IMG/VR virus record: IMGVR_UViG_3300037467_002055
Coordinates: 1 to 64,000 of that record
Strand: one strand, 5' to 3'
Length of the DNA stretch: 64,000 nucleotides
Source of the DNA: a virus
Taxonomy: Duplodnaviria > Caudoviricetes
Within the stretch, counting starts at the first letter, position 1, and each line of letters begins with the position of its first letter. A program made the translations under genes and the position numbers. Shown here in pieces: positions 1-64,000 of this stretch. The notes below the pieces were generated by a model. The model did no database searches and was not told where the DNA came from. It saw only the letters and a list, made by a program, of their open reading frames with translations.

Positions 1-11
1 CGTTTTACTAC

Positions 12-368
12 ATGGAGCCCACCATGACACCCACCGAAGTTCGCCGCCTGCTGCTCGAAGGCGCCCGCGTCGCCATCCAGGCCGGCAGCCCGTCCTACAT
101 CTGCCCAACATTGGTCCTCGCGTTCAACCGCACCCGCCCACACCCGGTCGGCGAGCACAACACGCTGCACTATCTGCGATCGGAAATCCGCGGCACCCTC
201 TACCCGTTCGGCGACCTCGACAGCTGGCTGCGCAACCAGCTCGGGCTGGGCCACCTGCGCTGGGCCGACTTGCCCAAGCCTTACGACCAACTTGCCAACA
301 GCCGATCGCCGCTGGGCAAGCAGATCCGCCTCGCGTGGATCGACCGCATGCTGGAGGACCTGCAGTGA
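12..368 (+). CDS. hypothetical early protein (YIC...RLAWxDR family, paralog of 1057..1368)
   Basis: 118-aa ORF; stop overlaps next GTG start; shares motifs with 1057..1368. Confidence 0.75.
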   Translation: MEPTMTPTEVRRLLLEGARVAIQAGSPSYICPTLVLAFNRTRPHPVGEHNTLHYLRSEIRGTLYPFGDLDSWLRNQLGLGHLRWADLPKPYDQLANSRSPLGKQIRLAWIDRMLEDLQ

Positions 369-553
369 GCACATGGCATCAGGACCAGAACCCGCGCCCG
401 CTTTGGCACGTTACGAAGTGGACTGTCGTGGATGACGTCTACGGCCGCTCCACCTGCGTGACGCGCTGGAACACTCAAGCCGAAGCCGACCATTACGCCA
501 AGGTCGCCGGCGGCTATGTGCTGGCGCCGGCGCCGGGAGGGTCGACGACATGA
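365..553 (+). CDS. hypothetical early protein
   Basis: GTG start overlaps upstream TGA; stop overlaps next ATG. Confidence 0.6.
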   Translation: MSTWHQDQNPRPLWHVTKWTVVDDVYGRSTCVTRWNTQAEADHYAKVAGGYVLAPAPGGSTT

Positions 554-816
554 CCATCCGCACCCTCCAGACCACCTACTACGGGCCCGGCCGCAAGAAG
601 CCGGTCGTGCGCGTCACCCACGGCAGCAACCGCCACGAGGCCCTGCCGAACATCATGCGCCGCATGACGCAAAACCTCGATGGCGCCACGGTGGCGGAAG
701 TCGTCGACACCGATTACGGCGAGCTGCTGCTCGTCGTCACCATGTTCCCGGGCGAGTCGATCCGCGTCGCCTTCAAGAAAGCCACCCACCCAGTCCTCGT
801 CACGATGGAGATTTGA
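550..816 (+). CDS. hypothetical early protein
   Basis: 88-aa ORF, GGAGG upstream, ATGA overlap, GC3-biased codons. Confidence 0.75.
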   Translation: MTIRTLQTTYYGPGRKKPVVRVTHGSNRHEALPNIMRRMTQNLDGATVAEVVDTDYGELLLVVTMFPGESIRVAFKKATHPVLVTMEI

Positions 817-817
817 T

Positions 818-1060
818 ATGACCACCCGCACCCTTGCCGAAATCGCCCGCGAGATCCGCCAGACTTGGCCCAAGCCCTTTTATGGCGCCATCCCGTACAT
901 CAATGCCATGGCCATGATCAACGGCGACGCCGATGCCAAATACGGCGCCGAGACCGGTCGCGACATCATCATCTACGCCCTGTCCAACATGACCACGTGG
1001 CGCGGCGAGGACGCGCGCCGCATCAAGGCCGAGCTCAAGAAAATGGCGGGGCTCAAATGA
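818..1060 (+). CDS. conserved phage hypothetical protein
   Basis: Motifs LAEIAREI..W.KP..GA.PY..AM and WRGEDARRIKAELK recall a small conserved phage family. Confidence 0.75.
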   Translation: MTTRTLAEIAREIRQTWPKPFYGAIPYINAMAMINGDADAKYGAETGRDIIIYALSNMTTWRGEDARRIKAELKKMAGLK

Positions 1061-1368
1061 AACTCACCCGCGACCACCTCCCGCTGCTGCGCCGCGCCCG
1101 CGACCTGATCGAGAGCGAAGAATTCATCTATATCTGCAACGCTGCCCATCAGGCCGGCCGTGACATCGGTGCGCCGTTCGAGCTGGACGACGACATCGTC
1201 AAGGTGATTGAGGACGGCCTGCGCGGCGTTTACTACCCATCCACCATGAACCTTGAGGTCTGGCTGGCGGCCCAGCTGAACATCAACTACAGGCGCCTCA
1301 GAGAAACCACCACACGACTTGCCCGGCTCGCGTGGCTCGATCGCCTCATCTACGACCTGGAGAACTGA
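1057..1368 (+). CDS. hypothetical early protein (paralog of 12..368)
   Basis: ATGA overlap; IYIC, WLAAQL, RLAWLDR motifs. Confidence 0.75.
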   Translation: MKLTRDHLPLLRRARDLIESEEFIYICNAAHQAGRDIGAPFELDDDIVKVIEDGLRGVYYPSTMNLEVWLAAQLNINYRRLRETTTRLARLAWLDRLIYDLEN

Positions 1369-1369
1369 C

Positions 1370-1567
1370 ATGCGACCCTTCAACTTCTCGCGCCGGCCGC
1401 CGTTCCCGCTGCTGCTCCTGCTGGCGTCCCTGCCGCTGGTGCGCGCCAGCGTCCATTACGACGAGATGCGCGGCGACTATCTCGAAAGCGCGCGCAGCCC
1501 GGGCCTCTACTTGCAGGCCTTAGACCTTGCCCAGATGGGCGGTGAGCCCTACGCCGACTGGAATTGA
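1370..1567 (+). CDS. hypothetical protein with hydrophobic N-terminus
   Basis: GGAG upstream; PLLLLLASLPLV segment. Confidence 0.55.
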   Translation: MRPFNFSRRPPFPLLLLLASLPLVRASVHYDEMRGDYLESARSPGLYLQALDLAQMGGEPYADWN

Positions 1568-1586
1568 CATGCACACTGGAGAACCC

Positions 1587-1796
1587 ATGAACAAACCCTA
1601 CGCCGTCATCACCTACGCCGGCCAGCCGATCCCGATGAACGAATTCCGCTACCGCCAGGCCGTCGCCGACGGCGCCGCGTGCGGCTGCGGCGAATGCTTC
1701 GACTGCACCGCCGCCGACTACAACGCCATGGAGGGCGACGCCGGCCGCGAGCGCGACGCCTACAACTTTATCCACGACCGCAAGGAGATCGCATGA
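1587..1796 (+). CDS. hypothetical protein with CGCxxCxxC motif
   Basis: GGAGAACCC-ATG start; Cys cluster. Confidence 0.7.
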   Translation: MNKPYAVITYAGQPIPMNEFRYRQAVADGAACGCGECFDCTAADYNAMEGDAGRERDAYNFIHDRKEIA

Positions 1797-2164
1797 GCAC
1801 TTACGAAAATGGGCCCGGCAATGTGCCGCGCCTGCCCGACCGCGTGGTCGATACCCTGATCGACAGCGCTGGCGTCTCGCGTTGCGCACCCGGCCTCACC
1901 GACAGCACCGTGCGCGACCAGACTGCCAACGTCGAACAGCTCGTGCACGACTCCTGCGAGGAGCTGCTGGCACGCCTGCCGGCCAGCGACACCCGCGACG
2001 CCGCCCGCTACCGCGGCTTGCGCGACGCACTGCTGCGGCACGACACAGGCTTCTTCGAACGGCTGGAGGCAGCCTGCCCGGCGCTGGTGATCGACAACCA
2101 GCTGACGCCCACCGCCAGCGAGTGGGACGCCGCCCTTGACCAGGTGCTGGGGCTGAAGCCATGA
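1793..2164 (+). CDS. hypothetical early protein
   Basis: AAGGAG RBS, ATGA overlaps at both ends. Confidence 0.7.
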   Translation: MSTYENGPGNVPRLPDRVVDTLIDSAGVSRCAPGLTDSTVRDQTANVEQLVHDSCEELLARLPASDTRDAARYRGLRDALLRHDTGFFERLEAACPALVIDNQLTPTASEWDAALDQVLGLKP

Positions 2165-2382
2165 CCTTCCTCACTCTCACCGCACTCAACGGCCCGCGCC
2201 GGACCTACACCATCGAGGTGCGCGCCGCCAGCATCGAAACCATGCACGTCTGCGAAACGCCCGGATACGGCGATGACGTGCACAGCTACACCGTGCTGCA
2301 ACTTGCCAGTGGCAGGGTCAATGTGACCGAGTCGCCCGAGCAAATTCTTGAACTGATCGAAAAGGAGAACACCCATGGGTGA
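2161..2382 (+). CDS. hypothetical early protein
   Basis: 73-aa ORF in overlapping chain; V.ES.EQI..LI C-terminus. Confidence 0.7.
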   Translation: MTFLTLTALNGPRRTYTIEVRAASIETMHVCETPGYGDDVHSYTVLQLASGRVNVTESPEQILELIEKENTHG

Positions 2383-2821
2383 CCGTACCAATGTCAGCCT
2401 GATCGTGCTGACCGAGCAGGAAGATCTTGCCCGAGAACTGGGCGCCGATGACGCTTGCAGCGAATATCAGGACGTCGACCTGGGCGTGACCATATTCGAG
2501 TTCGAGGAGGTCAATTACGCAACCCTCGATTTCGAGGACGACCTGACCGATGCCGGCATCGCGTGGACCAAAGAGTGGGGAGCTGGTGGACTGGATGACG
2601 TGGCCGGCGTTGCGCATGTGCGCTTTACCGAGGCCGGCGATCTGCAATGCATCGAGGTGTACGACGGCGGCGAGAATCCGCCCATCGCCGATCTGCTCGC
2701 GCTGTGCAGCCAGCCTGACAAGTTGGTCCAGTTCATTCGCACCTACTACAAGGACCACACGCCGCTACCGTGGGATCACCAGGCCGGGTATGGCCGGCGG
2801 TATATGGAGAACCAAAAATGA
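2375..2821 (+). CDS. conserved phage hypothetical protein
   Basis: 148 aa, AAGGAG RBS, MGDRT start, acidic. Confidence 0.75.
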   Translation: MGDRTNVSLIVLTEQEDLARELGADDACSEYQDVDLGVTIFEFEEVNYATLDFEDDLTDAGIAWTKEWGAGGLDDVAGVAHVRFTEAGDLQCIEVYDGGENPPIADLLALCSQPDKLVQFIRTYYKDHTPLPWDHQAGYGRRYMENQK

Positions 2822-3000
2822 CCACCGAAACCCTGCCCACCTACGAAGAATCCGAGGCTGCCTGCGACGCCGGCACCGCCACGCCGCTGCACCAGTTCAT
2901 CTACGACAACGAGCCGAGCGACTATGATCGCGTCTGGCGCACCCAGCTGGCCGCCGCCCTCAACCACGCCGTGCTGGCCGGCGTCACCTATCGGACCTGA
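2818..3000 (+). CDS. hypothetical early protein
   Basis: GGAG RBS, ATGA overlap. Confidence 0.7.
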   Translation: MTTETLPTYEESEAACDAGTATPLHQFIYDNEPSDYDRVWRTQLAAALNHAVLAGVTYRT

Positions 3001-3002
3001 CC

Positions 3003-3320
3003 ATGAGCCTTACCTTCGACGAGGCGCTCGAGCGCCTGAACGACGGGCGATTTATCCACGGCGGCGACGTGCTGGCCCGCGCACTGGCGCGCAAGGTCTG
3101 GGTCGCCGAGTGGCATCTGCCCGGCTGCCTGTCCGAATCGCGTACCTACTGCCTGACGAAAGCCGACGCCTTGCAGGCCGCGCTCGACTTCGCCGGCGAC
3201 GAGGCGCCGCGCGGTATGAAGACCTGCTTGCGTCGGCACGGCGCCTATCAGCACAAGACCGAGCTGTACGGCACCGTCGTCACGACGATCGAGCAACTCC
3301 ACCTCAAGGAGATTATCTAG
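3003..3320 (+). CDS. hypothetical early protein
   Basis: 105-aa ORF, 2 nt after upstream stop. Confidence 0.7.
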   Translation: MSLTFDEALERLNDGRFIHGGDVLARALARKVWVAEWHLPGCLSESRTYCLTKADALQAALDFAGDEAPRGMKTCLRRHGAYQHKTELYGTVVTTIEQLHLKEII

Positions 3321-3322
3321 CC

Positions 3323-3694
3323 ATGCACGACATCTACCCTTTCACGCTGCCGGTCGAAATCAGCGAGCGGCTCTGGAGCCGCTTCTGGCTCGAGAATCCG
3401 GACCGCCGCGTCTCGTGGTATCGGGTGCACGCCGTGGTGAAAAGCCCGATCCACATCGAGTTTGCTGTGTACGGCTCCAGCTACGGCGATCTGCGGGCCG
3501 AGATCAGCCACAGCTACAGCGACACCATACTGTACCCGTTCATCGCCGCCGAGCAGCGCCGCGTCGCCGAGCGGGTGCTGGCCGAGCGCGAACGACTTGC
3601 CGCGGCGCTGGAACTGGAACGCAAACTGGCGGCCGTGCACCAGGAACTGTTCGGCGAACCTCTTCAACCCACCAACGAGGAGACCAACCCATGA
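3323..3694 (+). CDS. hypothetical early protein
   Basis: AAGGAG RBS; coiled-coil-like C-terminus. Confidence 0.7.
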   Translation: MHDIYPFTLPVEISERLWSRFWLENPDRRVSWYRVHAVVKSPIHIEFAVYGSSYGDLRAEISHSYSDTILYPFIAAEQRRVAERVLAERERLAAALELERKLAAVHQELFGEPLQPTNEETNP

Positions 3695-3813
3695 TGAACC
3701 TCATTTTCCACCTCGTCGCCGCTGGCGCCGTCTTCCTGCTCGGCGCGGTGGTCGGCGCCGTCATCACCGCCGACGATCCGCTCGACTGCGAGGAGCTGGA
3801 GGCGCACCGATGA
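3691..3813 (+). CDS. small membrane protein
   Basis: GAGGAG RBS; one hydrophobic helix followed by acidic tail. Confidence 0.6.
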   Translation: MMNLIFHLVAAGAVFLLGAVVGAVITADDPLDCEELEAHR

Positions 3814-4271
3814 AACCTCTCGAAAAGCAGAGCGTCGACCGAACACTGCTCGGCATCGTGCCCAGCCTGAACAGCCTGTTCGAGGCGTACGCCTACTGCA
3901 GGCAAGTGCAACTTGGGAAGCATAGCGGCACGCACACTATCCACCCGCCCGGCTACTTCTTCCTATCGTCGGAGACCGAGTCGATCAAGACCTGGGGCGA
4001 CGACCAGTTGGCCAGCATGTTCAACCAGAGCCTATATGTCAAACCACATCCCGGCGTGCGCCGGATAGTGGAAAGGTACTGCACGTCGCGCATCAACGGC
4101 GCGTCCGACGACTACATCGGATCCTTCAAGATCATCGCCTGGGAGCCGTACGGCCATGCGCTGGTCGTCGCCAGCGATTCCAACATGATCGCCAATCCTT
4201 GGGTCGCCTTCGTCTCGCTGGCCAGCCTACCCACCATCAACCTCACCACTACGGAAATCTATACGCCATGA
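3810..4271 (+). CDS. hypothetical early protein
   Basis: GGAGG RBS, ATGA overlaps. Confidence 0.7.
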   Translation: MKPLEKQSVDRTLLGIVPSLNSLFEAYAYCRQVQLGKHSGTHTIHPPGYFFLSSETESIKTWGDDQLASMFNQSLYVKPHPGVRRIVERYCTSRINGASDDYIGSFKIIAWEPYGHALVVASDSNMIANPWVAFVSLASLPTINLTTTEIYTP

Positions 4272-4594
4272 ACCTTTACTGGGCCTATCAGCGCAGTGCC
4301 TTCCACCCGCTCGGCCGCCACGCCAGCTGGGACGATGCCGCGAATTACGCCGATGGCGCGCGGCCCGGCTGGCACACCATCGTCGACGCCGGCGAGCTGA
4401 TCGACCTGTACACACAGGTCGGCACCCAACTTGGCCAGCGCGTGCCGGCGCAGATGCTGTACGTCCGGGTCGATGCCTACCTGACCGCGCTCGACCGGCT
4501 GGTCGAAGCGACCGACAGCGCGCGCCGCGCCGTGACGTCGGCCCGCGCGCAGCTGGACTCGTTCATCCGCCAGTACGCGAAAGGGCCGACGTGA
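4268..4594 (+). CDS. hypothetical early protein
   Basis: ATGA overlap; GC3-biased codons. Confidence 0.7.
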   Translation: MNLYWAYQRSAFHPLGRHASWDDAANYADGARPGWHTIVDAGELIDLYTQVGTQLGQRVPAQMLYVRVDAYLTALDRLVEATDSARRAVTSARAQLDSFIRQYAKGPT

Positions 4595-4764
4595 AGATCC
4601 TCACCCTCGACGAGAAGATCACCCTCAAAGGCGAGCTGGTGCGCATCGGCACGCCCGCATACCTACTGGTGAGGCTCTCCGCGACGCTGGCTGCGTACCT
4701 GTACTGGCGCGGCTTCGGCCGGCCGGTATCCACCTTCGCATCACCTAAGAAACGGAGAACTTGA
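4591..4764 (+). CDS. hypothetical protein (not in ORF track)
   Basis: GTG at 4591 overlaps upstream TGA; 57 codons to TGA at 4762-4764. Confidence 0.55.
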   Translation: MKILTLDEKITLKGELVRIGTPAYLLVRLSATLAAYLYWRGFGRPVSTFASPKKRRT

Positions 4765-4789
4765 CGGCAGTCAATAGCTGACCTACGAT
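4761..4789 (+). promoter_or_regulatory. sigma70-like promoter of the HNH cassette
   Basis: TTGACG-17 nt-TACGAT. Confidence 0.7.
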
Positions 4790-4934
4790 GTGTGGATCGG
4801 GCTGATAATCCGATCCCATACAACGAGTGCACGATTCAGTTTCCTCATAGCGTAGGCCAAGCAGATGCTTGGCGCTCGTTGCGGGCGTCTGCCTGCTGGA
4901 CTTATCACCCAGCCCTACGCTATGAGGAAACTGA
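4790..4934 (+). ncRNA. candidate structured cis-regulatory RNA leader
   Basis: Perfect 21-bp inverted repeat 4836-4856/4914-4934 covering RBS and the A of ATG, plus several internal stems and complementary loops (see findings). Confidence 0.7.
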
Positions 4935-5587
4935 TGTCAAAAATCATACCTATGCTTGGCCGAACCTTCGGTACCTGGACGGTAACGGCTGGCCCATTTT
5001 CGTCTGAATTGCCGAGCAAGAAGCGAGATGCTTATTGGGAAGTTACCTGCTCCTGCGGAACTATCCGCCGGCTTGACGGTAGCTCGCTTCGAGCAGGGAA
5101 GACCATTAGCTGCGGGTGCCCCTACAAAACCGCCAATAGCCTGTCACGAACCCGGTCTTATGAGGCCTGGAACAACATGCATGCCCGAACCTCAAACCCT
5201 GATCACGAGTTCTACCACTGTTATGGCGCTATCGGGATCCGAGTGTGTGAGCGCTGGCATCTGTTCAAGAATTTTTACACTGATATGGGTGATAGGCCAG
5301 ATGGCATGACCCTTGAACGAAAGGACCCTGAAGGCCACTACGAGCCTAACAACTGCGAGTGGGCTGATCGGATTGCGCAAGGCAACAACAAGCGGAATCA
5401 GGCGAAGTGGTTAATTGACGGTACCGCGATGACAGCCCGGCAGGTGCAACGACACTGGAAGATATCGCCTCGTACATCTGTGCGAATTCTTAAGTCAATG
5501 CCACTGCATTCCGGGCAGATCCCCAAGTGGCATGACCACTACCGAAAGGACTTTTATGTACAAATTTCTGATAGACCTGAAGCATGA
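4934..5587 (+). CDS. free-standing HNH homing endonuclease
   Basis: FG.WTV..CSCG..SCGC N-terminus; YEAWNNM, YG..GIRVCERW, LERKD..G.YEPNNC.WA; lower GC than flanks; GAGG RBS before 4934. Confidence 0.85.
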   Translation: MSKIIPMLGRTFGTWTVTAGPFSSELPSKKRDAYWEVTCSCGTIRRLDGSSLRAGKTISCGCPYKTANSLSRTRSYEAWNNMHARTSNPDHEFYHCYGAIGIRVCERWHLFKNFYTDMGDRPDGMTLERKDPEGHYEPNNCEWADRIAQGNNKRNQAKWLIDGTAMTARQVQRHWKISPRTSVRILKSMPLHSGQIPKWHDHYRKDFYVQISDRPEA

Positions 5588-5948
5588 TGCAGGGGCAACC
5601 CTGATCACTACGAGTGCTGCCAGCGTGGCGGCTGCGCGCGACATGGTTATGAAGGCCGAGGGCTGTCCATCAAGAGCTTTGCGTCGAATCCGCGCTGTCG
5701 ACGAGCACGGCTTCGAGATGCTGCCTGAGAACCCTACGCAGCGTCGCATTCTCAAGCCGCCGGCGGCCAACATCCGTGAAACCGACATCCCCGGTTATCG
5801 CGTTTCGGCCAGCAAGCTTCCGACCCGCTACGAGGTGCTGATCGACAAGCGCTGGCGCCGCGTGTTCACGACGCGGCACACCGGCCTGCAGTACGTGATA
5901 CATGACGGGCTGAATGTTCAGGTGGATCTGCCGAAGGACTTGGTATGA
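5556..5948 (+). CDS. hypothetical early protein
   Basis: AAGGA RBS; overlaps the HNH 3' end. Confidence 0.65.
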   Translation: MYKFLIDLKHDAGATLITTSAASVAAARDMVMKAEGCPSRALRRIRAVDEHGFEMLPENPTQRRILKPPAANIRETDIPGYRVSASKLPTRYEVLIDKRWRRVFTTRHTGLQYVIHDGLNVQVDLPKDLV

Positions 5949-6220
5949 AGACCGATCCCAGTCTGGCCAGCACATGGATCTACCTGCTGCGCAGCCGGAG
6001 CGGCATGTGGGTCGACGAGTTTGGCTACAGTTGCGGCGCAGGGACCTGGATGCGGGCCAAACATTTCTCGAATATCGGCGACGCTCGGCGCGCGATCGAG
6101 GATCCCAGCTGGCACAACGACCCGGCCGGCGTCGCTCGTTGCAAGCCGGTGAAGCTGCGCATCCACATCGAAATCGAACTACCAAAGGAGAAATCAAATG
6201 CTCAACAGGAGCAAGGTTGA
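5945..6220 (+). CDS. hypothetical early protein
   Basis: AAGGA RBS, ATGA overlap. Confidence 0.65.
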   Translation: MKTDPSLASTWIYLLRSRSGMWVDEFGYSCGAGTWMRAKHFSNIGDARRAIEDPSWHNDPAGVARCKPVKLRIHIEIELPKEKSNAQQEQG

Positions 6221-6431
6221 ATTGCTCGGCCGCGCCGCGGCCGATGTCGCCAAGTCCGCCACCGAGGTGCTGGGCCTGCACAACGAATTGCGCTACGCCG
6301 AGCAGCAGGTCGAGCTGGACGAATGGCACCCGGCTGCCGCACACCTTGCCAAGGCCAACCTCGAGGTTGCCGAGGGCATGCTGCGCGGCCTGGTCGAGGT
6401 GCTCAAGCTGCAGATCGGGGCGCTGGAATGA
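6198..6431 (+). CDS. hypothetical helical protein
   Basis: AAGGAG RBS. Confidence 0.7.
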   Translation: MLNRSKVELLGRAAADVAKSATEVLGLHNELRYAEQQVELDEWHPAAAHLAKANLEVAEGMLRGLVEVLKLQIGALE

Positions 6432-6607
6432 CCCGACTCGCCCACGCTACCGCCGGCGCGCCCGGTCTCGACGCCGAGAAGCGCGAGCTGGCCGACATCG
6501 CCCAGCATGAAATCGCCGAGGCGCGCCGCATCCAGACCCAGACCGGCTGCAGCTGGACCGAGGCGCTGCGCCTGGCCTACCAACACATTCGAAAGGAAAG
6601 CGCATGA
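6428..6607 (+). CDS. hypothetical early protein
   Basis: ATGA overlaps at both ends. Confidence 0.65.
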   Translation: MTRLAHATAGAPGLDAEKRELADIAQHEIAEARRIQTQTGCSWTEALRLAYQHIRKESA

Positions 6608-6807
6608 GTATCACCGAAAAGACCGTGTTCATCACTAGCACCAGCGAACAGTTTGACCGCGCCGAGGCTGAGTTCGAGGAGAAGGCGTACCGCCTTGGCG
6701 AGGCCATCTCGGATCAGGTCGGCTGCGTCTATGGTGCGGACGCCCGCGCTGTCGCGCGCTGGATCCTCGAACACTATGATCTGCAACCGCGGCCGGAGAC
6801 GCCATGA
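6604..6807 (+). CDS. hypothetical protein, tandem paralog 1
   Basis: AAGGA RBS; similar to 6804..7022. Confidence 0.75.
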   Translation: MSITEKTVFITSTSEQFDRAEAEFEEKAYRLGEAISDQVGCVYGADARAVARWILEHYDLQPRPETP

Positions 6808-7022
6808 ACATCAGCCAAAAAACGATCTACGTCACCGAGGACGGCATCGAGCACCCGACACTGGGAGCAGCGCAGCAGCATGTCGCAGCATACGCCGTTA
6901 TAGCCGCGCTGCATCGAGATCTCGCCGGCATCTGCGACCTCCTGCAGCATGAGGACGTCGGGATCATCGCCCGCTGGATCCTCGAACGCTACGAACTGCG
7001 GCCGGATCGGGAGGTGCCATGA
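6804..7022 (+). CDS. hypothetical protein, tandem paralog 2
   Basis: GGAG RBS; similar to 6604..6807. Confidence 0.75.
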   Translation: MNISQKTIYVTEDGIEHPTLGAAQQHVAAYAVIAALHRDLAGICDLLQHEDVGIIARWILERYELRPDREVP

Positions 7023-7264
7023 AAGCCGGCCACATTATCACCGACGCCATGCTGGCCGCCGCGGCGCAGATCGATGATCTCGACGAGGCGCTGCGCAGCG
7101 TGATGGACCAGGTTGGCATCACCAGCGGCGACGTGGCCGGCGTGGTCTTTTCCGGCAGCCGTGACGCGGAGTGGTGGGCCGTGGTCAGCAGCGAGGACCG
7201 CCTGCGCCAGCTAGGCCACTGGCGCGACGTCGAGCAGGGCTGGGGCGACGAGGAGGCATCGTGA
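7019..7264 (+). CDS. hypothetical early protein
   Basis: GGAGGT RBS, ATGA overlap. Confidence 0.7.
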   Translation: MKAGHIITDAMLAAAAQIDDLDEALRSVMDQVGITSGDVAGVVFSGSRDAEWWAVVSSEDRLRQLGHWRDVEQGWGDEEAS

Positions 7265-7461
7265 CCATCACCATGGGCCAGGCCCGCGAGCTGAAGAAAC
7301 GCATCATGCGCCTCGTAGACGCCGAGGTTGCCCACAGCTGGAAGGGCAGCGACCGAGCGGAGGCCCACACCGATTACGACGAGGAGCTGCGCGTCGCGCG
7401 CAAGCGGCTGAACGAGCACATCCAGATGCTGAAGCTGCCGGACGGGAGGGTGCGCCCGTGA
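7261..7461 (+). CDS. hypothetical early protein
   Basis: GAGGAGG RBS, GTGA overlap. Confidence 0.65.
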   Translation: MTITMGQARELKKRIMRLVDAEVAHSWKGSDRAEAHTDYDEELRVARKRLNEHIQMLKLPDGRVRP

Positions 7462-7721
7462 GCCCGACCTGGCTCCAGCGATCGGTGCGCATGGTCGAGC
7501 TGATCGACGCACTTGACGCGCCGCTGGAGATTCGTCGCGCGGCCATGGACGCACTGCAGCACTTCGTCTGGGCTCAAGATTGCCGCCGGCAGTGCTACGC
7601 CGGCGGCGGTGCGCGCTGGCGCAGCAAGGCCAATACCGCCCATGGCAAGGGCATCCGCGCGTATCGCCGGGCAGAAGCCTGGGTGATGGCGCGGCCAACA
7701 CCAACCACGGAGAACCCATGA
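7458..7721 (+). CDS. hypothetical early protein
   Basis: GGAGG RBS, GTGA overlap. Confidence 0.65.
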   Translation: MSPTWLQRSVRMVELIDALDAPLEIRRAAMDALQHFVWAQDCRRQCYAGGGARWRSKANTAHGKGIRAYRRAEAWVMARPTPTTENP

Positions 7722-7936
7722 CCACAAAGCCCGGGCGAGAACTTGCCCACCTCACCTACATCAAGCTGATCGACAACAACATCGGCTGCCGGCCCGACGG
7801 CTGGCAGGAGAACCTCTACCTGATCGCCACGGCAGCTGACCGCGCGCTGGCGGCTGGCGAGATCACGGAAGCCGGCCAGGTCGAGATCCGCCACGCGCTG
7901 GCGCATGCAACCAACGTACTGGAGAACCAGACATGA
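7718..7936 (+). CDS. hypothetical early protein
   Basis: GGAGAACCC-ATG start. Confidence 0.7.
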   Translation: MTTKPGRELAHLTYIKLIDNNIGCRPDGWQENLYLIATAADRALAAGEITEAGQVEIRHALAHATNVLENQT

Positions 7937-8208
7937 TCCCACGTCCCATCACACCCGAGCAGTACGAGCGCGTGCGCGCCATGGTCGAGACGTATCGGCG
8001 CCAGACGCGGCCACGCCGCCACGACCTGTACGACGTCCTGTGCCTGGTGCTGCACCGCGAGCAGAGCCAGATTGCATGGCGCGCGCTGCCGGTCGGCGTG
8101 CCGTGGCGAACTGTGCACGAGTACTACAGAAATTGGACCATGCCGCGCACTACCGGCGAGTTGCCACTGCTCGACCGTATCAAATTCACCCTGCAGGAGG
8201 AGTCGTGA
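7933..8208 (+). CDS. stand-alone IS5/IS4-family transposase N-terminal-like domain protein
   Basis: ITPEQYERVR..RPRRHDLYDVLC.VL...WRALP...WRTVHEYY..W resembles the DUF4096-type transposase N-terminus; no DDE domain. Confidence 0.65.
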   Translation: MIPRPITPEQYERVRAMVETYRRQTRPRRHDLYDVLCLVLHREQSQIAWRALPVGVPWRTVHEYYRNWTMPRTTGELPLLDRIKFTLQEES

Positions 8209-8600
8209 AAGCCATCTACGCCCTCACACCCGAACAGCATGCCACCGTACTGAGCGCGCTGCGCCGATACGCTATCGCGCTGTACAAGGGGCACATGCCG
8301 GATCTCATCGCTACCAACGACGACATCGTCACGCCACTTACTGCCGAGCAGACCGACGCGCTGTGCGAAGACCTGAACAACCACGGCCTGTCGTTTGGCG
8401 ACGTCGTCAACATCCTCGGCACCGATGACAGCCCCTACGTGGCGGCCGCGCACGAGCACCGCCTGCTCAACGAGGGCACGCTCGAAGTCGATCCCAAAAC
8501 GATCGTCAGCGAGAGCGAGGGCGGCGCTTACGTCATGGCCTGGCTGTGGGTCGACGGCGAGGACGCCGGTGTCACGTCGGACGAGGAGAGCGACGAGTGA
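8205..8600 (+). CDS. conserved phage hypothetical protein
   Basis: GGAGGAG RBS; EVD..TIVSES..GAYVMAWLWV C-terminus. Confidence 0.7.
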   Translation: MKAIYALTPEQHATVLSALRRYAIALYKGHMPDLIATNDDIVTPLTAEQTDALCEDLNNHGLSFGDVVNILGTDDSPYVAAAHEHRLLNEGTLEVDPKTIVSESEGGAYVMAWLWVDGEDAGVTSDEESDE

Positions 8601-8794
8601 AAATCCTGCTCAACAACATGCACGACGACGTCATGACCACCACGCTCGAGCGCGAGCCGAACGAGGAACTGCTTGCCTATACCGTCGACGACTTCTACCG
8701 CATCAACGGCAAGATCTTCACCGGCCACGAGCTCGGCACGATCGAGTGCGTGTTCTGGGACAGCGCGGCCCAGGAATGGAAGGCGGTGCGATGA
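8597..8794 (+). CDS. hypothetical early protein
   Basis: GAGGAG RBS, GTGA overlap. Confidence 0.65.
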   Translation: MKILLNNMHDDVMTTTLEREPNEELLAYTVDDFYRINGKIFTGHELGTIECVFWDSAAQEWKAVR

Positions 8795-9039
8795 ACATCC
8801 CGCGGATCCTCGTCGAGACGCAACGCTTCATGGGCGCGCTCGAAGAACTGGGCTTCGGCGATGACGGCGACATCAGTGGCGCCGACACGGTCGACGTAAT
8901 CAATGATTATCTGCCGCTGCTGCGCCATCTGCCCGCGCTGGCGCAGCTGGCCACGCACGCAGATCTGCTGGTCCGCTGCGGCGGCGGCCACAACCACAGG
9001 GCGCTGGCGCAGGCGCTGAACGAACTGAAAGGAGGCTGA
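8791..9039 (+). CDS. hypothetical early protein
   Basis: ATGA overlap. Confidence 0.65.
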   Translation: MNIPRILVETQRFMGALEELGFGDDGDISGADTVDVINDYLPLLRHLPALAQLATHADLLVRCGGGHNHRALAQALNELKGG

Positions 9040-9040
9040 C

Positions 9041-9298
9041 ATGCAATTCAATCGATGCACGCCCGAAGAAGTCGCCGCCGAGGCTGAGCAACTTGCCCGC
9101 GACGACATTCGCCGCCACCGCGAGTACGGCCACGACCTCAACGTGTTCAGCACGCCCGGCGCCCGCGAGGACTGGCGCCGCGGCTTCGAAAACCTCGGCC
9201 CGCGCAGCTATGAAGGCCCGCGCGACTTCGACACCATCTACCAGCGCGGCCGCGCCGTGGCGCGCCTGCTGGAAGAAGAGAAAACGAAAGGAAGCTAG
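9041..9298 (+). CDS. hypothetical early protein
   Basis: AAGGAGG RBS. Confidence 0.75.
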   Translation: MQFNRCTPEEVAAEAEQLARDDIRRHREYGHDLNVFSTPGAREDWRRGFENLGPRSYEGPRDFDTIYQRGRAVARLLEEEKTKGS

Positions 9299-9299
9299 C

Positions 9300-9671
9300 A
9301 TGCCCACCACCACCGAATGGATCGACCCCGAACTGTTTTTCACCACGAGCGCCGGCGTCAACGTCTTCCACACCTACAAGGATGATGACGTCGACCAGGG
9401 CCGCAGGTGCTACTGGTACACGCTGTACTCGAACACGGATGGCCACTCGTTCGATGTGCGTGACTTCGATGACGACAAGTTGCTCGACCGGCACCCACCA
9501 TACATGCAGGGCAAGCACAACACGCCGGAGAACAAGGCTGCATGGGATCGCTGGCATCAGGAAGGTGAGCCTGCTGCGATCAGGCAGATCATCACTGCCG
9601 CGCTCGACGCCGGCCGCATCCCGCTGCCCGAGGACATGACCGACAACATCCACGAGCCGACTGGAGGCTGA
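9300..9671 (+). CDS. hypothetical early protein
   Basis: AAGGA RBS; VFHTYKDDD motif. Confidence 0.7.
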   Translation: MPTTTEWIDPELFFTTSAGVNVFHTYKDDDVDQGRRCYWYTLYSNTDGHSFDVRDFDDDKLLDRHPPYMQGKHNTPENKAAWDRWHQEGEPAAIRQIITAALDAGRIPLPEDMTDNIHEPTGG

Positions 9672-9672
9672 C

Positions 9673-10113
9673 ATGTCTATCCGCCTTTCTGATGTGTCCA
9701 GCGCCCGCGGCGCGCCGATGGGCCGCCGCGATCACCACGCTCACGGCATGGACGACCTTGAATTCGAGCTCGAGCGCGTGCCGCTGGTCGATGGCGGCTA
9801 CGACGTCGGCGGCGCCTACTGGGGCACGCCAGACAACCTCTGGGTGGCGCGCGCCGAGCTCGATGGTGAGGAGCTGGCTTTCTTTTTCGTGCGTGCTGAC
9901 GACGACAAGATGGCCCGCCTGCTGGTGAAGGAGGATTACCCGGAGGCGACGTTCAAGCCGCAGACTGGCAGTGTGATCGAGCAGACGATCACTTTCCTGC
10001 AGCACTATCTCGATGGGCTCGACCAGGAGGGTCGCGAGATGGAGGCCGATACCGAGGTCGATATCGAGGACCTGCAGCTTGAACTTGCCGACATCAAACG
10101 GAGAAACCAATGA
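9673..10113 (+). CDS. conserved phage hypothetical protein
   Basis: GGAGG RBS; GAPMGR and RVPL..GGYD.GGAYWG motifs. Confidence 0.75.
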   Translation: MSIRLSDVSSARGAPMGRRDHHAHGMDDLEFELERVPLVDGGYDVGGAYWGTPDNLWVARAELDGEELAFFFVRADDDKMARLLVKEDYPEATFKPQTGSVIEQTITFLQHYLDGLDQEGREMEADTEVDIEDLQLELADIKRRNQ

Positions 10114-10877
10114 ACCAGATCAAAGCCCTCGCTGACCGCTTCGTCGTGGAGCTGCGCAGCGAGATCACGAGCGAGGAATTCCTCGAAGTCTGCCGGCGCA
10201 ACTCGGACCCGGAGCAACCGAAAGGCGTCTGCGCGTCGCACGACTTCTGCGACGCCAACATGACGATGCACCGCGCCTTCGTGGCCGTGGTCGGGCGCGA
10301 GCCGATCATCGACGAGTCGGCCATCTCCGGCGCCGACACGGCGCTGTGGAACGCCGCGTGGGACTACGCCCACGAGACGAAGCTGCGCGAGCGCCAGTCG
10401 ATCGAGTACGTCGACCGCATGGGCTTCCGCGTCGAGATCGAAGAGGACGATGGCGACGTCATCAATTTCTATCCGGCGGGCGGCGGCTTCCTGCACAGGA
10501 TGCCGCGCGAGAAGTTCTTCGAGGCGTTCAGCGAAGCACCGTCGCGCACGCTGCGCCGCGGACTTGTCGATGCCGACTGGTTCAGCGAGGACGACCTGCC
10601 GCTGTCGTGCTGGTCCGACGGCAGCAGCTGGAACGGCTGGAGCATGCCGCACTTCGAGCGCGCGGCCGTCGAGGAGCTGATCCGGCAGTCGCAGAGTGAG
10701 GAGCTGAGCCCGATGCGCTGGGATGGCGACGCCGTCATCGTGCACGATTCGCAGGATAACGAAGACGTGCGCGTCGAGCCGACGACGATGCCCAACGGCG
10801 AGAAGGCCTGGGCGATCGGCGCCGGCTGGTGGTGCTGGAACCGGGTGCGGTTTGACGACGAGGAGGAGAATCCGTGA
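10110..10877 (+). CDS. two-domain hypothetical protein
   Basis: N-terminal CASHDFCDANM..AF / WNAAW domain; C-terminal G..WNGW..P.F domain. Confidence 0.75.
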   Translation: MNQIKALADRFVVELRSEITSEEFLEVCRRNSDPEQPKGVCASHDFCDANMTMHRAFVAVVGREPIIDESAISGADTALWNAAWDYAHETKLRERQSIEYVDRMGFRVEIEEDDGDVINFYPAGGGFLHRMPREKFFEAFSEAPSRTLRRGLVDADWFSEDDLPLSCWSDGSSWNGWSMPHFERAAVEELIRQSQSEELSPMRWDGDAVIVHDSQDNEDVRVEPTTMPNGEKAWAIGAGWWCWNRVRFDDEEENP

Positions 10878-11155
10878 AAGCCACCATCTACCACCGCCCG
10901 CACGGGCGGCCCGAGGTCATCGACCTCGTCAACGTCGACCCGGCCGACGCGGCCTGGTTCGAGGCCAACAACGTGAAGATCAGCCTGGAGGCTGACGGCG
11001 AGGAGGGCGCGATCACCTACGCCGACATCGGCCTGAAGGACGAGGACGGCGAGCCGGACGAGCTGATCGAGTTCTCGCACGGCCGCAACTGCGTCCAGAC
11101 GCTGGCGGCGCTGCGCCGGCAGTGCGAGGAGCACAAGGCGAAGGAGCCCACATGA
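10874..11155 (+). CDS. hypothetical early protein
   Basis: GAGGAG RBS, GTGA overlap. Confidence 0.7.
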   Translation: MKATIYHRPHGRPEVIDLVNVDPADAAWFEANNVKISLEADGEEGAITYADIGLKDEDGEPDELIEFSHGRNCVQTLAALRRQCEEHKAKEPT

Positions 11156-11499
11156 AAAAGCGCTACACCATCACCTATGCCTCGTCGTTCGACGCGGTCG
11201 TCACGATCGACCACGACGTCTGCACCGACGCCCACCTGCACGAGATCAACAACTTCTGGAGTAATGCGGACTATCGCCTGCGGCGCGCAGGCGGCGACAT
11301 CACGAAGGCCATGCTCAAGCTGCTCGGGCTGCAGCTGTTCCACAGCACGATCACAGACCTTGCGCCGGAGGACACGTGGCGCAGCCAACCGCCGGAGGGC
11401 TGGCCGCCGCTGGGCGGCTCGCACGGCATCCAGCTGCTTTCGCTCGACTATTTCGAGCTGGACGAGGGCGAGATCACGATCAAATCGGAGGATGTATGA
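11152..11499 (+). CDS. DUF2528-like protein
   Basis: IDH...LHEINNFWS..RL and EGWPPL.GS.GI.L motifs. Confidence 0.65.
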   Translation: MKKRYTITYASSFDAVVTIDHDVCTDAHLHEINNFWSNADYRLRRAGGDITKAMLKLLGLQLFHSTITDLAPEDTWRSQPPEGWPPLGGSHGIQLLSLDYFELDEGEITIKSEDV

Positions 11500-11684
11500 C
11501 GGACCTCGAGCACGCTACGCAACGCCTGAACCTTGCCGAGCAGGTGCTGATTCGTCTGATGGTCGTGATCATGCATCAGATGCCGCCGCACGCGGCACGA
11601 GACATCCAGGAGCTCGGGCAGGAGTGGAACAGAGAACTTGTCAGGTTGGATGACGCGCATACCGCCGGAGGTTCTGATGCCTGA
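11496..11684 (+). CDS. hypothetical early protein
   Basis: GGAGG RBS, ATGA overlap. Confidence 0.65.
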   Translation: MTDLEHATQRLNLAEQVLIRLMVVIMHQMPPHAARDIQELGQEWNRELVRLDDAHTAGGSDA

Positions 11685-11952
11685 AGACCACCGCACCGCG
11701 TACGCCGCGGCCCGCGCGCAGCAGCAGGAACGGCGCGCCGCCGCGCGCGCCCAGAACACGAAGCAGCTGCTCGACGCCGGCGTCGCCTTTACCTCATTCG
11801 ATCACGGCTGGCATCTGCGCATCGAGCACGCCGGGCACGTCATCGACTTCATGGCCGGGCCTGGCACGTGGAGCCTGCTTGGCGACCGGCGCAAGCGCTA
11901 CGGCGTGCGCACCTTGATCAATTTCATCGCGAAGGGGCACGAGAATGGATGA
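11677..11952 (+). CDS. conserved phage hypothetical protein
   Basis: GGAGG RBS; HL.I....IDF..G.G.W......GV..L pattern. Confidence 0.7.
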   Translation: MPEDHRTAYAAARAQQQERRAAARAQNTKQLLDAGVAFTSFDHGWHLRIEHAGHVIDFMAGPGTWSLLGDRRKRYGVRTLINFIAKGHENG

Positions 11953-12235
11953 CGAGTGCTGCAACCACAACTGCCGGCAGAGCCTCATCTGTACTGCCAA
12001 ACCCGACCGCCGGCGCGGCCCGACATGGTTCTGGTTCCTGTTCGGCTGGCTGCTGCACGGCGAGCGCCGCTCCGGCTTCGACCGGCGCCAGCAGGCCGAG
12101 GAGATGTACGACACCGGCCGCACGCTGTTCGGTGTGCCGATCGTCATCGACGACACCGTCCCGCCCGGCAAGGCGGAATTTCGCAGCGGCCGGCGCACGG
12201 TCGAAACCGACATCAACGTGAAGGAAGAAAAGTGA
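11945..12235 (+). CDS. hypothetical protein (Cys-rich start, internal hydrophobic stretch)
   Basis: CC.HNCRQ...C; WFWFLFGWLL. Confidence 0.6.
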   Translation: MDDECCNHNCRQSLICTAKPDRRRGPTWFWFLFGWLLHGERRSGFDRRQQAEEMYDTGRTLFGVPIVIDDTVPPGKAEFRSGRRTVETDINVKEEK

Positions 12236-12546
12236 AAATCAAACTGTACGCCTATCTGAGCGAGAACCAGCTGAAGTACCTCAAACAGGAGGATCTGACC
12301 GATGTCGAGAAGGTGATGCCGCACGTGTACTTCAGTCAGCACGACCTGTCCTCGCACGGCAACGCGGTCGTCGGTACGGTCGAGGTCGACGTCGAGCTGC
12401 TACCGCCTGACCAGATCGTCGGCAACGCCGTGTTGGCACTGCGTGCCAAGGCGGCCGAGATCCGGGTCAAGGCGACGATGGAAGTAACGGAGCTGGAAGG
12501 GAAAGCGCAGCAGCTGCTGGCGATCGAGAACGGGAGCCGGACATGA
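12232..12546 (+). CDS. hypothetical early protein
   Basis: AAGGA RBS, GTGA overlap. Confidence 0.7.
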   Translation: MKIKLYAYLSENQLKYLKQEDLTDVEKVMPHVYFSQHDLSSHGNAVVGTVEVDVELLPPDQIVGNAVLALRAKAAEIRVKATMEVTELEGKAQQLLAIENGSRT

Positions 12547-12830
12547 GCGCCGCACACGACATGTGGAAGGGGGAAGTGCTGGACGCATTGCGCGCTGCTG
12601 CTGACGCCAAGGCGGCTTACTGGGACAGCATGGAGGCCCTTGAGCAAGCGCTTCGCTGCGAGGACCCGATCGACAGCGTGAACAATTTCCTCGTCGATCG
12701 CGTTGACACTCTGGCGATTAACGTGAACGTGCCGGGCGACGTTGACTGGATCGACCAGGATACCGCCGACGAAGTGGCGGCCGAGGTGAAGCGCCTGATC
12801 GAGGAGAGTGCATGGAGATCGGCGATCTGA
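12543..12830 (+). CDS. hypothetical acidic protein
   Basis: GGGAG RBS, ATGA overlap. Confidence 0.7.
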   Translation: MSAAHDMWKGEVLDALRAAADAKAAYWDSMEALEQALRCEDPIDSVNNFLVDRVDTLAINVNVPGDVDWIDQDTADEVAAEVKRLIEESAWRSAI

Positions 12831-13063
12831 TCATGACCAACAAGATCGAGGTGCGCACGGACCCCGGCCCGAGGCCGGCGATGCGCGCCACGTTCAAATC
12901 GAACCCAGGCACCGCGTTCGTGTTCCTGAATTTCGGCACCGTGCAGTCCAACGCCGATGTCGACGAGCGCGTGAAGCAGGTGATGGCGCACCTTGGCTGG
13001 GTGGCTTGCGACGACGTCGAGGGCCTGCGCGCCGCGCTAGCCGAAGCAGAAAAGGAGAAATGA
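12812..13063 (+). CDS. hypothetical early protein
   Basis: GAGGAG RBS; start uncertain (12812 or 12833). Confidence 0.6.
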   Translation: MEIGDLIMTNKIEVRTDPGPRPAMRATFKSNPGTAFVFLNFGTVQSNADVDERVKQVMAHLGWVACDDVEGLRAALAEAEKEK

Positions 13064-13064
13064 C

Positions 13065-13256
13065 ATGGGATCGAGCAGTGGATTCAGCCGGCCGGACTAC
13101 GCCGGCGACTACGCTCAGCACCGCCTGGGGCACCGCCGCGACGACCGCTGCACGGAAGCCAAGCAGCGCGCTGACGCGGAGCTGCGCGGCCGGCTTGGGC
13201 CGCGCCGCGCGAACGAGATCATCGACGCCATCGACAAGATCAAGTCGAGGCGCTGA
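13065..13256 (+). CDS. hypothetical early protein
   Basis: AAGGAG RBS. Confidence 0.65.
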   Translation: MGSSSGFSRPDYAGDYAQHRLGHRRDDRCTEAKQRADAELRGRLGPRRANEIIDAIDKIKSRR

Positions 13257-13492
13257 TGCTCAAACTTACGGACACTGCTGCCTCCGTTGTCCGGCAGCGC
13301 CACCGCACAGGCGACCTCACCGAAAACGAGGTGCTGCTGATCGCAGGCCGTCGAGACCTTGTTGTCCACAAGTACCGCGACAGCCATGCGAAGCTGCGCA
13401 AGCTGACGCGCCGCATGTGCAAGGATGGCAAGCTGGTGATGGTCATGTACGACGGCCGTCAATTTTATTACCGCACACCGAGAGGAAAATGA
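13256..13492 (+). CDS. hypothetical basic protein
   Basis: TGATG overlap. Confidence 0.65.
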   Translation: MLKLTDTAASVVRQRHRTGDLTENEVLLIAGRRDLVVHKYRDSHAKLRKLTRRMCKDGKLVMVMYDGRQFYYRTPRGK

Positions 13493-13493
13493 C

Positions 13494-14036
13494 ATGGGCT
13501 GGCTCTGGATGCACAAGCCGAAAGGCATGAAAGTCGCCGACTTCCTGATCAACCACTCCGGCGCACTGCGCTGGACCAATTCGCCGTACGAGTACAAGGT
13601 GCTCGACTACTCGATCATCCGGCTGCGAACGTTCTATGCGGCCGTCGAGCAGGTGCACAAGAAGACCGGCGAGCGCCGCGTCTGGGCCGCCGTGTTCCTG
13701 CTCGGCTTCTGCCCGAAGGCCGAGTACAACTTCGGCTACAAGGACATGGACGAGAGCTGCGGACCTTGCGAGGCTGAGTGCCCGGAGCGCATCCTCGACC
13801 TGCTCACGCCGACCGAGTACGAATATGCCCGCGACTGGCGCGAGCGCTGCCGGGCGTATCACGAGCGGCGCCGCGCGCGGCCGAAGATCAAGGTCGGCGA
13901 CACCTTGTCGTATGGTGGGCGCGAGTATCGCGTCGACAGCCGGGACGGGCGCGCCTGGGTGATCTGCGACGGGCATGGCGGCCGCTACCGCATGACCGAT
14001 GCCCGCGCGCGCCGCGCGGAAGTGAGGCCGGCGTGA
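13494..14036 (+). CDS. DUF6927-like protein
   Basis: YAAVE..GE..VWAAV.L..NFGYKDMDES.GP..CP..ILDLL.PT..YA..WR.RC. Confidence 0.7.
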   Translation: MGWLWMHKPKGMKVADFLINHSGALRWTNSPYEYKVLDYSIIRLRTFYAAVEQVHKKTGERRVWAAVFLLGFCPKAEYNFGYKDMDESCGPCEAECPERILDLLTPTEYEYARDWRERCRAYHERRRARPKIKVGDTLSYGGREYRVDSRDGRAWVICDGHGGRYRMTDARARRAEVRPA

Positions 14037-14533
14037 GCACCCGACGCCGCGGCGCGCCGCCCGCCCCTGCCGGCGGCTACGCCTTCACCCTGCTGGACGA
14101 ACTGCGCGCCTCGCCCACCGACCCGCTGCCGGCTGCGCAGCGCCAGGCTCGCGTGAAGGACGCGCGCTTTAATCTCGACCAGCTGGCGCACGGCGCCGCG
14201 CCCTCGCGCTACAACTGGAAGGTGCTGGCCACGGTCGGCAACATCTTCGAGGTGATGCTCGAACTCGAACTTGTGCAGGACCCGGAGAATCTGCTGTGGC
14301 GCGCACAGAACGTGCTCAAGAGCGCGGCCGAGCATGCGATCGAGCACGACGTCCTGCCGCGGCTGGTCGGCGTCGAGATCGAGGTGATCGCGTCCCTGAT
14401 CAACGCCTACGAGGAAGTGCTCGAGGCGCTGCCGCACCGCGACCTCATCCGCGTGCTGCGCGAGACCGACAAGCGTATGCGCATCCGGCGCCCGGGCGAC
14501 TTTGATGCCAATCCGGCGAGGAAGAAGCGTTGA
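14033..14533 (+). CDS. conserved phage hypothetical protein
   Basis: GTGA overlap; L.ASPT.P motif; helical. Confidence 0.7.
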   Translation: MSTRRRGAPPAPAGGYAFTLLDELRASPTDPLPAAQRQARVKDARFNLDQLAHGAAPSRYNWKVLATVGNIFEVMLELELVQDPENLLWRAQNVLKSAAEHAIEHDVLPRLVGVEIEVIASLINAYEEVLEALPHRDLIRVLRETDKRMRIRRPGDFDANPARKKR

Positions 14534-14534
14534 C

Positions 14535-14924
14535 ATGGTCAGCACCTACGCCAAATCCCAGTACCGCTTTCTGCTGGGGCTGACGCACCATCTGCTGGCT
14601 GCCCGGCCCGACATCAAGACGTCGGAACTGGCGCGCCAGCTGGGCGTGTCCGTCAGGGCGGCCTACAACTACCGGGCCGCAGCGATGTGCAAGGAGCTCC
14701 CGGCAGATCCGGTGCAGGCCGCGCGCGAATTCCTCATCCAGTTTCCGGACGCCACCGGCCGCGAGGTGGGCGCCCACCTTGGGCTGGGCCGGGATGCTGG
14801 CCGGCGCTACCGGGCAGCCGCGCTGAAAGACCTTGAGAAGCGCCCGCCGCCGCCCGCGCCCGATCCAACGGTGCCGAAACACACCTACCACATCCCCCGC
14901 TTTCTTCCGAAGAAAGGAAAATAA
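14535..14924 (+). CDS. tandem helix-turn-helix protein
   Basis: TSELARQLGVSVRAAYNYR and GREVGAHLGLGRDAGRRYR. Confidence 0.65.
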   Translation: MVSTYAKSQYRFLLGLTHHLLAARPDIKTSELARQLGVSVRAAYNYRAAAMCKELPADPVQAAREFLIQFPDATGREVGAHLGLGRDAGRRYRAAALKDLEKRPPPPAPDPTVPKHTYHIPRFLPKKGK

Positions 14925-14925
14925 C

Positions 14926-15234
14926 ATGTTCCACCCTTATACGATCAGCCTCGACAACGGCAAGTACCGCGTCATCAACGACAACGGCATCCTGGCCTTC
15001 CTGCGCCACGGCGAGGCGTGGCCGGCCGCCGACGACCTCAAGCACTCCAAGGTCGTGCTGGCCATGGCCCAGCGCATCGAGGATCTGGAGGTGGCGATGG
15101 GCGAGGTGCTGTATGGCCCACTGCAGCACGACGGGTTGCGCTATCAGCCGGCCAGCATGAATTTCGCCGTCGCGTCAGGTCAGCCTGTCCAGGGTTGGCG
15201 GGACATTCTGCACCGCGCGCTGGAGCAGAAATAA
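14926..15234 (+). CDS. hypothetical protein
   Basis: AAGGA RBS; KVVLAMAQRI motif. Confidence 0.7.
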   Translation: MFHPYTISLDNGKYRVINDNGILAFLRHGEAWPAADDLKHSKVVLAMAQRIEDLEVAMGEVLYGPLQHDGLRYQPASMNFAVASGQPVQGWRDILHRALEQK

Positions 15235-15797
15235 TGCCTTCTCCAAAACTCACCCGAGTCCAGTACGAGAAGCGCCGGCTCAAGTTCGAGGCGTGGCTGG
15301 CTGAGCGTGGCGCCGAGATGCTCACACCCACAAACGAGTGGGAGGTGTTGCGCTTCCGGACCGAGGTCGGGACCAGCATCATCTACACGAACAAGTACGG
15401 GATGCTCACCTGGATGGGCCAGTCGGCTGAGGCGTTCTTCGCCTACCTGCAGAATTCGCCGTGGCGCGCGGTGCCGAAGGAGCAGCGCCGTTACAAGTCG
15501 AGCCCGGCTTGCCAGGCGCTCAGGAAGCGCGACGGCGGTGCCTGCTTCTTCTGCCATCTGCCGGTCGCCGTCGAGGACGAGTCGGTCGAGCACCTCGTGA
15601 ACCTGACGCACGGCGGCCCGGACCACATCGTTAACATGGCGCTGGCGCACCGCGACTGCAACCGCGCTGCCGGCCACCTCTCGCTGATGGAAAAGATCCA
15701 GATGCGCGAGTCGAACCTGGTGCGCCTGTACACGCCCGGCACGCTGCCGAATCTGGCCCTGCAGGCCATCGTAGAAACCACACCACCATGGGACTGA
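15234..15797 (+). CDS. HNH endonuclease with N-terminal domain
   Basis: RDGGACFFC..SVEHLV....GG.D...N.ALAHRDCN; genome-typical codon usage. Confidence 0.8.
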   Translation: MPSPKLTRVQYEKRRLKFEAWLAERGAEMLTPTNEWEVLRFRTEVGTSIIYTNKYGMLTWMGQSAEAFFAYLQNSPWRAVPKEQRRYKSSPACQALRKRDGGACFFCHLPVAVEDESVEHLVNLTHGGPDHIVNMALAHRDCNRAAGHLSLMEKIQMRESNLVRLYTPGTLPNLALQAIVETTPPWD

Positions 15798-15799
15798 AT

Positions 15800-16117
15800 A
15801 TGAAGCACGAAAAACCACACACCACGAAGCACGTCGCAATGTACTGCGACTGGAAGGGCGGCGGCCTGGGCGACGTGCTCAAGGTCAAGCTGGAGGGCAT
15901 GACCCTCATCGACGACCGCGACCTGGCGCGCCTGCTGCACTACCAGGCGGTGCTGGAGGCCGAGCCGCTGCCGGCGCACATCGTCGACGTACTGGAGCTG
16001 GCGCTCAAGGCGATCAGCGGGCCCCGCGGCCGCAAGCCCAAGACGCAGAAGGGCATCGACGCCTGGGAGGTGATCCGCAACCTGCTTGCCACCGCACCCA
16101 TCCAACGGGAGACCTGA
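15800..16117 (+). CDS. hypothetical protein
   Basis: 105-aa ORF in chain. Confidence 0.65.
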   Translation: MKHEKPHTTKHVAMYCDWKGGGLGDVLKVKLEGMTLIDDRDLARLLHYQAVLEAEPLPAHIVDVLELALKAISGPRGRKPKTQKGIDAWEVIRNLLATAPIQRET

Positions 16118-16119
16118 CC

Positions 16120-16311
16120 ATGCCTGAAACCCGCAGCCTCTGGAGCGTGAGGATCTCGTTCACCGATGGCACCTACAACTGTGATATTTGGGCCGCCACG
16201 CCTGGCGCCGCGCTGCAGCTGGCCATGACGGACGCGCGCGGTGTCGAGACGGCATCACTGTTCACCGGCGCGCCGCGCGAGGTGTACATCAACTGGAAGG
16301 AGGACTCATGA
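16120..16311 (+). CDS. hypothetical protein
   Basis: GGAG RBS. Confidence 0.6.
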   Translation: MPETRSLWSVRISFTDGTYNCDIWAATPGAALQLAMTDARGVETASLFTGAPREVYINWKEDS

Positions 16312-16580
16312 GCCCACACTTCATCGGCGGCGTGAAGGTGTTCGTCTCGCCGCTGATCACCGACCGGCCCAAATTTCAGCTGTCGTACCGGATGCGCGAG
16401 ATCCTCTCGCCCGAGTACGTTGCCGACTTCGACCGCTGGGCGGCTGAATTCTTCGGAGTCGAGCACACGTTCTACCAGATGCCGGAAGGGATTTTCTGTT
16501 CGCCGGCCGGCTTCAATTTTCTCAGGAAGCACTTCAGATATCTCGAGGAGAGGGCATGCCCACCACCAACGTACATCTGA
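16308..16580 (+). CDS. hypothetical protein
   Basis: AAGGAGG RBS, ATGA overlap. Confidence 0.65.
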   Translation: MSPHFIGGVKVFVSPLITDRPKFQLSYRMREILSPEYVADFDRWAAEFFGVEHTFYQMPEGIFCSPAGFNFLRKHFRYLEERACPPPTYI

Positions 16581-17236
16581 CCCGCATCGCCAACAACGCC
16601 AAGACCGGACCGATCCCGGTCACCACCTCCAGCAGGTCGACGTGCCCGTCGACCTGTTCTTTTAAGGGAAACGGCTGCTACGCCGAGAACTTCCCGCTCT
16701 CCCTGCACTGGAACCGCGTCACGGCCGGCAAGGGCCTGTCGTGGGCGGACTTCGTCGATGAGGTCAGCCGCTTCAAGGCGGGCCAGCTGTGGCGCCACAA
16801 CCAGGCCGGTGACCTACCGGGCGCAGGCGACGTCATCGACGGCGTGGCGCTGCGCCAGCTGGTGAAGGCGAACCGTGGCCGGCGCGGCTTCACGTACACT
16901 CACTACCCGCCGACGGCGGCCAATCTGCGCGCGCTGCGCCACGCTAACAAGAACGGCTTCACGGTCAACCTGTCGGCCGATTCGCTGGCCGACGCCGACC
17001 GGCTGGCGCCGCTGGGCCTGCCGCTGGTGGTGGTCGTGCCGGAGGGGTGGACGGGCCGGCAAACGCCGGGCGGGCGCAAGGTGACGCTCTGCCCGGCCCA
17101 GCACAAGGAATACGTCACTTGCGCCACCTGCCAGCTGTGTCAGAATGCTGGACGGAATGCCATCGTGGCATTCGAGGCCCACGGCGCGCGGCGCAAGACC
17201 GTGACGCTCATTTCCAGAGCGAGGGAAGACCCATGA
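16556..17236 (+). CDS. gp88/DUF7227-like Cys-cluster protein
   Basis: TCPSTCSFKGNGCYA, WRHNQAGD, GFTYTHY, GFTVNLS, CPAQ....TCATCQLC. Confidence 0.6.
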   Translation: MPTTNVHLTRIANNAKTGPIPVTTSSRSTCPSTCSFKGNGCYAENFPLSLHWNRVTAGKGLSWADFVDEVSRFKAGQLWRHNQAGDLPGAGDVIDGVALRQLVKANRGRRGFTYTHYPPTAANLRALRHANKNGFTVNLSADSLADADRLAPLGLPLVVVVPEGWTGRQTPGGRKVTLCPAQHKEYVTCATCQLCQNAGRNAIVAFEAHGARRKTVTLISRAREDP

Positions 17237-17421
17237 AGCATATCATCACCATCACCCATCACGTGGAAGCGGCCACGTGGGATCTGGCGGTCGAGGAAGT
17301 GATGCGCGAACCGTTCGCGCACATGACGGATTGCCGGGTGAAGACACCCGGCAAGCAGCTGATTCACGTCACGATCAGCATCATGAAGGAGGCGCTGGCG
17401 CGCATGCGCGCTACGGCTTGA
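17233..17421 (+). CDS. hypothetical protein (last gene of early block)
   Basis: ATGA overlap; converges on the minus-strand operon. Confidence 0.55.
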   Translation: MKHIITITHHVEAATWDLAVEEVMREPFAHMTDCRVKTPGKQLIHVTISIMKEALARMRATA

Positions 17422-17590
17422 TCTTGATGTAGGCCGGAGCTTTCGCTGGCATCACCGGCGCGGCCGGTGCTGCAGCTGCGACTGGCTTCTCGGCCGGCGC
17501 GGTAGCGGCGGCAGCTTCTGCCGCCTCGCGCTCGCGCGCGCGCTGCGCTGCAAGGACCAGCGCCGCGGCGCTGAACGTTACGTCAGCCAT
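17411..17590 (-). CDS. small Ala/Pro-rich protein
   Basis: GGAGG RBS inside upstream gene; TAATG overlap. Confidence 0.55.
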   Translation of the reverse strand: MADVTFSAAALVLAAQRAREREAAEAAAATAPAEKPVAAAAPAAPVMPAKAPAYIKIKP

Positions 17591-17907
17591 TAGTGATCCT
17601 CCAGGTTGAAGTAGATCGTGCGGTCGAACTGCTCGCCGTTGGCGCACACCACGCGCGCGGTGGCGCGCGGATTCTGTGCGTTGGTTGTGCCGGTCGTGAC
17701 GTTCAGCAGCGCGATCACGGTGGGCCCTTGGATGGTCGGGCCCTGCGTCGCCGTCATGCCGGTCAGGATTAGCGTGGCCGACGACGCCGACGTGCCGCGA
17801 TCGGACAAGTCCCTTGTGATGTCCCAGACGATGAAGTTGATGTCGTCCGGATCGACGTCGATGGTCCAGCCGAGAGGACCCTGGTACGGAGCGGTTGCGT
17901 TTGCCAT
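17590..17907 (-). CDS. putative small fibre/tail adaptor protein
   Basis: VDPDD.N...WD..RDL and V.C.NGEQFDRTIYF resemble small beta-rich phage adaptor proteins. Confidence 0.5.
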   Translation of the reverse strand: MANATAPYQGPLGWTIDVDPDDINFIVWDITRDLSDRGTSASSATLILTGMTATQGPTIQGPTVIALLNVTTGTTNAQNPRATARVVCANGEQFDRTIYFNLEDH

Positions 17908-17909
17908 AG

Positions 17910-18434
17910 TTAAAATCTCACTTTTTTGGTGCCGCCGGCGAATGTCACGACGCGCGTACCACCCTGGAAGATGACTTTGTGGGCTGCGTTGACATCCGCA
18001 GCATTGAACGTGACCTGGATCGGACCGGACGAGGCCACGTCAAAGGTCCCGACAAAATCTTTCGTTACTTTTGCCAGCACGTCGAACGTGCTGACGAAGT
18101 CTTTCGTCACGGTGCCCAGCACGTCGAACGTGCCTGAGAAGCTCTTGGTCACCGACCCCAGCACGTCGAACGTGCCTGAGAAGTTCTGTGCGACCGACCC
18201 CAGCACGTCGAAGGTGCCTGTGAAGTTTTGCGACACGGCGCCCAGCACGTCGAACGTGCCCGAGAAGCTCTGTACAACCGACCCCAGCACATCGAACGTA
18301 CCAGAGAAATTCTGCGTGACCGTCCCCAGCACGTCGAACGTGCCGGTGAAGTCCTGCGATACGGTCGTGGTACCACCTGCGGGCGCCGGGCTGTCACCGA
18401 GCGCGGTGGCGCCGAAAGTGTTGTAGCCAAACAT
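17910..18434 (-). CDS. beta-repeat fibre-like protein
   Basis: MFG..TFG..ALG N-terminus, then 8 x 14-aa repeats. Confidence 0.7.
   Translation of the reverse strand: MFGYNTFGATALGDSPAPAGGTTTVSQDFTGTFDVLGTVTQNFSGTFDVLGSVVQSFSGTFDVLGAVSQNFTGTFDVLGSVAQNFSGTFDVLGSVTKSFSGTFDVLGTVTKDFVSTFDVLAKVTKDFVGTFDVASSGPIQVTFNAADVNAAHKVIFQGGTRVVTFAGGTKKVRF
18030..18365 (-). repeat. 8 x 42-bp coding tandem repeat (TV.Q.FSGTFDVLG)
   Basis: Read directly; cccagcacgtcgaacgtgcc recurs every 42 bp on the + strand. Confidence 0.9.
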
Positions 18435-18444
18435 GGGCGCGCCT

Positions 18445-19656
18445 TTACTGGTGAATGTTGAATTGCGAAATCGGGTACGGGCTCAGGTCCGATGGCGCGT
18501 ACAGATGCCTTCCGTCAGGCGAGATCGCAATCCAGTTCGGCCCGATACTGCCGGCGGGCGTGGCGAAGTATGGCGATGCCTTGACCTTGGACGGAAACTT
18601 CGCGGTCAGCTGCCCGAACGTGCCCGACGCCGGGTTGTTGTCCCGCGTGAACTGGTCCAGCTGGCAGTTGTCGCTGCCGGCAAGGTACAGATTCGACCCA
18701 TCCGGCGAGATCATCACGCACCACGGGCCAGCGCTGGTGGAGGTGTAGTTGGCAATCTGCGTCAGTGAGCCGTCGCTCTGGTTGATGCTGTATGCCGTGA
18801 CCGAACCCTTGTCGCAAGCGACGTACAGGTGGCGGTCGTCCGGCGAAATGCACAACCAGGCTGGTTGGCCAGTCGGTGATGCGATGGAAGCCTGCGCCGG
18901 ATTGATCGACAGCTGGCCGTAGGTTCCCGAACCCGAGTTGTTGTCGCGGACCAGGCAGCTGATTTGCGGCGATGTCGTGGTGAAGTTACCCACGTACAGG
19001 TACTTGCCGGCGATGCCGCTGGAGCCGCTCTTCGTGATGACGATGTGGAAAGGGCTGCTGCATCCGGTTGGCGTAATGCTCGTCTGTCCTGAAAGGATCG
19101 TCACCTTGCCGTACGTTCCCGAGCCAGAATTGTTGTCACGCGCGAAGCAGTAGACCTTCGAATCCGTGTTCGCAGCAGCATAGATGTGCGCCCCGTCCGG
19201 CGAGATGCAGATGATGCCGCCGTTGGAGTTTGACGTTCCGACCGTGATGTTCGGCGCCGCCGCGAACGAGGTCAAGGCGCCTGTGGTCGCGTTCCGGTTG
19301 TACGTCTTGATTTCGCTGGTGCTGCCGAACGCCACATAGATGTGGGCCGCATCGGGCGACTCGACGATGTACTGCGGGCTGTAACCCGTGCACATCGGCG
19401 CCAGAGCGTCCAGGCGCGTCAGTACGCCCGTGACCGGGTCGCGAGAGTGCGCCGTCACGCCACTGGTAGTCGTATTGGCCGTATTGGCCGCGTACAGATG
19501 CTTCCCGTCGGCTGTAATGAAGATACGACCTGGATGGTAGTACGATCCGCCGCCGGTCTGACCGCTGTCCACCCAGCTGACCAGCGACAGCGTGCCCGGT
19601 CCCGGAGGAGTTGGCACGCCGCCGTTCGCGGAAAAAGCTACGCGACGGCGGCTCAT
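18445..19656 (-). CDS. beta-propeller (lactonase/YVTN-like) protein, putative receptor-binding head
   Basis: Repeated SPDG.H(I/L)Y blades; Ser/Thr/Gly-rich; TAATG overlap at 19656. Confidence 0.75.
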   Translation of the reverse strand: MSRRRVAFSANGGVPTPPGPGTLSLVSWVDSGQTGGGSYYHPGRIFITADGKHLYAANTANTTTSGVTAHSRDPVTGVLTRLDALAPMCTGYSPQYIVESPDAAHIYVAFGSTSEIKTYNRNATTGALTSFAAAPNITVGTSNSNGGIICISPDGAHIYAAANTDSKVYCFARDNNSGSGTYGKVTILSGQTSITPTGCSSPFHIVITKSGSSGIAGKYLYVGNFTTTSPQISCLVRDNNSGSGTYGQLSINPAQASIASPTGQPAWLCISPDDRHLYVACDKGSVTAYSINQSDGSLTQIANYTSTSAGPWCVMISPDGSNLYLAGSDNCQLDQFTRDNNPASGTFGQLTAKFPSKVKASPYFATPAGSIGPNWIAISPDGRHLYAPSDLSPYPISQFNIHQ

Positions 19657-20306
19657 TATGCGTACCCCACGCAGCGCCACAGCGAGTCGAGCGAATTCCA
19701 GACGAACGTGACCGACAGCTGCGTGCCGCTGGTCAAGCTCGTCGGCTTTGCGACCGAAGAGTCCTCGAACTTGGCGCCCCAGGCAAGGGAGACATTTGCC
19801 GTCGGCTTGAAGTGGAACGTGATCTGCTCGCCATGGTTCGGCGTGCCGGTCAGGTTGGTGGACATCGACGTGATGTTGCCGGACACCGGGTTGAGGATGA
19901 CCTCGTCGTAGTTGTCCGTGTTGATGGTCGGCGTCGCACTGAACGTGAGGGTGGTCACGCGCGGCGTGACGCGCTTGTTCGTCATCGTGACGGCGTTCTC
20001 TGCGTCGACGGCATACGCTGCCGGGTAGACGACCGTAACATCCTTGCTGCCCGAGGCGAACGTCACGGCGGCGCCAGAGTTGCTGCTGGAGATCAGGCCG
20101 TTGCGGGTCAGGACGCCGCTCGACAGCGTGTAATAGCCGACTTCCCAGGCGCCAGCCGAGTCCGGCCCGACCTTGATCGGGATGCGCGTCGTGCCGTCGG
20201 CATAGGCCGAGGTGAATGACTGGTAGTTCGTCGCCGCGCCACCCGGTGTGAACGACGCCGTGCTGGTGACGGTGGTCGTCTCCTTTACGTTGTCTTTGTA
20301 GTTCAC
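19656..20306 (-). CDS. putative virion fibre/linker protein
   Basis: DNVKETTT..S...F..WEVG.YT...L.R...SSN.G..V.F..G.K.V N-terminal domain typical of phage structural proteins; C-terminal WNS...WRCVG. Confidence 0.7.
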   Translation of the reverse strand: MNYKDNVKETTTVTSTASFTPGGAATNYQSFTSAYADGTTRIPIKVGPDSAGAWEVGYYTLSSGVLTRNGLISSSNSGAAVTFASGSKDVTVVYPAAYAVDAENAVTMTNKRVTPRVTTLTFSATPTINTDNYDEVILNPVSGNITSMSTNLTGTPNHGEQITFHFKPTANVSLAWGAKFEDSSVAKPTSLTSGTQLSVTFVWNSLDSLWRCVGYA

Positions 20307-20785
20307 GCTGCGGTGCTCCCCGATACGCGCACGGTGTAGCTGTCGCCGGTGATGGCCGGGCAGCCGGCGCTGATGGTGCGGCGCAGCCAGATCGCCTGGT
20401 GCTGGCCAGCCGGGATGTCGCCCAGCGTGATCGGGCCGGCGCCGAACGTCACACTGGTCGGGGCGGTGGTTTCGCTGCCCACCGTCTGCTCGGTGCCGTT
20501 GACCGCGCTGGTGCCGAGACCGATGTCGATGATGGACGTGGCATCGGGCGTGTCGCTCTGGATGTTGGCCGTCGCCCCGATCAGCGTAAGCGTGCCATGG
20601 TTGTTATGGATATAGACGCAGCGATATTCGACCAGGCCGGCCGTAGCCTGGGCCGCAGTGACCGTATCGAACAGGCCGGCAGGCGCAGCGTTGGACGACT
20701 TGGCGCCACCGAGCGAGGTGATGGCGGTGGCGTTGGACGCGCCCCCGGAAAGTCGTTGGATGATATCGGTGGAGGCGATGGCCAT
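20303..20785 (-). CDS. putative virion structural protein
   Basis: DI..RLSGGA.N...SLGG, LFD.V, EYRCVY..N.H, LG.IPAG...A.W.RR; AGGA RBS before 20785. Confidence 0.7.
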   Translation of the reverse strand: MAIASTDIIQRLSGGASNATAITSLGGAKSSNAAPAGLFDTVTAAQATAGLVEYRCVYIHNNHGTLTLIGATANIQSDTPDATSIIDIGLGTSAVNGTEQTVGSETTAPTSVTFGAGPITLGDIPAGQHQAIWLRRTISAGCPAITGDSYTVRVSGSTAA

Positions 20786-20820
20786 AGTGATGTCCTGTGT
20801 GTTGGTTCCAGAATGCAATA

Positions 20821-20849
20821 ATTCTGGCATGCTTCTTGCCCGAAGTAAA
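20821..20849 (-). promoter_or_regulatory. sigma70-like promoter of the accessory operon
   Basis: TTTACT-17 nt-CAGAAT on the minus strand; -10 overlapped by inverted repeat CCAGAAT/ATTCTGG (20808-20827). Confidence 0.55.
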
Positions 20850-20885
20850 GAAACAACGAGGAGGTGTTGACTCAAGAAAATATTT

Positions 20886-20914
20886 TTGACAGACAACGTA
20901 AGTTTGCTTACCCT
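20886..20914 (+). promoter_or_regulatory. sigma70-like promoter of the replication block
   Basis: TTGACA-17 nt-TACCCT; GTAAG-tttg-CTTAC inverted repeat. Confidence 0.55.
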
Positions 20915-20947
20915 GATGTTCCCTATCCACCCGAAAACAAACCTCAT

Positions 20948-21799
20948 ATGTGGCTCAAAAACGCAACCATCTACGGCATCTCGCCGAAAGCCCAATTCCC
21001 CGTCGAGCAGCTGCAGGCTGCTCGTTTTGTTCCGGTCGACAGCCTGCAGATGCAGTCGGTCGGCTTCTCGCCCGTGCGCGATGACGAACTGGCTTACAAG
21101 CAGGGCAAGCACACGCTGCTGCGCTTCACGGTTGAGAAGAAGCACATCCCGGGCTCAGCCGTGGCCGTGATGCTGGAGGAGAAATGCGCCGAGCTGGCGC
21201 GCGAGCAGAGCTTCCCGCCCGGCAAGAAGCAGCGCAAGGAGCTCAAGGAGCGGATCGTCGACGCGCTGCTGCCACGCGCACTGTCGACGCGCCGCACGAC
21301 GGCTGTCTGGATCGACCAGGACCAGCACCGCATCGTGATCGACTCGACGTCGGACTCGCTGTGCGACGAGATCGTCAAGGCGCTGATCAAGCTGTACCCG
21401 ACGATCGAGTTCCAGGATGCCCGCTGGCCGCGCGCCAAGGTCGTGACGACCTGGCTGGACGACGAGCCGCCCACCCACTTCACGGTCGACGACGCTGTCC
21501 AGCTGCAGTATCCGGGCGAGAAGGGCAAGCGCGTCAAGTTCGACCGGGCCAACCTCGATGCGCACGACGTGCAGACACACCTTGCGGCCGGCGCGTACGT
21601 CGACTCCGTGGCCATGACGTTCTCCAGCCGCCTGTCGTTCATCATGACCGACAACATGCGCATCCGCCGCATCAAGGCGCTGGACATCGTGCAGGAGGGG
21701 CGCGAGGCCGAGAGCGACGTCGACCGGTTCGACAGCGACTTCGCGCTGATGACGCGCGAGCTGGGCTGCCTGATCGACGCACTGGTGCAGGAGGCGTGA
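20948..21799 (+). CDS. rdgC: recombination-associated protein RdgC
   Basis: MWLKNAT.Y start, S.GF.P, EKK.IP, KK...ELKE.I...LLPRA, V..LA..W...L.F, D.DF.LM..EL..L...L. Confidence 0.85.
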   Translation: MWLKNATIYGISPKAQFPVEQLQAARFVPVDSLQMQSVGFSPVRDDELAYKQGKHTLLRFTVEKKHIPGSAVAVMLEEKCAELAREQSFPPGKKQRKELKERIVDALLPRALSTRRTTAVWIDQDQHRIVIDSTSDSLCDEIVKALIKLYPTIEFQDARWPRAKVVTTWLDDEPPTHFTVDDAVQLQYPGEKGKRVKFDRANLDAHDVQTHLAAGAYVDSVAMTFSSRLSFIMTDNMRIRRIKALDIVQEGREAESDVDRFDSDFALMTRELGCLIDALVQEA

Positions 21800-22107
21800 T
21801 GGGAATCCGAGAAATCGGCCCCGTGACCGAAGTCCGGCCGGGCCAGTGGATTTGCGAGACGCCGCTGCTGCGCGACCACATCTGCTCCGAGCCGCGCGAA
21901 GTCGTACGGCGCTCGGGCAAGCGCGTCTACTTCAAGAACCGCCACGGTGAGGACGATGGCGCGTACTGCTCGATCCGCAGCGTTCTCGCCCTGTGCGACA
22001 CGAAGGAGGAAGCTGACACGGTCTATGCCGTCAGCAAGATGCAGTTCGACGAGCTGAATGAGGTGCGCCGCCGGCACCAGGCCCACTTCAAGGCGCTGCT
22101 CGGATGA
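21799..22107 (+). CDS. hypothetical protein
   Basis: GGAGG RBS, TGATG overlap. Confidence 0.7.
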   Translation: MGIREIGPVTEVRPGQWICETPLLRDHICSEPREVVRRSGKRVYFKNRHGEDDGAYCSIRSVLALCDTKEEADTVYAVSKMQFDELNEVRRRHQAHFKALLG

Positions 22108-23192
22108 CCGCTTACTACAACGAATTCAACCCCGCGGCGGCCGCCACGCTGCGCAACCTGATCGCTGAAGGCCTGATTGCGCCGGGCGTGGTCGACGAAA
22201 GGAGCATTGCCGATGTCACACCCGGAGACCTTGCCGGATTCACCCAGTGTCACTTCTTTGCCGGCGTTGGGGGGTGGTCATACGCTCTCCGACTTGCAGG
22301 CGTCCCTGACGGCCGTCGAGTCTGGACGGGCAGCACTCCTTGCCAGCCTTTCTCCTCGGCAGGCGCAGGCGCTGGGTTTGATGACGAGCGGCACCTATGG
22401 CCCGCGTTCCATCATCATGTCCGCGTCGGACGCCCTCCAGAAGTCTTTGGAGAGCAGGTTGCAAGCAACCTTGTCGACCCATGGATCGACCTTGTACAAG
22501 TTGACATGGAAGGCCTGGGCTACGCCTTCGGGGCGCTCGCGTTCCCGTCTGCGGGGTGTGGCGCTCCGCACATCCGTGACCGGTGCTACTGGGGTGGCCG
22601 GCTGGGTGACGCCGACCTCGCGCGACTGGAAGGACTCGGGCGCGGACATCAAGCCGCGTCCGGACAACGGCAAGGAGCGGCTGGATCAGCTGCCGCGCCA
22701 GGCGAACCTGTGTGGCTGGCCGACGCCAATCGCGAAGGAAGCCAAGGCGGGGCTGCACTGCTCGAACCAGGTGACGACCGGCATGGCGGCGCAGCTGGCC
22801 GGCTGGCCGACGCCGCGCGCGGCGGACGGCCACAAGGGCACGGATCCTACGGCGGACACGCTGCGCGGGACGGACTTGCCGACCACGGCCAGCTGGACGA
22901 TCACGGGCCCGGCCCGGTTACGGGCTTCTGGCGAGATGCTGACTGGCTTGCATGCCGGGACGGCAAGTGGCGGCCTGTTGAGCCCAGCACACAGCCGCTG
23001 GCTCATGGGCTACCCCGCAGCCTGGGATCGGGCGTTCCCGGGCTGGCCGAGCTGGCGCGCGTGGCAGGACTTGATGCAAAGTCTCTCGCTGCAGCAAAAA
23101 GCTACCGCGTAGCCGCCCTGCACGGCTACGGCAACGCTATCAACCCGTACGCCGCGGCCGCTTTCCTCAAAGCATTTTACGGAGCAAACTGA
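22104..23192 (+). CDS. C5-cytosine DNA methyltransferase, alpha-type polypeptide (motifs I-VIII and X)
   Basis: FFAGVGGW (I), TGSTPCQPFS (IV), GEQV (VI), GAPHIRDR (VIII), L.GYGNAI (X); no motif IX in this frame. Confidence 0.85.
   Translation: MTAYYNEFNPAAAATLRNLIAEGLIAPGVVDERSIADVTPGDLAGFTQCHFFAGVGGWSYALRLAGVPDGRRVWTGSTPCQPFSSAGAGAGFDDERHLWPAFHHHVRVGRPPEVFGEQVASNLVDPWIDLVQVDMEGLGYAFGALAFPSAGCGAPHIRDRCYWGGRLGDADLARLEGLGRGHQAASGQRQGAAGSAAAPGEPVWLADANREGSQGGAALLEPGDDRHGGAAGRLADAARGGRPQGHGSYGGHAARDGLADHGQLDDHGPGPVTGFWRDADWLACRDGKWRPVEPSTQPLAHGLPRSLGSGVPGLAELARVAGLDAKSLAAAKSYRVAALHGYGNAINPYAAAAFLKAFYGAN
22381..23112 (+). CDS. overlapping alternative-frame methyltransferase beta-type polypeptide
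   Basis: Frame open 22177-23112; three GW(P/V)TP repeats and LSPAHSRWLMGYPAAW (motif IX-like); start uncertain. Confidence 0.65.
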   Translation: MTSGTYGPRSIIMSASDALQKSLESRLQATLSTHGSTLYKLTWKAWATPSGRSRSRLRGVALRTSVTGATGVAGWVTPTSRDWKDSGADIKPRPDNGKERLDQLPRQANLCGWPTPIAKEAKAGLHCSNQVTTGMAAQLAGWPTPRAADGHKGTDPTADTLRGTDLPTTASWTITGPARLRASGEMLTGLHAGTASGGLLSPAHSRWLMGYPAAWDRAFPGWPSWRAWQDLMQSLSLQQKATA

Positions 23193-23528
23193 ATGACCGC
23201 TGGAGTTCTGGGCCCCTGCGCCCGCCGCGTCGTGCGCTGCACGCTGATCACGCCGGCAGGCCACGTTATCATCGGCGAAAACTGGTGCATGAACCCGCAG
23301 CCGGCGTGCCCGCGCGCCGAGGGTGAAGGCTACGAGAAGTGCCAGACGATCTGCAATCAGGTCGGCCACGCCGAGGAGGTGGCCGTGCTGATGGCCGGCC
23401 CGTCCGCGCGCGGAGCGCATGCCTACGTCGAGAACCACACCTATGCCTGCCGCAACTGCCAGGAGACGCTGTTCGCGGCCGGCGTCGCCGCGCTGACCAT
23501 CGGCGCGCCACCATTGAAAGGAGACTGA
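23193..23528 (+). CDS. dCMP/cytidine deaminase-like protein
   Basis: GHAEE and ACRNC zinc motifs; extra Cys cluster. Confidence 0.7.
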   Translation: MTAGVLGPCARRVVRCTLITPAGHVIIGENWCMNPQPACPRAEGEGYEKCQTICNQVGHAEEVAVLMAGPSARGAHAYVENHTYACRNCQETLFAAGVAALTIGAPPLKGD

Positions 23529-23735
23529 ATGAAAAACCACACCGGCAGCACCCCGTTCGAATACGTCAAGCCGGCCCCGCTGAACGTGCGCCTGATCCTG
23601 CTGGAAGCCGACGGCAAGGTGTCCTTGGGTCCGTGGAAGGGCCCGCACGTCGGCAGCAACGACCGCCTCATCGGCTGGGCCGCGCTCCCGGCGCGCGACC
23701 TTGCGATCGAGCGCAAACTTGCGGAGCTGCGGTAA
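23529..23735 (+). CDS. hypothetical protein
   Basis: AAGGAG RBS. Confidence 0.65.
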   Translation: MKNHTGSTPFEYVKPAPLNVRLILLEADGKVSLGPWKGPHVGSNDRLIGWAALPARDLAIERKLAELR

Positions 23736-24163
23736 TGGCTATACAGCCGGAATTCCTGCTGGTGCAGAGGGACCTGGCCAAGGTGCAGGCGCTGTGCCTC
23801 CGGCTGGCGAATCCGCACTGGATGCCGCGGCCACAGTCCTGGATGTGGCTGCGCGGCGACGGCATGCCGCAGGGATTCGGCACGCTGGCGCACGAGCGCC
23901 CCGGGCTGGCCAACCTTCTGTGGCTGTCGCTGGATCTGGACGCGCCGCCGCGCACGTACGAGGCCCACATGAACAGCCTGTACGTCCTGCTGTTCCAGGA
24001 GGCCGAGTTCACGTTCATCGGCGGCACTTCGCTGGTTGACATCGCAGGCCTGTCGACTCTGCGCGAGTTCATCGACCGCCTGCCGATCGAGCCTGGCAAG
24101 CGCGGGCTGGAGCGCATGTTCCCACTGCTCCGGCTACTGGCTGAGAGGAGGCTGCCATGCTGA
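23735..24163 (+). CDS. hypothetical protein
   Basis: GGAG RBS, TAATG overlap. Confidence 0.65.
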   Translation: MAIQPEFLLVQRDLAKVQALCLRLANPHWMPRPQSWMWLRGDGMPQGFGTLAHERPGLANLLWLSLDLDAPPRTYEAHMNSLYVLLFQEAEFTFIGGTSLVDIAGLSTLREFIDRLPIEPGKRGLERMFPLLRLLAERRLPC

Positions 24164-24939
24164 CGGTCATCAGTAAAGCGGATGCGCGCGCAGCGGGGCT
24201 GAAGCGATATTTCACCGGCAAGCCGTGCCGGCGTGGGCATGTGTGCGAGCGCTACCTCACTGGCCACTGCGTGGAGTGCCAGGCGCTGTGTGGTCGTATC
24301 TGGCTGGAAAAGCACCCTGAACACCGTGCATGGCAAGCTGCGTACAGGGAAAGCCACAAGGCAATACAGAAAGTGGCTGCCAAGGTGTGGTATTTGGGCC
24401 ATAGGCAGCTGACCATTCAACGCACAAGGAGGTGGCGCAAAGCTGATCCAGATCGGTACAGGGCCTGGAGTGCGCGGCACTACAAAGAGAACCGATCAAG
24501 GATTCTTGAGCGTGCTCGGCAGGCTTATCGGCGCACGCCAGAAAAATTTTATGCGCGCTCCCTTCGCTGGGTCGAGCGTAACCGGGAGAAGGTTAATGCG
24601 GCGGCACGCAGGCGTTGGCTGTCCAACCCAGGAAAATACCGGGCTGCAGTTCGCAACCGACAGCTGCGGATAGCTGCCAGCGGCACGCTATCGCCGAGTC
24701 TGGTGCAGATGCTGATGGTTTCTCAGGCTGGGCGATGTGCCTGCCCCTGTCACAGCCTGTTAGCTGTGACCGGATACCACATGGACCATATCGTTCCGGT
24801 GTCTAAGGGCGGCGCAAACACGGACAGCAATATCCAACTGCTGACCCCACGATGCAACCAGCGAAAAGCTGCGAAAGATAACGCCACGTTCATGGAAGCC
24901 CAGGCGCGCAAGTACGGAGGCCGACATGATCACACTTGA
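24157..24939 (+). CDS. HNH homing endonuclease
   Basis: A.A.GL.RYFTGKPC..GH...RY...CVEC N-terminus; YHMDHIVPVSKGG.N..SN.QLL.P.CN..K; atypical codons. Confidence 0.85.
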   Translation: MLTVISKADARAAGLKRYFTGKPCRRGHVCERYLTGHCVECQALCGRIWLEKHPEHRAWQAAYRESHKAIQKVAAKVWYLGHRQLTIQRTRRWRKADPDRYRAWSARHYKENRSRILERARQAYRRTPEKFYARSLRWVERNREKVNAAARRRWLSNPGKYRAAVRNRQLRIAASGTLSPSLVQMLMVSQAGRCACPCHSLLAVTGYHMDHIVPVSKGGANTDSNIQLLTPRCNQRKAAKDNATFMEAQARKYGGRHDHT

Positions 24940-26368
24940 ACAGGCAGTCTCTCAATACCCGCTACCACACCCGTTAGGGGGGAACATGGTACTCGAGCCT
25001 CTGCAAATTGAGGCAATCGAGAAGGCAGTGATTTGGCGCCGAGCGCTGCTCGATTTGCCTGTCGGGTTCGGTAAGACTGTGGTGGCAACCTGCGTATCGC
25101 TGATCCTTGAGCAGGACACCACTGTAGTGCTCATGCCACCGATACTCGTCGCTCAGTGGAAGGAGTGGCTTGACAGTGTAACCGGAGCAGGGTCCTGCGT
25201 GGCTTACATAGGCTCGCCGAAGCAGCGGACACAGATGCAATTGCGCGGTGCTCGCTGGATTACCACCAGCTACCAGATATTCAATAACGACGTGGAGAGA
25301 TTTCGTAAGGAGCTTGCAGGGTCTTCGGTATTGACTGTTGTTGATGAGTGTCAAAATGCTAAGGGTCTGGGTGTTCTTTTCAAGAACATTCGGAGCTTCT
25401 CCGCAGGTCGAGATCTGATCCTGATGTCGGGCACGATCATGAGTAAGCCGGGCGACGCTTATGCCTACATTAAGCTGAACACGCCAGATATTTATGCTAC
25501 CAAGACGATGTTCGAGAACATCCACGTCGAGGAGCGCGACGTCTTCAACCAGCCGAAGAAGTGGCACAACCTCGACCTACTGCAGACCAACCTCAACATG
25601 CGACGTGTCCACTTTACCAAGGAACAGGCACACGCCGCGCTGCCCAAGGGTCGCATCATCCCGATCTACTACGACCTGTCGAAAGAGCACATGGAGCTGT
25701 ACAAGCGCCTGATGGAGGAGCAGCTGCTCCTACTGGACGACGGCGGCAAGATCGACGCCACCACAGCCACGCGGCTGTACCACGCCGCGCAGCAGATCGT
25801 GCTGGACTTTGGCTACTTCGCCGGCGACGAGACGAAGCGCAGCGCGATCTTCGATCTCGTCGACGAGGTGGCCGACGAGATCAACCTCGGCGGCGAGATC
25901 ATGGTCGGCAACGAGACGCGGCCGGCCAGCAAGCTGATCCTGTGGACCACGCACCGCAGCGTGTCGCGCCTGATCGGCGAGCATATGTCGGCCCGGCTTG
26001 CACCGATCGGCAAGCGCGGCGTGATGGCGTTTTCCGAGGTCGACTCGAAGAAGTCGATCAAGGCGTTCATGGAAGATCCGAACACGGTCTGCCTGACCGC
26101 GCAGCCAGGCAGCGCCGGCGCCGGCCTGAATCCGCAGTACCTGTGCTGGGAGGCCGGCTTCGTGCAGATCCCGACCACCACGATCCCGTTCATCCAGTCG
26201 ACCGGCCGGATCGACCGGAAGGGCCAGCGCTACCCGCCGAACAACCGGCTGTTCATCGCGCGCAGCACGATCCAGGAACAGCTGCTGCAGAATTTGCTCA
26301 CGAACGACGAGCTTGTCAACCGGGCGGCCGGCTCCAAGCGGGGCATCAGAAACTTGATTTTCCCGTAG
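24926..26368 (+). CDS. SF2 (SNF2-like) DNA helicase
   Basis: GFGKT Walker A, VVDECQ, MSGT, GAGLN, Q..GRIDRKGQ. Confidence 0.85.
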   Translation: MITLEQAVSQYPLPHPLGGNMVLEPLQIEAIEKAVIWRRALLDLPVGFGKTVVATCVSLILEQDTTVVLMPPILVAQWKEWLDSVTGAGSCVAYIGSPKQRTQMQLRGARWITTSYQIFNNDVERFRKELAGSSVLTVVDECQNAKGLGVLFKNIRSFSAGRDLILMSGTIMSKPGDAYAYIKLNTPDIYATKTMFENIHVEERDVFNQPKKWHNLDLLQTNLNMRRVHFTKEQAHAALPKGRIIPIYYDLSKEHMELYKRLMEEQLLLLDDGGKIDATTATRLYHAAQQIVLDFGYFAGDETKRSAIFDLVDEVADEINLGGEIMVGNETRPASKLILWTTHRSVSRLIGEHMSARLAPIGKRGVMAFSEVDSKKSIKAFMEDPNTVCLTAQPGSAGAGLNPQYLCWEAGFVQIPTTTIPFIQSTGRIDRKGQRYPPNNRLFIARSTIQEQLLQNLLTNDELVNRAAGSKRGIRNLIFP

Positions 26369-26427
26369 GAAATAGCTGTAGAATCACCCACTTGAGCAGT
26401 AACCCAACCGCAAAGGAATAACACGAA

Positions 26428-26904
26428 ATGCAGACTGCCGTTCTCGGCAGGGCGGACAAACTCGCCCTGCAGGCCTCATGGCTCAATTACCGCATGAAGA
26501 GCCATCCAAGGTGGCACCGCGACATGCCGGTCCCCCGACAGCTGCTCGCATCCGACCACAAGGTGTTTGTCGCCGTCCACCTAGAGGAGGGTGTACCGCG
26601 GATCCTCGATGTGCTGCGAGTCGTCGACGTTGAAGCGTCCTTCACGGCCGGCCTGACGCTGGTCCTGGCCAGCGGCACGGATACGATGCGGCTGCGGGTC
26701 AGCACCTACCCGCGCGAGATCCTCCCGGATGTGTTCGCCTGGGTGCCGCCGTTCTCCGACGTGCGCCACTGCCCATCCAAATTTGACGAGCCCTCCAGCA
26801 CGTGGCGGCTGTCGGTGCCGATGTACGTGCGCACGGTGAGCGAAGACCTGATCGTCATGACGCGAAAGGAATTCTGCGAACGTTGGCCCGATATTGCCCT
26901 GTGA
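26428..26904 (+). CDS. hypothetical protein
   Basis: AAGGA RBS after a short intergenic region containing TAGAAT. Confidence 0.7.
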   Translation: MQTAVLGRADKLALQASWLNYRMKSHPRWHRDMPVPRQLLASDHKVFVAVHLEEGVPRILDVLRVVDVEASFTAGLTLVLASGTDTMRLRVSTYPREILPDVFAWVPPFSDVRHCPSKFDEPSSTWRLSVPMYVRTVSEDLIVMTRKEFCERWPDIAL

Positions 26905-26911
26905 GGTCTGA

Positions 26912-29854
26912 ATGAGTGCATTCCACTACTACCAGATCAAGGGTGGCGAGGAGCATTGGCAGCCGGTCCCGGTATCGCACCGTGACAAGGTGCTGGCCGA
27001 GCTCAAGCCGATGTTCGTGACGGTGCTGTCGGTCTCCAAGCTGGTCGACGATCTGACATACGAAGAGAAGCTGAAGCTGGCCTACATGGGCCCGTTCTAC
27101 GTCGACTTCGACTCGGAAGATGACAGCCTCGTCATCCTGAAAGTCAACGAGTTCCTCGACAAGCTTGAGGACCTAGGCGTGAACCTTGCGATGTGCCGGC
27201 TGTACACCACTGGCGGTCGTGGATTTCATGCTGAGGTCCCGGTCGAGGTCTTTATGGAGAAGGTTCCGAAGACGGGCGTGATTGGCCTGCCGTCGATCTA
27301 CCGCGAGATGGCGCTGGCGCTGGCGGTCGACACGCTCGACCTGAAGATTTACTCGACCGGGCGCGGCCGCATGTGGCGCCAGCCGAACATGGAGCGATCG
27401 AACGGCCGCTTCAAGGTGCCGATCACGGCGGCCGAGATGCGCAGCATGACGCCCGAACTTGCGGTCGACCTGTCGTCGGCGCCGCGCGATCCGGTGCCGG
27501 TGCTGGATCCGGACTTCTGCGTCAAGCTGTCGATCGAGTATTCCAAGGCGTCGCAGAAGGTCGAGGACCTGCTCAAGAAGCGGGCGCGCTTCAAGCCGAA
27601 CCCGGCCGACCGGGAAAAGGCGAATTGCGCTTCGATCCAGTACATGATGGCTGGCCTGGGCATCAAGGATTCCGCCGGCTTCCAGGAGATCGCCACCCAG
27701 CTGGCGATCGTGGCGGTCACGGCCGGTATGTCGGAGGACAAGTTCATCGTCGAGTGCCAGGGCCTGATCGACAACCACAAGGGCGACAGCAAGCGCTACG
27801 GCACGCCGGCCAAGCGCGCCGAGGAGCTGCGCCGCATGCACCGCTACATGGACGGCAACCAGTGCTACGAGTTCTCGGTCGGCGCTGTGAAGAACCTGAT
27901 GAACCATGCGGCGCCCGACCTTGACGGCATCGCGGCGACGCCGGACGAGATCAAGGAAGAAATCGAGGCGGCCGCGCTGCAGCAGGAAGACCCGGAGGGG
28001 CAGCAGCAGGACGAGTACGAGGACGTCGCCCGCGGCGTCACGCTGTCGAAGTACGGCGTCTACATGGACACCGAGTACGGCAAGAAGCGGATCTGCGCCG
28101 TGTCGTTCGACGCCGCGCAGATCCTGCTGTCGAGCGACAGCAGCCAGATCATCGGCTACGACGCCAACGTGCTGGTCAACGGGCGCACGGTCGGCAGCGT
28201 CACGCTGGAGTTGGACATGTTCAGCGGACTGGTGCCATTCAACCGGTTCGTGTCGAAATACGGGCATGCGTTTCAGGGCACGGATGCTCAGGTAAGGACG
28301 GTAATGATGCGATTTGTCGAACAGGCGAAAAAGAAAGGCAACCTCAGCTATGTCGTGACGCGCGAAGGCCTCGACATCGTTTCAATCCCCCAACATGACA
28401 TCGAGCGCCTGCGCGAGCCGTTCCTCGTCTGGTCGGACAGCCACGGCGTGCACCTTGAAAAGGAAGTCGAGGACCTTGGCCTGCGCGTCAAGTTTGCCGG
28501 CTTCCCAGATCCACGTGGCATGTTCAAGACCGACATCTCGGCCGCGCCGTCGCTGGCGACGTGGATCGATGAGCCGGGCAACCGCGAGCTGCTGCGCGAG
28601 ACGCTGGAGCACCTGTTCTCGTGCCAGCGGCCTGAGGTGCTGGGCAAGGTGCTGGGCTGGTACGTGGCCTGCTTCTGGAAGCAGCTGTTCCAGAAGCACT
28701 ACGGCAAGTTCCCGCTGCTACACATCAACGGCCCGGCCGGCATGGGCAAAACGGAGATGCAGCTGGGGATCGGCCAGCTGTTCTACTGGCGCGGCGAGCC
28801 GCGCCCGCTGTCACCCGGCTCGACCAACTTCGCGCTGCTGCAGCACCTGATGGCGTCGTCGTCGATCCCGCTGATCCTCGACGAGTACAAGCCGCACGTG
28901 ATGGTCAAGGCGCGGGTCGACCAGCTCAAGGGCCTGTTCCGCGACGCCTACAACCAGCGTGACCAGGCGCGCGGCGGCGGCTCGCGCGAGAGCGACGATT
29001 ACCGCTCGCTGCAGTTCTCACAGATGGCTGCGCCGATGGTGTTCATCGCCGAGGCGGCCGAGGAGGAAGCCGCGGTGATGGAGCGCGTCGTGCTGGTGAC
29101 TCTGGCTCGCCCGGCGCAGAGCCGCGTCCTGAAGAACGGCGCGCACTGGCAGGCGTTCTGGCGCAACCGCCACCTGCTGGGCATCCTTGGCCAGTATCTG
29201 GCCATGAACATCCTGCAGGAGGGCTCGGTCAGCGGCTTCATCGAGGAGTTTGACGCGCTGTTCGCCGACGCCAAGCAGAAGTTCATGCTGTCCGAGGAGG
29301 ATCTGCGCTCTGGCTTGTCGGAGGAAGCGCTCAAGGACAAGCAGAACACGAAGGAGCGCCCGGTGTTCAACCACACTGTCGCGCGCTTCGGGTTCCGCCA
29401 GCTGCGCAGGCTCGTGAACGACGCGATCGGTAGCGACCTCGATGGCATGATGGCCGAGATGGAAGAAGGCGTTTTCGCCCGCCTGCACGACCTGCATGCG
29501 GCGACCACGCCGGAATACGTCAAGGTGCTGTCCGAGATCGTGAGCATGAGCCACCACGTCGAGGCCGACCGGCCGGATTCGATCCGCCGGGGGCACGAGT
29601 ACGCCTTCACCAGCGTCGGTGGCCGCGACGTCGTCGAACTGGCCGTGCGGCCGGCGTACCAGCGCTACCGCATGCACTGCCGCCAGACTGGGCTGGAAGC
29701 CCTGTTCGGTGGCGTCGAGAGCTTCATGCATGCAATCGGCGACTGCCCGGCGTTCATCAAGCGCGGCACGGGCGATGTGCTGCAGGCGCCGGGCATCTTC
29801 GTATTCGATGCACACGAGCTTGCGCGACTTGGCGTCGATACTTTCAAGAATTAA
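26912..29854 (+). CDS. AEP primase-helicase fusion
   Basis: FYVDFD, TGGRGFH, D.KIYS...RMWR.PN (AEP motifs); GPAGMGKT and LILDEYK (P-loop ATPase). Confidence 0.8.
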   Translation: MSAFHYYQIKGGEEHWQPVPVSHRDKVLAELKPMFVTVLSVSKLVDDLTYEEKLKLAYMGPFYVDFDSEDDSLVILKVNEFLDKLEDLGVNLAMCRLYTTGGRGFHAEVPVEVFMEKVPKTGVIGLPSIYREMALALAVDTLDLKIYSTGRGRMWRQPNMERSNGRFKVPITAAEMRSMTPELAVDLSSAPRDPVPVLDPDFCVKLSIEYSKASQKVEDLLKKRARFKPNPADREKANCASIQYMMAGLGIKDSAGFQEIATQLAIVAVTAGMSEDKFIVECQGLIDNHKGDSKRYGTPAKRAEELRRMHRYMDGNQCYEFSVGAVKNLMNHAAPDLDGIAATPDEIKEEIEAAALQQEDPEGQQQDEYEDVARGVTLSKYGVYMDTEYGKKRICAVSFDAAQILLSSDSSQIIGYDANVLVNGRTVGSVTLELDMFSGLVPFNRFVSKYGHAFQGTDAQVRTVMMRFVEQAKKKGNLSYVVTREGLDIVSIPQHDIERLREPFLVWSDSHGVHLEKEVEDLGLRVKFAGFPDPRGMFKTDISAAPSLATWIDEPGNRELLRETLEHLFSCQRPEVLGKVLGWYVACFWKQLFQKHYGKFPLLHINGPAGMGKTEMQLGIGQLFYWRGEPRPLSPGSTNFALLQHLMASSSIPLILDEYKPHVMVKARVDQLKGLFRDAYNQRDQARGGGSRESDDYRSLQFSQMAAPMVFIAEAAEEEAAVMERVVLVTLARPAQSRVLKNGAHWQAFWRNRHLLGILGQYLAMNILQEGSVSGFIEEFDALFADAKQKFMLSEEDLRSGLSEEALKDKQNTKERPVFNHTVARFGFRQLRRLVNDAIGSDLDGMMAEMEEGVFARLHDLHAATTPEYVKVLSEIVSMSHHVEADRPDSIRRGHEYAFTSVGGRDVVELAVRPAYQRYRMHCRQTGLEALFGGVESFMHAIGDCPAFIKRGTGDVLQAPGIFVFDAHELARLGVDTFKN

Positions 29855-29883
29855 TTGACACCAGCCAACAAGTTTGCCATACT
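29855..29883 (+). promoter_or_regulatory. sigma70-like promoter
   Basis: TTGACA-17 nt-CATACT. Confidence 0.75.
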
Positions 29884-29892
29884 GAATTTTCA

Positions 29893-29925
29893 CCCACATG
29901 CCGGGCGTGGGATCCTGACTCGGCA
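29893..29925 (+). promoter_or_regulatory. H-type RNA pseudoknot in 5' leader (candidate translational operator)
   Basis: S1 CCCAC/GTGGG; S2 TGCCGGG/CTCGGCA; loops of 1, 1 and 7 nt. Confidence 0.6.
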
Positions 29926-29951
29926 CAACGACAACTTTAAAGGTAACGAAA

Positions 29952-30767
29952 ATGGCACTGACCAAAAACGCAAACGCACAAGCTTCCACCCCGGCATTCG
30001 AAGCTCCGGATGACGACGTCGTCGATCAGGCGGCAGCTGAACAGGCTGCGATCCGCGCCAAAGCGCAAGAGCGTCTGGCAGCGGCTGCTACCCAGCATGC
30101 TGCTACCAAGCCGGCGGAAGAAGCCAAGCCGTCGGCCAGCCGCGAAGTGGCCACCCCGACCGGCACGCAGGTCGCCAAGGCGCGTCCGATGATCAACCCG
30201 CTGGAGCCGCTGAAGAACGCTTTCCCGGTCGAGTGGGATACGCTGCGCAACCTGGTGATCACCAACGGCAACGTGATGGACAAGACCACGAGCAAGGCGC
30301 TGGGTGACACCATCGGTCTGGAACTGCTGTCCTTCCAGGATCAGTGGGTGGTCTCCCCGGGCGTCGATGGCGACGAAGCCAAGGAGTTCGTGCGCTACTC
30401 CGACGACGGCGTCACCACCACGCAGGGCGAGGACATGAAGGAATACCTCGCGCACCTGAAGGCGTCTGGCTACGAGGAAGCGAAGATCTCGGAACGCATG
30501 GTCATCTGCGGCTCGGTGTTCGACATCGGCGTCAAGGGTGCGAAGGACCTGAAGGAGCTGCAGGACGCGCTGGTGCAGATCAGCCTGCCGCCGACCTCGA
30601 AGGCAACCTTCAAACGCTACCAGATGGACCAGGCCTTCAAGATCGGCAAGGGCTTCATCGAGGCGAAGGGCGCTGAGCGTGTGCGCATCGAATGCGACGT
30701 CGTGACCAAGGGCCAGATGTCCTGGACCGTGGCGAACTTCAGCCGCTACGACGCTGCCGGCGCGTAA
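29952..30767 (+). CDS. probable single-stranded DNA-binding/recombination protein
   Basis: Own promoter and terminator inside the replication block; Ala-rich N-terminus, beta-rich core; leader pseudoknot. Function is inferred. Confidence 0.5.
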   Translation: MALTKNANAQASTPAFEAPDDDVVDQAAAEQAAIRAKAQERLAAAATQHAATKPAEEAKPSASREVATPTGTQVAKARPMINPLEPLKNAFPVEWDTLRNLVITNGNVMDKTTSKALGDTIGLELLSFQDQWVVSPGVDGDEAKEFVRYSDDGVTTTQGEDMKEYLAHLKASGYEEAKISERMVICGSVFDIGVKGAKDLKELQDALVQISLPPTSKATFKRYQMDQAFKIGKGFIEAKGAERVRIECDVVTKGQMSWTVANFSRYDAAGA

Positions 30768-30788
30768 GCCACCTCATCACCACCACCC

Positions 30789-30816
30789 AAAAGGGACCGC
30801 TTCGGCGGTCCCTTTT
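30789..30816 (+). terminator. rho-independent terminator (possibly bidirectional)
   Basis: AAAAGGGACCGC-TTCG-GCGGTCCCTTTT. Confidence 0.9.
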
Positions 30817-30832
30817 CTACAGGAGAAACACC

Positions 30833-31549
30833 TTGGACATGCAACAACCACAAGAACAAGTCCGCGAGCTCGCCTGGGTTATCGCCGACACGGAAACCAC
30901 TGGTCTGACCGGCCCGGCCTGCGAGGTCGCCTTTCGCGAGATCGACCCCGACACGCTGGAGACGGTCCGCGAGATCCAGTCGCTGATCGATCCGCAGTGC
31001 GAGATCGAAGAAGGCGCCATGGCCGTGCACGGCATCACGCAGGAGATGGTCGCCACCGCGCCGACGATGCAGGAATTCATCGAGACACCCGGATACCTGG
31101 ATGGCGCCTTCGACGGCCGCGATATCGTCCTGATCGCGCACAACGCGGCGTTCGACGTGAAGCGCCTGCACATGGTCGGCACCATCACGTCGTCGATCTG
31201 CACGCTGTTCCACGCTCGCCAGCTGATCGGCACCGAAGTCGTCAACCACAAGCTGCCGACCTTGCGTGAGCACTTCGGTTTTCCGAAAAACGAGGCGCAC
31301 CGCGCGATGGCCGACGTGGCCACGACGCACCGCCTGCTCAAGGAGCTGATGGCGCGCGCCGGCCGCCGCACCTTGCGCGATTTCCACGCCACGCAGGAGA
31401 CGACGGTCCATCGCTGGCCTTGGGGGAAGCACCGCGGCGAGCTGCTGATGGCCACGCCCAAGGAGTATCTGCTCTGGGCGAAGAAGCTGCCGGACCTCGA
31501 GCCGAACCTGAAGAAGTCGGTCGACAAAGTCCTCAAAACCCTCAAATAA
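30833..31549 (+). CDS. DEDDh 3'-5' exonuclease (ExoX/PolIII epsilon-like)
   Basis: ADTETTG, AHNAAFD, AHRAMADV; C-terminal WPWGKHRG..P..YL.W. Confidence 0.85.
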   Translation: MDMQQPQEQVRELAWVIADTETTGLTGPACEVAFREIDPDTLETVREIQSLIDPQCEIEEGAMAVHGITQEMVATAPTMQEFIETPGYLDGAFDGRDIVLIAHNAAFDVKRLHMVGTITSSICTLFHARQLIGTEVVNHKLPTLREHFGFPKNEAHRAMADVATTHRLLKELMARAGRRTLRDFHATQETTVHRWPWGKHRGELLMATPKEYLLWAKKLPDLEPNLKKSVDKVLKTLK

Positions 31550-31563
31550 CGGAAGAAGAAATC

Positions 31564-32043
31564 ATGTCCCAATTCTCCCAATTCTCCCAAGCCTTGATCG
31601 CCTTCAATGCGATGTATCGCCTGCCGGTGGCTGACGCTCCGAACATCATCTCGTCGCAGCGCCTGCGCGACCTGAAAAAGATCCTGCTCGACGAGGTCAA
31701 CGAGATCGATGAAGTCATCGATTTGGTCGCCCAGGCCGAAGAAGCGCGGGATCTTCAACTGCCGAATTCTCCCGACGCGGAGCTCACTGCCCTGACCGCC
31801 CTGGCCGACCTGATGGGTGACCTGCAGGTGTACTGCGGCAGCGAGATGGCCAAGTGGGGCCTGCCGCTGGACGCCGTCCTGTCGATCATCATGGAGTCGA
31901 ACATGTCGAAGCTGGGCGCTGACGGCAAGCCGATTTACGACGAGACGGGCAAGGTTCTGAAGGGCCCGGGCTATTGGAAGCCGGAACCGCGCATCCGCGC
32001 GCTGCTGGAGAGCCTGTACGCAGGCGTCGACGTCGAAAAATGA
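31564..32043 (+). CDS. MazG-like NTP pyrophosphohydrolase
   Basis: EV.E, LADL.GD..VY, SNMSKLG.DGKPIY...GKVLKGP.Y.KP. Confidence 0.85.
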   Translation: MSQFSQFSQALIAFNAMYRLPVADAPNIISSQRLRDLKKILLDEVNEIDEVIDLVAQAEEARDLQLPNSPDAELTALTALADLMGDLQVYCGSEMAKWGLPLDAVLSIIMESNMSKLGADGKPIYDETGKVLKGPGYWKPEPRIRALLESLYAGVDVEK

Positions 32044-33110
32044 GCACCCACCTAGTCAGCGCCGCGGCGCAGATCCGGTCTCTGGCAAAAGCGGTTTCGG
32101 CCGCTTTTGCTGCGTCTGCGCTTACGGAAGAAGAAAAGAACCCGGGCCGCGTCGAGCTCACGGACCTGCCGTGGGCGGCGCCGCCGCTCGAATGCAAGGC
32201 GACCTTGGGCGGCGCGCCGCTCATGGATTACCTGAACGTGCCGATGAACCTCGACGAGTACCTGCTGCGCCGCTTCTGGTCCAAGACGCTGGAGGATCTG
32301 TGGCTGCGCCCGTCCAGCACGATGAAGCGCGGCGTGTTCGCCAACTGTAGCTGGGGCACGCCCCGGCTGCGGATGGGCCAGCGCGCTTTCCTGTTCTCGG
32401 TGCCGCCGGGCTTCCCGGCCCATCTCGACATGTCGGCCGGCGCGATGTTCTCGATCGAGGTGGCGCGCGCGGCGGCGTCGTCGCTGCCGGTGCTGGACGT
32501 CGTGAGCGACGAGGACAACTACTACGCCATCACGGCCGAGGGCTCGGTGTTCGGCGTGAAGAACGGCCGGCCGGCGTGCGCGTCGCCGTGGGACACCAGC
32601 GTGGCGGGCATGGTGCCGGACATGCTGGAGACCTCGCGCGGCGAGCCGGACGTCGCCTGCCGCTTCGACCAGCTTGCGGCGCTGCGCTCCGTCTTGCACC
32701 AGAACCGCAAGATGTTCCCCGAGTTCCAGGGCATCGACTACGCCCTGCAGGCGCTGCGCCTCTTGACGCTGTCGGAGCACTGCCCCGAGCTCGTGACGCA
32801 GATGCGCACGGCGCCGCTGGACTTGCCGCGCCTGAAGCTTGCCGAGCGCGCGCTGCGGGACGCCCTGTCCATCATCGACGACCTGAGCATGTCGGACCGG
32901 ACCAAGCTGCAGATCTGGCACAACTCGCTGGTGCCGGACGTGATCTCGGCGTCGAAGTTCAAGCAGCACATCTGGGCCGGCGCCCAATTCCCGTTCTCGC
33001 TCGCCCAGTCCAAGCTGGGGAACATTCGGCAGTGGCTGGAGGCGGAGTACCGGGCGCTGCCGGCCAGCATCCAACAGGAGGACGTATGCAAACTCGCAGG
33101 CACACCTTGA
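32040..33110 (+). CDS. hypothetical protein (356 aa)
   Basis: ATGA overlap, genome-typical codons, no recognised motif. Confidence 0.7.
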   Translation: MSTHLVSAAAQIRSLAKAVSAAFAASALTEEEKNPGRVELTDLPWAAPPLECKATLGGAPLMDYLNVPMNLDEYLLRRFWSKTLEDLWLRPSSTMKRGVFANCSWGTPRLRMGQRAFLFSVPPGFPAHLDMSAGAMFSIEVARAAASSLPVLDVVSDEDNYYAITAEGSVFGVKNGRPACASPWDTSVAGMVPDMLETSRGEPDVACRFDQLAALRSVLHQNRKMFPEFQGIDYALQALRLLTLSEHCPELVTQMRTAPLDLPRLKLAERALRDALSIIDDLSMSDRTKLQIWHNSLVPDVISASKFKQHIWAGAQFPFSLAQSKLGNIRQWLEAEYRALPASIQQEDVCKLAGTP

Positions 33111-33304
33111 TCGAGGTGGTGGTCTCCACCGGCGCCGCGTTCGTCATCAGCGCGGCGCTGCAGCACCTCGTCGTCAATCCGCTCTGGCACCTGCACAGCT
33201 CGCCGCTGGACAGCCTGGGCATCACCGTTTTCTTCACCGTCGTCTCGCTGGTGAGGTCGTACTTTTTCAGAAGAATGTTCAACAAATTGGGAGTCAAAGC
33301 ATGA
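33086..33304 (+). CDS. small two-TM membrane protein (DUF7220-like)
   Basis: MQT...TLIE; FFTVVSLVRSYFFRR.FN; AGGAGG RBS. Confidence 0.7.
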   Translation: MQTRRHTLIEVVVSTGAAFVISAALQHLVVNPLWHLHSSPLDSLGITVFFTVVSLVRSYFFRRMFNKLGVKA

Positions 33305-33828
33305 AGATCGTGGGATTTACCGGCAAGGCCGGAGCAGGCAAGGATACGCTGGCCGATTACCTGGTGGAGAGCCACCACTACATTAAGGTGTCGTTCGCTG
33401 GCCCGCTCAAGTCGATGCTGGCGCAGGTCGGCTTTCCGGAGCCGAAAGACCGCGCCGCCAAGGAGCTCCCAATCGAGGGCTTCAGCTTCACGTGGCGCGA
33501 CGCAGCGCAAAAGCTGGGTACGGAGTGGGGCCGTGCGCTGGATCCGGACATCTGGGTCAAGATCATGGAGAACCTGCTCCATCGCCTCTCCGACGATGCA
33601 CGTGTCGTGTTTTCCGACGTGCGCTTCGACAACGAGGCCGAGATGATCCGCCGCCTGGGCGGCAGGATCGTGCACGTCACCGGTCGCGCCGCGGACCTGG
33701 GCGCGCACGCCGGCCACTCGTCGGAAGCCGGCGTGCGTTGGGCCGACGGCGACGTCGCGCTGGACAACAGCGGCTCGCTGGAAGGCACGATCCTCGACAT
33801 GCATTACCGCCTGCTGGAGGCGATGTGA
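33301..33828 (+). CDS. deoxynucleoside monophosphate kinase
   Basis: GFTGKAGAGKDT, FA.PLK, QKLGTEWGR, DVRFDNEA, H.SE.G. Confidence 0.9.
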   Translation: MKIVGFTGKAGAGKDTLADYLVESHHYIKVSFAGPLKSMLAQVGFPEPKDRAAKELPIEGFSFTWRDAAQKLGTEWGRALDPDIWVKIMENLLHRLSDDARVVFSDVRFDNEAEMIRRLGGRIVHVTGRAADLGAHAGHSSEAGVRWADGDVALDNSGSLEGTILDMHYRLLEAM

Positions 33829-34067
33829 GCGAGCGCACGGCAGACGAACTGGACATCGCGGCCGATCTGCAGGAGCGCGCCAACGCCGAAGGGCTGGCGC
33901 GCGTACGGCAGCAGCTGGTGCAGACGCACCCGGGCTTTAACGGCGTCGACTGCGTCGACTGCGGCGACCCGCTGCCGGCCGTACGGCTTGCGTATAAGCG
34001 GGTGCGTTGCACGCTGTGCCAGACCGAGGAGGACAACCGACTGAAAATGCTTGGGAGGCGTGTGTGA
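33825..34067 (+). CDS. TraR/DksA C4-type zinc finger protein
   Basis: DE.D.A N-helix; C..CG..LP..RL....RC..CQ. Confidence 0.8.
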   Translation: MSERTADELDIAADLQERANAEGLARVRQQLVQTHPGFNGVDCVDCGDPLPAVRLAYKRVRCTLCQTEEDNRLKMLGRRV

Positions 34068-34073
34068 TTACTT

Positions 34074-34115
34074 TCCTGAAGTCTAGCTTTATGTGGTAAG
34101 CTGAGGTTTTCAGGA
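34074..34115 (+). promoter_or_regulatory. extended -10 promoter within an RBS-occluding hairpin
   Basis: TGnTAAGCT at 34094-34102; TCCTGAA/TTCAGGA and AGCTT/AAGCT stems. Confidence 0.5.
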
Positions 34116-34121
34116 GGAAAC

Positions 34122-34745
34122 ATGCATGACCCTACTGGCGAGCGGTACGGCCAGCTCACGGTGATGGGATACAGCGGGCGCAAGTACAAGAACGGTGACC
34201 GGTATGTCACCGTTCTTTGCGACTGCGGCACCGAAAAGGAGATGACGTACCCGAGTGTCAAGAGCCCGCGTGGCAGCCGCAGCTGCGGCTGCCAGCGCTG
34301 GAAGGGCGTACATCTTGCCAGCGGCACGCCGCTGTATCGGGTATGGCTTGCAATGCGTCGCCGTTGCTACTCTCCTGCTGACCGCAGCTATTCAAACTAC
34401 GGTGGGCGCGGCATCACGATATGCCGACGTTGGCGGTCGTATAGCGCATTCGCTGCTGACATGGAGCCTACGTTCAAACCTGGCCTAGTGATCGATAGGG
34501 TGCATAACAACAAGGGGTACAGCAAGGCCAATTGCCGCTGGGTTACCAGAGCAGAAAGTAACCGCAACACTCGAGCAAATATCAGCGTCCTAGTCGATGG
34601 GCAGGTGTTGTGCTTTGCAGAGATTGTCCGGCTGTACGGGACAAGGAAATATCGAAGTGCGCTGCACAGATATCGGAAAGGGCTGTCGGTCGCGGATGCG
34701 ATCGATGCGACCGATCTTGCAATCAAATTTACGGAGATAGTATGA
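34122..34745 (+). CDS. free-standing HNH homing endonuclease
   Basis: YG.LTV..CDCG..SCGC; LYRVW..MRRRC, YGGRGI.IC.RW, IDR..N.KGY...NCRW. Confidence 0.85.
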   Translation: MHDPTGERYGQLTVMGYSGRKYKNGDRYVTVLCDCGTEKEMTYPSVKSPRGSRSCGCQRWKGVHLASGTPLYRVWLAMRRRCYSPADRSYSNYGGRGITICRRWRSYSAFAADMEPTFKPGLVIDRVHNNKGYSKANCRWVTRAESNRNTRANISVLVDGQVLCFAEIVRLYGTRKYRSALHRYRKGLSVADAIDATDLAIKFTEIV

Positions 34746-37700
34746 AGCGCTACCGCCGCGGGGCTGTGGATATGAGCTCGTTCATGTGGACGATGATGTC
34801 GTGGGGTAAGGATGCTGAAAACGGCTATGAGGTCGAGCACGAGGGCAAGAAGGTCTACATCAACAGCGCTGCCTACGGCTACGACAATACGCTGGGCCGC
34901 ATGTTGGACTGCATGAAGGCCTATAAGCTGAACCCGATCGACGTCATCTTAGTGTTCGAGGGCCAGAACAGCAAGGGCAAGCGCCTGCTGATCGACAACC
35001 AGTACAAGGGTGGGGGCGAGAGCAGCCGGCCGCCTGAGGCGTACGCGGAATTCGAGAAGTGCCGCGAGATGCTCAAGACGACCTTCCGCGAGCTAGGCGC
35101 TCAATTAATGTGGCAGGACTTCGCCGAGGGCGACGACACGCTCGCCTGGCTGGCTTTCAACACCGAGGACGACCTGATCGTCTTCACGTTCGACAACGAC
35201 CTGACGGCGCTCAACCTGCACCCGAACGCGTACGGCGCGCGCGTCTCGACGTGGATCAACGAGATGTTCGAACACAACAAGTACGGCCTGTTCGACTACC
35301 ACCTCGTCACCACCTACAAGGCGCTGGTCGGCGACGCGTCCGACAACATCAAGGGTTGCCCGGGCTTAGGCCCGAAGAAGTTCGAGGCGCTGTGCGAGAA
35401 GTACGGCTTCGACGGCCTGGCCGAGATCCATGCCATGCTGCTGCGCAGCGACCTGTCGCCGCTGGCCGAGTACATCGGCCCGGACGACAAGCTGCTGCAG
35501 ATGATCCTCGATAACGCGCCGCAGGTGATTCGCTGCTTCGACCTTGCCCGGCTGCGCCCGGAATGGGTCAACACGATGCGCCAGCCGATCCACTGGGAAG
35601 CCGGCATGGTGCGCCAGCTGCTGCCCACCGACCGCGACCCGCGCCTCAAGCCCTGGTACGGCCGCGTGCGCCTGATCACGGCCGCCAGCTTCGCGGACGC
35701 CTGCGCCTGGGCGCGGCCGCACATCGAGGCTTCGCGCGACATCGCGCTCGACATCGAGACGTCGACGCCGGACGAGTCGGACGAGTGGCTGGCCGCGATC
35801 GGCGATCCGGACGGCGTCGACGTGTTCGGCTCCACGCTGACCGGCCTGTCGCTGACGTTCGGCACGAACAACCAGTACACGTTCTACTTCTCGGTCGACC
35901 ACGCCGACACGGACAACATCGACAGCGAGGATCTGCGCCAGTTCATCGCCTCGATTCCGCAGGAAAAAGAGCTGATCATCCAGAACGTCTCGTTCGAGCT
36001 GGCGGTCCTGTTCAACGCCTGGGGCGCGCGCCAGATGGACAACGGCTACCACGGCTTCCTGCCGAACGTGCGCGACACGAAGTTCGAGGCCAACTACGTC
36101 GACGAGAACATCCCGACCGGCCTGAAGCAGCGCTCGCACGGCACCTTGGGCTACCGCCAGGAGACCTACGAGGAGACGTGCACGATCACCGCGCACCCGT
36201 CGAAGCTGCCACGCGGCGGCAAACTGCTGCGCGAGGAGTACGTCTACGAGACGGTCGGCACCGGCCGCTTCGAGCCGCTGACGGAGGAGGAGATCGCCGC
36301 CGGCGTCGTGCCGATGGAGATCATGAAGACGCAGCTGGTCGAGGGGGAGGATGGCGAGCCGGTCGTGGCGACGCACACGCGCCGCTACAAGATGCGCGAG
36401 CTGACCGCGCAGCACGTCCTTGGCTATGGCGCCGACGACACGATCTGCACGATCGCGCTGCACAATTTCTACAAGCTGTTCCTGCAGCTGGAGCACTCGT
36501 ATCAGGTCTATCTGCAGGTGGAGATCGATGCGGCCTACCAGCACGCGAAGAACTTCATCGACGGCACCGAGGTGTCGATCGCGCGCTGCAAGGAGCTCGA
36601 GCGCGAAGACGACGCCACGTACGAGAAGGCCTGGGCAGTGGTGCGCGAGTACCTGATCGAGCAGGGCTGGGCCGGCACGTCGCCGCCGACCTATACGGTC
36701 GACATCACGCCGGCGCAGATCAAGGAGGCGTACACGATCGTGACCGGCGAAGTGCTCGACTCGATGATGCGCACGCCGTCGAAGATCGTGAAATTCATCG
36801 AGTCGACGACGGAGCATCTGCAGTTCGCCCGGATGCTGGATACTCTGGTGCAGGCCAACAAAGAGGGTGGCCTGTCGGCTTGCATGGAGGCGGAGGAGGC
36901 GTTCAACAAGTACGTCCGCTCCTACTTCAAGGGCGAGCCGCAGTTCAACAAGGGCTCGCCGCTGCAGATGCAAAAGCTGATGTACGAGGTGATGGGCCTG
37001 CCGATCCGCGTGCGCAACATGCCGACCGACGCGATGAAGAAGGCCGGCATCCGCGAGGGCACGCCGAAGACGGACGCCCTGGCCGTGGCCTACGCCTTGC
37101 AGGATTGCATGCCGGAGCAGAAGCCCGTGCTGGAAGCCTTGAAGCTGATGGGCATGGTCACAACGCGCCGCTCGCTGTACTACTCGAAATACCCGTACTT
37201 CCCGCACTGGAAGGATGGCAAGATCCGTTCACAGCATAACCAGTGCGCTGCGGTCACACGTCGCGCTACAGAGTCCAAACCAAACAAGACCCAACTACCC
37301 AAGCACCAGAAGATCGAGGGGCAGGAGGCTAAGTTCCGTGAAGTGATTCGACCGCACCGACCGGACGCCGTTGTTGTGTCGATGGACTTCGACAGCCAGG
37401 AGATGGTTCTGATCGCCGAGCAATCCCAGGACCCGAACATGCTGGCCTGCTTTGTGGGCGAGAATCGAAAATCCCCGCACTCGATCACGGGTCTCGGTAT
37501 CCTGCTGGCCGAGCACGGCGGAGGCTGGAGCTACGAGGCGTTTGTCGAAGCACTTGAAAGCAAAACGCACCCGCAGCACAAGCTGGTGAAGGACAGCCGC
37601 ACGCTAGGCAAGAAGGTGAACTTTACGGCTGAGTATCTGGCGCAGGCTCCGAAGGTGGCCGCGACCTTGATGGTCACGGAGGAGAAGGCTCAGATGTTCC

Positions 37701-38227
37701 TTGATGCGCGAGAGGCTATGTATCCGGTGGCCGGCGCGTGGAAGGAAGGGATTATCGCGGAAGTCAAGGAGCGAGGCTACGTGCGAACCATGATGGGTGC
37801 AGTGCGCCACCTGAGCGATCAACTCTTGAACGGCACCAACTTCGAAAAGAGCAAAGCAGAGCGCCAAGCCGTGAATTTCTGCGTTCAGGGACCCGCCGGC
37901 GAGCAAACAAAGCTCGCGGAGGGGCGCATGTGGAAAGACAACCTGTTCTACGATTTCGATGCCGTTTGCTATGGGCCCATCCATGATGAAGTGGTTGCTT
38001 CTGTGGCAATAAAAGATCTTCACGCCTTCCTGCCTCGGATGCACGCTTGCATGGTGGCACCTTACTCAACAATGAAGCTGGAAGTGGTCTCCACGATCTC
38101 ATTCGGGCCGAACTTCTACCGCCAAACGGAGATCGGCCCGAAGCCGACGCGCGAGGCGATCGACAAGGGTCTGTCGGAGATGTATGAGGCGATGCGTAAG
38201 CGAGGGGAACTGAAGGAAGCAGCCTGA
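34742..38227 (+). CDS. family A DNA polymerase with 5'-3' and 3'-5' exonuclease domains
   Basis: EGDD.LA / DNDL / GDASDNIKGCPG.G.K (5'-3' exo); ALDIET (3'-5' exo); MDFDSQE, R..GK..NF..EY, IHDE (motifs A, B, C); ATGA overlap at 34742. Confidence 0.9.
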   Translation: MKRYRRGAVDMSSFMWTMMSWGKDAENGYEVEHEGKKVYINSAAYGYDNTLGRMLDCMKAYKLNPIDVILVFEGQNSKGKRLLIDNQYKGGGESSRPPEAYAEFEKCREMLKTTFRELGAQLMWQDFAEGDDTLAWLAFNTEDDLIVFTFDNDLTALNLHPNAYGARVSTWINEMFEHNKYGLFDYHLVTTYKALVGDASDNIKGCPGLGPKKFEALCEKYGFDGLAEIHAMLLRSDLSPLAEYIGPDDKLLQMILDNAPQVIRCFDLARLRPEWVNTMRQPIHWEAGMVRQLLPTDRDPRLKPWYGRVRLITAASFADACAWARPHIEASRDIALDIETSTPDESDEWLAAIGDPDGVDVFGSTLTGLSLTFGTNNQYTFYFSVDHADTDNIDSEDLRQFIASIPQEKELIIQNVSFELAVLFNAWGARQMDNGYHGFLPNVRDTKFEANYVDENIPTGLKQRSHGTLGYRQETYEETCTITAHPSKLPRGGKLLREEYVYETVGTGRFEPLTEEEIAAGVVPMEIMKTQLVEGEDGEPVVATHTRRYKMRELTAQHVLGYGADDTICTIALHNFYKLFLQLEHSYQVYLQVEIDAAYQHAKNFIDGTEVSIARCKELEREDDATYEKAWAVVREYLIEQGWAGTSPPTYTVDITPAQIKEAYTIVTGEVLDSMMRTPSKIVKFIESTTEHLQFARMLDTLVQANKEGGLSACMEAEEAFNKYVRSYFKGEPQFNKGSPLQMQKLMYEVMGLPIRVRNMPTDAMKKAGIREGTPKTDALAVAYALQDCMPEQKPVLEALKLMGMVTTRRSLYYSKYPYFPHWKDGKIRSQHNQCAAVTRRATESKPNKTQLPKHQKIEGQEAKFREVIRPHRPDAVVVSMDFDSQEMVLIAEQSQDPNMLACFVGENRKSPHSITGLGILLAEHGGGWSYEAFVEALESKTHPQHKLVKDSRTLGKKVNFTAEYLAQAPKVAATLMVTEEKAQMFLDAREAMYPVAGAWKEGIIAEVKERGYVRTMMGAVRHLSDQLLNGTNFEKSKAERQAVNFCVQGPAGEQTKLAEGRMWKDNLFYDFDAVCYGPIHDEVVASVAIKDLHAFLPRMHACMVAPYSTMKLEVVSTISFGPNFYRQTEIGPKPTREAIDKGLSEMYEAMRKRGELKEAA

Positions 38228-38230
38228 TGC

Positions 38231-38284
38231 TTGCCACGCTGCAGCTCCTGGTGTAGAGTTAGTTTGTTTACTTAGGGAGCTGCA
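38231..38284 (+). promoter_or_regulatory. sigma70-like promoter interleaved with an RBS-occluding hairpin
   Basis: TTGCCA-17 nt-TAGAGT; TGCAGCTCC (38240-48) / GGAGCTGCA (38276-84). Confidence 0.7.
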
Positions 38285-38950
38285 ATGATTGGGAAAGTAT
38301 TTGGAAGGCTGACTGTTATCGCCGAAGCGGAGCGCCTCAAGAAGTACGAGAGACGCTTCGTTTGCAGATGCGCTTGCGGGGGAGAGAAGACCGTCACAAG
38401 ACAGAATCTTGTGGGCGGAGGAACCTCCAGCTGTGGCTGCCTGAAGCGGGAAATGCTCCTGCAGCGTAACGCAAAACTGGCGACACACGGCATGTCCAAG
38501 ACTTCGGAGTACCTGGCCTGGATAAACATCCACAGGCGCTGCGGAGATCCGAAGGACAAGGCCTACGGTCGCTACGGCGCCGTCGGTATCAGGGTCTGCA
38601 AACGTTGGCGCACCTTCGAGAATTTTATCTCTGATATGGGGATGAAACCGACACCGGAGCACCAGATAGAGCGGCGCAAAAACTCTCAAGGCTACAGCCC
38701 GGGTAACTGCTACTGGGCCACAACGAAAGCGCAATCCCGTAACAAGTCATCTAACGTGGAAGTTGTGTACGGCGGAGAGTCGATGGTTCTCCGAGACGCC
38801 TGTAGCCGGGCTGGTCTGAACTACTGGACGGTCTGGAGCAGGATTGACAAGGGTTGGCCGCCGAAGCGGTGGTTCGAGCCGACAAACCGAAAGAATAACC
38901 CCACCCCGCCCGGCCGCCGCGCCGGGCTTCAACCTGAAAGGAAAACATGA
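38285..38950 (+). CDS. free-standing HNH homing endonuclease
   Basis: GKVFGRLTV..CRCACG..SSCGC; HGMS...EY.AW, YG..GIRVC.RW..F.NF..DMG, IER..N..GY.P.NC.WAT. Confidence 0.85.
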   Translation: MIGKVFGRLTVIAEAERLKKYERRFVCRCACGGEKTVTRQNLVGGGTSSCGCLKREMLLQRNAKLATHGMSKTSEYLAWINIHRRCGDPKDKAYGRYGAVGIRVCKRWRTFENFISDMGMKPTPEHQIERRKNSQGYSPGNCYWATTKAQSRNKSSNVEVVYGGESMVLRDACSRAGLNYWTVWSRIDKGWPPKRWFEPTNRKNNPTPPGRRAGLQPERKT

Positions 38951-39156
38951 AACCCGAAATCACCATCGCCATCAGCGGCCCGACCGGCGCTGGCAAGACC
39001 ACGCTGGCGCAGTACATCGCCGCGGACCTGAAGATCCGCTACGGCATCGACGTCAAGCTGATCGACGACGGCCACGAGCAGTCGCTGCCGACCTCGACCA
39101 CCACCCTGAAATCCCACTTCAAGCCGCAAGTCACCGTCTCCGTGGAGCAAAAATAA
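38947..39156 (+). CDS. miniature P-loop protein
   Basis: IAISGPTGAGKTTLA Walker A in only 69 aa; AAGGA RBS. Confidence 0.65.
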   Translation: MKPEITIAISGPTGAGKTTLAQYIAADLKIRYGIDVKLIDDGHEQSLPTSTTTLKSHFKPQVTVSVEQK

Positions 39157-40034
39157 TGACCTTCAAACCCCTGCTGGCCGTCGAGGCCGATTTCGACATC
39201 CTGACCTACCCCAAGCTGGCCAGTATCAAGCTGGACGGCATCCGCTGCATCATCGTCGACGGTCAGGCCGTGACGCGCAGCTTGAAGCCGATCCCGAACG
39301 AGTACATCCGCAATCTGCTGTCACGGCCGGACTTCAACGGCCTGGATGGCGAGATCCTGTGTGCCGAGCCGACCGACCCGGATTGCTACCGGAAGACCAA
39401 CAGCGCCGTGATGAGCAAGGATGGCACGCCGCCCTTCGTCTTTTACGTGTTCGACAAGCATGATGAGGACGCCCATTTCAGGGAGCGCCTCGGCCGGGCC
39501 CATGACCTTGCCGCCCAGATGTATGACGTGCGCGTGATGCTGCTGGAGCACACCTTCGTCACCTGCAAGGAGGAGCTCGACGAATTCGAGCAGCAGGCGG
39601 TCGACGCCGGCCACGAGGGCATCATGCTGCGCTGCCCGCAGGGCCGCTACAAGCAGGGCCGCTCGACGGCCAAGGAGCAGATCCTGCTGAAAGTGAAGCG
39701 CTTCGTCGACGGCGAGGCCGAGGTGATCGGTGTGCAGGAGGAGATGGCCAACATGAATGAGGCGACGAAGAATGCCTTGGGCCAGACCGAGCGCTCGTCG
39801 CACGCCGCCGGCAAGGTGGGCAAGGGTACGATGGGCGCCTTGCTGGTGCGCGACCTTGCGACCGGCGTTGAGTTCTCGATTGGCAGCGGCTTCACCCGGG
39901 CCGACCGCGAGGCGGATTGGCCAGTGGGCACGCTCGTGAAGTACAAGTCGTTCCCGGTCGGGGTCCTCAATAAGCCTCGGTTTCCGATCTTCCTCGGCTT
40001 GCGCGCTCGCGAGGATATGTCGGAGGCTGCATGA
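39156..40034 (+). CDS. ATP-dependent DNA ligase
   Basis: KLDGIRC, DGEI, FYVFD, EGIMLR, LLKVKRF, OB domain ending PRFP. Confidence 0.9.
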   Translation: MTFKPLLAVEADFDILTYPKLASIKLDGIRCIIVDGQAVTRSLKPIPNEYIRNLLSRPDFNGLDGEILCAEPTDPDCYRKTNSAVMSKDGTPPFVFYVFDKHDEDAHFRERLGRAHDLAAQMYDVRVMLLEHTFVTCKEELDEFEQQAVDAGHEGIMLRCPQGRYKQGRSTAKEQILLKVKRFVDGEAEVIGVQEEMANMNEATKNALGQTERSSHAAGKVGKGTMGALLVRDLATGVEFSIGSGFTRADREADWPVGTLVKYKSFPVGVLNKPRFPIFLGLRAREDMSEAA

Positions 40035-40225
40035 AGGTCATCAAGGCGCCTGACACCGTCGAGCTGACCGAGCGCCAGGTCCTTGCGGCGCTGGCCGACG
40101 CGGTGCGCAAAGAAACCGGCCGCGAGATGGACTTCATCACGCATGCCGAGGTGTTCGATTGCGGGGCTGTCGACCGGCCAAATCAGAAACTGCTCAATAT
40201 CACCGTAACCCTGAAAGACGAGTAA
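40031..40225 (+). CDS. hypothetical protein
   Basis: GGAGG RBS, ATGA overlap. Confidence 0.6.
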   Translation: MKVIKAPDTVELTERQVLAALADAVRKETGREMDFITHAEVFDCGAVDRPNQKLLNITVTLKDE

Positions 40226-41133
40226 TGGAAAACAACTACCTGAACCTCCTACGCGAGATCCTTGTCAAGGGTATCCGCCAGTCCAATCGCACCGGCGTCG
40301 ACACGTACACGCTGCCCGGCGCCTCGCTGCGCTTCGATCTGCGCGACGGCTTCCCGGCCATCACGACAAAGAAGCTGGCCTTCGACGCCGTCAAGGGCGA
40401 GCTGATCGGCTTCCTGCGCGGCGCTACGAACGCGGCTGACTTCCGCGCGCTGGGCTGCAGGGTGTGGGACCAGAACGCAAACGAGAACAAGGCGTGGCTG
40501 GCCAATCCGGCGCGCAAGGGCGTGGACGACCTGGGCAGGATCTACAGCGCGCAGTGGCGCGATTTCGGCCACACATGGAGCGATCCTGAAGGGCTGCACG
40601 GCCATGCCGGCCTGACGATGACTTCGGTGAAGGTCGACCAGATCGCCGTCGCCCTCGACACGCTGCGTTACGACCCGCACAGCCGTCGCATCCTCGTCAG
40701 CGCCTGGAACCCGGCCGAGCTGAACCAGGCCGCGCTGCCACCCTGCCACGTGCTGTTCCAGCTGCTGCCGCACGTCGATGACAAGGTGCTGCACATGACG
40801 ATGTACATGCGCAGTGCCGACATGTTCCTCGGCGTGCCGTTCAACATCGCCTCGTACGCACTGCTGCTGGAGATGTTCGCGGCATGGAGCGGCTACCGCG
40901 CCGGCACCTTGACCATGTTCTTCGCCGACGCCCACATCTATGAGAACCACATCGACCAGGTGCATGAGCAGCTGGCGCGCGAGCCGTACCCGCTGCCGAA
41001 GCTGCTGCTGGACATGCCGGAGCGCGCGGTCGACATGGAGCTGGAAGCGCTGCTGCGCCACCTGGAGCCGCGCCGCATCGCGCTGCTCGATTACCAATCC
41101 CACGCGGCGATCAAAGCGCCGATGGCGGTATGA
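40225..41133 (+). CDS. thyA: thymidylate synthase
   Basis: TTKK, SRRILVSAWNP, ALPPCH, RSADMFLGVPFNIASY, AHIYENH. Confidence 0.95.
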   Translation: MENNYLNLLREILVKGIRQSNRTGVDTYTLPGASLRFDLRDGFPAITTKKLAFDAVKGELIGFLRGATNAADFRALGCRVWDQNANENKAWLANPARKGVDDLGRIYSAQWRDFGHTWSDPEGLHGHAGLTMTSVKVDQIAVALDTLRYDPHSRRILVSAWNPAELNQAALPPCHVLFQLLPHVDDKVLHMTMYMRSADMFLGVPFNIASYALLLEMFAAWSGYRAGTLTMFFADAHIYENHIDQVHEQLAREPYPLPKLLLDMPERAVDMELEALLRHLEPRRIALLDYQSHAAIKAPMAV

Positions 41134-41582
41134 GCGCCCTCGGAACACGCGGCAAGTGGGCCGAGGGGAAGGTGCGCGACTGGATGAAGGCGCGCAGCGA
41201 GGCTGACAGCCAGTTCGCCTTCCTGCGCTACCCTGACGCCCGGGCCGGTTCGGCCCAGCCGGCGCCGTCGGACTTCGAGGCCACGCACCGCGGCACGAAC
41301 TTCAAGATCGAGGTGAAGGAGGTCAAGATCACGACCGTCTCCAGCCGGCGGCTGCCGGCGGCGAACTTCGCGGCCGACAAGGTGGCGCGCATGCGCAAGT
41401 GGAGTCTAGCCGGCTCTCCGGGCTGGGTCATCATCTGCCACCTGACCGAAGGGCGCGGCGGCATGAAGGAGTGGCGCCTCGTGCCGGTCGCCGAGTTCTT
41501 CGAGCGCGCCGCGTCCTGGGACGTGTCGAAGTATCCGGCTTATCCCAAGGTCGAGGACGTGATGGTGCAGCTGTTTCCTTGA
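41130..41582 (+). CDS. PD-(D/E)XK nuclease, Holliday junction resolvase-like
   Basis: G..AE, PSDF, IEVKE. Confidence 0.65.
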   Translation: MSALGTRGKWAEGKVRDWMKARSEADSQFAFLRYPDARAGSAQPAPSDFEATHRGTNFKIEVKEVKITTVSSRRLPAANFAADKVARMRKWSLAGSPGWVIICHLTEGRGGMKEWRLVPVAEFFERAASWDVSKYPAYPKVEDVMVQLFP

Positions 41583-41607
41583 CGGCAGGCAAACCTTGCA
41601 GCAAAAT
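41579..41607 (+). promoter_or_regulatory. sigma70-like promoter
   Basis: TTGACG-17 nt-CAAAAT; GCAA-acc-TTGC in spacer. Confidence 0.5.
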
Positions 41608-41620
41608 GGCAGTAACTTTG

Positions 41621-41641
41621 AGAGGCCCTTCGGGCCTCTTT
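41621..41641 (+). terminator. GC-rich hairpin (weak terminator or 5' stabiliser)
   Basis: AGAGGCCC-TTC-GGGCCTCT followed by only a short T run. Confidence 0.5.
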
Positions 41642-41664
41642 CCACACCCATACGAGAAAATAAA

Positions 41665-42702
41665 ATGACACTTACGGTAGTGAATGATTGGCATTTGGGC
41701 TGTATCAGGTCGTCAGGAACGACGCCGGCGACGGCCGCCCAGCTGCGCGCCGACCTCCTGAAAGCCGGCGAAGAGATCCTGTATGGCGTCGAGGGCGATC
41801 TCCTCGTCAACGGCGACCTGTTCGATGGTCCGGACATCCCACGCGCGGATCTGCTGCAGGCGGTGCGCATCTTCAGCGACTGGCTGACGAGGACCGGGAA
41901 GCATCTGTTCCTCGCGAACGGTAATCACGACCTCGACAAGAATAGCACCCGGCTGTCGTCCTTCCAGTTTTTCGCGCAATTGCTGATCGAGATGTGGGGC
42001 CCCGAGCGCGTCACGCACATCGTCGAAGGCACGCGGCTTGAGCAGCATGATGCCTATGTAATTTGTCATGTCGCTAATCAAGACCTGTTCAATCTGGAAC
42101 TGGCCAAGGTGCCGGCGTGTCGCTTCCTGTTCGTGCACGTGAATTACGCGAACCAGTTCGCGGTCGAGTCCGACCACAGCCTGAACCTGTCGAAGGAACA
42201 GGCCGAAGCCCTGCCGGTCGAGTACATCGTGTTCGGCCACGAGCACCAGGCCCGGACCGAGCTGGGCGGCAAGGTCGTGATCGTTGGGAATCAGTTCCCG
42301 TCGTCGATCAGCGACTGCCTGGGCAACACGGACAAGGCGCTGCTGCGCGTCGAGGACGATGGGCGCTATGCGCTGCACACGACGTGGCAGGCGCCGGGCG
42401 ACTACAGCGAGCAGGACTGGCGCTCGCTCGAAGACCGGGGCCGCTTCATCCGGGTGGCCGGCACGGCCACGGCCGGCGAGGCCGACAAGGTCATGTCGGC
42501 GCTGGGCCGCTTTCGGCGCGAGGCGAACGCCCTAGTTATCACCAACGCGGTGAAGATCGAGGGCGTCACCGACGGCGAGGAGCTGCAGCTGTCGCACGAG
42601 GACGTCACCATGTTCAACGTGATGGAGGCGCTGCGCGAATACCTTGGGCCCGAGGATGCGGCCGAGGTCGACAAAATCATGGGAGAAGAAAGTGCTGCGT
42701 AA
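41665..42702 (+). CDS. SbcD/Mre11-like nuclease
   Basis: DWH, GDLFD, GNHD, GHEH metallophosphoesterase motifs; next to SbcC-like gene. Confidence 0.85.
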   Translation: MTLTVVNDWHLGCIRSSGTTPATAAQLRADLLKAGEEILYGVEGDLLVNGDLFDGPDIPRADLLQAVRIFSDWLTRTGKHLFLANGNHDLDKNSTRLSSFQFFAQLLIEMWGPERVTHIVEGTRLEQHDAYVICHVANQDLFNLELAKVPACRFLFVHVNYANQFAVESDHSLNLSKEQAEALPVEYIVFGHEHQARTELGGKVVIVGNQFPSSISDCLGNTDKALLRVEDDGRYALHTTWQAPGDYSEQDWRSLEDRGRFIRVAGTATAGEADKVMSALGRFRREANALVITNAVKIEGVTDGEELQLSHEDVTMFNVMEALREYLGPEDAAEVDKIMGEESAA

Positions 42703-44881
42703 AATTACCCTGTCCCACTTCCGCCAGCATATCGACCGAGAGTTTACTTTCGGTGATGGGATGAATGCGATTCGCGGTGATAATGAACAAGGCAAGACCA
42801 CGATTTTTGAGGCCTTCACCTATTTCTGCTTCGGCGTCGGCGCGCTGCGCGAGTCGCTCGAAGACGTCGTGACCTACCACCACCCGGTCAGCAAGCTGCG
42901 CGTCGACTGCGAGATCGAGCACCTGGGCGTGACGTACCGCGGCTACCGCGGCAAGTCCGGCGCCGAGGTCTCGTTCGGCAACGAGAAGGTCACCGGCCAG
43001 CGCGAGGTGACGAAGTTCTTCGAGAAGCTGTTCGGCACGTCAGCCGACATGGCCGGCAAGTTGATGTTCGCGTCGCAGAAATCGCTGGCCGAGTCGCTCA
43101 AGGCAGGCCCGACGGCCGCCGGCAAGATGATCGAGGACCTGGCCAACTTCGACCTGATCGACCGCGTGGCCGAAGCGATCGCGGCGCGGCGCCAGACCGG
43201 CAACACGGCCGGCGTCGAGGGCCGCATCGCGGCGCTGCAGGCGCAGCTGGTCGAGACGCCGCCTGAAGACCTTGCGCCGCTGCGCGCCGAGGTGGAGCAG
43301 GCCCAGGCTGCCGTGACGGGCGCCGAGCAGGGGCTGGCCGCGCTGCGCACTTCGCGCGCCGAGCTGGACGTCGAGCAGGCGCGCCAGATCGAACAGCGCA
43401 AGGTGCAGCTCGACCGCCTGATCGAGACGGCCACGGTCGAGATCGATGATATCGAACGCGCGCTGGCCGCGCCGGCAGTGGTAGGCCCGACCGAGAGGGA
43501 ACTTGCCGCCGCGCGCGCCGCCGTCGAGGAGGAGAAACTGTACAGCCGTGCGGCCGTGCTGCATGCCGAGCTGGTATGCGCGGACACGTCCGAGCAGTGG
43601 GACCAGAACTTGGCCTCGCTGGAAGCCGAGGTGACGAAGACGCAGGGTCGCGTCGAGATGGAAACGCAGACACTGAACAGCGTGACGCAGTCGATGACGG
43701 ATCTGGAGCGTCAGCACGCCGCGGCCATGCGCGACAGTGACGTAAAGATCGCTCAGCTGGAAGGGCGCCTGATCAAGGAATCGACCTGCGCGCTGTGCCA
43801 GAAAGATTTGGCCGACGTGCCGGAAGTGGTGCGCACGAACAGCGAGCTGCAGGCCCAAATCAACGCTGTCAGGGCGGCTGCGGTCACGGCAGCCGCCGCA
43901 GTGCGTGAGCGCCATGCTGAGCTGGAACGCGACCGACTGGCGGCCCGGGAGTCTTTGGCCGAGCAGCAGCAGTACCTCAAGGATCTGCAGGCCGTCATCG
44001 TCGCCAACGCCAAGGTCGAGCAGCTGTACGCGCGCGCCGCCGACTTCATCTCGGTCGACCGCAGCGTCGTGCCGGGCCGCTGGACGTGGACTGGCCCGGC
44101 GATCGCCGGCGAACGTCTGGACGTCGTTGGCGCGCTGGCGAGACTGGAGCGCGCCGCGCGCGCGGCGACGGCGGACGCTGCCATGCGCGCCGAGAAGCAG
44201 GCCCAGCGCGAGCGCATCAAAGTGCGCCGCGACGCTGACACCCTCGAGCGCGGCAGCCTGCAGCTGAAGGACGCGCTGGAGACGCTGGATATGGCTCAGC
44301 GCCTCGGCGCGGATATTCTCAGCGCCGAGCAAGCGCTTCGCCTGCAGCAGGCGACGTTGCAGCGCCTGCGGGCCGACCTGAACACGCGGGAAGCCCTTGC
44401 CGCCCAGGCTGCACGCCAGCTGGAGCAGACGCGCGCGCAGCTGGACGCCGCGCAGGCCGAGCTGGCCGCCATGCAGCGCTACAACCTCCTGATCAAGAAG
44501 GTGCGTGCGGCGCGCCCGGTCATCACGAACAAGCTGTGGAACATCGTGCTGGGCGGCGTCAGCAAGCACCTGTCCGAGATCCGCGACACGCCGTCGACGA
44601 TCACGCGCGCCGACGGCACGTTCAAGTGCAACGGCTTCCCGGTCTCCGGCCTGTCCGGCTCGGCCGAGGACATGCTGGGCCTGGCCATGCGCATCACGCT
44701 GACACGCACCTTTCTTCCAGGTGCGAACATGCTCCACCTGGATGAGCCGGGCGCAGCGTGCAGCGACGCGCGCGAGACACGCATGCTGGGCTTGCTGTCG
44801 AAGCTGGACTTCGGACAGATCATCATGATCAGCCATAACCCCTTGGTTGACGCCGTAGCTGATCGAATTATCACGGTGTGA
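42692..44881 (+). CDS. SbcC/Rad50-like ATPase
   Basis: G.NEQGKTT, long coiled coil, CALC zinc hook, LSGS, LHLDEP. Confidence 0.9.
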   Translation: MLRKITLSHFRQHIDREFTFGDGMNAIRGDNEQGKTTIFEAFTYFCFGVGALRESLEDVVTYHHPVSKLRVDCEIEHLGVTYRGYRGKSGAEVSFGNEKVTGQREVTKFFEKLFGTSADMAGKLMFASQKSLAESLKAGPTAAGKMIEDLANFDLIDRVAEAIAARRQTGNTAGVEGRIAALQAQLVETPPEDLAPLRAEVEQAQAAVTGAEQGLAALRTSRAELDVEQARQIEQRKVQLDRLIETATVEIDDIERALAAPAVVGPTERELAAARAAVEEEKLYSRAAVLHAELVCADTSEQWDQNLASLEAEVTKTQGRVEMETQTLNSVTQSMTDLERQHAAAMRDSDVKIAQLEGRLIKESTCALCQKDLADVPEVVRTNSELQAQINAVRAAAVTAAAAVRERHAELERDRLAARESLAEQQQYLKDLQAVIVANAKVEQLYARAADFISVDRSVVPGRWTWTGPAIAGERLDVVGALARLERAARAATADAAMRAEKQAQRERIKVRRDADTLERGSLQLKDALETLDMAQRLGADILSAEQALRLQQATLQRLRADLNTREALAAQAARQLEQTRAQLDAAQAELAAMQRYNLLIKKVRAARPVITNKLWNIVLGGVSKHLSEIRDTPSTITRADGTFKCNGFPVSGLSGSAEDMLGLAMRITLTRTFLPGANMLHLDEPGAACSDARETRMLGLLSKLDFGQIIMISHNPLVDAVADRIITV

Positions 44882-44883
44882 CT

Positions 44884-45393
44884 ATGAAAAGGATTACGCA
44901 CGATCGCCTACTGGAACTGCTCGAGTACAGTCTCGTATCCGGGCGCTTCTACTGGAAAGTGGCTCGAAATAATCGATACCCTGCTGGTCGGCGGGCAGGG
45001 TATCAAAACCCTGCATCCAGCGGAGGCAGATCAATGGCAATTTGCATTGACAGCCAGGCATACCGTGCCAGTCATCTGGCATGGTTTTATGTTACCGGGA
45101 CCTGGCCGATGGGCATTGTCGATCACAAGGATGGCGACCACACCAACCAGGCCTGGTTAAATCTGCGTGATACCGACTCGCAGATCAATGCGCAGAATCG
45201 CCGGCAGGCATCCACAGCAAATAAGTCATCGGGCCTTCTCGGTGTGTCTCAGGACTCCGACTCTGGGCGCTGGCGCGCTCGTATATGGGTTGACGGGAAG
45301 AACCGATCCGTCGGTACATTCAGCACTAGGGATGAGGCGCATCAAGCGTACCTCAAAGCCAAACGCAGCTTGCATCCGGGCTGCACAATTTAA
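44884..45393 (+). CDS. HNH-AP2 homing endonuclease
   Basis: VDHKDGD..N...NLR; GVS...GRWRARI.V.GK...VG.F.T..EA..AY (AP2). Confidence 0.9.
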   Translation: MKRITHDRLLELLEYSLVSGRFYWKVARNNRYPAGRRAGYQNPASSGGRSMAICIDSQAYRASHLAWFYVTGTWPMGIVDHKDGDHTNQAWLNLRDTDSQINAQNRRQASTANKSSGLLGVSQDSDSGRWRARIWVDGKNRSVGTFSTRDEAHQAYLKAKRSLHPGCTI

Positions 45394-45403
45394 GGAGAAG
45401 CAC

Positions 45404-45655
45404 ATGGACATCGTCCGACATCCCAAGACCAACCACAGTTTCGGCGCGCCCGCCGACATGCAGGACGGCAGCTGCGAATCGCTGCCGGTTGTCATCGCCA
45501 AGGACGAGTACGGCACCTGGGCCTGCTCGTACTGGAAGCCCAGCGGACAGGAACTGGAAGCCCTCAATGCCGGCGGCGCCATCCAGCTCGGTGTGCGCCT
45601 TGCCGATCATTCACACCCGGTCGTTTCGATGGGCGTCACGAGGGAGCCGGTATGA
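45404..45655 (+). CDS. conserved phage hypothetical protein
   Basis: AAGGAG RBS; SYWKP...EL..L..G..I.L...HP. Confidence 0.7.
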   Translation: MDIVRHPKTNHSFGAPADMQDGSCESLPVVIAKDEYGTWACSYWKPSGQELEALNAGGAIQLGVRLADHSHPVVSMGVTREPV

Positions 45656-45873
45656 CCGCCCCGGATCGCGATGGCTGGATCGAGCTGAACGCCTACTGCG
45701 AGAAGTACGGCGAGCGCAAGAACACGGTGCACAAGCGGGTGACCGACGGCTCGTGGCCGCGCGGCGTGCTCTACTCATCGCCGTCCGGCAGCGTGGCCTA
45801 TGTGCACGAGGCGCGCGCGGTCGAGTGGCTGCGCCAGCAGGGCAAGTTGCCGGAGTCAGAACAGGCGGCCTAA
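45652..45873 (+). CDS. excisionase-like winged-helix protein
   Basis: WIEL..YC...GE...TV.KR...G.W..G. Confidence 0.6.
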   Translation: MTAPDRDGWIELNAYCEKYGERKNTVHKRVTDGSWPRGVLYSSPSGSVAYVHEARAVEWLRQQGKLPESEQAA

Positions 45874-46647
45874 GCTGTTGGCGAATTCGTAAGGATCTTT
45901 CGAATTCTTCTTCAGGTTACAGGGTCCGCATGCGATGACCAGGTTGGTGACCCTGTGCTTGCCGCCCTTGGCAAGCGGTACATAGTGGTCGATGTGGTAG
46001 TTGTCTGGGCAGGCGGTATCGCACCAGTGGCAGAATTTAGGGGCTGCCGCGGCCCAGGCAGCGACCACGGCCGTGGTGTCGCCATCGGCCTCATGAGCAC
46101 GTCGACGTGCCTTATAGTTGATCGAAATTATCCGGCGTCTCTCTGGGTTTGCAGCGGCCCATTTTCGCGCTTTGGCAGAGGCAGTCTCTGGATCATACCG
46201 AGCGGCACGCTGCGCGCGTATCCGGTCCTTATTCTTTCCAGCCCAGGCACGCTTGGATGCAACCACGACAGGGTCGCGCTGCTTGTCGAGCGTGCATTGT
46301 ACGCACTGCTTGTTGCTGGTGTATCTGACTGCACTCTGGCACACGTCGCAGGCTTTACCTGTAAATGTTATCTCACCGGAGGCTTTTGCCAGTTGGCGGG
46401 GAGTGAGCGGCTTGGCCGGTTTTGGCGGCAAAGCCGCTTTCTTCTCCGCGTAGCGCGTACGGGCCCGCTCCCGATCTGCCTGCGTAGGTTTGACATCCCG
46501 CAGGCACTGCACGCATTGGGATGTAGACGTATAGCGGAAGTCGATGTGCCCTTTAGGGCATGGATTTCCTGTGAAGTACCTACCCAGCCCCTGCGCTAGA
46601 GCTGCAGCGCGGGTAACAGTACCTCTACTTCCGTTCAGGATAGTCAT
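45856..46647 (-). CDS. HNH homing endonuclease
   Basis: Duplicated A...G...FTG..C...RY.S..QCVQC module; CHWC..YHIDH.VPL.KGG.H...NLV.AC..CN..K. Confidence 0.85.
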   Translation of the reverse strand: MTILNGSRGTVTRAAALAQGLGRYFTGNPCPKGHIDFRYTSTSQCVQCLRDVKPTQADRERARTRYAEKKAALPPKPAKPLTPRQLAKASGEITFTGKACDVCQSAVRYTSNKQCVQCTLDKQRDPVVVASKRAWAGKNKDRIRAQRAARYDPETASAKARKWAAANPERRRIISINYKARRRAHEADGDTTAVVAAWAAAAPKFCHWCDTACPDNYHIDHYVPLAKGGKHRVTNLVIACGPCNLKKNSKDPYEFANSLGRLF

Positions 46648-47395
46648 CCATCACCTGTTTCAGAGGTATGAACCGCTCATCAAACTCTCCGTCGTCCACG
46701 TTTTCCAGCATGAGCACTCCGTGCCAATGCTTGTTACCCTGCGGTCCCAGGTACTGCTCTGGATGAAGATAGGCGCTCCCTGCGATGATGGCGGTAATCC
46801 GCTTCCCGTCGGCTCGATAAGCCTGCGCTATTTGCCGTCCTTGCTGATGGCCTGCAATGCAACTCTGGTGTTTCTTGTTGAGGATGGCCTGCGCCGTTGA
46901 TGCTGGCCTTCCCATTCCGCCTGTAATGAAGTAGTGGCTGAAGCAAATCCCCTCGATTACCACCACTTCAAGGAACGGGTGAACGGTCCAACCATAGTCA
47001 GCATATCCGAGATCTTCAAGCCCTATTGTGCCTTCCAGCATCGGCTCATCGTTCACAGTACGTGTGATACGGTGCTCGTGGTTCCCGTACAGGATGTCCA
47101 TCTTCGGCCGATACATCGCGTGCTTGCTGGCCAGCCTACGCAAATTGTACTCTCGCAGCGGCCCAAGCAGCAGCTGCATTCCTCGGTGCGCTGCCTCGAT
47201 GTCTGCACGGTATCGACGCCCTTCGAATGCGCCCTTGCCCTTATCAAACGAGCTCAAGGATTCGAGGTCCGCAAAATCGCCGAGATGCACGATGCGGTCT
47301 GGCTTTTCGGCCACAATCATACGGCCTATGCAGGCCAGATACGAGAGGTCAACGTTTGGTTTGACCTGGGAATCAGGAATGACAAGGATGCGCAT
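46625..47395 (-). CDS. calcineurin-like metallophosphoesterase
   Basis: IPDSQ, HLGDFAD, GNHE.R, GHQQG. Confidence 0.85.
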   Translation of the reverse strand: MRILVIPDSQVKPNVDLSYLACIGRMIVAEKPDRIVHLGDFADLESLSSFDKGKGAFEGRRYRADIEAAHRGMQLLLGPLREYNLRRLASKHAMYRPKMDILYGNHEHRITRTVNDEPMLEGTIGLEDLGYADYGWTVHPFLEVVVIEGICFSHYFITGGMGRPASTAQAILNKKHQSCIAGHQQGRQIAQAYRADGKRITAIIAGSAYLHPEQYLGPQGNKHWHGVLMLENVDDGEFDERFIPLKQVMDDYPERK

Positions 47396-47535
47396 TACTC
47401 TTCGTCCGGAAAAGAGATGTGGCCGTCGAGCACGGTGCCGATCAGGATCGGCACCACCTCGATGGTGCCGTCTTCCTGGATCTGCGGCTCAAGGACGTAC
47501 ATCTCCAGCGCGATACCAGTTTCCTGGATGGCCAT
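47395..47535 (-). CDS. small acidic hypothetical protein (not in ORF track)
   Basis: MAIQETG..FPDEE*, GGAG RBS, TAATG overlap with phosphoesterase. Confidence 0.55.
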   Translation of the reverse strand: MAIQETGIALEMYVLEPQIQEDGTIEVVPILIGTVLDGHISFPDEE

Positions 47536-48019
47536 TGAAGGTCTCCTGCTGGCGCGCGTAGAACTCGCGCCAGCCTAAAGCTTGTTCGCGCCAGGCTCGG
47601 CAGCTGGCGGCGTTGCTGATTTCGGCTTCGGCAAGTTCGGAAAACTGAACGCCGGAAGGTTCACGATCAGCAGAGGTGGCGGATCCAGCAGGATCCCCGG
47701 ACCAGCCGGCGCCGGCGATGCGCACGAAGCCAACAGGAATAGCAAACTCAGCATCCACAGCAGGTGGAATGAAACGCGGGATGTCAGCTTCAAGTTCTTT
47801 CTCCTGGACGTAAATTTTCTGGATGCGGTCCTTGTAGACGGTCTGGACCTGCGTCACGGTCTGCACCTCGCGCCTGACGACCGTGACGACCTTGGCCGCC
47901 TGCGCGGCGCTCTCGTGCCGCGCCTCGTGCAGGCTGCCGGCCGCGTAGCTGGCAGCTGCCAGCGCGGCGATCGCGCCCCAGCGCGCCCACCACGGCACGA
48001 CCATGTTCAGCAGGCTCAC
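47489..48019 (-). CDS. i-spanin (Rz-like)
   Basis: N-terminal TM helix, periplasmic helical region, IP.GFVR..D.EPSG; follows endolysin. Confidence 0.75.
   Translation of the reverse strand: MSLLNMVVPWWARWGAIAALAAASYAAGSLHEARHESAAQAAKVVTVVRREVQTVTQVQTVYKDRIQKIYVQEKELEADIPRFIPPAVDAEFAIPVGFVRIAGAGWSGDPAGSATSADREPSGVQFSELAEAEISNAASCRAWREQALGWREFYARQQETFNGHPGNWYRAGDVRP
47575..47793 (-). CDS. o-spanin (Rz1-like) lipoprotein embedded in Rz
   Basis: LLFLLASC lipobox, Pro-rich mature part, alternative frame inside Rz; start may be 47754. Confidence 0.7.
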   Translation of the reverse strand: MKLTSRVSFHLLWMLSLLFLLASCASPAPAGPGILLDPPPLLIVNLPAFSFPNLPKPKSATPPAAEPGANKL

Positions 48020-48108
48020 AGCACCCACCAAAAGACGACAGCGGCGATGGCGCCGGCAGCGGCGAGGCCCATGTGGGCACCAATCATGAAGCAGGCGAGG
48101 AGGCTCAT
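48016..48108 (-). CDS. 30-aa hydrophobic peptide
   Basis: MSLLACFMIG..AVVFWWVL; overlaps endolysin stop and Rz start. Confidence 0.45.
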   Translation of the reverse strand: MSLLACFMIGAHMGLAAAGAIAAVVFWWVL

Positions 48109-48743
48109 ACGAGGGCTTTCAAAACGTTGACGGTCAGGTCGTACCGGGCCTGCAGGCCAAGGTCGCCCCCATTCACACGGCCGCTGATGCGGTTGATTTC
48201 GACGTTGTCGGCCAGTTCGTTCAGGCCGTGCGCGCGCCAGAACCAGGCAAAAGCGGCAAGGCCGGTTTCCAGCTGCGCCACCTGGTCGGGGTAGGTCACG
48301 AGGTCCAGCCCCAGCGCGCGCCCGCACACCGCGTAGTTGTCGCGCCCGGTCAGCTGGCCCGGGCCACGGCCGCGGTAGCGCCAGCCGTCGCCCGACTCGA
48401 TCGAGCCATTGCCCATTCGGTTGGCATACGCCGTGTTGGCGATCATCTGCTGGTTGGCAGCCTTCAGCCCGTCGATGCGGCCGTACATGGCGGCCGTGGC
48501 CGGCGTGAAGCGGTTCGGCCAGATCTGGACCAGTGCCTGGGCCGTGTAGTTCAGGTTCTCGACCATCCGCGTGAAGCCCTGCGACTCGTGCAGCGCCTGA
48601 GCGATGAACGGGCCGGCGCGGTCGCGCGTGTTGATCTCGAACTTCGGCATGGTTTTGTTCAGCGCGGCGGCGACATCGATCGCCGTGGCCGGGCCCATGG
48701 TGCGCCAGACGCGCTGCAGCTGGTCAGGCGTTACCGGATTCAT
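48105..48743 (-). CDS. endolysin, glycoside hydrolase family 19
   Basis: FIAQ..HES..F..M.ENLNY, GDGWRYRGRG..QLTGR.NY, VNGG..GL..R. Confidence 0.9.
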   Translation of the reverse strand: MNPVTPDQLQRVWRTMGPATAIDVAAALNKTMPKFEINTRDRAGPFIAQALHESQGFTRMVENLNYTAQALVQIWPNRFTPATAAMYGRIDGLKAANQQMIANTAYANRMGNGSIESGDGWRYRGRGPGQLTGRDNYAVCGRALGLDLVTYPDQVAQLETGLAAFAWFWRAHGLNELADNVEINRISGRVNGGDLGLQARYDLTVNVLKALV

Positions 48744-48987
48744 TGGCGGCCTTCACGAGGCGGTAGGTGTTGATGATGCTCAACACCATGCCGGCGACAA
48801 CCACCGCGCCGCCCATGAACTTGTAGATGTTCTCGGGCAGATACGGCTGCAGCGACGGCAGGTTGTCGGCGACAACCTTCTTGATTTCCGGGGCGTACGG
48901 CAGGGCCAGCAGCAGGGCCGCGCTGATCGATGTGCGCCACTTGCGCACTTCGACGATAGCGGCGGCTTTCAGATGTTGGAAATTCAT
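48724..48987 (-). CDS. holin/antiholin-like membrane protein
   Basis: Two hydrophobic segments; between holin and endolysin. Confidence 0.6.
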   Translation of the reverse strand: MNFQHLKAAAIVEVRKWRTSISAALLLALPYAPEIKKVVADNLPSLQPYLPENIYKFMGGAVVVAGMVLSIINTYRLVKAANESGNA

Positions 48988-49220
48988 TTGCTTGCTTCCT
49001 TTCTGGCGCGGCGGCGCGCCAACCAGTCCTGCACGGTTTTCGTTTCGTACAGCCGGATGCAGGTCCAGATGAACGTCAACACGATGGTCATGTTCGGCAG
49101 CCACCCGAGCAGCGTGGCTGCAAGGACAAGCAGCGAAGTGTTGTCGAGGTCCTTCTTCAGGGAAGGTTCAATCGCGTGCCAGGCGCTGAGCCAGGAGTGC
49201 TTGAGTTCTACCAGGCTCAT
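48984..49220 (-). CDS. holin
   Basis: D..S....ATLLGWLP......TFIW..IR.YET.TV; basic C-terminus. Confidence 0.7.
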   Translation of the reverse strand: MSLVELKHSWLSAWHAIEPSLKKDLDNTSLLVLAATLLGWLPNMTIVLTFIWTCIRLYETKTVQDWLARRRARKEASK

Positions 49221-49247
49221 GTATGCCTCGAAAAGTTGATTAAGGGA

Positions 49248-49276
49248 ATTTTATATATTGCCCGCAGGATAGTCCA
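49248..49276 (-). promoter_or_regulatory. sigma70-like promoter of the lysis cassette
   Basis: TGGACT-17 nt-TAAAAT on the minus strand in an AT-rich gap. Confidence 0.6.
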
Positions 49277-49286
49277 GCGATTGTGA

Positions 49287-49820
49287 TCAATATCCCACAG
49301 GAAACTTAAATTGCAGCTCAGCGCATAAGTCGCCGGGCGACAGGGTGCGGTCATGCTCCAGCCACGCGTGCGGCGGCTCCCGGCCGTCCAGCAGCATGCG
49401 TGCCGCCGCCATCTCGTAGATCTCGATCGAGCCGCCGGAACACACGATCATGCAGCGCCAGTGCACGAATCGGCGGATGCCGAGGGCATCCTTCAGGCCG
49501 ATCAGCACGAAGGCGGCGTAGCCGTAGCTGATCGGCGTGGCCAGCCAGTCGAACACCGACTCCTCGATGAGCGCGCGGTCAAGTCCCGCCGGCGGCGCGA
49601 ACACGTCGAACTTGCTCAGGCAGGACACTGCAGTCAGATGGTTGCGCCCGCTGTTCAGGTCGGCCATGAACAGCCTCTGGCCGAGCCACACCGCTACGCC
49701 GGTGTGCGTGTAGGGCGAGCGGGTGAAGAAGGTCGTCGCCCGGCCCAGCAGGCCGTGCTGGTCACGCACGCCAATCAGATCTCCGGTCTGCACCTTGCTG
49801 CGCACCGCGGCGTAATCCAT
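49287..49820 (-). CDS. permuted papain-like (NlpC/P60) amidase
   Basis: TGDLI, SPYTH.GV, YGY, VCS (His before Cys). Confidence 0.7.
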   Translation of the reverse strand: MDYAAVRSKVQTGDLIGVRDQHGLLGRATTFFTRSPYTHTGVAVWLGQRLFMADLNSGRNHLTAVSCLSKFDVFAPPAGLDRALIEESVFDWLATPISYGYAAFVLIGLKDALGIRRFVHWRCMIVCSGGSIEIYEMAAARMLLDGREPPHAWLEHDRTLSPGDLCAELQFKFPVGY

Positions 49821-49828
49821 GCTGCCTC

Positions 49829-51238
49829 CTAGATGGACTCGATCTCAAGCGTGGCCGCGCCGAGATTGAAATAGGGAAGTGACATTTCCGGCAGTTCCTG
49901 GAACAGGCCGTATGCCTGATGCCGCGCCTCCAGCGCAAGGTCGGAGCTGCCCGGGAACATGCTGGCGAAGACCGGGTAATGCGTGCCGCAGGCCAGCATG
50001 GCGTTCCACAGGGTGGTCTGGTCAGTCGGCCCGAGTTTGGACATCGGGATCTTCAGGCGCCGGCTGACCGTGCCAAGGTCCGTGATCTGGTCGCCGGCGT
50101 CGTTGCGGGTGCTCTTGCTGGTGTCGGCCAGCTGCGCGCTGGCGCCATAGTCGAAGTTGGTCGAGGCCTCCCAATAGGCGCCCGCCACCAGCGCGGCGGC
50201 CTCGAGATATCCCTGCAGATTGTTCGTATCGACGATGTCGAGCCGCAGACCATAAGCCGGCACGGCAGCCGGGAGCCACGCGCGCGCGCACGCGCCGCCA
50301 CCAAAAGCGTAGGCGCTGGCACCGGCCGCCGCGGTCCAGCGGCGCGGCGTCACGGTCGGCGCCGGGCAGGCCAGCACAGCGCCGCTGTCGTAGGCATAGG
50401 ACTGCCAGGCGTCGATATAGCCGGTTGGCCGTGTCGCCGGGGCTGAGGTTGTGGGGTAGTAGGAAGTCGCGTACCCCTGCTCTACCTGGCAACCCCAGGC
50501 GTAGAGCCAGCTGTTGCCATCTCCAGTGTAGGTGCCGGCTGTCGCGGTCGCCTTCATGCCGAGGTAGCAGGTCGCCGAAGCTGTGGCGGTCGCCTGCGCT
50601 GTTACGGAACAGCGGTACCATCCGGGCATGCCGGGAACAGGCGTAATCCCGTAAGTAAAAGGTGCGCCGACTACGAGAGCAACCGACCCACTGGAGAGGT
50701 CGAAAATCGCGTACTGCGACGTGCCGAACGCGGCGGACGGGAGGCCGACATACCCGAATTGCCGGGTGCCAGCCTTCATGAACACGGAGATCGTGTAGTA
50801 GTTTCCGGTGGTGAATGAGACCTGGGACGACCTGATTTCATGCGCCGAGTTAGCTGTGGTGTCCTGAAGATAGACGGCGGAATTCGTACCGTCCGGCGCC
50901 GGGGTGCCGGATGTCACGGTAACGGCGGTCTGCGACCAGCCGCTCGTGTTCTCCATCTGCTGGGAGTACGTTATCAGATTGGCATTTGCCGTCTCGCTGG
51001 ATAGCCGCACGCGCATGGTTGCCGTTGGCGACCAGTTGCAGAAGGGGAGCACGACGGCCTGGATCGACTCTGCCGCCGCCCACGCGGCCGAGACGGCTGC
51101 GCTCAGGCCGGTGGCGCGCCACGTGTCCGACTTGCGCACCGCCTGCAGATTGGTCACGCCAAAGTTGGCGGCCGTGTTTGTGGCCGACAGCGAGGCGCGA
51201 TCGATGGCGTTGTCGGCGATGATTCGAAGATTGGGCAT
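49829..51238 (-). CDS. tail protein (Dit-like) with inserted carbohydrate-binding-like domain
   Basis: MPNLRII.DNA.DR / G.YWE..N..YGA / R..AGD..TD scaffold; insert NLITYSQ..APDG..YT.SV.MKAG..WG.QVEQG..TSYYPT. Confidence 0.6.
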   Translation of the reverse strand: MPNLRIIADNAIDRASLSATNTAANFGVTNLQAVRKSDTWRATGLSAAVSAAWAAAESIQAVVLPFCNWSPTATMRVRLSSETANANLITYSQQMENTSGWSQTAVTVTSGTPAPDGTNSAVYLQDTTANSAHEIRSSQVSFTTGNYYTISVFMKAGTRQFGYVGLPSAAFGTSQYAIFDLSSGSVALVVGAPFTYGITPVPGMPGWYRCSVTAQATATASATCYLGMKATATAGTYTGDGNSWLYAWGCQVEQGYATSYYPTTSAPATRPTGYIDAWQSYAYDSGAVLACPAPTVTPRRWTAAAGASAYAFGGGACARAWLPAAVPAYGLRLDIVDTNNLQGYLEAAALVAGAYWEASTNFDYGASAQLADTSKSTRNDAGDQITDLGTVSRRLKIPMSKLGPTDQTTLWNAMLACGTHYPVFASMFPGSSDLALEARHQAYGLFQELPEMSLPYFNLGAATLEIESI

Positions 51239-51321
51239 GGGAGTTCCGGCAGGAAATTTCCTCCAGAAAATACCACAATCTTCGCTATTTTCCTACGGGC
51301 TACATAGGCCATCCACCATGC

Positions 51322-51957
51322 TCACAGGCCCAGCTGGGAGCGTATCGACGCGATGAAGGCGGCCCAGGTGGCCACCGCCGCGTCCAGATCGGCGCCAGTA
51401 GCTGCGGCTCGCATATCGTACTGGCTGTCAAAGCGCTGATCCCGCATGCGTCTGCGGGCATCGGCCAGCGCCTCCGCACGGCCGATGACCTGCTGCGCGG
51501 CCCAGGCGTTTGTCTGGACCTGCATGGTCGGATTCTTCTGTGCGAACTTGACCACCGACTCGGGCGCCGGCTCCGCGTAGCCCGAGTCGGCGAAAGCCTG
51601 GGCCTCGGCAAGTGCGTCCTTGTACTCCTCGGCACGCTCGCCAACCGCGGCTTTCACGACAGCGTCAATGTCGATATAACACTTGGCTAGGGCATCCACC
51701 CGCCGGCTTGCAAGTGGCTGGACGTACGTCCACCTTTTTGCAGTCTCGTCCCAGACATAATCAGCGGACGGCTGTGGCGGCTGGTAATCCATCAATTGAC
51801 CAGTCGACATATCGAGCTGCTGAGACATAGGGTCGACTGGCCCCATAATACATCCGCACCCGTCAGGTATATTCTCGTTGAGGTGCTCAGCGGGGCAATC
51901 AATCGATACCCCGGTGAATAGGCCAGTCTCATTACTGTAAATCCAGTATTTGCTCAT
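51322..51957 (-). CDS. tail fibre assembly/chaperone protein
   Basis: DYQPPQP..DYVWD...KRW; helical C-terminus; directly follows the fibre gene. Confidence 0.7.
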   Translation of the reverse strand: MSKYWIYSNETGLFTGVSIDCPAEHLNENIPDGCGCIMGPVDPMSQQLDMSTGQLMDYQPPQPSADYVWDETAKRWTYVQPLASRRVDALAKCYIDIDAVVKAAVGERAEEYKDALAEAQAFADSGYAEPAPESVVKFAQKNPTMQVQTNAWAAQQVIGRAEALADARRRMRDQRFDSQYDMRAAATGADLDAAVATWAAFIASIRSQLGL

Positions 51958-54900
51958 TTTTTAATTATCTCAGCAATCATCTGCACGTCATTGGCTACGG
52001 AAGTCACAGCCCCGGAAGTGCCGACACTGCACCTAAAGTAAATAGTTGTAGCGACACCTGCTGTTACCGAAAGCCTTTTTGACCCGGTAAAGTTTGCGGT
52101 ATTCCCAGTATTATCGTAGACCGCCTTGGTATTATCGGAAGAACTGAATCCGCCGGTATCTACTTTAATATAGGCGACATCAAAAGCAAATGGGCCGCCA
52201 CCGGAAGTCGTATATTTGACGAAACACGCGTAATGGACAGTAACAACTCCTGTCACCGCCGGAGTGAATGAGTATGAGGCCAGTGTCGTATAATCAGAAT
52301 TGGACGAAGGCGGCGACGAGAATGGGCTTCGAGTTGTCAATGAAACTGAAGTGGCCTGCACAAGTGCCGTATCGGTCGCGGCGTTATCAACAAGATTTCC
52401 GGTGGTGACAACCTGGCTTCCGGAGAGCGTGCCGGCGAATGTGCCTGAAGCTCCCGACAGCGTTCCGGTTATCGAACCCGAGAACGCCACGTTGGAGCTG
52501 GGCTGGTAAGGGTTTTCCGCTGCAAGCGTGGACTTCACGAGGGTGGACTTGATCACACCGCTCGCATTGATGTCCTTGTCGACCGCCCGGTATGCCTGGA
52601 CACCGAATGTCGTGTAAAGGTTGGCCGCCGAGCCGAACAGGATGAACGCCCGTTTTGCTGCCGGCACGGTGAAAACCGTTTCCGCTGCAGGCGTCGTACC
52701 GAACGAATACGATGAGCTGCTGGACGATTGGTACACATAGACCAGAAACCCGTCGATGTCGCCCTCGTTGCCAGACCAGCCCCACTCAAACGAGATGTCA
52801 GCCGAGCCGTCGGTGCGGATCGTATGGTCGACCGCTGTGCCGTCGGAAAGGACTGTCGGCGCTGTCACGGCCGTACCGTTACGATCGTTGGACGAATTGA
52901 AGTTGGTGGCTGCGGTGGCTACGGTGTCGGCCGACACGCCGGCAACCAGCGTGCCGGACGGGGCGCCCACGGTGGCGCCCGGGGCATGTCGCCCGATCCA
53001 CAGACCAGCCGCGCGCAGGTATTGGCCGCTAAAGCTGAACCCGTTCATTTGAATCCACGGCGTAGCGGTCGTGGAGTCGGCCGGCACCGTACAGCTACCT
53101 GTCACATACGTCCAGCCATTCCTCCCGTTCACCGCCGCCGCTGCATTCCAGCCGGTGATGGCACCACTCTTGCTGTTCGTCTTCACGCCCAGCGAGCAGG
53201 TGTAATCGGTGAGCGTGGTTTCCAACCACGCGCTGAAATACAGAGTCTCACCGGGAGTTACTGGAAAATCATTGCCAGTCTCAAAAGAATCGCGCCGCGT
53301 GAACCAGATGTTCTTTTGGTACGGAAACACAGCGCCAGGACTGACGACATTCTCGATACCGTCCACAGTCCAGCCGGCGTACGTACCGTCGTCAAACATC
53401 CCCTTTTTAATGAGATTTGACGAATCGTAGAACCTGTTCGTAACGTTGCCATAATCTGCCATCGTCGCGGCTTTTGCCGCAATCGCATTAATCAGGGCCT
53501 GTTTGGCGGTATAGTAATTGGTGAAATTGGCTCGGAAAGTCGACCCGACAATCGCCGTATCTGTTGAGGTATCACTATATGACACTGAGCCCAGGTACGT
53601 ACTCAAGGCGCTATACGCGCTGTCGTATGCAGTGCGGCTCACTCCCAACGAATCGGCCTGTGTGTCCAAACCCGACTTCTCGCCAGAGATCGCGTTCCAC
53701 AGGCCGATCACCTGCGACTTCTCGCCCTTGGATAAAGTGTTATCGTCGGCAATCGCGTCGACGGCGGCTTTTGCTGCATTAGCATTCGCCTCAACCGTCT
53801 GCGCCAGCGTTCCGCCGACATATGTGCCTGGCGGCGCGCCCACGGTAGCGTTGTCGGCCGGTTTACCGGCGCCGGAGACGCCCGCCCAGCTCGCAAGGGT
53901 GGCTGCTTTTGCAGCCATGGCGTTCAGCAGCGCCTGCTTTGCCGTGTAGTAGTTGGTGAAGTTGGTCCGAAAATCTGACCCGACAATCGCAGTATCCGTC
54001 GTGGTGTCGTTGTATGCCACCGACCCGAGATACGTACTCAGCGTGCTGTATGCGCTGTCGTATGCAGTGCGGCTGACGCCAAGTGCGTCGGCCTGCGTGT
54101 CCAGGCCACCCTTCTCGCCCGAGATCGCGTTCCAGTCGGCGATCACCTGCGACTTCTCGCCCTTGGACAGAACATTGTCGTCGGCGATGAGGCTGAGTGC
54201 CGCCATCGCCTCGTCCGAGCCGACACCGTAGCGGCCGATGGAAATCCAGTCGACCTCAAAAACGTCGGACGACGTATTGCCAAGGTCGAGGCGCAGATGT
54301 GTCACGTTGCCTGACGTCCAGTCGGTAGGGCTGGACGACTTCGCCATGTCCCATTCAACGATGACCCAGTTTCCGCCGACGGTCGGGTCGGGCGACACGA
54401 GACCGAAATAGCTGCCGTTCTCTCCGTGGCTGGCGTTACCGTAGAACAGGAAGCCGTCCCAGCCACTGCCCCCGATACGGCGCACCCTCGCACGGACCTT
54501 GTCGTACTTGGCGCCAGAGAAAACAGGGTCTGCGGCCAGCATCGGATCGGCATTGGTGGCCGTCACGGTGATCGAATTCGCATTCGCCGTCAACGTGGTC
54601 GAGTTCTCACCGTACCAGCCCTGCACCGTACCGCTGAAGTCGTAAGTAACCAGCGGGGTGAACGAGCCCCTTGCGGCAGTATCGGCCCTATATTTGGCTT
54701 CGGCTGCGCTCGGGAACCATTCACTGTAGACGTCACCCTCTTGCACAATCAGATCGTCGACGTGGAATTCGTCGTTCGCAACAACAGTGCCCCCAGTACC
54801 GTCAATGAAAATACCGTTCGCCTCAGCGGACGAACCCCACGTAATGCGTGCAGTGTATGTCTGCCAGCTCGTGGTCAGAGCGGGCTTGGATACCCATACC

Positions 54901-55802
54901 ACGGATGCTGGAGCAGTACCCCAGCGCAATTCGGGAGTGTTCATCCCGGCGCCATTGACCTTTTTGGCCTTGAACGAGACGATATAGGTCTTGTTCGGTT
55001 GCCAGCCGCCCCTGACGCCGCCTACTGTTCCATCCACCTCGACAATCGAGGCGTCCGAAACAAGTCCAAATGTGTTCGTCGTTGTTGCGTTAGCCCGGAG
55101 GGCAAATGCCTTGCCTCCGGTGCGGCCAAGTACGTCCATGTATGTTACGGATATGCCGCCATTGTTGTAGGCGTTGTACCCGCTCGGTCGGTTCGAGCCC
55201 GCCTGCGCGCGCAGCTCGAAGCCGCTATTCCACATCAGGTTGTCGCCGCCAAGGGTACCGGTGAAATTCGCCGCGTTCGCGCCGACCGTGCTGGCCGCAG
55301 TCCAGGCGCCCCCGATCTTCTGGTACAGGGTCAGCGTGTCGGTGGCGAAGTAGAAGTCGCCATTGGCGCCGGTCGGCCGGGCCGAGAGTAAGCCTTGCGT
55401 CGTGCTGTTGGCTGTGGCGTTGAGCGCGCCGGTATAGCCCAGCGACCCGATCGTCACACGCTTTACGGTCTTCGAATCGCTGAACGTCAGGCCGTTGGGT
55501 GTCGTCAGCGTGGCCGTGACGGTCACGTCGCTCGAGCCCATGGCCGACTGGTTCATCGTAAAGATCTTGCCGCTGGCATCGACCGAGAACGTCACGCTGG
55601 GCGACGTCGTGAACACGACGGTGCCAACCACGCTGATCGGTGTCGCCACCATGTTGATGACGGAGGGCGTGCCGCCGCCCGAGCCATCCACGAACACGTA
55701 GTTCGAAGTGGTGGACAGGATCAGCGCGCTACCGCCCGCTGCCAGGGTGCGCGAGACCTCAGCCTGCAGGATCTTGTCGAATTCGTTGACGGGTGTAGCC
55801 AT
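51954..55802 (-). CDS. tail fibre / host-specificity protein
   Basis: ~1282 aa, Thr/Ser/Gly-rich, jelly-roll-like modules, internal duplication; ATGA overlap at 55802. Confidence 0.8.
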   Translation of the reverse strand: MATPVNEFDKILQAEVSRTLAAGGSALILSTTSNYVFVDGSGGGTPSVINMVATPISVVGTVVFTTSPSVTFSVDASGKIFTMNQSAMGSSDVTVTATLTTPNGLTFSDSKTVKRVTIGSLGYTGALNATANSTTQGLLSARPTGANGDFYFATDTLTLYQKIGGAWTAASTVGANAANFTGTLGGDNLMWNSGFELRAQAGSNRPSGYNAYNNGGISVTYMDVLGRTGGKAFALRANATTTNTFGLVSDASIVEVDGTVGGVRGGWQPNKTYIVSFKAKKVNGAGMNTPELRWGTAPASVVWVSKPALTTSWQTYTARITWGSSAEANGIFIDGTGGTVVANDEFHVDDLIVQEGDVYSEWFPSAAEAKYRADTAARGSFTPLVTYDFSGTVQGWYGENSTTLTANANSITVTATNADPMLAADPVFSGAKYDKVRARVRRIGGSGWDGFLFYGNASHGENGSYFGLVSPDPTVGGNWVIVEWDMAKSSSPTDWTSGNVTHLRLDLGNTSSDVFEVDWISIGRYGVGSDEAMAALSLIADDNVLSKGEKSQVIADWNAISGEKGGLDTQADALGVSRTAYDSAYSTLSTYLGSVAYNDTTTDTAIVGSDFRTNFTNYYTAKQALLNAMAAKAATLASWAGVSGAGKPADNATVGAPPGTYVGGTLAQTVEANANAAKAAVDAIADDNTLSKGEKSQVIGLWNAISGEKSGLDTQADSLGVSRTAYDSAYSALSTYLGSVSYSDTSTDTAIVGSTFRANFTNYYTAKQALINAIAAKAATMADYGNVTNRFYDSSNLIKKGMFDDGTYAGWTVDGIENVVSPGAVFPYQKNIWFTRRDSFETGNDFPVTPGETLYFSAWLETTLTDYTCSLGVKTNSKSGAITGWNAAAAVNGRNGWTYVTGSCTVPADSTTATPWIQMNGFSFSGQYLRAAGLWIGRHAPGATVGAPSGTLVAGVSADTVATAATNFNSSNDRNGTAVTAPTVLSDGTAVDHTIRTDGSADISFEWGWSGNEGDIDGFLVYVYQSSSSSSYSFGTTPAAETVFTVPAAKRAFILFGSAANLYTTFGVQAYRAVDKDINASGVIKSTLVKSTLAAENPYQPSSNVAFSGSITGTLSGASGTFAGTLSGSQVVTTGNLVDNAATDTALVQATSVSLTTRSPFSSPPSSNSDYTTLASYSFTPAVTGVVTVHYACFVKYTTSGGGPFAFDVAYIKVDTGGFSSSDNTKAVYDNTGNTANFTGSKRLSVTAGVATTIYFRCSVGTSGAVTSVANDVQMIAEIIKK
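53458..54200 (-). repeat. internal duplication of a ~100-aa module (435-bp period)
   Basis: IADDN.LSKGEKSQVI..WNAISGEK.GLDTQAD.LGVSRTAYDSAYS.LSTYLGSV..FTNYYTAKQAL occurs twice. Confidence 0.9.
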
Positions 55803-57298
55803 CAGATCATAACTCCTACGGTGGTGCGGCCGGCCGCCCATTTCGTCGACATCGAGACCACGATGCCAGTCGGGCCGGATGCGAGATTGAATCGTCGGTT
55901 GGTCAGAGTGACCGCCTGGCCCATCACAAGCTGGAACAGGGTTGCGTAGCCGTCGAACTGGTACGTCGTGCGCGGCACCTTGCGAATGTTCAGGCGGCGC
56001 TGTGCCTCCGCGGTTGCATCGACGCGGCGCAGCAGCACGGTGTCTTCCTGCGTCGGTTCCACGGTCAGGCGATACAACGTCTTGGTGGTCGTGTCCTCGG
56101 CCTTCGTGGTCAGGTAGGGCAGACCCATCAGCGCGAGGGCCTCGGCCGGCAAGCTGGTCTGGAGCGCGCTCTGCGGGGTCTGGTTGGGGCAGAACGACAG
56201 CAGCACGGCGCCCTGCACCAGGTCGCGCGTCACCGGGTACAGGGTGTGCTCGTCCATGTGCTTTGGCAGGATGTTGAAGGTCGGTGTCAGGCTGGCGAAG
56301 TCCAGCTGCAGCAGCTGCAGCTGGCCGGCGCGCGAGGTGGTCAGCTGCGCCTGCAGCGCGCCCGTCAGCTGTTCGATCACCGAGACCGTGTTGGCCGTAC
56401 CGGTCACGACGGTCCCCACCGGCTGCGTGTGCGCGGCGTCGAACTGGCTAAAATTGGTCAGGTCGATCTCGCTGTCGGTGAAGCGGTTGCCGGCGGCACC
56501 GTAGTTCTTCACGATCTTCTTCACAAGCCCGGCCACGGTGTTCGTATAGCCGCCGGCGCTGTCACCCTGCAGCGACACCGTGACCGTGCCGGCCGGCGAG
56601 TTGATCAGCTTGAACGTGCCGTGTGCAAGGTCTACAATCACCGCCGACCAGCCGATGGTGTCGTTGGCGATCGGCACGCCGTTGTCGCGGATCTCGATCA
56701 GGCCGTTGATCGTGCCGTCGTGCACCTGGTACTGCAGCGCCGTCGGATCGATCAGGAGCGGCGTCATGTTGACGACCTCGCCCAGCGCCAGCGGCACGAT
56801 GGTGCCCTGGTTGGCGCCGGTGCCGCCCAGCAGATGCTCGGTGATCGCTGCGTTCAGCCGCTCCTGCTTGTCGCGGATCTTCAAGTTCACGCTAGTGCGC
56901 GACTTGTTGCCGATGTCGGCCGACACGCCGGTGAACACCGGCACGTAGTCCGCGCGCGCCCAGCGCACATCACCAAACAGGATGGTGACCGGCCGGTTGG
57001 TCCAGACGTACGTCAGCCACGCATCGAACGCGCCGTCCGTGTTGTCTACCCCGATCTCGCCGACCGTCATCGTAGCCTTGCCGTCCAGCGAAACACTTTC
57101 GTCCGTCTGGATGTCGTCCTGGACCAGCACGGCGCGATACGGCTGGCTGGCCGGCGTGTCGCTGGCCCAGCTGGCGTACGGCAGCACCGACAGGTAGAAC
57201 GTGGTGTCGACGCCACCCACGTTGGCGACGGCCTCCACCAGCACGTTGCGGATCGCGGCGGGGTCGTCAAGCCAGTTGCTGAATTGGGTAGGTGTCAT
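55802..57298 (-). CDS. baseplate hub/tail tip protein
   Basis: Directly after tape measure; PLALGEV.NMTP.LID..L.YQVHDG. Confidence 0.7.
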   Translation of the reverse strand: MTPTQFSNWLDDPAAIRNVLVEAVANVGGVDTTFYLSVLPYASWASDTPASQPYRAVLVQDDIQTDESVSLDGKATMTVGEIGVDNTDGAFDAWLTYVWTNRPVTILFGDVRWARADYVPVFTGVSADIGNKSRTSVNLKIRDKQERLNAAITEHLLGGTGANQGTIVPLALGEVVNMTPLLIDPTALQYQVHDGTINGLIEIRDNGVPIANDTIGWSAVIVDLAHGTFKLINSPAGTVTVSLQGDSAGGYTNTVAGLVKKIVKNYGAAGNRFTDSEIDLTNFSQFDAAHTQPVGTVVTGTANTVSVIEQLTGALQAQLTTSRAGQLQLLQLDFASLTPTFNILPKHMDEHTLYPVTRDLVQGAVLLSFCPNQTPQSALQTSLPAEALALMGLPYLTTKAEDTTTKTLYRLTVEPTQEDTVLLRRVDATAEAQRRLNIRKVPRTTYQFDGYATLFQLVMGQAVTLTNRRFNLASGPTGIVVSMSTKWAAGRTTVGVMI

Positions 57299-60200
57299 CG
57301 CAGATTCGCAGTATTTTGAGCGGCCCACGCCGCGGTCTGGGTGGCCGTAGACACCGCGCCAGAGACCTCGTCGGCGTTATCCGACGCGGCCTTCAGCGTT
57401 GCCGCCACCTGGGTCGCCGACTGCTGCTGCAGATCGGTACGCAGGGAGGTGAACTCGGACTTGAAGCTCGTCAGCAGGCGCTCCAGGAACGCGCTGTTTG
57501 CAGCCGGCAGGCCCGAATACAGATCGGTCGTGGTCGGCGTGGTCGGCACCGTGGCCGTACCGTACTGCGTGCTGGGCAGCGGGCTCGATACCGCACCTTT
57601 CGAATTCTGGTAGTTCGCGTATTCGGCGGTGTGCTTGATCTGGTCGGCGATCGAGGCAAGGTTCGCCTCGCCACTCTTGATCTCGATGTTCCAGAGCTTG
57701 AGCATGACGTCGTCTGGTGCATGCCCAAGCAGTTCCTGGTACAAGGACGTGATCGCCTGGCCGTTGACCGTCGAGCTCTGGCCGCCCGTCATCGCGATCA
57801 TCAGGTTGTTGATGCCCTCGGCGACCGAATTGACGCCTGCGTTGATGTCGGTCAGCTGCGTGACCTGGGCGTACAGCGCGTTCAGGCTGGACTGGCTGGT
57901 ATCGGCCTGCGTCTCGGCAAGGTCTGCCATCGACGACATGGCCGAAGTGACACGGTTGAAGTCCGACTGGTAGGTGCTGTTCGAGGCGTTCGCATCCTTC
58001 GAAGCCTGCAGGAACGCCTGCGCCGCGGACTGCAGATTGCCCTGCGCCGTCGTGTCGCCGGCGCGCGCCTTGGCCAGCGTCGAGTCGAACTGGGCCATCG
58101 CCGCACCGTACTTGTCGGCCGGGTTCAGCAACGACAGATTGCCGGTTTGGAGCGTCACGACGAAGCTGCGCAGCGACGTGCTGAATGTCTTCAGGCGGTC
58201 GATCGCCGACTGCATTGCCTGGCTCTCGGTCTGGTAGGCACTCGCAAGGTCGGTCTTGGCCTGGGCGACAGTCTTGGCCTTTTGCACCTGATCGAACAGC
58301 AGCTGGTTCTGCGGGTCGAGCTTCGCGCGCGCGGCCGCATCCTTCTCGGCCTGCGTCATGGTCAGGTCGTCCAGCTGGTTTTGCAGGTCGGTGGCGACAT
58401 CGGTGACCGACTTGAACGCCTGTGCGACGTTCATCAGATCGGTGTACGCCTGGGCGCCGGCGTCGCCCATTGCGCCGAATGCGATCGTCGCCTGGGTGAA
58501 TTTTTGGACCGCATCCTTGCCTTCGGTCGACAGGCCATACTTGGCCAGGATCGGATCGATCTCCGCGCGCGTGGCGGCCGTCTGCTGGCCCTGCGTCAGC
58601 ATGTTCTGGAAGAACCAGCTGGCCTGCGAGGTGAACTTGTCCAGACCGCCGGCCAGCTCGATCAGGTGCTCGCGCGCGGCGATCGAGGACGTGCCCACCT
58701 GCGCGTAAGTCGTGCCGAGCGACTTGAACACGGTGTCCACCGTGGCGTAATCGACAGCCACGCGCGTGAGGGTCTGGAGGTAGCCCTCGCCGGCCTGCTG
58801 GAACTGCTCAAGTCCGCCGACGGCGAACTGCGCCATCTGGTCGCCCAGCTTCGAGAAGGCAGCATTGATCTTGGCCTGGGCGTCGGAACTGCTCAGGCCT
58901 TTCAGGTCAATCTTGCCGATGTCGACCACGAAGCTGTTCAGACGATTCTTGAACGCCGCGCCGGACATGCCCATCATGCCGGCAGCCGATGTGATCGTAT
59001 CATCCAGCCCGGTCAGAACTTTCGAGATCTGCAGGTTGGCCTCGGCGCCCAGCGACGACGTCTTGGTCTCGTTCTTGCTGTGGCTGAACCAGCCGCCATC
59101 CGTATGGATATCGGCGTACGACATGGCGTTCACGCCAAGGGATTCGGCCGCGCTCAGCGACGTTTTGCCCATGGTGAAGCCCTGGCTGGTAAGCGTCTGC
59201 TTGCCACCAAAGATCGTGTTGCCGACCTTGTTGATCAGGTTGTCCACGAACGGGACCTTGGCTGCCAGCATGCCCAGAGGGCCCGCAGCCACACCGCCAA
59301 GCACGGTCAGGCCGCCGCCGGCCAGCGTCCGGCCCAGCCCGTTGTTCGTGTTCAGCGGCGTGCCTGAGCCAGTCACGTTCGAGTCGCGGAACAGCAGGCT
59401 GACGAAACTTGTAATGTTGCCCTCGATCGACTGCAGCGCGGTCAGCATGCCTTGCGCGATCGGCAGATTGTTGTACGTGTTCTGCTTGACGGCGTCTAGC
59501 GACTTGGCGATCGACTCGCTCTGCTTGTCCGGATCGCCCAGCACGGTACCGGTCTGGTTGGCCTGCTGCTTCTCGGCTTCCGACTGGCTGCCACCACCGC
59601 CACCAAAACCCCCCACCATGTTGACACCGACAGCCACCAGCGCGGCAAGGGTTGCAGCGCCTGCTGCGAGATTCAGCGGGAAGGGCATCGACGCGATAGC
59701 GCGAGCCACGGCAGTGACGCCCCAGGCGGCGGCCGAAACGCCGGCGTTGACCACGTCCACAGCAGCCGCAGCAACCCCTGACGCCGACTTGGTAGCATCA
59801 CCCGTAACGGTGGCGGCGACCTCGGCCTCCTTGAAGATGATCTTCTTGGCCATGGCTTCAGCGGATTGCGTGATCTCCAGGATCCGGAAGGCCTTTTCAG
59901 CAGCCGACAGCACCTTGTAGCCCTTCGAATTCGTGTCGAAGAAGCCCTTGGCCGCGCCGGCCATGTCACCGTAACCCTTGATCTGGGCCGCCGCGATGTC
60001 GTCAGCCGCCTTCTGGCGGTCGGCGTCGGTCTTGCCGCTGTCCGCCAGCGTGGCCTTGATGTCCTTCATCTTGGCGTCATAGGCCGTCGCCGCGACGATC
60101 ATGCCGCCCAGCGCCTGACCACCCTTACCGAAAGCGTCGGACAGCGCCCTGGCGATAGCATTGCCCATGTCAACGCCTAGGTTGCGCATCGCGGCCATCT

Positions 60201-63200
60201 GCTCCTGGATAACGCGCAGCTCGTTCTGGGCTTCCTTGATCTTCTGCATGTCGCCGCCGCGCATGATCGAGGAAGTCGGCGCAAGTTTCGCCTGCGCCGC
60301 CTGCATCTGCGGGATCATGTCTGCGTACGCCTGCTGTGCTTCCATCTGGGAGCTGAGCACCGAAAACAGACCGCTGCCCGGGCCGGCTTGCAGGCGCGCG
60401 GAGCTCAAACGCGTGCTCAGCTCGGCATGCGTCGCGCCGAAAGCGTTCTTGGCCTCGTTGAACCGGGCGTCATTGGCGCCCAGCGCGCGCTGCTGCTCGA
60501 GGTACTGTTTGTAGCGCACCAGGGCATCACGATAGTCGGAGTTCTGTGCGTCAGCGATATCGCTCGACAGGTTGTCGAGCGTGGCCCGATTCTTGGCTTC
60601 CCACTGCAGCAAGAAGGCATCCTCCAGGTGGCCCTGGCTCTCCATCGATTTCGCGCGCGCCTTCAGCTCGAGATCGGACATCTTGTCCAGCGCGTCCTGC
60701 TTCGCGCGGTCGGCCGCGTTCTGGTCGATGCCGATCTGCGCTTCAGCCGTCGTGATGGCGTTGGCATACTTCTGGCGCTGGGCGCCTTTCAGCGGGCCGG
60801 CAGCCGCCAGTTGAGCGCGTGCGACCTCGACACCCTTGCGATCAAGGTCCAGTTTGATCTCCAGCTCACGGTTGATCAGCTGCAGATCACCCAGCTCGCC
60901 GCGCTTGTTCGCCGACTTGGCGTCCTCGATATCGGACTTGGCCTGCATCTGCTTCAGGCGCAACTGCTCCTGCAGCAGTTCGATGCTCGTGCGTGCGTCA
61001 TCGCTGTCGCCGATTTTGGGCGCATCACGCTTGCCAGAGTTGATCGCGGCTTCCAGATCTTTTTCCTGCTGCAGTGCCTCGTTGTAGTTGGTCTTCGTGA
61101 CCACCAGCTTGCCGAGGGCGTCGACCTGCTCCCGCAGGCTGTCCGCCTTCTTCGGGTTGGCGGCGGCAAGGCCTTCCAGCTCGTGCGGCAGGGACTTGAT
61201 TTTTTCTTCGAGCTTCGAGATGTCGTTGCCGATCTGGACAGCTTCGCGGCCCTGTGCGACGGCGTCGTGCAGCTGCACCAGCTTCTGCGCCCGGGTCTGC
61301 GCGGCAGCGTACGCTGCCTTGGCAGCGACTAGGTCTGCGCCGGATTCGTTCGATTCAAACTGGGTCAGAGTGCCATCGTCGCCAGCCGCCAGCTTGCGCG
61401 GGCCCTTGGCGGCCTCGGTAGCCGCGTCGAGACGTGCCTTGGCGTTGGCTTCCTCCATCTGGGCGAACGCCAGCTGCACCTGGTAGGCCGACTCGGCACC
61501 GATACGGCCGGTTTTCTCCAGCTGCACCTGCAGATCATTCAGGTGATTCAGCTCCTGTTCCAGCGACGTGATGGTGCTGTCGATGGAGGTGTTCATGCGG
61601 TCATGGTCCTGCTGGGCCTTCGACGAGGCCCCGCGGAACAGCTCGTAACCGATGCTCACGGCGGCCAGCGCAAGTCCGAGCGGGGCCAGCACCGACAGAG
61701 CTGTGCGCGTCGCAGCGGCGAAACCGCCCAGCACAACCTCGGCGGTCGTGGCGGTCGCGGCCACCTCGGCGGCGCCGGCCGCGGCGGCCGTCTCGCTGGT
61801 GGCGAACAGCTCCAGCTGGCCGGTGGCGACAGTGGCGGCCGTGCCTTCGGCGGCGATCGCTGCGGTGGCAGCCGTGGTGCGGCCAAACAGGAACACGGTG
61901 GCCGACGCCACGGCTTCGAGGATCGGCGGCGCGACCTTCAGCGCGGCATAACCCAGCACCATCGATTCGATGGTGCCGCGACCCTCGATGAGCGCGCGCG
62001 TGACGTTGGCCACGCCTATCGCTAGCCCGGAGAAGAATGCCTGCACGTCGCCCGATCTGGCGAGGCCCTGCAGATCTTCCTCGATCTGGCGGATGGTCGG
62101 CTTGGCGTCCTCGAACGCGTTGGCCAGCACACCTTGGAACGTGCTGCCCAGCTGCTTCCACGCACCCTCGACCGTATCAGCCTTGGCGGCCGTTGCCTCG
62201 AACATCTTGTTGGCTGAGTCCTGCGCGACGTGCAGCAGGTGGTCGTAGTTCTCGACGTGCTGGGTCATCACCTCCATGGCTTTGATCGACTGCGGCGTCA
62301 TGCCCAGCATCTTCAGCGGGTCGCCCGCCTCCTTGAACTCGTTGACCTTGTCGGAGAGCTCGTGGATGAACTGCGTATAGGGCTTGAACTGGCCAGAGGC
62401 GTCGCGCACCGACAGGCCCATCTCCTGCATCGCCTTGGCGGTTTTGGCGCTCGGCTCATACAGTTTGTTCAGGGCCGACGACAGCGGCTGGATCGTCAGG
62501 CCGCGCTCGGCCAGGGCGCCCACGGTCGCCGTGATCTCTTCCATCTTGAGGTTGAACAGCTGGCCGGTCACGGCCGCGCTCTTCATGTCTTCCGCCAGCT
62601 TGTGCACCGACACGTTCGCCTGCGAGCCGACCGCCACCAGCGTGTCACCGACGCGGCCAATATCGGCCGACGTCAGGCCGAACGCATGCATCGACTCGAC
62701 CGCCATCTCGGCCGCCTCGGCCACGTGCATCTCGCCCAGCTGGGCAAGTCGCATGACGTCGGGCAGCGCGCGGAAGACTTCGGCCTGGGACAGGCCTGCC
62801 TGGGCGAGTGCGTGCACGCCCTCAGCCGCATCCTTCAGGTCGGTCATCGTACCGGCCGAGATGCCGATAAACTTGTTGATGTCGATCGGCGTCATGTCGC
62901 CCGACAGCGCGTTCAGCGACTTCAGCTGGAATTCAACCTCGGCGCCGGTCTCGGCGATGTGGTGGAGCGCGGCCGCGACGGCGCCGCCGGCGAGCAGCGC
63001 GATCAGCTGGCCGTGGTGCAGGCCATAGATGCCAGCCTGGTGCGCGGCGCCGCGGAAAGCGCCTTCGGCCTGACGCATGACGTCGTTCAGTTCCAGCTGG
63101 GCAGTGGCTGCGCCGCGCGCGGTGCCCGCCAGCTCAGCTTCCGCTGCGGCGGCGCCGCGCGAAGCGGCAGCCAGGCGCGCCTCAGCCGCGGCAAGTGCGT

Positions 63201-64000
63201 CGGCCGCCGACGCCACGCTGCCGTAGCGCGCGGCGGCGTCACCGCCCATCTCGCCGTAGATCTGCGCCTGCGCCGCCGTGCGTACCTGCGACGCCGGGCT
63301 GGCGCTCAGGTACCGGGCGTTGAGTGCGCGCTGGCGATCCGTGCTCTGCTCGGCGGCCACCGCTTCACGCATCTGCGCGGCGATCTGCTGTCCGATGGTG
63401 CGCACCTCTGCCTCGGATGGGAGGCCCAGCAGCGTGCGTGCGTCGATCGTCGACGCGCTGCGCGCGCGCAGGCCCTCTTGGGTGACCGCTTCGCGCATCT
63501 GCGCAGCGATCTGCTGGCCGGCGGCGCGCGCCTCGGCCTGCGAAGGCAGGCCGAGCAGCGTGCGCGGGTCGACCGGCGTGGCGCTGCGCGCGCGCAGGCT
63601 CTCCTGCTCCACTGCGGTGCGCATGCCGACGGCAAGTTGGGTCGCGAAGCCTCGCATCTCTGCCTCGGCTGGCAGACCGAGCAGTGCGCGCGGATCGACC
63701 GACGGCGTGACCTTCTCGGCCTCGACGCCGGCCCGGATCTGGGCGGCGATCTGGCGGCCGGCCGCGCGCGCGGCGTCTTCGCTCGGCAGGCCGAGGATCG
63801 TGCGCGCGTCGACCGGGGAGGCGGACTTGACACGCAGCGCAGCGATCTCGGCCTCGGTCGGCGCCGCCATCGGCTTGTACGCGGTCTCGTATAGTGATTT
63901 GGCGTTGGCCTGGAACTGCTTGAGCTTTTCGATTTGGCCGTCGAGGGACTGGGCCGTGGCTGCAGCCAGCTCGCCGTAGCGCGCGGTTACCGCCTCGACC
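57295..64000 (-). CDS. tail tape measure protein (5' end outside window)
   Basis: >2200 aa Ala-rich; TP901-type core (LAQAGL..LP.V..LA..D.L..V...AN.SV..L...M); frame stays open to the window edge. Confidence 0.9.
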   Translation of the reverse strand, partial: VEAVTARYGELAAATAQSLDGQIEKLKQFQANAKSLYETAYKPMAAPTEAEIAALRVKSASPVDARTILGLPSEDAARAAGRQIAAQIRAGVEAEKVTPSVDPRALLGLPAEAEMRGFATQLAVGMRTAVEQESLRARSATPVDPRTLLGLPSQAEARAAGQQIAAQMREAVTQEGLRARSASTIDARTLLGLPSEAEVRTIGQQIAAQMREAVAAEQSTDRQRALNARYLSASPASQVRTAAQAQIYGEMGGDAAARYGSVASAADALAAAEARLAAASRGAAAAEAELAGTARGAATAQLELNDVMRQAEGAFRGAAHQAGIYGLHHGQLIALLAGGAVAAALHHIAETGAEVEFQLKSLNALSGDMTPIDINKFIGISAGTMTDLKDAAEGVHALAQAGLSQAEVFRALPDVMRLAQLGEMHVAEAAEMAVESMHAFGLTSADIGRVGDTLVAVGSQANVSVHKLAEDMKSAAVTGQLFNLKMEEITATVGALAERGLTIQPLSSALNKLYEPSAKTAKAMQEMGLSVRDASGQFKPYTQFIHELSDKVNEFKEAGDPLKMLGMTPQSIKAMEVMTQHVENYDHLLHVAQDSANKMFEATAAKADTVEGAWKQLGSTFQGVLANAFEDAKPTIRQIEEDLQGLARSGDVQAFFSGLAIGVANVTRALIEGRGTIESMVLGYAALKVAPPILEAVASATVFLFGRTTAATAAIAAEGTAATVATGQLELFATSETAAAAGAAEVAATATTAEVVLGGFAAATRTALSVLAPLGLALAAVSIGYELFRGASSKAQQDHDRMNTSIDSTITSLEQELNHLNDLQVQLEKTGRIGAESAYQVQLAFAQMEEANAKARLDAATEAAKGPRKLAAGDDGTLTQFESNESGADLVAAKAAYAAAQTRAQKLVQLHDAVAQGREAVQIGNDISKLEEKIKSLPHELEGLAAANPKKADSLREQVDALGKLVVTKTNYNEALQQEKDLEAAINSGKRDAPKIGDSDDARTSIELLQEQLRLKQMQAKSDIEDAKSANKRGELGDLQLINRELEIKLDLDRKGVEVARAQLAAAGPLKGAQRQKYANAITTAEAQIGIDQNAADRAKQDALDKMSDLELKARAKSMESQGHLEDAFLLQWEAKNRATLDNLSSDIADAQNSDYRDALVRYKQYLEQQRALGANDARFNEAKNAFGATHAELSTRLSSARLQAGPGSGLFSVLSSQMEAQQAYADMIPQMQAAQAKLAPTSSIMRGGDMQKIKEAQNELRVIQEQMAAMRNLGVDMGNAIARALSDAFGKGGQALGGMIVAATAYDAKMKDIKATLADSGKTDADRQKAADDIAAAQIKGYGDMAGAAKGFFDTNSKGYKVLSAAEKAFRILEITQSAEAMAKKIIFKEAEVAATVTGDATKSASGVAAAAVDVVNAGVSAAAWGVTAVARAIASMPFPLNLAAGAATLAALVAVGVNMVGGFGGGGGSQSEAEKQQANQTGTVLGDPDKQSESIAKSLDAVKQNTYNNLPIAQGMLTALQSIEGNITSFVSLLFRDSNVTGSGTPLNTNNGLGRTLAGGGLTVLGGVAAGPLGMLAAKVPFVDNLINKVGNTIFGGKQTLTSQGFTMGKTSLSAAESLGVNAMSYADIHTDGGWFSHSKNETKTSSLGAEANLQISKVLTGLDDTITSAAGMMGMSGAAFKNRLNSFVVDIGKIDLKGLSSSDAQAKINAAFSKLGDQMAQFAVGGLEQFQQAGEGYLQTLTRVAVDYATVDTVFKSLGTTYAQVGTSSIAAREHLIELAGGLDKFTSQASWFFQNMLTQGQQTAATRAEIDPILAKYGLSTEGKDAVQKFTQATIAFGAMGDAGAQAYTDLMNVAQAFKSVTDVATDLQNQLDDLTMTQAEKDAAARAKLDPQNQLLFDQVQKAKTVAQAKTDLASAYQTESQAMQSAIDRLKTFSTSLRSFVVTLQTGNLSLLNPADKYGAAMAQFDSTLAKARAGDTTAQGNLQSAAQAFLQASKDANASNSTYQSDFNRVTSAMSSMADLAETQADTSQSSLNALYAQVTQLTDINAGVNSVAEGINNLMIAMTGGQSSTVNGQAITSLYQELLGHAPDDVMLKLWNIEIKSGEANLASIADQIKHTAEYANYQNSKGAVSSPLPSTQYGTATVPTTPTTTDLYSGLPAANSAFLERLLTSFKSEFTSLRTDLQQQSATQVAATLKAASDNADEVSGAVSTATQTAAWAAQNTANLR
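63345..63837 (-). repeat. four ~42-aa repeats in tape measure
   Basis: VD.RTLLGLP.EAE.R..G.QIAAQMR.AV; 126-bp period at 63368/63494. Confidence 0.85.

What the first reader, a model, noticed from the sequence alone, without database searches (positions are those of the whole stretch)
4761..4934. Switch-like structured RNA of ~145 nt gating an HNH endonuclease
Seen directly downstream of the TTGACG-17-TACGAT promoter: P1 hairpin 4790-4800/4810-4821; a PERFECT 21-bp helix 4836-4856/4914-4934 that buries the GAGG RBS and the A of ATG; inside it a three-way junction with GCAGATGC/GCGTCTGC (4861-68/4885-92) and GCTGG/CCAGC (4895-99/4909-13); loop-loop complementarity TGATAA (4803-08) with TTATCA (4902-07); and a competing 10-bp helix CAACGAGTGC (4821-30) with GCGCTCGTTG (4872-81). 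The competing helix can form before the RBS is transcribed, and with only a 5-nt linker it looks incompatible with the 21-bp helix. This is much more structure than simple RBS occlusion needs. Inference: a metastable ON/OFF switch, a ligand- or protein-sensing RNA, or an RNA partner of the nuclease. I cannot match it to a family I know.
Basis: partly seen in the sequence, partly recalled or inferred. Interest (0 to 1): 0.85.

Follow-up and report, generated by a model that had tools for sequence, protein, structure and literature searches.

The report
Conserved RBS-locking leader of phage HNH gene
A soil phage's selfish DNA-cutting (HNH) gene is preceded by a ~140-base RNA leader that buries the gene's ribosome site in a perfect 21-bp helix; the device is known from phage T4, but here it is unusually large, has no escape promoter, and is conserved almost letter for letter in a second soil sample.

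Summary
The 21-bp perfect inverted repeat (4836-4856/4914-4934) is the longest perfect one in the window, and it buries GAGG and the A of the ATG at 4934. The gene is a free-standing HNH homing-type endonuclease (phrog_374) in a low-GC cassette that a related phage lacks. Rfam, tRNA and a covariance-model search of about 85 homologous HNH loci found no relative. One independent soil-metagenome contig does carry 4794-4936 with only 2 changes in 143 nt. Its promoter spacer (9/17 identical) and HNH coding sequence (<85%) have diverged, but TACGAT is kept. The conserved block therefore runs from about the transcription start to the AUG, which points to a functional 5' UTR. The two paralogous HNH genes in the genome have short RBS hairpins with a promoter -10 in the loop (T4 I-TevI logic). 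This leader has no promoter-like site inside the structure, so every transcript can lock itself. Most likely it is a cis translational lock released only briefly, by delayed folding as in MS2 or by RNase III. Nothing supports ligand sensing. Nascent-chain folds favour the competing helix, but the statistics are modest and no covariation is available. This scan has found RBS hairpins at HNH genes many times on other DNA. Verdict: a new variant of a known kind.

The parts
4761..4789 (+). Sigma-70-like promoter TTGACG-17-TACGAT. The stop codon of the upstream 57-aa ORF (4762-4764) lies inside the -35.
   Evidence: Found by the scan. In the independent contig of run X2, TACGAT and the visible ACG of the -35 are kept with the same spacing, while only 9 of 17 spacer bases are identical.
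4794..4936 (+). Conserved block equal to the inferred 5' UTR, from about +1 to the AUG (143 nt).
   Evidence: The X2 contig matches it with 2 other letters and no gaps, and its flanks are unlike. Differences are 2/143 in the block against 17/60 in the flanks, Fisher p = 1.7e-8.
4796..4814 (+). P1 hairpin (6 bp, loop GCTGATA-A). The outer extension 4790-95/4816-21 probably lies upstream of the TSS and is not conserved in X2.
   Evidence: P1 alone has z = -2.9.
4821..4830 (+). 5' strand of the competing 10-bp helix, which pairs with 4872-4881.
   Evidence: It is in the MFE of nascent chains ending at 4882-4913. Shuffle P = 0.005.
4836..4856 (+). 5' arm of the lock (anti-SD strand) of the perfect 21-bp helix.
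   Evidence: The duplex energy is -37.5 kcal/mol.
4857..4872 (+). Inner hairpin CCAAGC-AGAT-GCTTGG stacked on the 21-bp helix. The in-frame ATG at 4865 sits in its loop.
   Evidence: MFE.
4872..4881 (+). 3' strand of the competing 10-bp helix.
4895..4913 (+). Inner hairpin GCTGG/CCAGC. Its loop TTATCA is complementary to the P1 loop TGATAA. The hairpin is roughly an inverted copy of P1.
   Evidence: Shuffle P = 0.002 for the 6-nt match.
4914..4934 (+). 3' arm of the lock. It contains the in-frame ATG at 4922, the SD GAGG at 4925-4928 and the A of the start codon.
   Evidence: Mean unpaired probability of -13..+3 is 0.08.
4934..5587 (+). HNH-1, a 217-aa free-standing HNH homing-type endonuclease gene with low GC3 (0.57, against 0.72-0.86 in the flanking phage genes and the DNA polymerase). 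Its 3' end overlaps the next gene, which starts at 5556.
   Evidence: phrog_374, E = 1.7e-47. The start fits the N-termini of 15 homologues. GC3. The related phage has no HNH at this place.
38231..38287 (+). Comparison: the leader of paralogue HNH-3. A 9-bp RBS hairpin (38240-48/38276-84) has the -10 of TTGCCA-17-TAGAGT in its loop.
34068..34124 (+). Comparison: the leader of paralogue HNH-2. A short anti-SD hairpin (TTTCCTGAA / TTCAGGAGGAAA) has TGGTAAGCT (extended -10-like) in its loop.
   Evidence: Unpaired probability is 0.11.

Best explanation
The stretch 4794-4936 is the 5' untranslated leader of a mobile HNH endonuclease gene, and it acts in cis as a translational lock.

Shown in silico: at equilibrium a 21-bp perfect helix, extended by stacked pairs, holds the Shine-Dalgarno sequence and the start codon in a duplex. 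No promoter-like site lies inside the structure, so read-through transcripts and transcripts from the gene's own promoter can all lock.

Inferred: the nuclease is made only in a short window. While the RNA is being made, the upstream strand 4821-4830 pairs with 4872-4881, possibly helped by the TGATAA/TTATCA contact. This encloses the anti-SD arm in a loop, so the SD emerges free. Ribosomes can load until the RNA refolds into the far more stable lock. This is a folding timer of the kind known for the MS2 maturation gene and hok mRNA. Cleavage of the perfect duplex by RNase III may add to this route or replace it.

The purpose is to keep a potentially harmful selfish nuclease at a very low dose. 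Near-identity of the whole leader between two samples with diverged flanks fits an RNA in which most bases serve two alternative pairings.
For: - The helix and the occlusion are real and extreme. It is 21 bp perfect, with z = -8.3. It is the longest RBS-covering helix among 86 starts of homologous HNH genes, where the next are 15, 13 and 12 bp.
- The gene is an HNH homing-type endonuclease in a foreign-composition cassette that a related phage lacks at this place.
- The conserved block coincides with TSS-to-AUG. It is 141/143 identical, against a 9/17 promoter spacer and <85% coding, and TACGAT is kept. That argues for function at the RNA level and for a real promoter upstream of the structure.
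- I saw no convincing -35/-10 pair between the arms when reading the sequence, and the consensus scan reports only the upstream promoter in 3500-7000. The two paralogues do have a -10 in their hairpin loops.
- MFEs of chains ending at 4882-4913 contain the 10-bp competing helix, and the fold switches once the 3' arm is present. The direct-path barrier from the open to the locked fold is estimated at 17-22 kcal/mol.
- The competing helix and the loop match are each unlikely by shuffling, P = 0.005 and 0.002.
- Precedents: RBS-sequestering hairpins at T4 I-TevI, I-TevII, I-TevIII and segB and at Aeh1 mobE (PMC2988022), and the MS2 maturation-gene cloverleaf with a kinetic trap (PMC4615214).
Against: - There is no transcript, probing or expression data.
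- There is no covariation. The one close relative is nearly identical, and a single-sequence covariance model finds nothing in about 85 loci with homologous HNH genes or in two related phage genomes.
- Energy-based statistics for everything except the 21-bp helix are weak, with z from -1.4 to -2.4. The helix tests are post hoc.
- The open fold is 22-28 kcal/mol less stable than the lock. The barrier estimate ignores pseudoknotted intermediates, so the lifetime of the open state is unknown.
- Near-identity of the leader could also reflect a recent exchange of this segment.
- The second sample is represented by one 421-nt contig at depth 4.
- Both strands fold equally well.
Confidence: 0.5

Rival explanations
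1. Plain constitutive occlusion. The 21-bp hairpin simply keeps the HNH gene nearly silent on all transcripts. On this view the other complementarities are chance, and the near-identity with the second sample is a recent recombinational exchange.
For: RBS hairpins recur in this HNH family and in both paralogues. Without the 3' arm the fold is only mildly unusual, z from -1.4 to -2.4. HNH-1 departs from the family at two of six nearly invariant positions, so it may be decaying.
Against: A helix of about -37 kcal/mol would silence the gene completely, which is hard to reconcile with keeping an open 217-codon frame and a conserved promoter. Loops and linker are as conserved as the arms. The block's edges coincide with the TSS and the AUG, whereas recombination would place them arbitrarily.
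Confidence: 0.2
2. RNase III processing site. The uninterrupted 21-24 bp duplex is cut by host RNase III. The cut separates the anti-SD arm from the RBS, which either activates translation or destroys the message.
For: The duplex is perfect and at least 21 bp, the longest in the window. From general knowledge, about two helical turns of regular dsRNA is the classical RNase III substrate, and phage leaders (T7 early mRNAs, the lambda N leader) are processed this way.
Against: There is no cleavage data. The host is unknown. This does not explain conservation of P1 and the linker. It is compatible with the best explanation rather than exclusive of it.
Confidence: 0.13
3. Sensor RNA. The leader binds a small ligand, or a protein such as the HNH enzyme itself or a phage translational repressor or activator, which shifts the balance between the open and locked folds.
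For: The whole leader is conserved at the sequence level. A multi-arm junction inside the helix and a possible loop-loop contact are present.
Against: No Rfam family matches even at E up to 10. The element is absent from about 85 other loci of the HNH family. No ligand could plausibly overcome a 22-28 kcal/mol difference between the folds, except during transcription.
Confidence: 0.1
4. DNA-level element. On this view the repeat acts as a miniature inverted-repeat transposon, an operator pair, or a cruciform or recombination site, with no RNA role.
For: The repeat is perfect with no G-U pairs, and both strands fold alike. The phage encodes an SbcC-like protein.
Against: I saw no target-site duplication beside the arms. 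There is no other copy in the genome, in IMG/VR, in JGI metagenomes or in GTDB genomes. The SD and start codon are built into one arm. Three further helices contain G-U pairs that would be A-C mismatches on the other strand. The conserved block is bounded by the TSS and the AUG.
Confidence: 0.05

Closest known systems
RBS-sequestering hairpins of T-even phage homing endonuclease genes (I-TevI, I-TevII, I-TevIII, segB; mobE of phage Aeh1), reviewed in PMC2988022
   Same: A stable hairpin buries the SD and start of a selfish endonuclease gene that lies in a polycistronic phage transcript. The two paralogues in this same genome (34122 and 38285) follow this design, with a -10 in the loop.
   Different: There the promoter sits inside or after the 5' arm, so the gene's own transcript escapes. 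Here the conserved promoter is about 45 nt upstream of the 5' arm and I found no internal promoter-like site. The helix is 21 bp perfect, with a 57-nt structured loop and a 5' hairpin. The host promoter type is sigma-70-like rather than T4 late.
5' UTR of the maturation (A-protein) gene of RNA phage MS2: cloverleaf with a long-distance SD pairing and a kinetic-trap hairpin (PMC4615214; Groeneveld 1995, Poot 1997 and van Meerten 2001 as cited there)
   Same: A 5' hairpin is followed by an upstream complementary strand that pairs with the SD and closes a multi-arm junction. A competing local helix can form first and delay closure, so that translation is confined to nascent RNA.
   Different: MS2 pairs 7 nt with the SD, while this leader pairs 21 bp. 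MS2 is an RNA genome, while this is an mRNA of a dsDNA phage. In MS2 the trap was proven by mutants and covariation, while here it is only predicted.
hok and other type I toxin mRNAs with metastable 5' structures (PMC6733600; from knowledge: Gerdes and colleagues)
   Same: A harmful protein is kept untranslated by long-range pairing of the translation start region. Transient co-transcriptional folds order the events.
   Different: Those systems use an antisense RNA and 3' processing. No antisense promoter or complementary RNA was found in this genome.
RNase III-processed phage leaders (T7 early mRNAs, lambda N leader; from knowledge, not checked here)
   Same: A long duplex lies just upstream of, or across, a translation start.
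   Different: Natural RNase III sites usually carry internal loops, while this duplex is perfect. Cleavage was not tested.

Membership tests
T-even type hairpin/promoter control of homing endonuclease genes | A stable RNA hairpin includes the SD and/or start codon | tested here: met
   The 21-bp helix contains GAGG 4925-28 and A4934. Unpaired probability is 0.08.
T-even type hairpin/promoter control of homing endonuclease genes | The regulated gene is a homing-type endonuclease embedded in a longer phage transcription unit | tested here: met
   phrog_374 HNH, E = 1.7e-47. All neighbouring genes are on the + strand with no terminator between them. Nuclease activity was not tested.
T-even type hairpin/promoter control of homing endonuclease genes | A promoter is placed so that its transcript lacks the 5' arm and escapes the lock | tested here: not met
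   The only promoter-like site (4761-4789) is upstream of the whole structure and is the one conserved in X2. I saw no acceptable -35/-10 pair in 4836-4925. Host or phage promoter types other than sigma-70 cannot be excluded.
[quoted passage not shown] | An upstream strand pairs with the SD over a long distance, closing a multi-arm junction, and is preceded by a 5' hairpin | tested here: met
   The MFE has P1, then the 21-bp closing helix around 3-4 small arms. This is in silico only.
[quoted passage not shown] | A metastable helix forms first and competes with closure | tested here: inconclusive
   The helix is in the MFE of chains ending at 4882-4913 when the chain starts at 4790. With a start at 4796 the nascent MFE uses a different long-range pairing. 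P = 0.005 by the helix-length shuffle, but z = -1.4 by energy.
[quoted passage not shown] | Translation comes only from nascent, not equilibrated, RNA | not testable with these tools
   This needs in vitro or in vivo translation of nascent versus renatured RNA.
Any Rfam family (riboswitches, ribozymes, HEARO/omega RNA, group I introns, leaders) | A covariance-model match | tested here: not met
   cmscan of 4000-6500 at E up to 10 gave only two unrelated weak hits elsewhere. ARAGORN found nothing.
HNH homing endonuclease (phage family phrog_374) | Profile match and the family's conserved motifs | tested here: met
   E = 1.7e-47. The CxC...CGC pairs and the Y-x3-NC-x-W...N motif are kept. However, there is no Pfam HNH hit, and two of six nearly invariant positions differ (H68 is N, C86 is T).
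RNase III substrate | About two turns of uninterrupted dsRNA | tested here: met
   21 perfect pairs, 24 with the extension. Cleavage itself is not testable here.
Intrinsic terminator | A GC-rich hairpin followed by a U tract | tested here: not met
   There is no T run after either arm on either strand.
MITE / small transposon | Terminal inverted repeats, a target-site duplication and multiple copies | tested here: not met
   Inverted repeats are present, but there is no flanking direct repeat. It is single-copy in the genome and absent from the public collections scanned.

The most novel reading that the evidence does not exclude
The leader is the first member of an undescribed class of about 140-nt bistable 5' UTR RNAs on homing-endonuclease genes of dsDNA phages. 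It would act as a self-contained folding timer, or as a factor-triggered switch, with two mutually exclusive folds. One fold is P1 or the IR-a pairing plus the 10-bp helix. The other is the 21-bp lock. Under this reading the dose of a selfish nuclease is set by RNA folding kinetics instead of by promoter placement.
Probability: 0.3. Interest if true: 0.7.

Novelty: new variant of a known kind. Interest (0 to 1): 0.55.

Why it matters
Homing endonucleases must be expressed enough to spread but not enough to harm their carrier. The textbook solution in T4 couples an RBS hairpin to a late promoter inside it. This leader keeps the hairpin principle but drops the escape promoter, enlarges the lock to a perfect 21-bp duplex, and conserves the whole 5' UTR. 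That suggests a different release mechanism, either folding kinetics or RNase III. If confirmed, it would bring the delayed-folding logic of RNA phages and toxin mRNAs to the control of selfish genes in DNA phages. It would also provide a compact, portable off-by-default translation gate. If the extras prove to be chance, it is just a very strong example of a known trick.

Tried and rejected
- Rfam at E up to 10 gave no family over the leader. There is no tRNA or tmRNA.
- BLAST of the locus against 50,697 phage records, in both near and distant modes, gave no match.
- Exact scans for the arms, P1 and the inner loop found nothing in IMG/VR or JGI metagenomes. A 17-mer in GTDB genomes gave 17 single hits, no more than chance expects, and none paired.
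- A single-sequence covariance model was run over the window, about 85 HNH-homologue loci and phage records G001 and G002. It matched only itself.
- Protein search found no relative above about 41% identity over most of the length. A search with the N-terminal 89 aa for the short fragment expected from the second sample found nothing.
80 IMG/VR loci were used instead.
- Sequencing runs: no RNA holder is listed, so nothing can be said about expression.
- Short 34-35-nt pieces at about 86% identity in run X1 are at chance level by my estimate.
- A group I intron was rejected. There is no Rfam hit, and the HNH stop overlaps the next gene's start, leaving no room for a 3' half.
- A hammerhead-like CUGAUG was rejected because the core is incomplete and there is no Rfam hit.
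- A minus-strand ORF at 4832-4563 driven by the mirrored RBS was rejected. GC3 favours the plus-strand ORF 4591-4764.
- A trans-acting complementary RNA in the phage was rejected. Only five 11-12-mers are shared with the rest of the genome, about the number expected by chance.
- An RNA thermometer was rejected because a 21-bp perfect duplex is far too stable.

Full report
**What is there.** The window is the first 64 kb of an 82.5-kb IMG/VR phage record from a soil metagenome. It encodes a tape-measure protein, tail proteins, DNA polymerase, primase, helicase and an SbcC-like protein, and I found no phage RNA polymerase. Its polymerase is only about 30% identical to any isolated phage, so the host is unknown.

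Positions 4934-5587 encode a 217-aa protein that matches PHROG 374, 'HNH endonuclease', at E = 1.7e-47. It has no Pfam hit. The start at 4934 agrees with the N-termini of 15 homologues. The family is widespread in phages and is annotated as HNH endonuclease in RefSeq records.

The gene and the 170 nt before it have about 54% GC, against about 64% around them, and GC3 is 0.57 against 0.72-0.86. A related 87.6-kb phage (L007/G001) shares the genes on both sides but has two unrelated small ORFs at this place and no HNH. This is therefore a free-standing mobile endonuclease cassette.

**The observation.** The 21-nt arms at 4836-4856 and 4914-4934 are exact reverse complements, and they form the longest perfect inverted repeat in the window. 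The 3' arm contains GAGG (4925-28) and the A of the start codon.

The RNA fold of 4786-4945 is -81.2 kcal/mol, 8.3 standard deviations below dinucleotide shuffles. The mean unpaired probability of the RBS region is 0.08. TTGACG-17-TACGAT at 4761-4789 is the only promoter-like site the scan finds in 3500-7000.

Two qualifications apply. Also, the z-score is almost entirely due to the 21-bp helix. Without the 3' arm, z is about -2.4, and for 4815-4913 it is -1.4.

**Is the extra structure more than chance?** Helix-length shuffles give P = 0.005 for the 10-bp helix 4821-30/4872-81 and P = 0.002 for the TGATAA/TTATCA loop match. The 8-bp inner helix gives P = 0.09. These tests are post hoc.

I also noticed that the hairpin at 4895-4913 is roughly an inverted copy of P1. 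The pairings 4799-4811/4898-4910 and 4821-30/4872-81 are nearly concentric (centre near 4852), while the 21-bp repeat is centred at 4885. The sequence therefore offers two large, mutually exclusive folds.

MFEs of growing chains that start at 4790 and end at 4882-4913 contain the 10-bp helix with the anti-SD arm in its loop. Once the 3' arm is added, the MFE switches to the lock. The open fold is 22-28 kcal/mol less stable than the lock. A direct-path estimate of the barrier is 17-22 kcal/mol, but this ignores pseudoknotted intermediates and is only a rough upper bound.

**Comparative evidence.** Nothing matched in the following searches:
- Rfam.
- Phage records.
- IMG/VR, JGI metagenomes and GTDB genomes.
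- A covariance-model search of about 85 loci with homologous HNH genes and of two related phage genomes.

The best protein relatives are only about 40% identical, so classical covariation analysis is impossible.

Laying Logan contigs gave one decisive datum. A 421-nt contig from a different soil sample and study matches 4794-4936 with 2 differences and no gaps, while both flanks fall below the alignment threshold.
- The 30 nt before it are 18/30 identical to the window. They keep TACGAT and the ACG of the -35 at the same spacing, but only 9 of 17 spacer bases are identical.
- The 30 nt after the ATG encode MKLTPMLGRTF, against MSKIIPMLGRTF in the window. That is one codon shorter and 25/30 identical after a 3-nt gap.
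- The remaining ~213 of the 243 nt beyond the match are less than 85% alike.

Differences are 2/143 inside the block against 17/60 outside it, p = 1.7e-8. The conserved block thus begins about 5 nt after the -10, that is, about at the expected start of transcription, and ends exactly at the start codon.

I draw four conclusions from this:
- The sequence is not an assembly artefact.
- The promoter is probably real.
- The whole 5' UTR is under constraint, loops and linker included, not only the two arms.
- The constraint follows transcript boundaries, which favours an RNA-level function.

A recent exchange of just this segment cannot be excluded. The second sample is represented by one low-depth contig.

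**Context within the family.** The genome has three paralogous HNH genes. HNH-3 (38285) has a 9-bp RBS hairpin with the -10 of TTGCCA-17-TAGAGT in its loop. HNH-2 (34122) has a short anti-SD hairpin with TGGTAAGCT in its loop.

Both follow the logic described for T4 I-TevI, I-TevII, I-TevIII and segB and for Aeh1 mobE. Read-through RNA is locked, and the local transcript starts inside the hairpin and escapes (PMC2988022). Among 86 homologous gene starts, several others have 12-15 bp RBS helices, some with -10-like hexamers next to or inside the arms.

HNH-1 is the extreme case at 21 bp. It differs in kind because its conserved promoter lies upstream of the whole structure and I found no promoter-like site between the arms.

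**Mechanism.** Shown in silico: all transcripts that cross 4836-4934 can bury the RBS in a duplex of about -37 kcal/mol, which at equilibrium would abolish initiation.

Inferred: since an intact frame and promoter are kept, there must be a release route. I consider delayed folding the most likely. The 10-bp helix and the P1/4895-4913 contact form first. The SD then emerges single-stranded, and a few ribosomes load before the lock closes.

This is the principle proven for the MS2 maturation gene, whose 5' UTR has the same layout: a 5' hairpin, an upstream strand pairing with the SD, a multi-arm junction and a metastable hairpin (PMC4615214). Dual use of most bases in two folds would also explain conservation at the sequence level.

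RNase III cleavage of the perfect duplex is an obvious alternative or additional route. A ligand or protein sensor, a DNA-level element and an RNA partner of the nuclease are less likely, for the reasons given under the rival explanations.

**Verdict.** This is a real, discrete, conserved RBS-gating leader, and whether it switches is predicted but unproven. The kind, an RBS lock on a homing endonuclease gene, is known, and this scan has met it many times on other DNA. The architecture and the missing escape promoter make it a new variant.

Noticed in passing
window 38231-38287 and 34068-34124: Both paralogous HNH genes have short RBS-sequestering hairpins with a -10-like hexamer in the loop (TAGAGT and TGGTAAGCT). 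The HNH gene of the related phage has TGTGGTAGAGT in the same relative place (L012, about 1450-1462). This suggests a shared promoter type that travels with these cassettes.
   Followed up: partly
window 4934-5587 (protein residues 68, 86, 99-100): HNH-1 differs from 15 homologues at two of six nearly invariant positions (H68 is N, C86 is T). It also reads YGAIGI where most homologues have YGGRGI (both in-genome paralogues also vary here). The enzyme may be altered or decaying.
   Followed up: no
window 4865, 4922, 4934: Three in-frame ATGs have no stop between them. ATG 4865 sits in the tetraloop of the inner hairpin, 9 nt after an AGG in the anti-SD arm. A 240-aa N-terminally extended isoform is therefore formally possible when the lock is open.
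   Followed up: no
window 5556-5587: The 3' end of HNH-1 overlaps the start of the next gene by 32 nt. The first ~35 nt of that gene are AT-rich compared with its homologue in the related phage (L007:4001-4040). This may be a trace of the insertion or of co-conversion.
   Followed up: no
genome 80918-80929 (beyond the window), promoter-like site at 80882: A 12-nt stretch complementary to leader positions 4796-4807 lies just after a promoter-like CTGACA-17-GATAGT site. The number of such matches is at chance level.
   Followed up: partly
window 5801-5883 (-): A weak Rfam match to M23 RNA (26 bits, gathering score 41.2, E = 0.034), probably chance.
   Followed up: no
L084:886-928 and L095:930-988: Distant HNH homologues in other uncultured phages carry 13- and 15-bp RBS hairpins with TAATAT- or TATATT-like hexamers beside or inside the arms. 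These look like further I-TevI-style cases.
   Followed up: partly
window 42644-44881: The phage encodes an SbcC-like subunit of a palindrome-specific nuclease (phrog_77, E = 1.2e-28). This is of interest given the long perfect inverted repeat in its own DNA.
   Followed up: no

What the first reader, a model, noticed from the sequence alone, without database searches (positions are those of the whole stretch)
22104..23192. C5 methyltransferase split across two overlapping reading frames
The main frame has motifs I, IV, VI, VIII and X, but between VIII and X it reads as low-complexity LADA repeats. The +1 frame is open for 311 codons and encodes three GW(P/V)TP..D/E.K TRD-like repeats (DNA repeat ggctgg(cc/gt)gacgcc at 22600, 22714, 22801) plus the motif IX-like LSPAHSRWLMGYP..W. 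M.EcoHK31I is an established precedent for a beta subunit encoded inside the alpha gene. The three repeats here raise the possibility of modular or multi-specific recognition, and standard annotation would miss the second protein.
Basis: partly seen in the sequence, partly recalled or inferred. Interest (0 to 1): 0.7.

Follow-up and report, generated by a model that had tools for sequence, protein, structure and literature searches.

The report
Two-frame phage cytosine methyltransferase gene
One 1.1-kb phage gene is read in two overlapping frames, giving the catalytic body of a DNA cytosine methyltransferase and a second conserved protein that probably recognises the DNA target; the layout is kept by selection in every related phage examined but is rarely annotated and has never been tested at the bench for this family.

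Summary
Alpha (22104-23192, 362 aa) has C5-methyltransferase motifs I, IV, VI, VIII and X. The +1 frame is open for 311 codons (22177-23112) and carries GW(V/P)TP at 22600, 22714 and 22801, plus LLSPAHSRWLMGYPAAWD.

This is not a GC artefact. All 72 beta-selected and 75 alpha-selected related phage loci keep both frames open, including phages of about 45-50% GC. The third frame stays open for only about 24-55 codons.

A position-matched substitution test shows purifying selection on both frames over motifs IV-VIII and over 22906-23040. Only beta is under selection across the repeat region (22591-22905). There alpha is an unconstrained, disordered linker that is nevertheless always open. Beta has its own AAGGAG-8 nt-ATG start (22213), built from alpha's Arg-Ser codon choice.

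The best reading is a two-polypeptide enzyme like M.EcoHK31I, with the catalytic domain in alpha and the recognition part in beta. That beta supplies the TRD and motif IX rests on weak motif evidence only, and no activity data exist.

Two of the three repeats belong to an invariant core. The third is a cassette that is swapped or lost among near-identical relatives.

Earlier agents of this scan reported the same family on other DNA several times.

The parts
22104..23192 (+). alpha CDS (362 aa): C5 cytosine methyltransferase catalytic chain, motifs I-VIII and X. Its ATG overlaps the upstream ORF's stop (ATGA).
22213..23112 (+). beta CDS (299 aa from ATG 22213; frame open from 22177), +1 frame, nested wholly inside alpha
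22199..22204 (+). Shine-Dalgarno AAGGAG for beta, 8 nt before the ATG, built from alpha codons GAA AGG AGC (Glu-Arg-Ser)
   Evidence: GGAG is present in 37 of 37 loci that pair it with the ATG; 24 loci have neither.
22254..22277 (+). alpha motif I (FFAGVGGW, AdoMet binding)
22335..22355 (+). alpha motif IV (TPCQPFS, catalytic Cys80)
22449..22460 (+). alpha motif VI (GEQV, a variant of ENV)
22569..22583 (+). alpha motif VIII (HIRDR)
22336..22575 (+). beta N-terminal conserved core (LLASLSPRQ...LYKLTWKAWATPSGR...RTS), written over alpha motifs IV-VIII; both frames under purifying selection
22620..22940 (+). alpha linker (aa 173-279, 'LADA' low complexity): no amino-acid constraint, predicted disordered, but always open
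22600..22728 (+). beta conserved core module with repeats 1 and 2 (GWVTPTSRDWKDSGADIKPR...DQLPRQANLCGWPTP), nearly invariant in the family
22729..22800 (+). beta variable spacer cassette (IAKEAKAGLHCSNQVTTGMAAQLA), found in only 9 of 176 relatives
22801..22899 (+). beta repeat 3 = variable cassette (GWPTPRAADGHKGTDPTADTLRGTDLPTTASWT); absent from the close relative L007 and replaced in L006
22906..23028 (+). beta C-terminal conserved core, including the motif IX-like LLSPAHSRWLMGYPAAWD (22975-23028)
22923..22985 (+). alpha conserved segment GFWRDADWLACRDGKWRPVEP, overlapping beta's C-core; both frames constrained
23124..23141 (+). alpha motif X (GYGNAI), just downstream of beta's stop codon

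Best explanation
The locus is an orphan phage DNA (cytosine-5) methyltransferase made of two polypeptides, translated from the same DNA in two frames.

Alpha (frame 0) is the catalytic large domain. It has motifs I-VIII, then a roughly 107-residue linker with no sequence constraint, then a short conserved segment and the motif X helix. The linker exists only so that translation can reach motif X.

Beta starts at its own SD-ATG inside alpha (22213, +1 frame). It runs through 299 codons: a free N-terminal leader, a conserved core written over alpha motifs IV-VIII, a conserved GWVTP...GWPTP module, one or more exchangeable GWxTP cassettes, and a conserved C-terminal LxPxHSRWLMGxPxxW segment.

Beta most likely folds onto alpha as the missing small (target-recognition) domain plus motif IX. 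The heterodimer would then methylate phage DNA to protect it from host restriction.

Shown here: both frames are real coding frames under selection, beta has its own start, alpha's middle is unconstrained, and the cassettes are modular.

Inferred: translation of beta, alpha-beta assembly, beta's role in DNA recognition, and the anti-restriction role.
For: (1) Both frames are open in 72/72 distinct beta-selected loci and 75/75 complete alpha-selected loci. The third frame is open for a median of 24-55 codons. The same holds in phage epsilon15, a Klebsiella phage, Rhodobacter phage RcIroh, cyanophage Cy-LDV1 and Vibrio phage Baybae, whose flanks are 44% GC.

(2) Third-position transversions at 4-fold versus 2-fold codons, 30 disjoint pairs:
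- Beta, 22331-22590: 0.068 vs 0.015, p 1.4e-6.
- Beta, 22591-22905: 0.219 vs 0.031, p 1e-19.
- Beta, 22906-23040: p 0.007.
- Alpha: p < 0.002 everywhere except 22591-22905, where the ratio is 1.0.
The result was replicated on alpha-selected loci aligned by alpha: beta ratio 0.32, p 8e-6. OLGenie-style ratios agree.

(3) Alpha stays open through the unconstrained region in 72/72 loci, against 7.4 expected. So full-length alpha is needed.

(4) SD and ATG are coupled. Alpha's Arg-Ser is coded (A/C)GG AGY, giving GGAG, in 37 loci, and all 37 have the ATG 8 nt downstream. 24 loci have neither (Fisher 2.5e-11, not corrected for phylogeny).

(5) Alpha model: residues 1-172 are folded and match M.HaeIII/M.HhaI (E 5e-7). 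Residues 173-279 have pLDDT about 31. No TRD or motif IX is recognisable in alpha.

(6) Beta's two most conserved motifs score best on E. coli Dcm at its TRD 'TLSARYYKDG' and its motif IX 'RRLTPRECARLMGF', in the right order.

(7) GC by codon position: in 22591-22905 beta's third position is 93% GC, like a normal wobble position in this phage.

(8) Precedent: M.EcoHK31I needs alpha plus a beta nested in another frame (PMC2836561, PMC3404938).
Against: - There is no evidence of translation, assembly or activity.
- Beta matches no Pfam or NCBIfam model, no PDB sequence, and no Dcm profile by hhalign.
- The PSSM scores themselves are not significant against shuffles (P 0.07 and 0.09), and one scan was trimmed after the fact.
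- Beta alone models poorly (pLDDT 60, pTM 0.28), and the fold search gives nothing (Z < 4).
- No natural in-frame alpha-beta fusion was found.
- Beta's first ~40 residues show no amino-acid constraint, so the exact start is inferred.
- Alpha keeps a conserved C-terminal segment of unknown role that might itself supply part of the small domain.
Confidence: 0.7

Rival explanations
1. Beta is a real, separately made protein whose job is not methylation, for example a regulator or an anti-defence factor overprinted on the methylase gene. Alpha alone, using its conserved C-terminal segment, would be the whole enzyme.
For: Beta has no statistically supported similarity to any methyltransferase part. 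Alpha keeps a conserved segment, GFWRDADWLxCRDGKWRPVEP, under selection. Overprinted viral genes often have unrelated functions (general knowledge; review PMC8227390).
Against: Alpha has about 107 unconstrained, disordered residues exactly where C5 enzymes carry the target-recognition domain. All solved C5 enzymes need that domain for base flipping and specificity (established from M.HhaI and M.HaeIII). Beta's motifs map in order onto the Dcm TRD and motif IX. Beta's cassettes vary as specificity modules do.
Confidence: 0.13
2. A single polypeptide is made by two programmed shifts: frame 0 to +1 after motif VIII, and back before motif X. This would recreate the canonical order I-VIII, TRD, IX, X.
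For: The motif order across frames (0, then +1, then 0) is that of a canonical single-chain enzyme.
Against: Beta is under purifying selection upstream of any such shift site, over alpha motifs IV-VIII, and has its own SD-ATG. Alpha stays open through the region it would skip, 72/72 loci against 7.4 expected. No zero-frame stop, slippery run or long homopolymer was seen at the junction on reading the sequence by eye; no systematic scan of the loci was run. Both frames are constrained in 22906-23040.
Confidence: 0.05
3. The +1 frame is not translated. Its openness and conservation are by-products of high GC content and of constraint on alpha or on the DNA or RNA.
For: The window is 67% GC, where long spurious ORFs are common. 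Many other long alternative-frame ORFs are listed nearby.
Against: The same nested ORF occurs in a 44% GC Vibrio phage and in epsilon15. The third frame is closed. Across 22591-22905 only beta, not alpha, is under amino-acid constraint. Transversions that would change beta are 3-7 times rarer than silent ones at sites matched for alpha position.
Confidence: 0.03

Closest known systems
M.EcoHK31I (E. coli HK31, YGGCCR; Lee, Kam and Shaw 1995, as described in PMC2836561 and PMC3404938)
   Same: It is a C5 methyltransferase of two polypeptides. Beta is encoded entirely inside the alpha gene in another reading frame. Alpha carries motifs I-VIII and X. Motif IX is assigned to beta.
   Different: In M.EcoHK31I the TRD is assigned to alpha and only motif IX to beta. 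Here alpha's variable region is unconstrained and the conserved, cassette-bearing sequence is in beta. Here beta also overlaps catalytic motifs IV-VIII and spans about 900 of alpha's 1089 nt. M.EcoHK31I belongs to a restriction-modification system, whereas this is an orphan phage gene with no nuclease next to it. Sequence relatedness could not be tested because no copy of the M.EcoHK31I sequence was available.
M.AquI (CYCGRG), a two-subunit C5 methyltransferase (PMC3404938)
   Same: The enzyme is split within the variable region into two polypeptides that must assemble.
   Different: M.AquI's small subunit carries motifs IX and X. Here motif X stays on alpha and beta is fully nested.
Multispecific C5 methyltransferases of Bacillus phages (SPR, phi3T, rho11s; from my own knowledge, not checked here)
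   Same: They are phage orphan enzymes with several short recognition modules in tandem between motifs VIII and IX. The modules can be added, removed or exchanged.
   Different: They are single polypeptides read in one frame. No sequence comparison was run here. Whether each GWxTP cassette gives a separate specificity is untested.
E. coli Dcm (canonical single-chain C5 methyltransferase)
   Same: Alpha aligns to Dcm motifs IV-VIII (hhalign E 7e-7). Beta's TPTSRDWKDSG and LNPxHSRWLMG motifs score best at Dcm's TLSARYYKDG and LTPRECARLMGF.
   Different: Dcm is one chain in one frame with one TRD. No profile-level similarity to beta was found.

Membership tests
C5 cytosine DNA methyltransferase (PF00145 / Dcm superfamily), alpha chain | Score above the Pfam gathering threshold | tested here: met
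   PF00145 scores 36.8 bits against a cut-off of 22, but only over aa 75-169. TIGR00675 is far below its cut-off.
C5 cytosine DNA methyltransferase (PF00145 / Dcm superfamily), alpha chain | Catalytic motifs I (FxGxG), IV (PCQ), VI (ENV), VIII (RxR) and X (GNAV) | tested here: met
   FFAGVGGW, TPCQPFS, GEQV (EQV variant), HIRDR and GYGNAI all fall on invariant alignment columns. The alignment to M.HhaI covers motifs IV-VIII.
C5 cytosine DNA methyltransferase (PF00145 / Dcm superfamily), alpha chain | Large-domain fold | tested here: met
   The AF2 model of residues 1-172 is confident. Foldseek gives E 5e-7 to M.HaeIII and 8e-7 to M.HhaI.
C5 cytosine DNA methyltransferase (PF00145 / Dcm superfamily), alpha chain | Target-recognition domain and motif IX between motifs VIII and X on the same chain | tested here: not met
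   Alpha aa 173-279 has pLDDT about 31, low complexity and no amino-acid constraint (4-fold/2-fold ratio 1.0). No motif IX pattern is present in alpha.
M.EcoHK31I-type nested two-polypeptide C5 methyltransferase | Beta ORF lies wholly inside the alpha gene, same strand, other frame | tested here: met
   Beta 22213-23112 lies inside alpha 22104-23192, in the +1 frame.
M.EcoHK31I-type nested two-polypeptide C5 methyltransferase | Beta carries motif IX | tested here: inconclusive
   A PSSM of LLSPAHSRWLMGYPAAWD scores best of 453 positions at Dcm motif IX, in register, but the shuffle P is 0.07. Pfam and hhalign find nothing. hhalign also misses alpha's evident motif X.
M.EcoHK31I-type nested two-polypeptide C5 methyltransferase | Alpha carries the TRD | tested here: not met
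   Alpha's variable region is unconstrained. The conserved modules lie in beta.
M.EcoHK31I-type nested two-polypeptide C5 methyltransferase | Both polypeptides are required for methylation | not testable with these tools
   This needs expression and a methylation assay.
M.EcoHK31I-type nested two-polypeptide C5 methyltransferase | Sequence homology to M.EcoHK31I alpha and beta | not tested
   No reference copy of the sequence was available (PMC306636 is not held; no supplement is held).
M.EcoHK31I-type nested two-polypeptide C5 methyltransferase | Partner restriction endonuclease next to the gene | tested here: not met
   The neighbours are RdgC, small ORFs, a phage HNH and an SNF2 helicase. 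The record is a complete 82.5-kb virus genome.
Multispecific phage C5 methyltransferases | Several tandem, exchangeable recognition modules | tested here: inconclusive
   Cassettes are gained, lost and moved between slots among relatives that are about 90% identical, always in multiples of 3 nt. That they recognise DNA is not shown, and they sit on a separate chain.
Programmed ribosomal frameshift gene | A shift site, with the zero frame dispensable beyond it and the new frame unconstrained before it | tested here: not met
   Alpha stays open beyond the putative site in 72/72 loci. Beta is constrained upstream of it. No slippery motif was seen on reading the junction by eye.

The most novel reading that the evidence does not exclude
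Each GWxTP cassette of beta is a separate target-recognition module. One alpha-beta enzyme would then methylate several unrelated sequences. Phages would retarget or widen protection against host restriction by swapping cassettes through recombination at the GGCTGGCCGACGCC repeats. Every swap must keep two reading frames intact, so this would be a shufflable specificity array written in the shadow frame of its own catalytic gene.
Probability: 0.3. Interest if true: 0.8.

Novelty: new variant of a known kind. Interest (0 to 1): 0.62.

Why it matters
Long same-strand overlaps in which both products are under selection are rare in phage and bacterial genomes. Here about 900 nt are shared, and about 400 nt of that is under double amino-acid constraint, including the catalytic motifs of an enzyme.

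The beta family is very large: 9,811 clusters at 50% identity with E <= 1e-3. It has no Pfam or NCBIfam model, and most phage records call only one of the two genes. Methylase annotation, and experiments that clone 'the methylase ORF', may therefore use half an enzyme.

If beta is the recognition subunit, the locus is a natural split methyltransferase with exchangeable recognition cassettes. That bears on phage escape from restriction. It also offers a scaffold for engineered split methyltransferases, which is how M.EcoHK31I has been used (PMC2836561).

Tried and rejected
- Pfam, NCBIfam and PDB sequence or profile searches with beta or its C-terminal piece found nothing.
- hhalign of the beta profile against Dcm, as a single sequence and as a 25-sequence profile, gave only a spurious match to motif IV (E 0.6). 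The method also fails to align alpha's motif X, so this result is uninformative.
- The AF2 model of beta alone is poor (pLDDT 60), and the VIA-align wide search gave Z < 4.
- ESM Atlas gave only unnamed viral clusters and a weak (TM 0.31) viral PF00145 cluster.
- A search for longer, fused forms of beta found 26 hits, none with PF00145 in frame.
- A PSSM scan of beta's N-core on Dcm gave no meaningful placement.
- My first OLGenie-style beta ratio is confounded, because its NN and NS sites fall on different alpha codon positions. I replaced it with the position-matched 4-fold/2-fold transversion test.
- One openness test was run out of phase and was redone.
- Literature searches for this family (Mte8, C-specific methylase, epsilon15 methylase, nested or overprinted methyltransferase) found no functional study. 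The Sinorhizobium phage m5C enzymes in PMC5537653 are a different family of about 700 aa.
- My recollection that actinophage methylases carry in-frame LLPTP repeats was not borne out by the phage tblastn searches.
Full report
**What is there.** The window is part of a complete 82.5-kb virus record. The gene sits in an early/replication block: RdgC (20864-21799), a small ORF whose stop overlaps alpha's ATG, then the methyltransferase. Downstream are a 111-aa zinc-motif ORF, an HNH gene and an SNF2 helicase. No restriction nuclease is present.

Alpha (22104-23192, 362 aa) carries FFAGVGGW, TPCQPFS, GEQV, HIRDR and GYGNAI at the expected spacing. It passes the PF00145 threshold only over aa 75-169 and matches phrog_363 over its full length. 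It aligns to M.HhaI motifs IV-VIII.

The +1 frame is open from 22177 to 23112. It matches two PHROG families annotated as 'DNA methyltransferase' (phrog_1008, E 7e-32; phrog_31772, E 2e-27). The three DNA repeats lie at 22600, 22714 and 22801. The main-frame 'LADA' strings are GWPTP read one base earlier.

**Not a GC artefact.** I collected 80 viral loci through beta and, to avoid ascertainment bias, 80 more through alpha's first 170 residues only.
- All 72 distinct loci of the first set and all 75 complete loci of the second keep both frames open. Beta is open for about 200-470 codons. The third frame is open for a median of 24-55 codons.
- The nested pair also occurs in Salmonella phage epsilon15, a Klebsiella phage, Rhodobacter phage RcIroh, cyanophage Cy-LDV1 and Vibrio phage Baybae. 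In Baybae the flanks are 44% GC and GC rises to 53% inside the overlap.
- Under synonymous shuffling of beta's codons, the alpha frame across 22591-22905 would stay open in 7.4 of 72 loci. It is open in 72.
- Under synonymous shuffling of alpha's codons, the beta frame across 22213-22590 would stay open in 19.7 of 72 loci. It is open in 72.

**Which frame is under selection where.** OLGenie-style ratios on 30 phylogenetically disjoint pairs:

| Region | alpha | beta |
|---|---|---|
| 22213-22330 | 0.15 | 0.87 (not significant) |
| 22331-22590 | 0.23 | 0.46 |
| 22591-22905 | 1.37 | 0.36 |
| 22906-23040 | 0.53 | 0.52 |
| 23041-23109 | 0.30 | 0.77 (not significant) |

The beta ratio compares alpha codon position 2 with position 1, so it is confounded. 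I therefore added a position-matched test: transversions at the third position of 4-fold versus 2-fold codons. For beta, these sites are all alpha position 1 of the next alpha codon.

Beta:
- 22331-22590: 0.068 vs 0.015, p 1.4e-6.
- 22591-22905: 0.219 vs 0.031, p 1e-19.
- 22906-23040: 0.050 vs 0.012, p 0.007.
- 22213-22330: not significant.

Alpha: significant everywhere except 22591-22905, where the rates are 0.025 vs 0.025.

The beta result was replicated on the alpha-selected loci, aligned by alpha protein: ratio 0.32, p 8e-6. The third frame gave ratios above 1.

GC by codon position agrees. In 22591-22905, beta's third position is 93% GC, like the wobble position of neighbouring genes at 86-91%.

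The map is therefore:
- alpha only, over motif I;
- both frames, over motifs IV-VIII;
- beta only, over the repeats;
- both frames, over 22906-23040;
- alpha only, at motif X.

**Beta's start.** AAGGAG (22199-22204) lies 8 nt before ATG 22213. Both are built from alpha's D-E-R-S-I-x-D-V codons. Across 71 loci, GGAG (Arg-Ser coded (A/C)GG AGY) occurs in 37, and all 37 have the ATG. 24 loci have neither, and 10 have the ATG alone (Fisher 2.5e-11, not corrected for phylogeny). In this clade alpha's codon choice therefore serves beta's initiation. Beta's first ~40 residues are unconstrained, so they act as a leader.

**Structure.** The alpha model is confident for residues 1-172 and for the last helix. 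Residues 173-279 have pLDDT about 31. Foldseek finds M.HaeIII and M.HhaI at E 5e-7 to 8e-7 over about 190 columns.

Beta alone models poorly: pLDDT 60, with a helix at 71-90 and a hairpin at 95-117 as its best parts. It finds no fold match. This would fit a chain that folds on a partner, but it proves nothing.

**Is beta the recognition half?** Standard homology tools are silent. hhalign also misses alpha's plain motif X, so it lacks power for short motifs.

Position-specific scans of E. coli Dcm gave two placements:
- Beta's LLSPAHSRWLMGYPAAWD block scores best of 453 positions at Dcm motif IX, RRLTPRECARLMGF, in register.
- Beta's invariant TPTSRDWKDSGADI block scores best at Dcm's TRD motif TLSARYYKDGAEIL. 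It ranks second when the GWV residues are included.

The two placements are in the right order. The scores themselves are not significant against shuffles (P 0.07 and 0.09), and the second scan was trimmed after the fact. I treat this as weak, consistent support.

The stronger argument is indirect. Alpha has an unconstrained linker exactly where every C5 enzyme has its small domain. The only conserved sequence there is in beta.

**The three repeats.** Repeats 1 and 2 frame a nearly invariant module: W131, T133, P134, D138-D141, R149, G153, R156, D158-A164, G168, W169 and T171.

Repeat 3 heads a variable cassette. Among relatives whose flanks are about 90% identical:
- L007 lacks it (minus 99 nt).
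- L006 has another cassette in its place.
- That other cassette sits one slot earlier in L005.
- All length differences are multiples of three.

Family members have 1-6 W.TP motifs. Modularity is therefore real. Multispecificity remains a hypothesis.

**Rivals.**
- *Double frameshift.* A fusion would need neither beta's upstream constraint, nor its SD-ATG, nor alpha's openness through the linker. All three are observed.
- *Untranslated +1 frame.* This cannot explain the region where only beta is constrained.
- *Beta with an unrelated function.* This remains possible (about 13%).

**What is known.** M.EcoHK31I is the published precedent. Its beta is nested in alpha in another frame, and both are needed for activity. 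Its TRD is assigned to alpha and only motif IX to beta (PMC2836561, PMC3404938). I could not obtain its sequence, so shared ancestry is untested.

Some GenBank records already list both ORFs, for example phage K1ind2 ('C-specific methylase' plus 'Mte8-like protein'). Most list one, and PMG1 lists only beta. I found no functional study of this family.

Beta relatives number 9,811 clusters at 50% identity.

Earlier agents of this scan reported the same family on other DNA several times. I reached my reading before seeing those notes and re-tested their claims here.

**Verdict.** This is a typical, intact member of a widespread but under-described family of phage cytosine methyltransferase genes that encode two proteins in two frames. 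Dual coding is as good as proven by comparative evidence. The two-subunit mechanism is likely (about 0.7) but unproven.

Noticed in passing
window 23193-23528 (+): A 111-aa ORF starts right at alpha's stop codon (TGAATG). It has an HAEE...CxxC zinc motif and a sub-threshold hit to dCMP/cytidine deaminase PF00383 (E 0.005, 17 bits against a cut-off of 25). It is a deaminase-like protein next to a cytosine methylase.
   Followed up: partly
L005, L006, L007 against window 22729-22905: Cassettes are exchanged among relatives whose flanks are about 90% identical. L007 lacks cassette 3 (99 nt). A '...CD..R.PAPDF.TKNLTLNHGAVLT' cassette is in slot 2 of L005 and slot 3 of L006. All differences are multiples of 3 nt.
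   Followed up: partly
L002 (Pseudomonas phage PMG1) 1484-2405: Alpha is split between two frames near the DERSI / beta-start site (1484..1624 and 1572..2405). The ORF that GenBank calls 'DNA methyltransferase' is the beta frame. This could be a frameshift mutation or a sequencing error.
   Followed up: no
L169 (Vibrio phage Baybae) 486-1412: GC content rises from about 0.44 in the flanks to about 0.53 inside the doubly coded gene. The gene is also GC-rich (0.59) in epsilon15. Dual coding may itself favour GC-rich sequence, which has fewer stop codons.
   Followed up: no
window 23030-23125: This clade (window, L004, L005, L012) has an extra alpha segment between PLAHGLP and motif X (RSLGSGVPGLAELARVAGLDAKSLAAAKSY). 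Most relatives go straight to ARVGRLRAYGNAI. The insert coincides with a longer beta tail (RAFPGWPSWRAWQDLMQSLSLQQKATA).
   Followed up: no
window 22104-22107: Alpha's ATG overlaps the stop of the upstream 102-aa ORF (ATGA), which suggests translational coupling. That ORF has no family hit.
   Followed up: no
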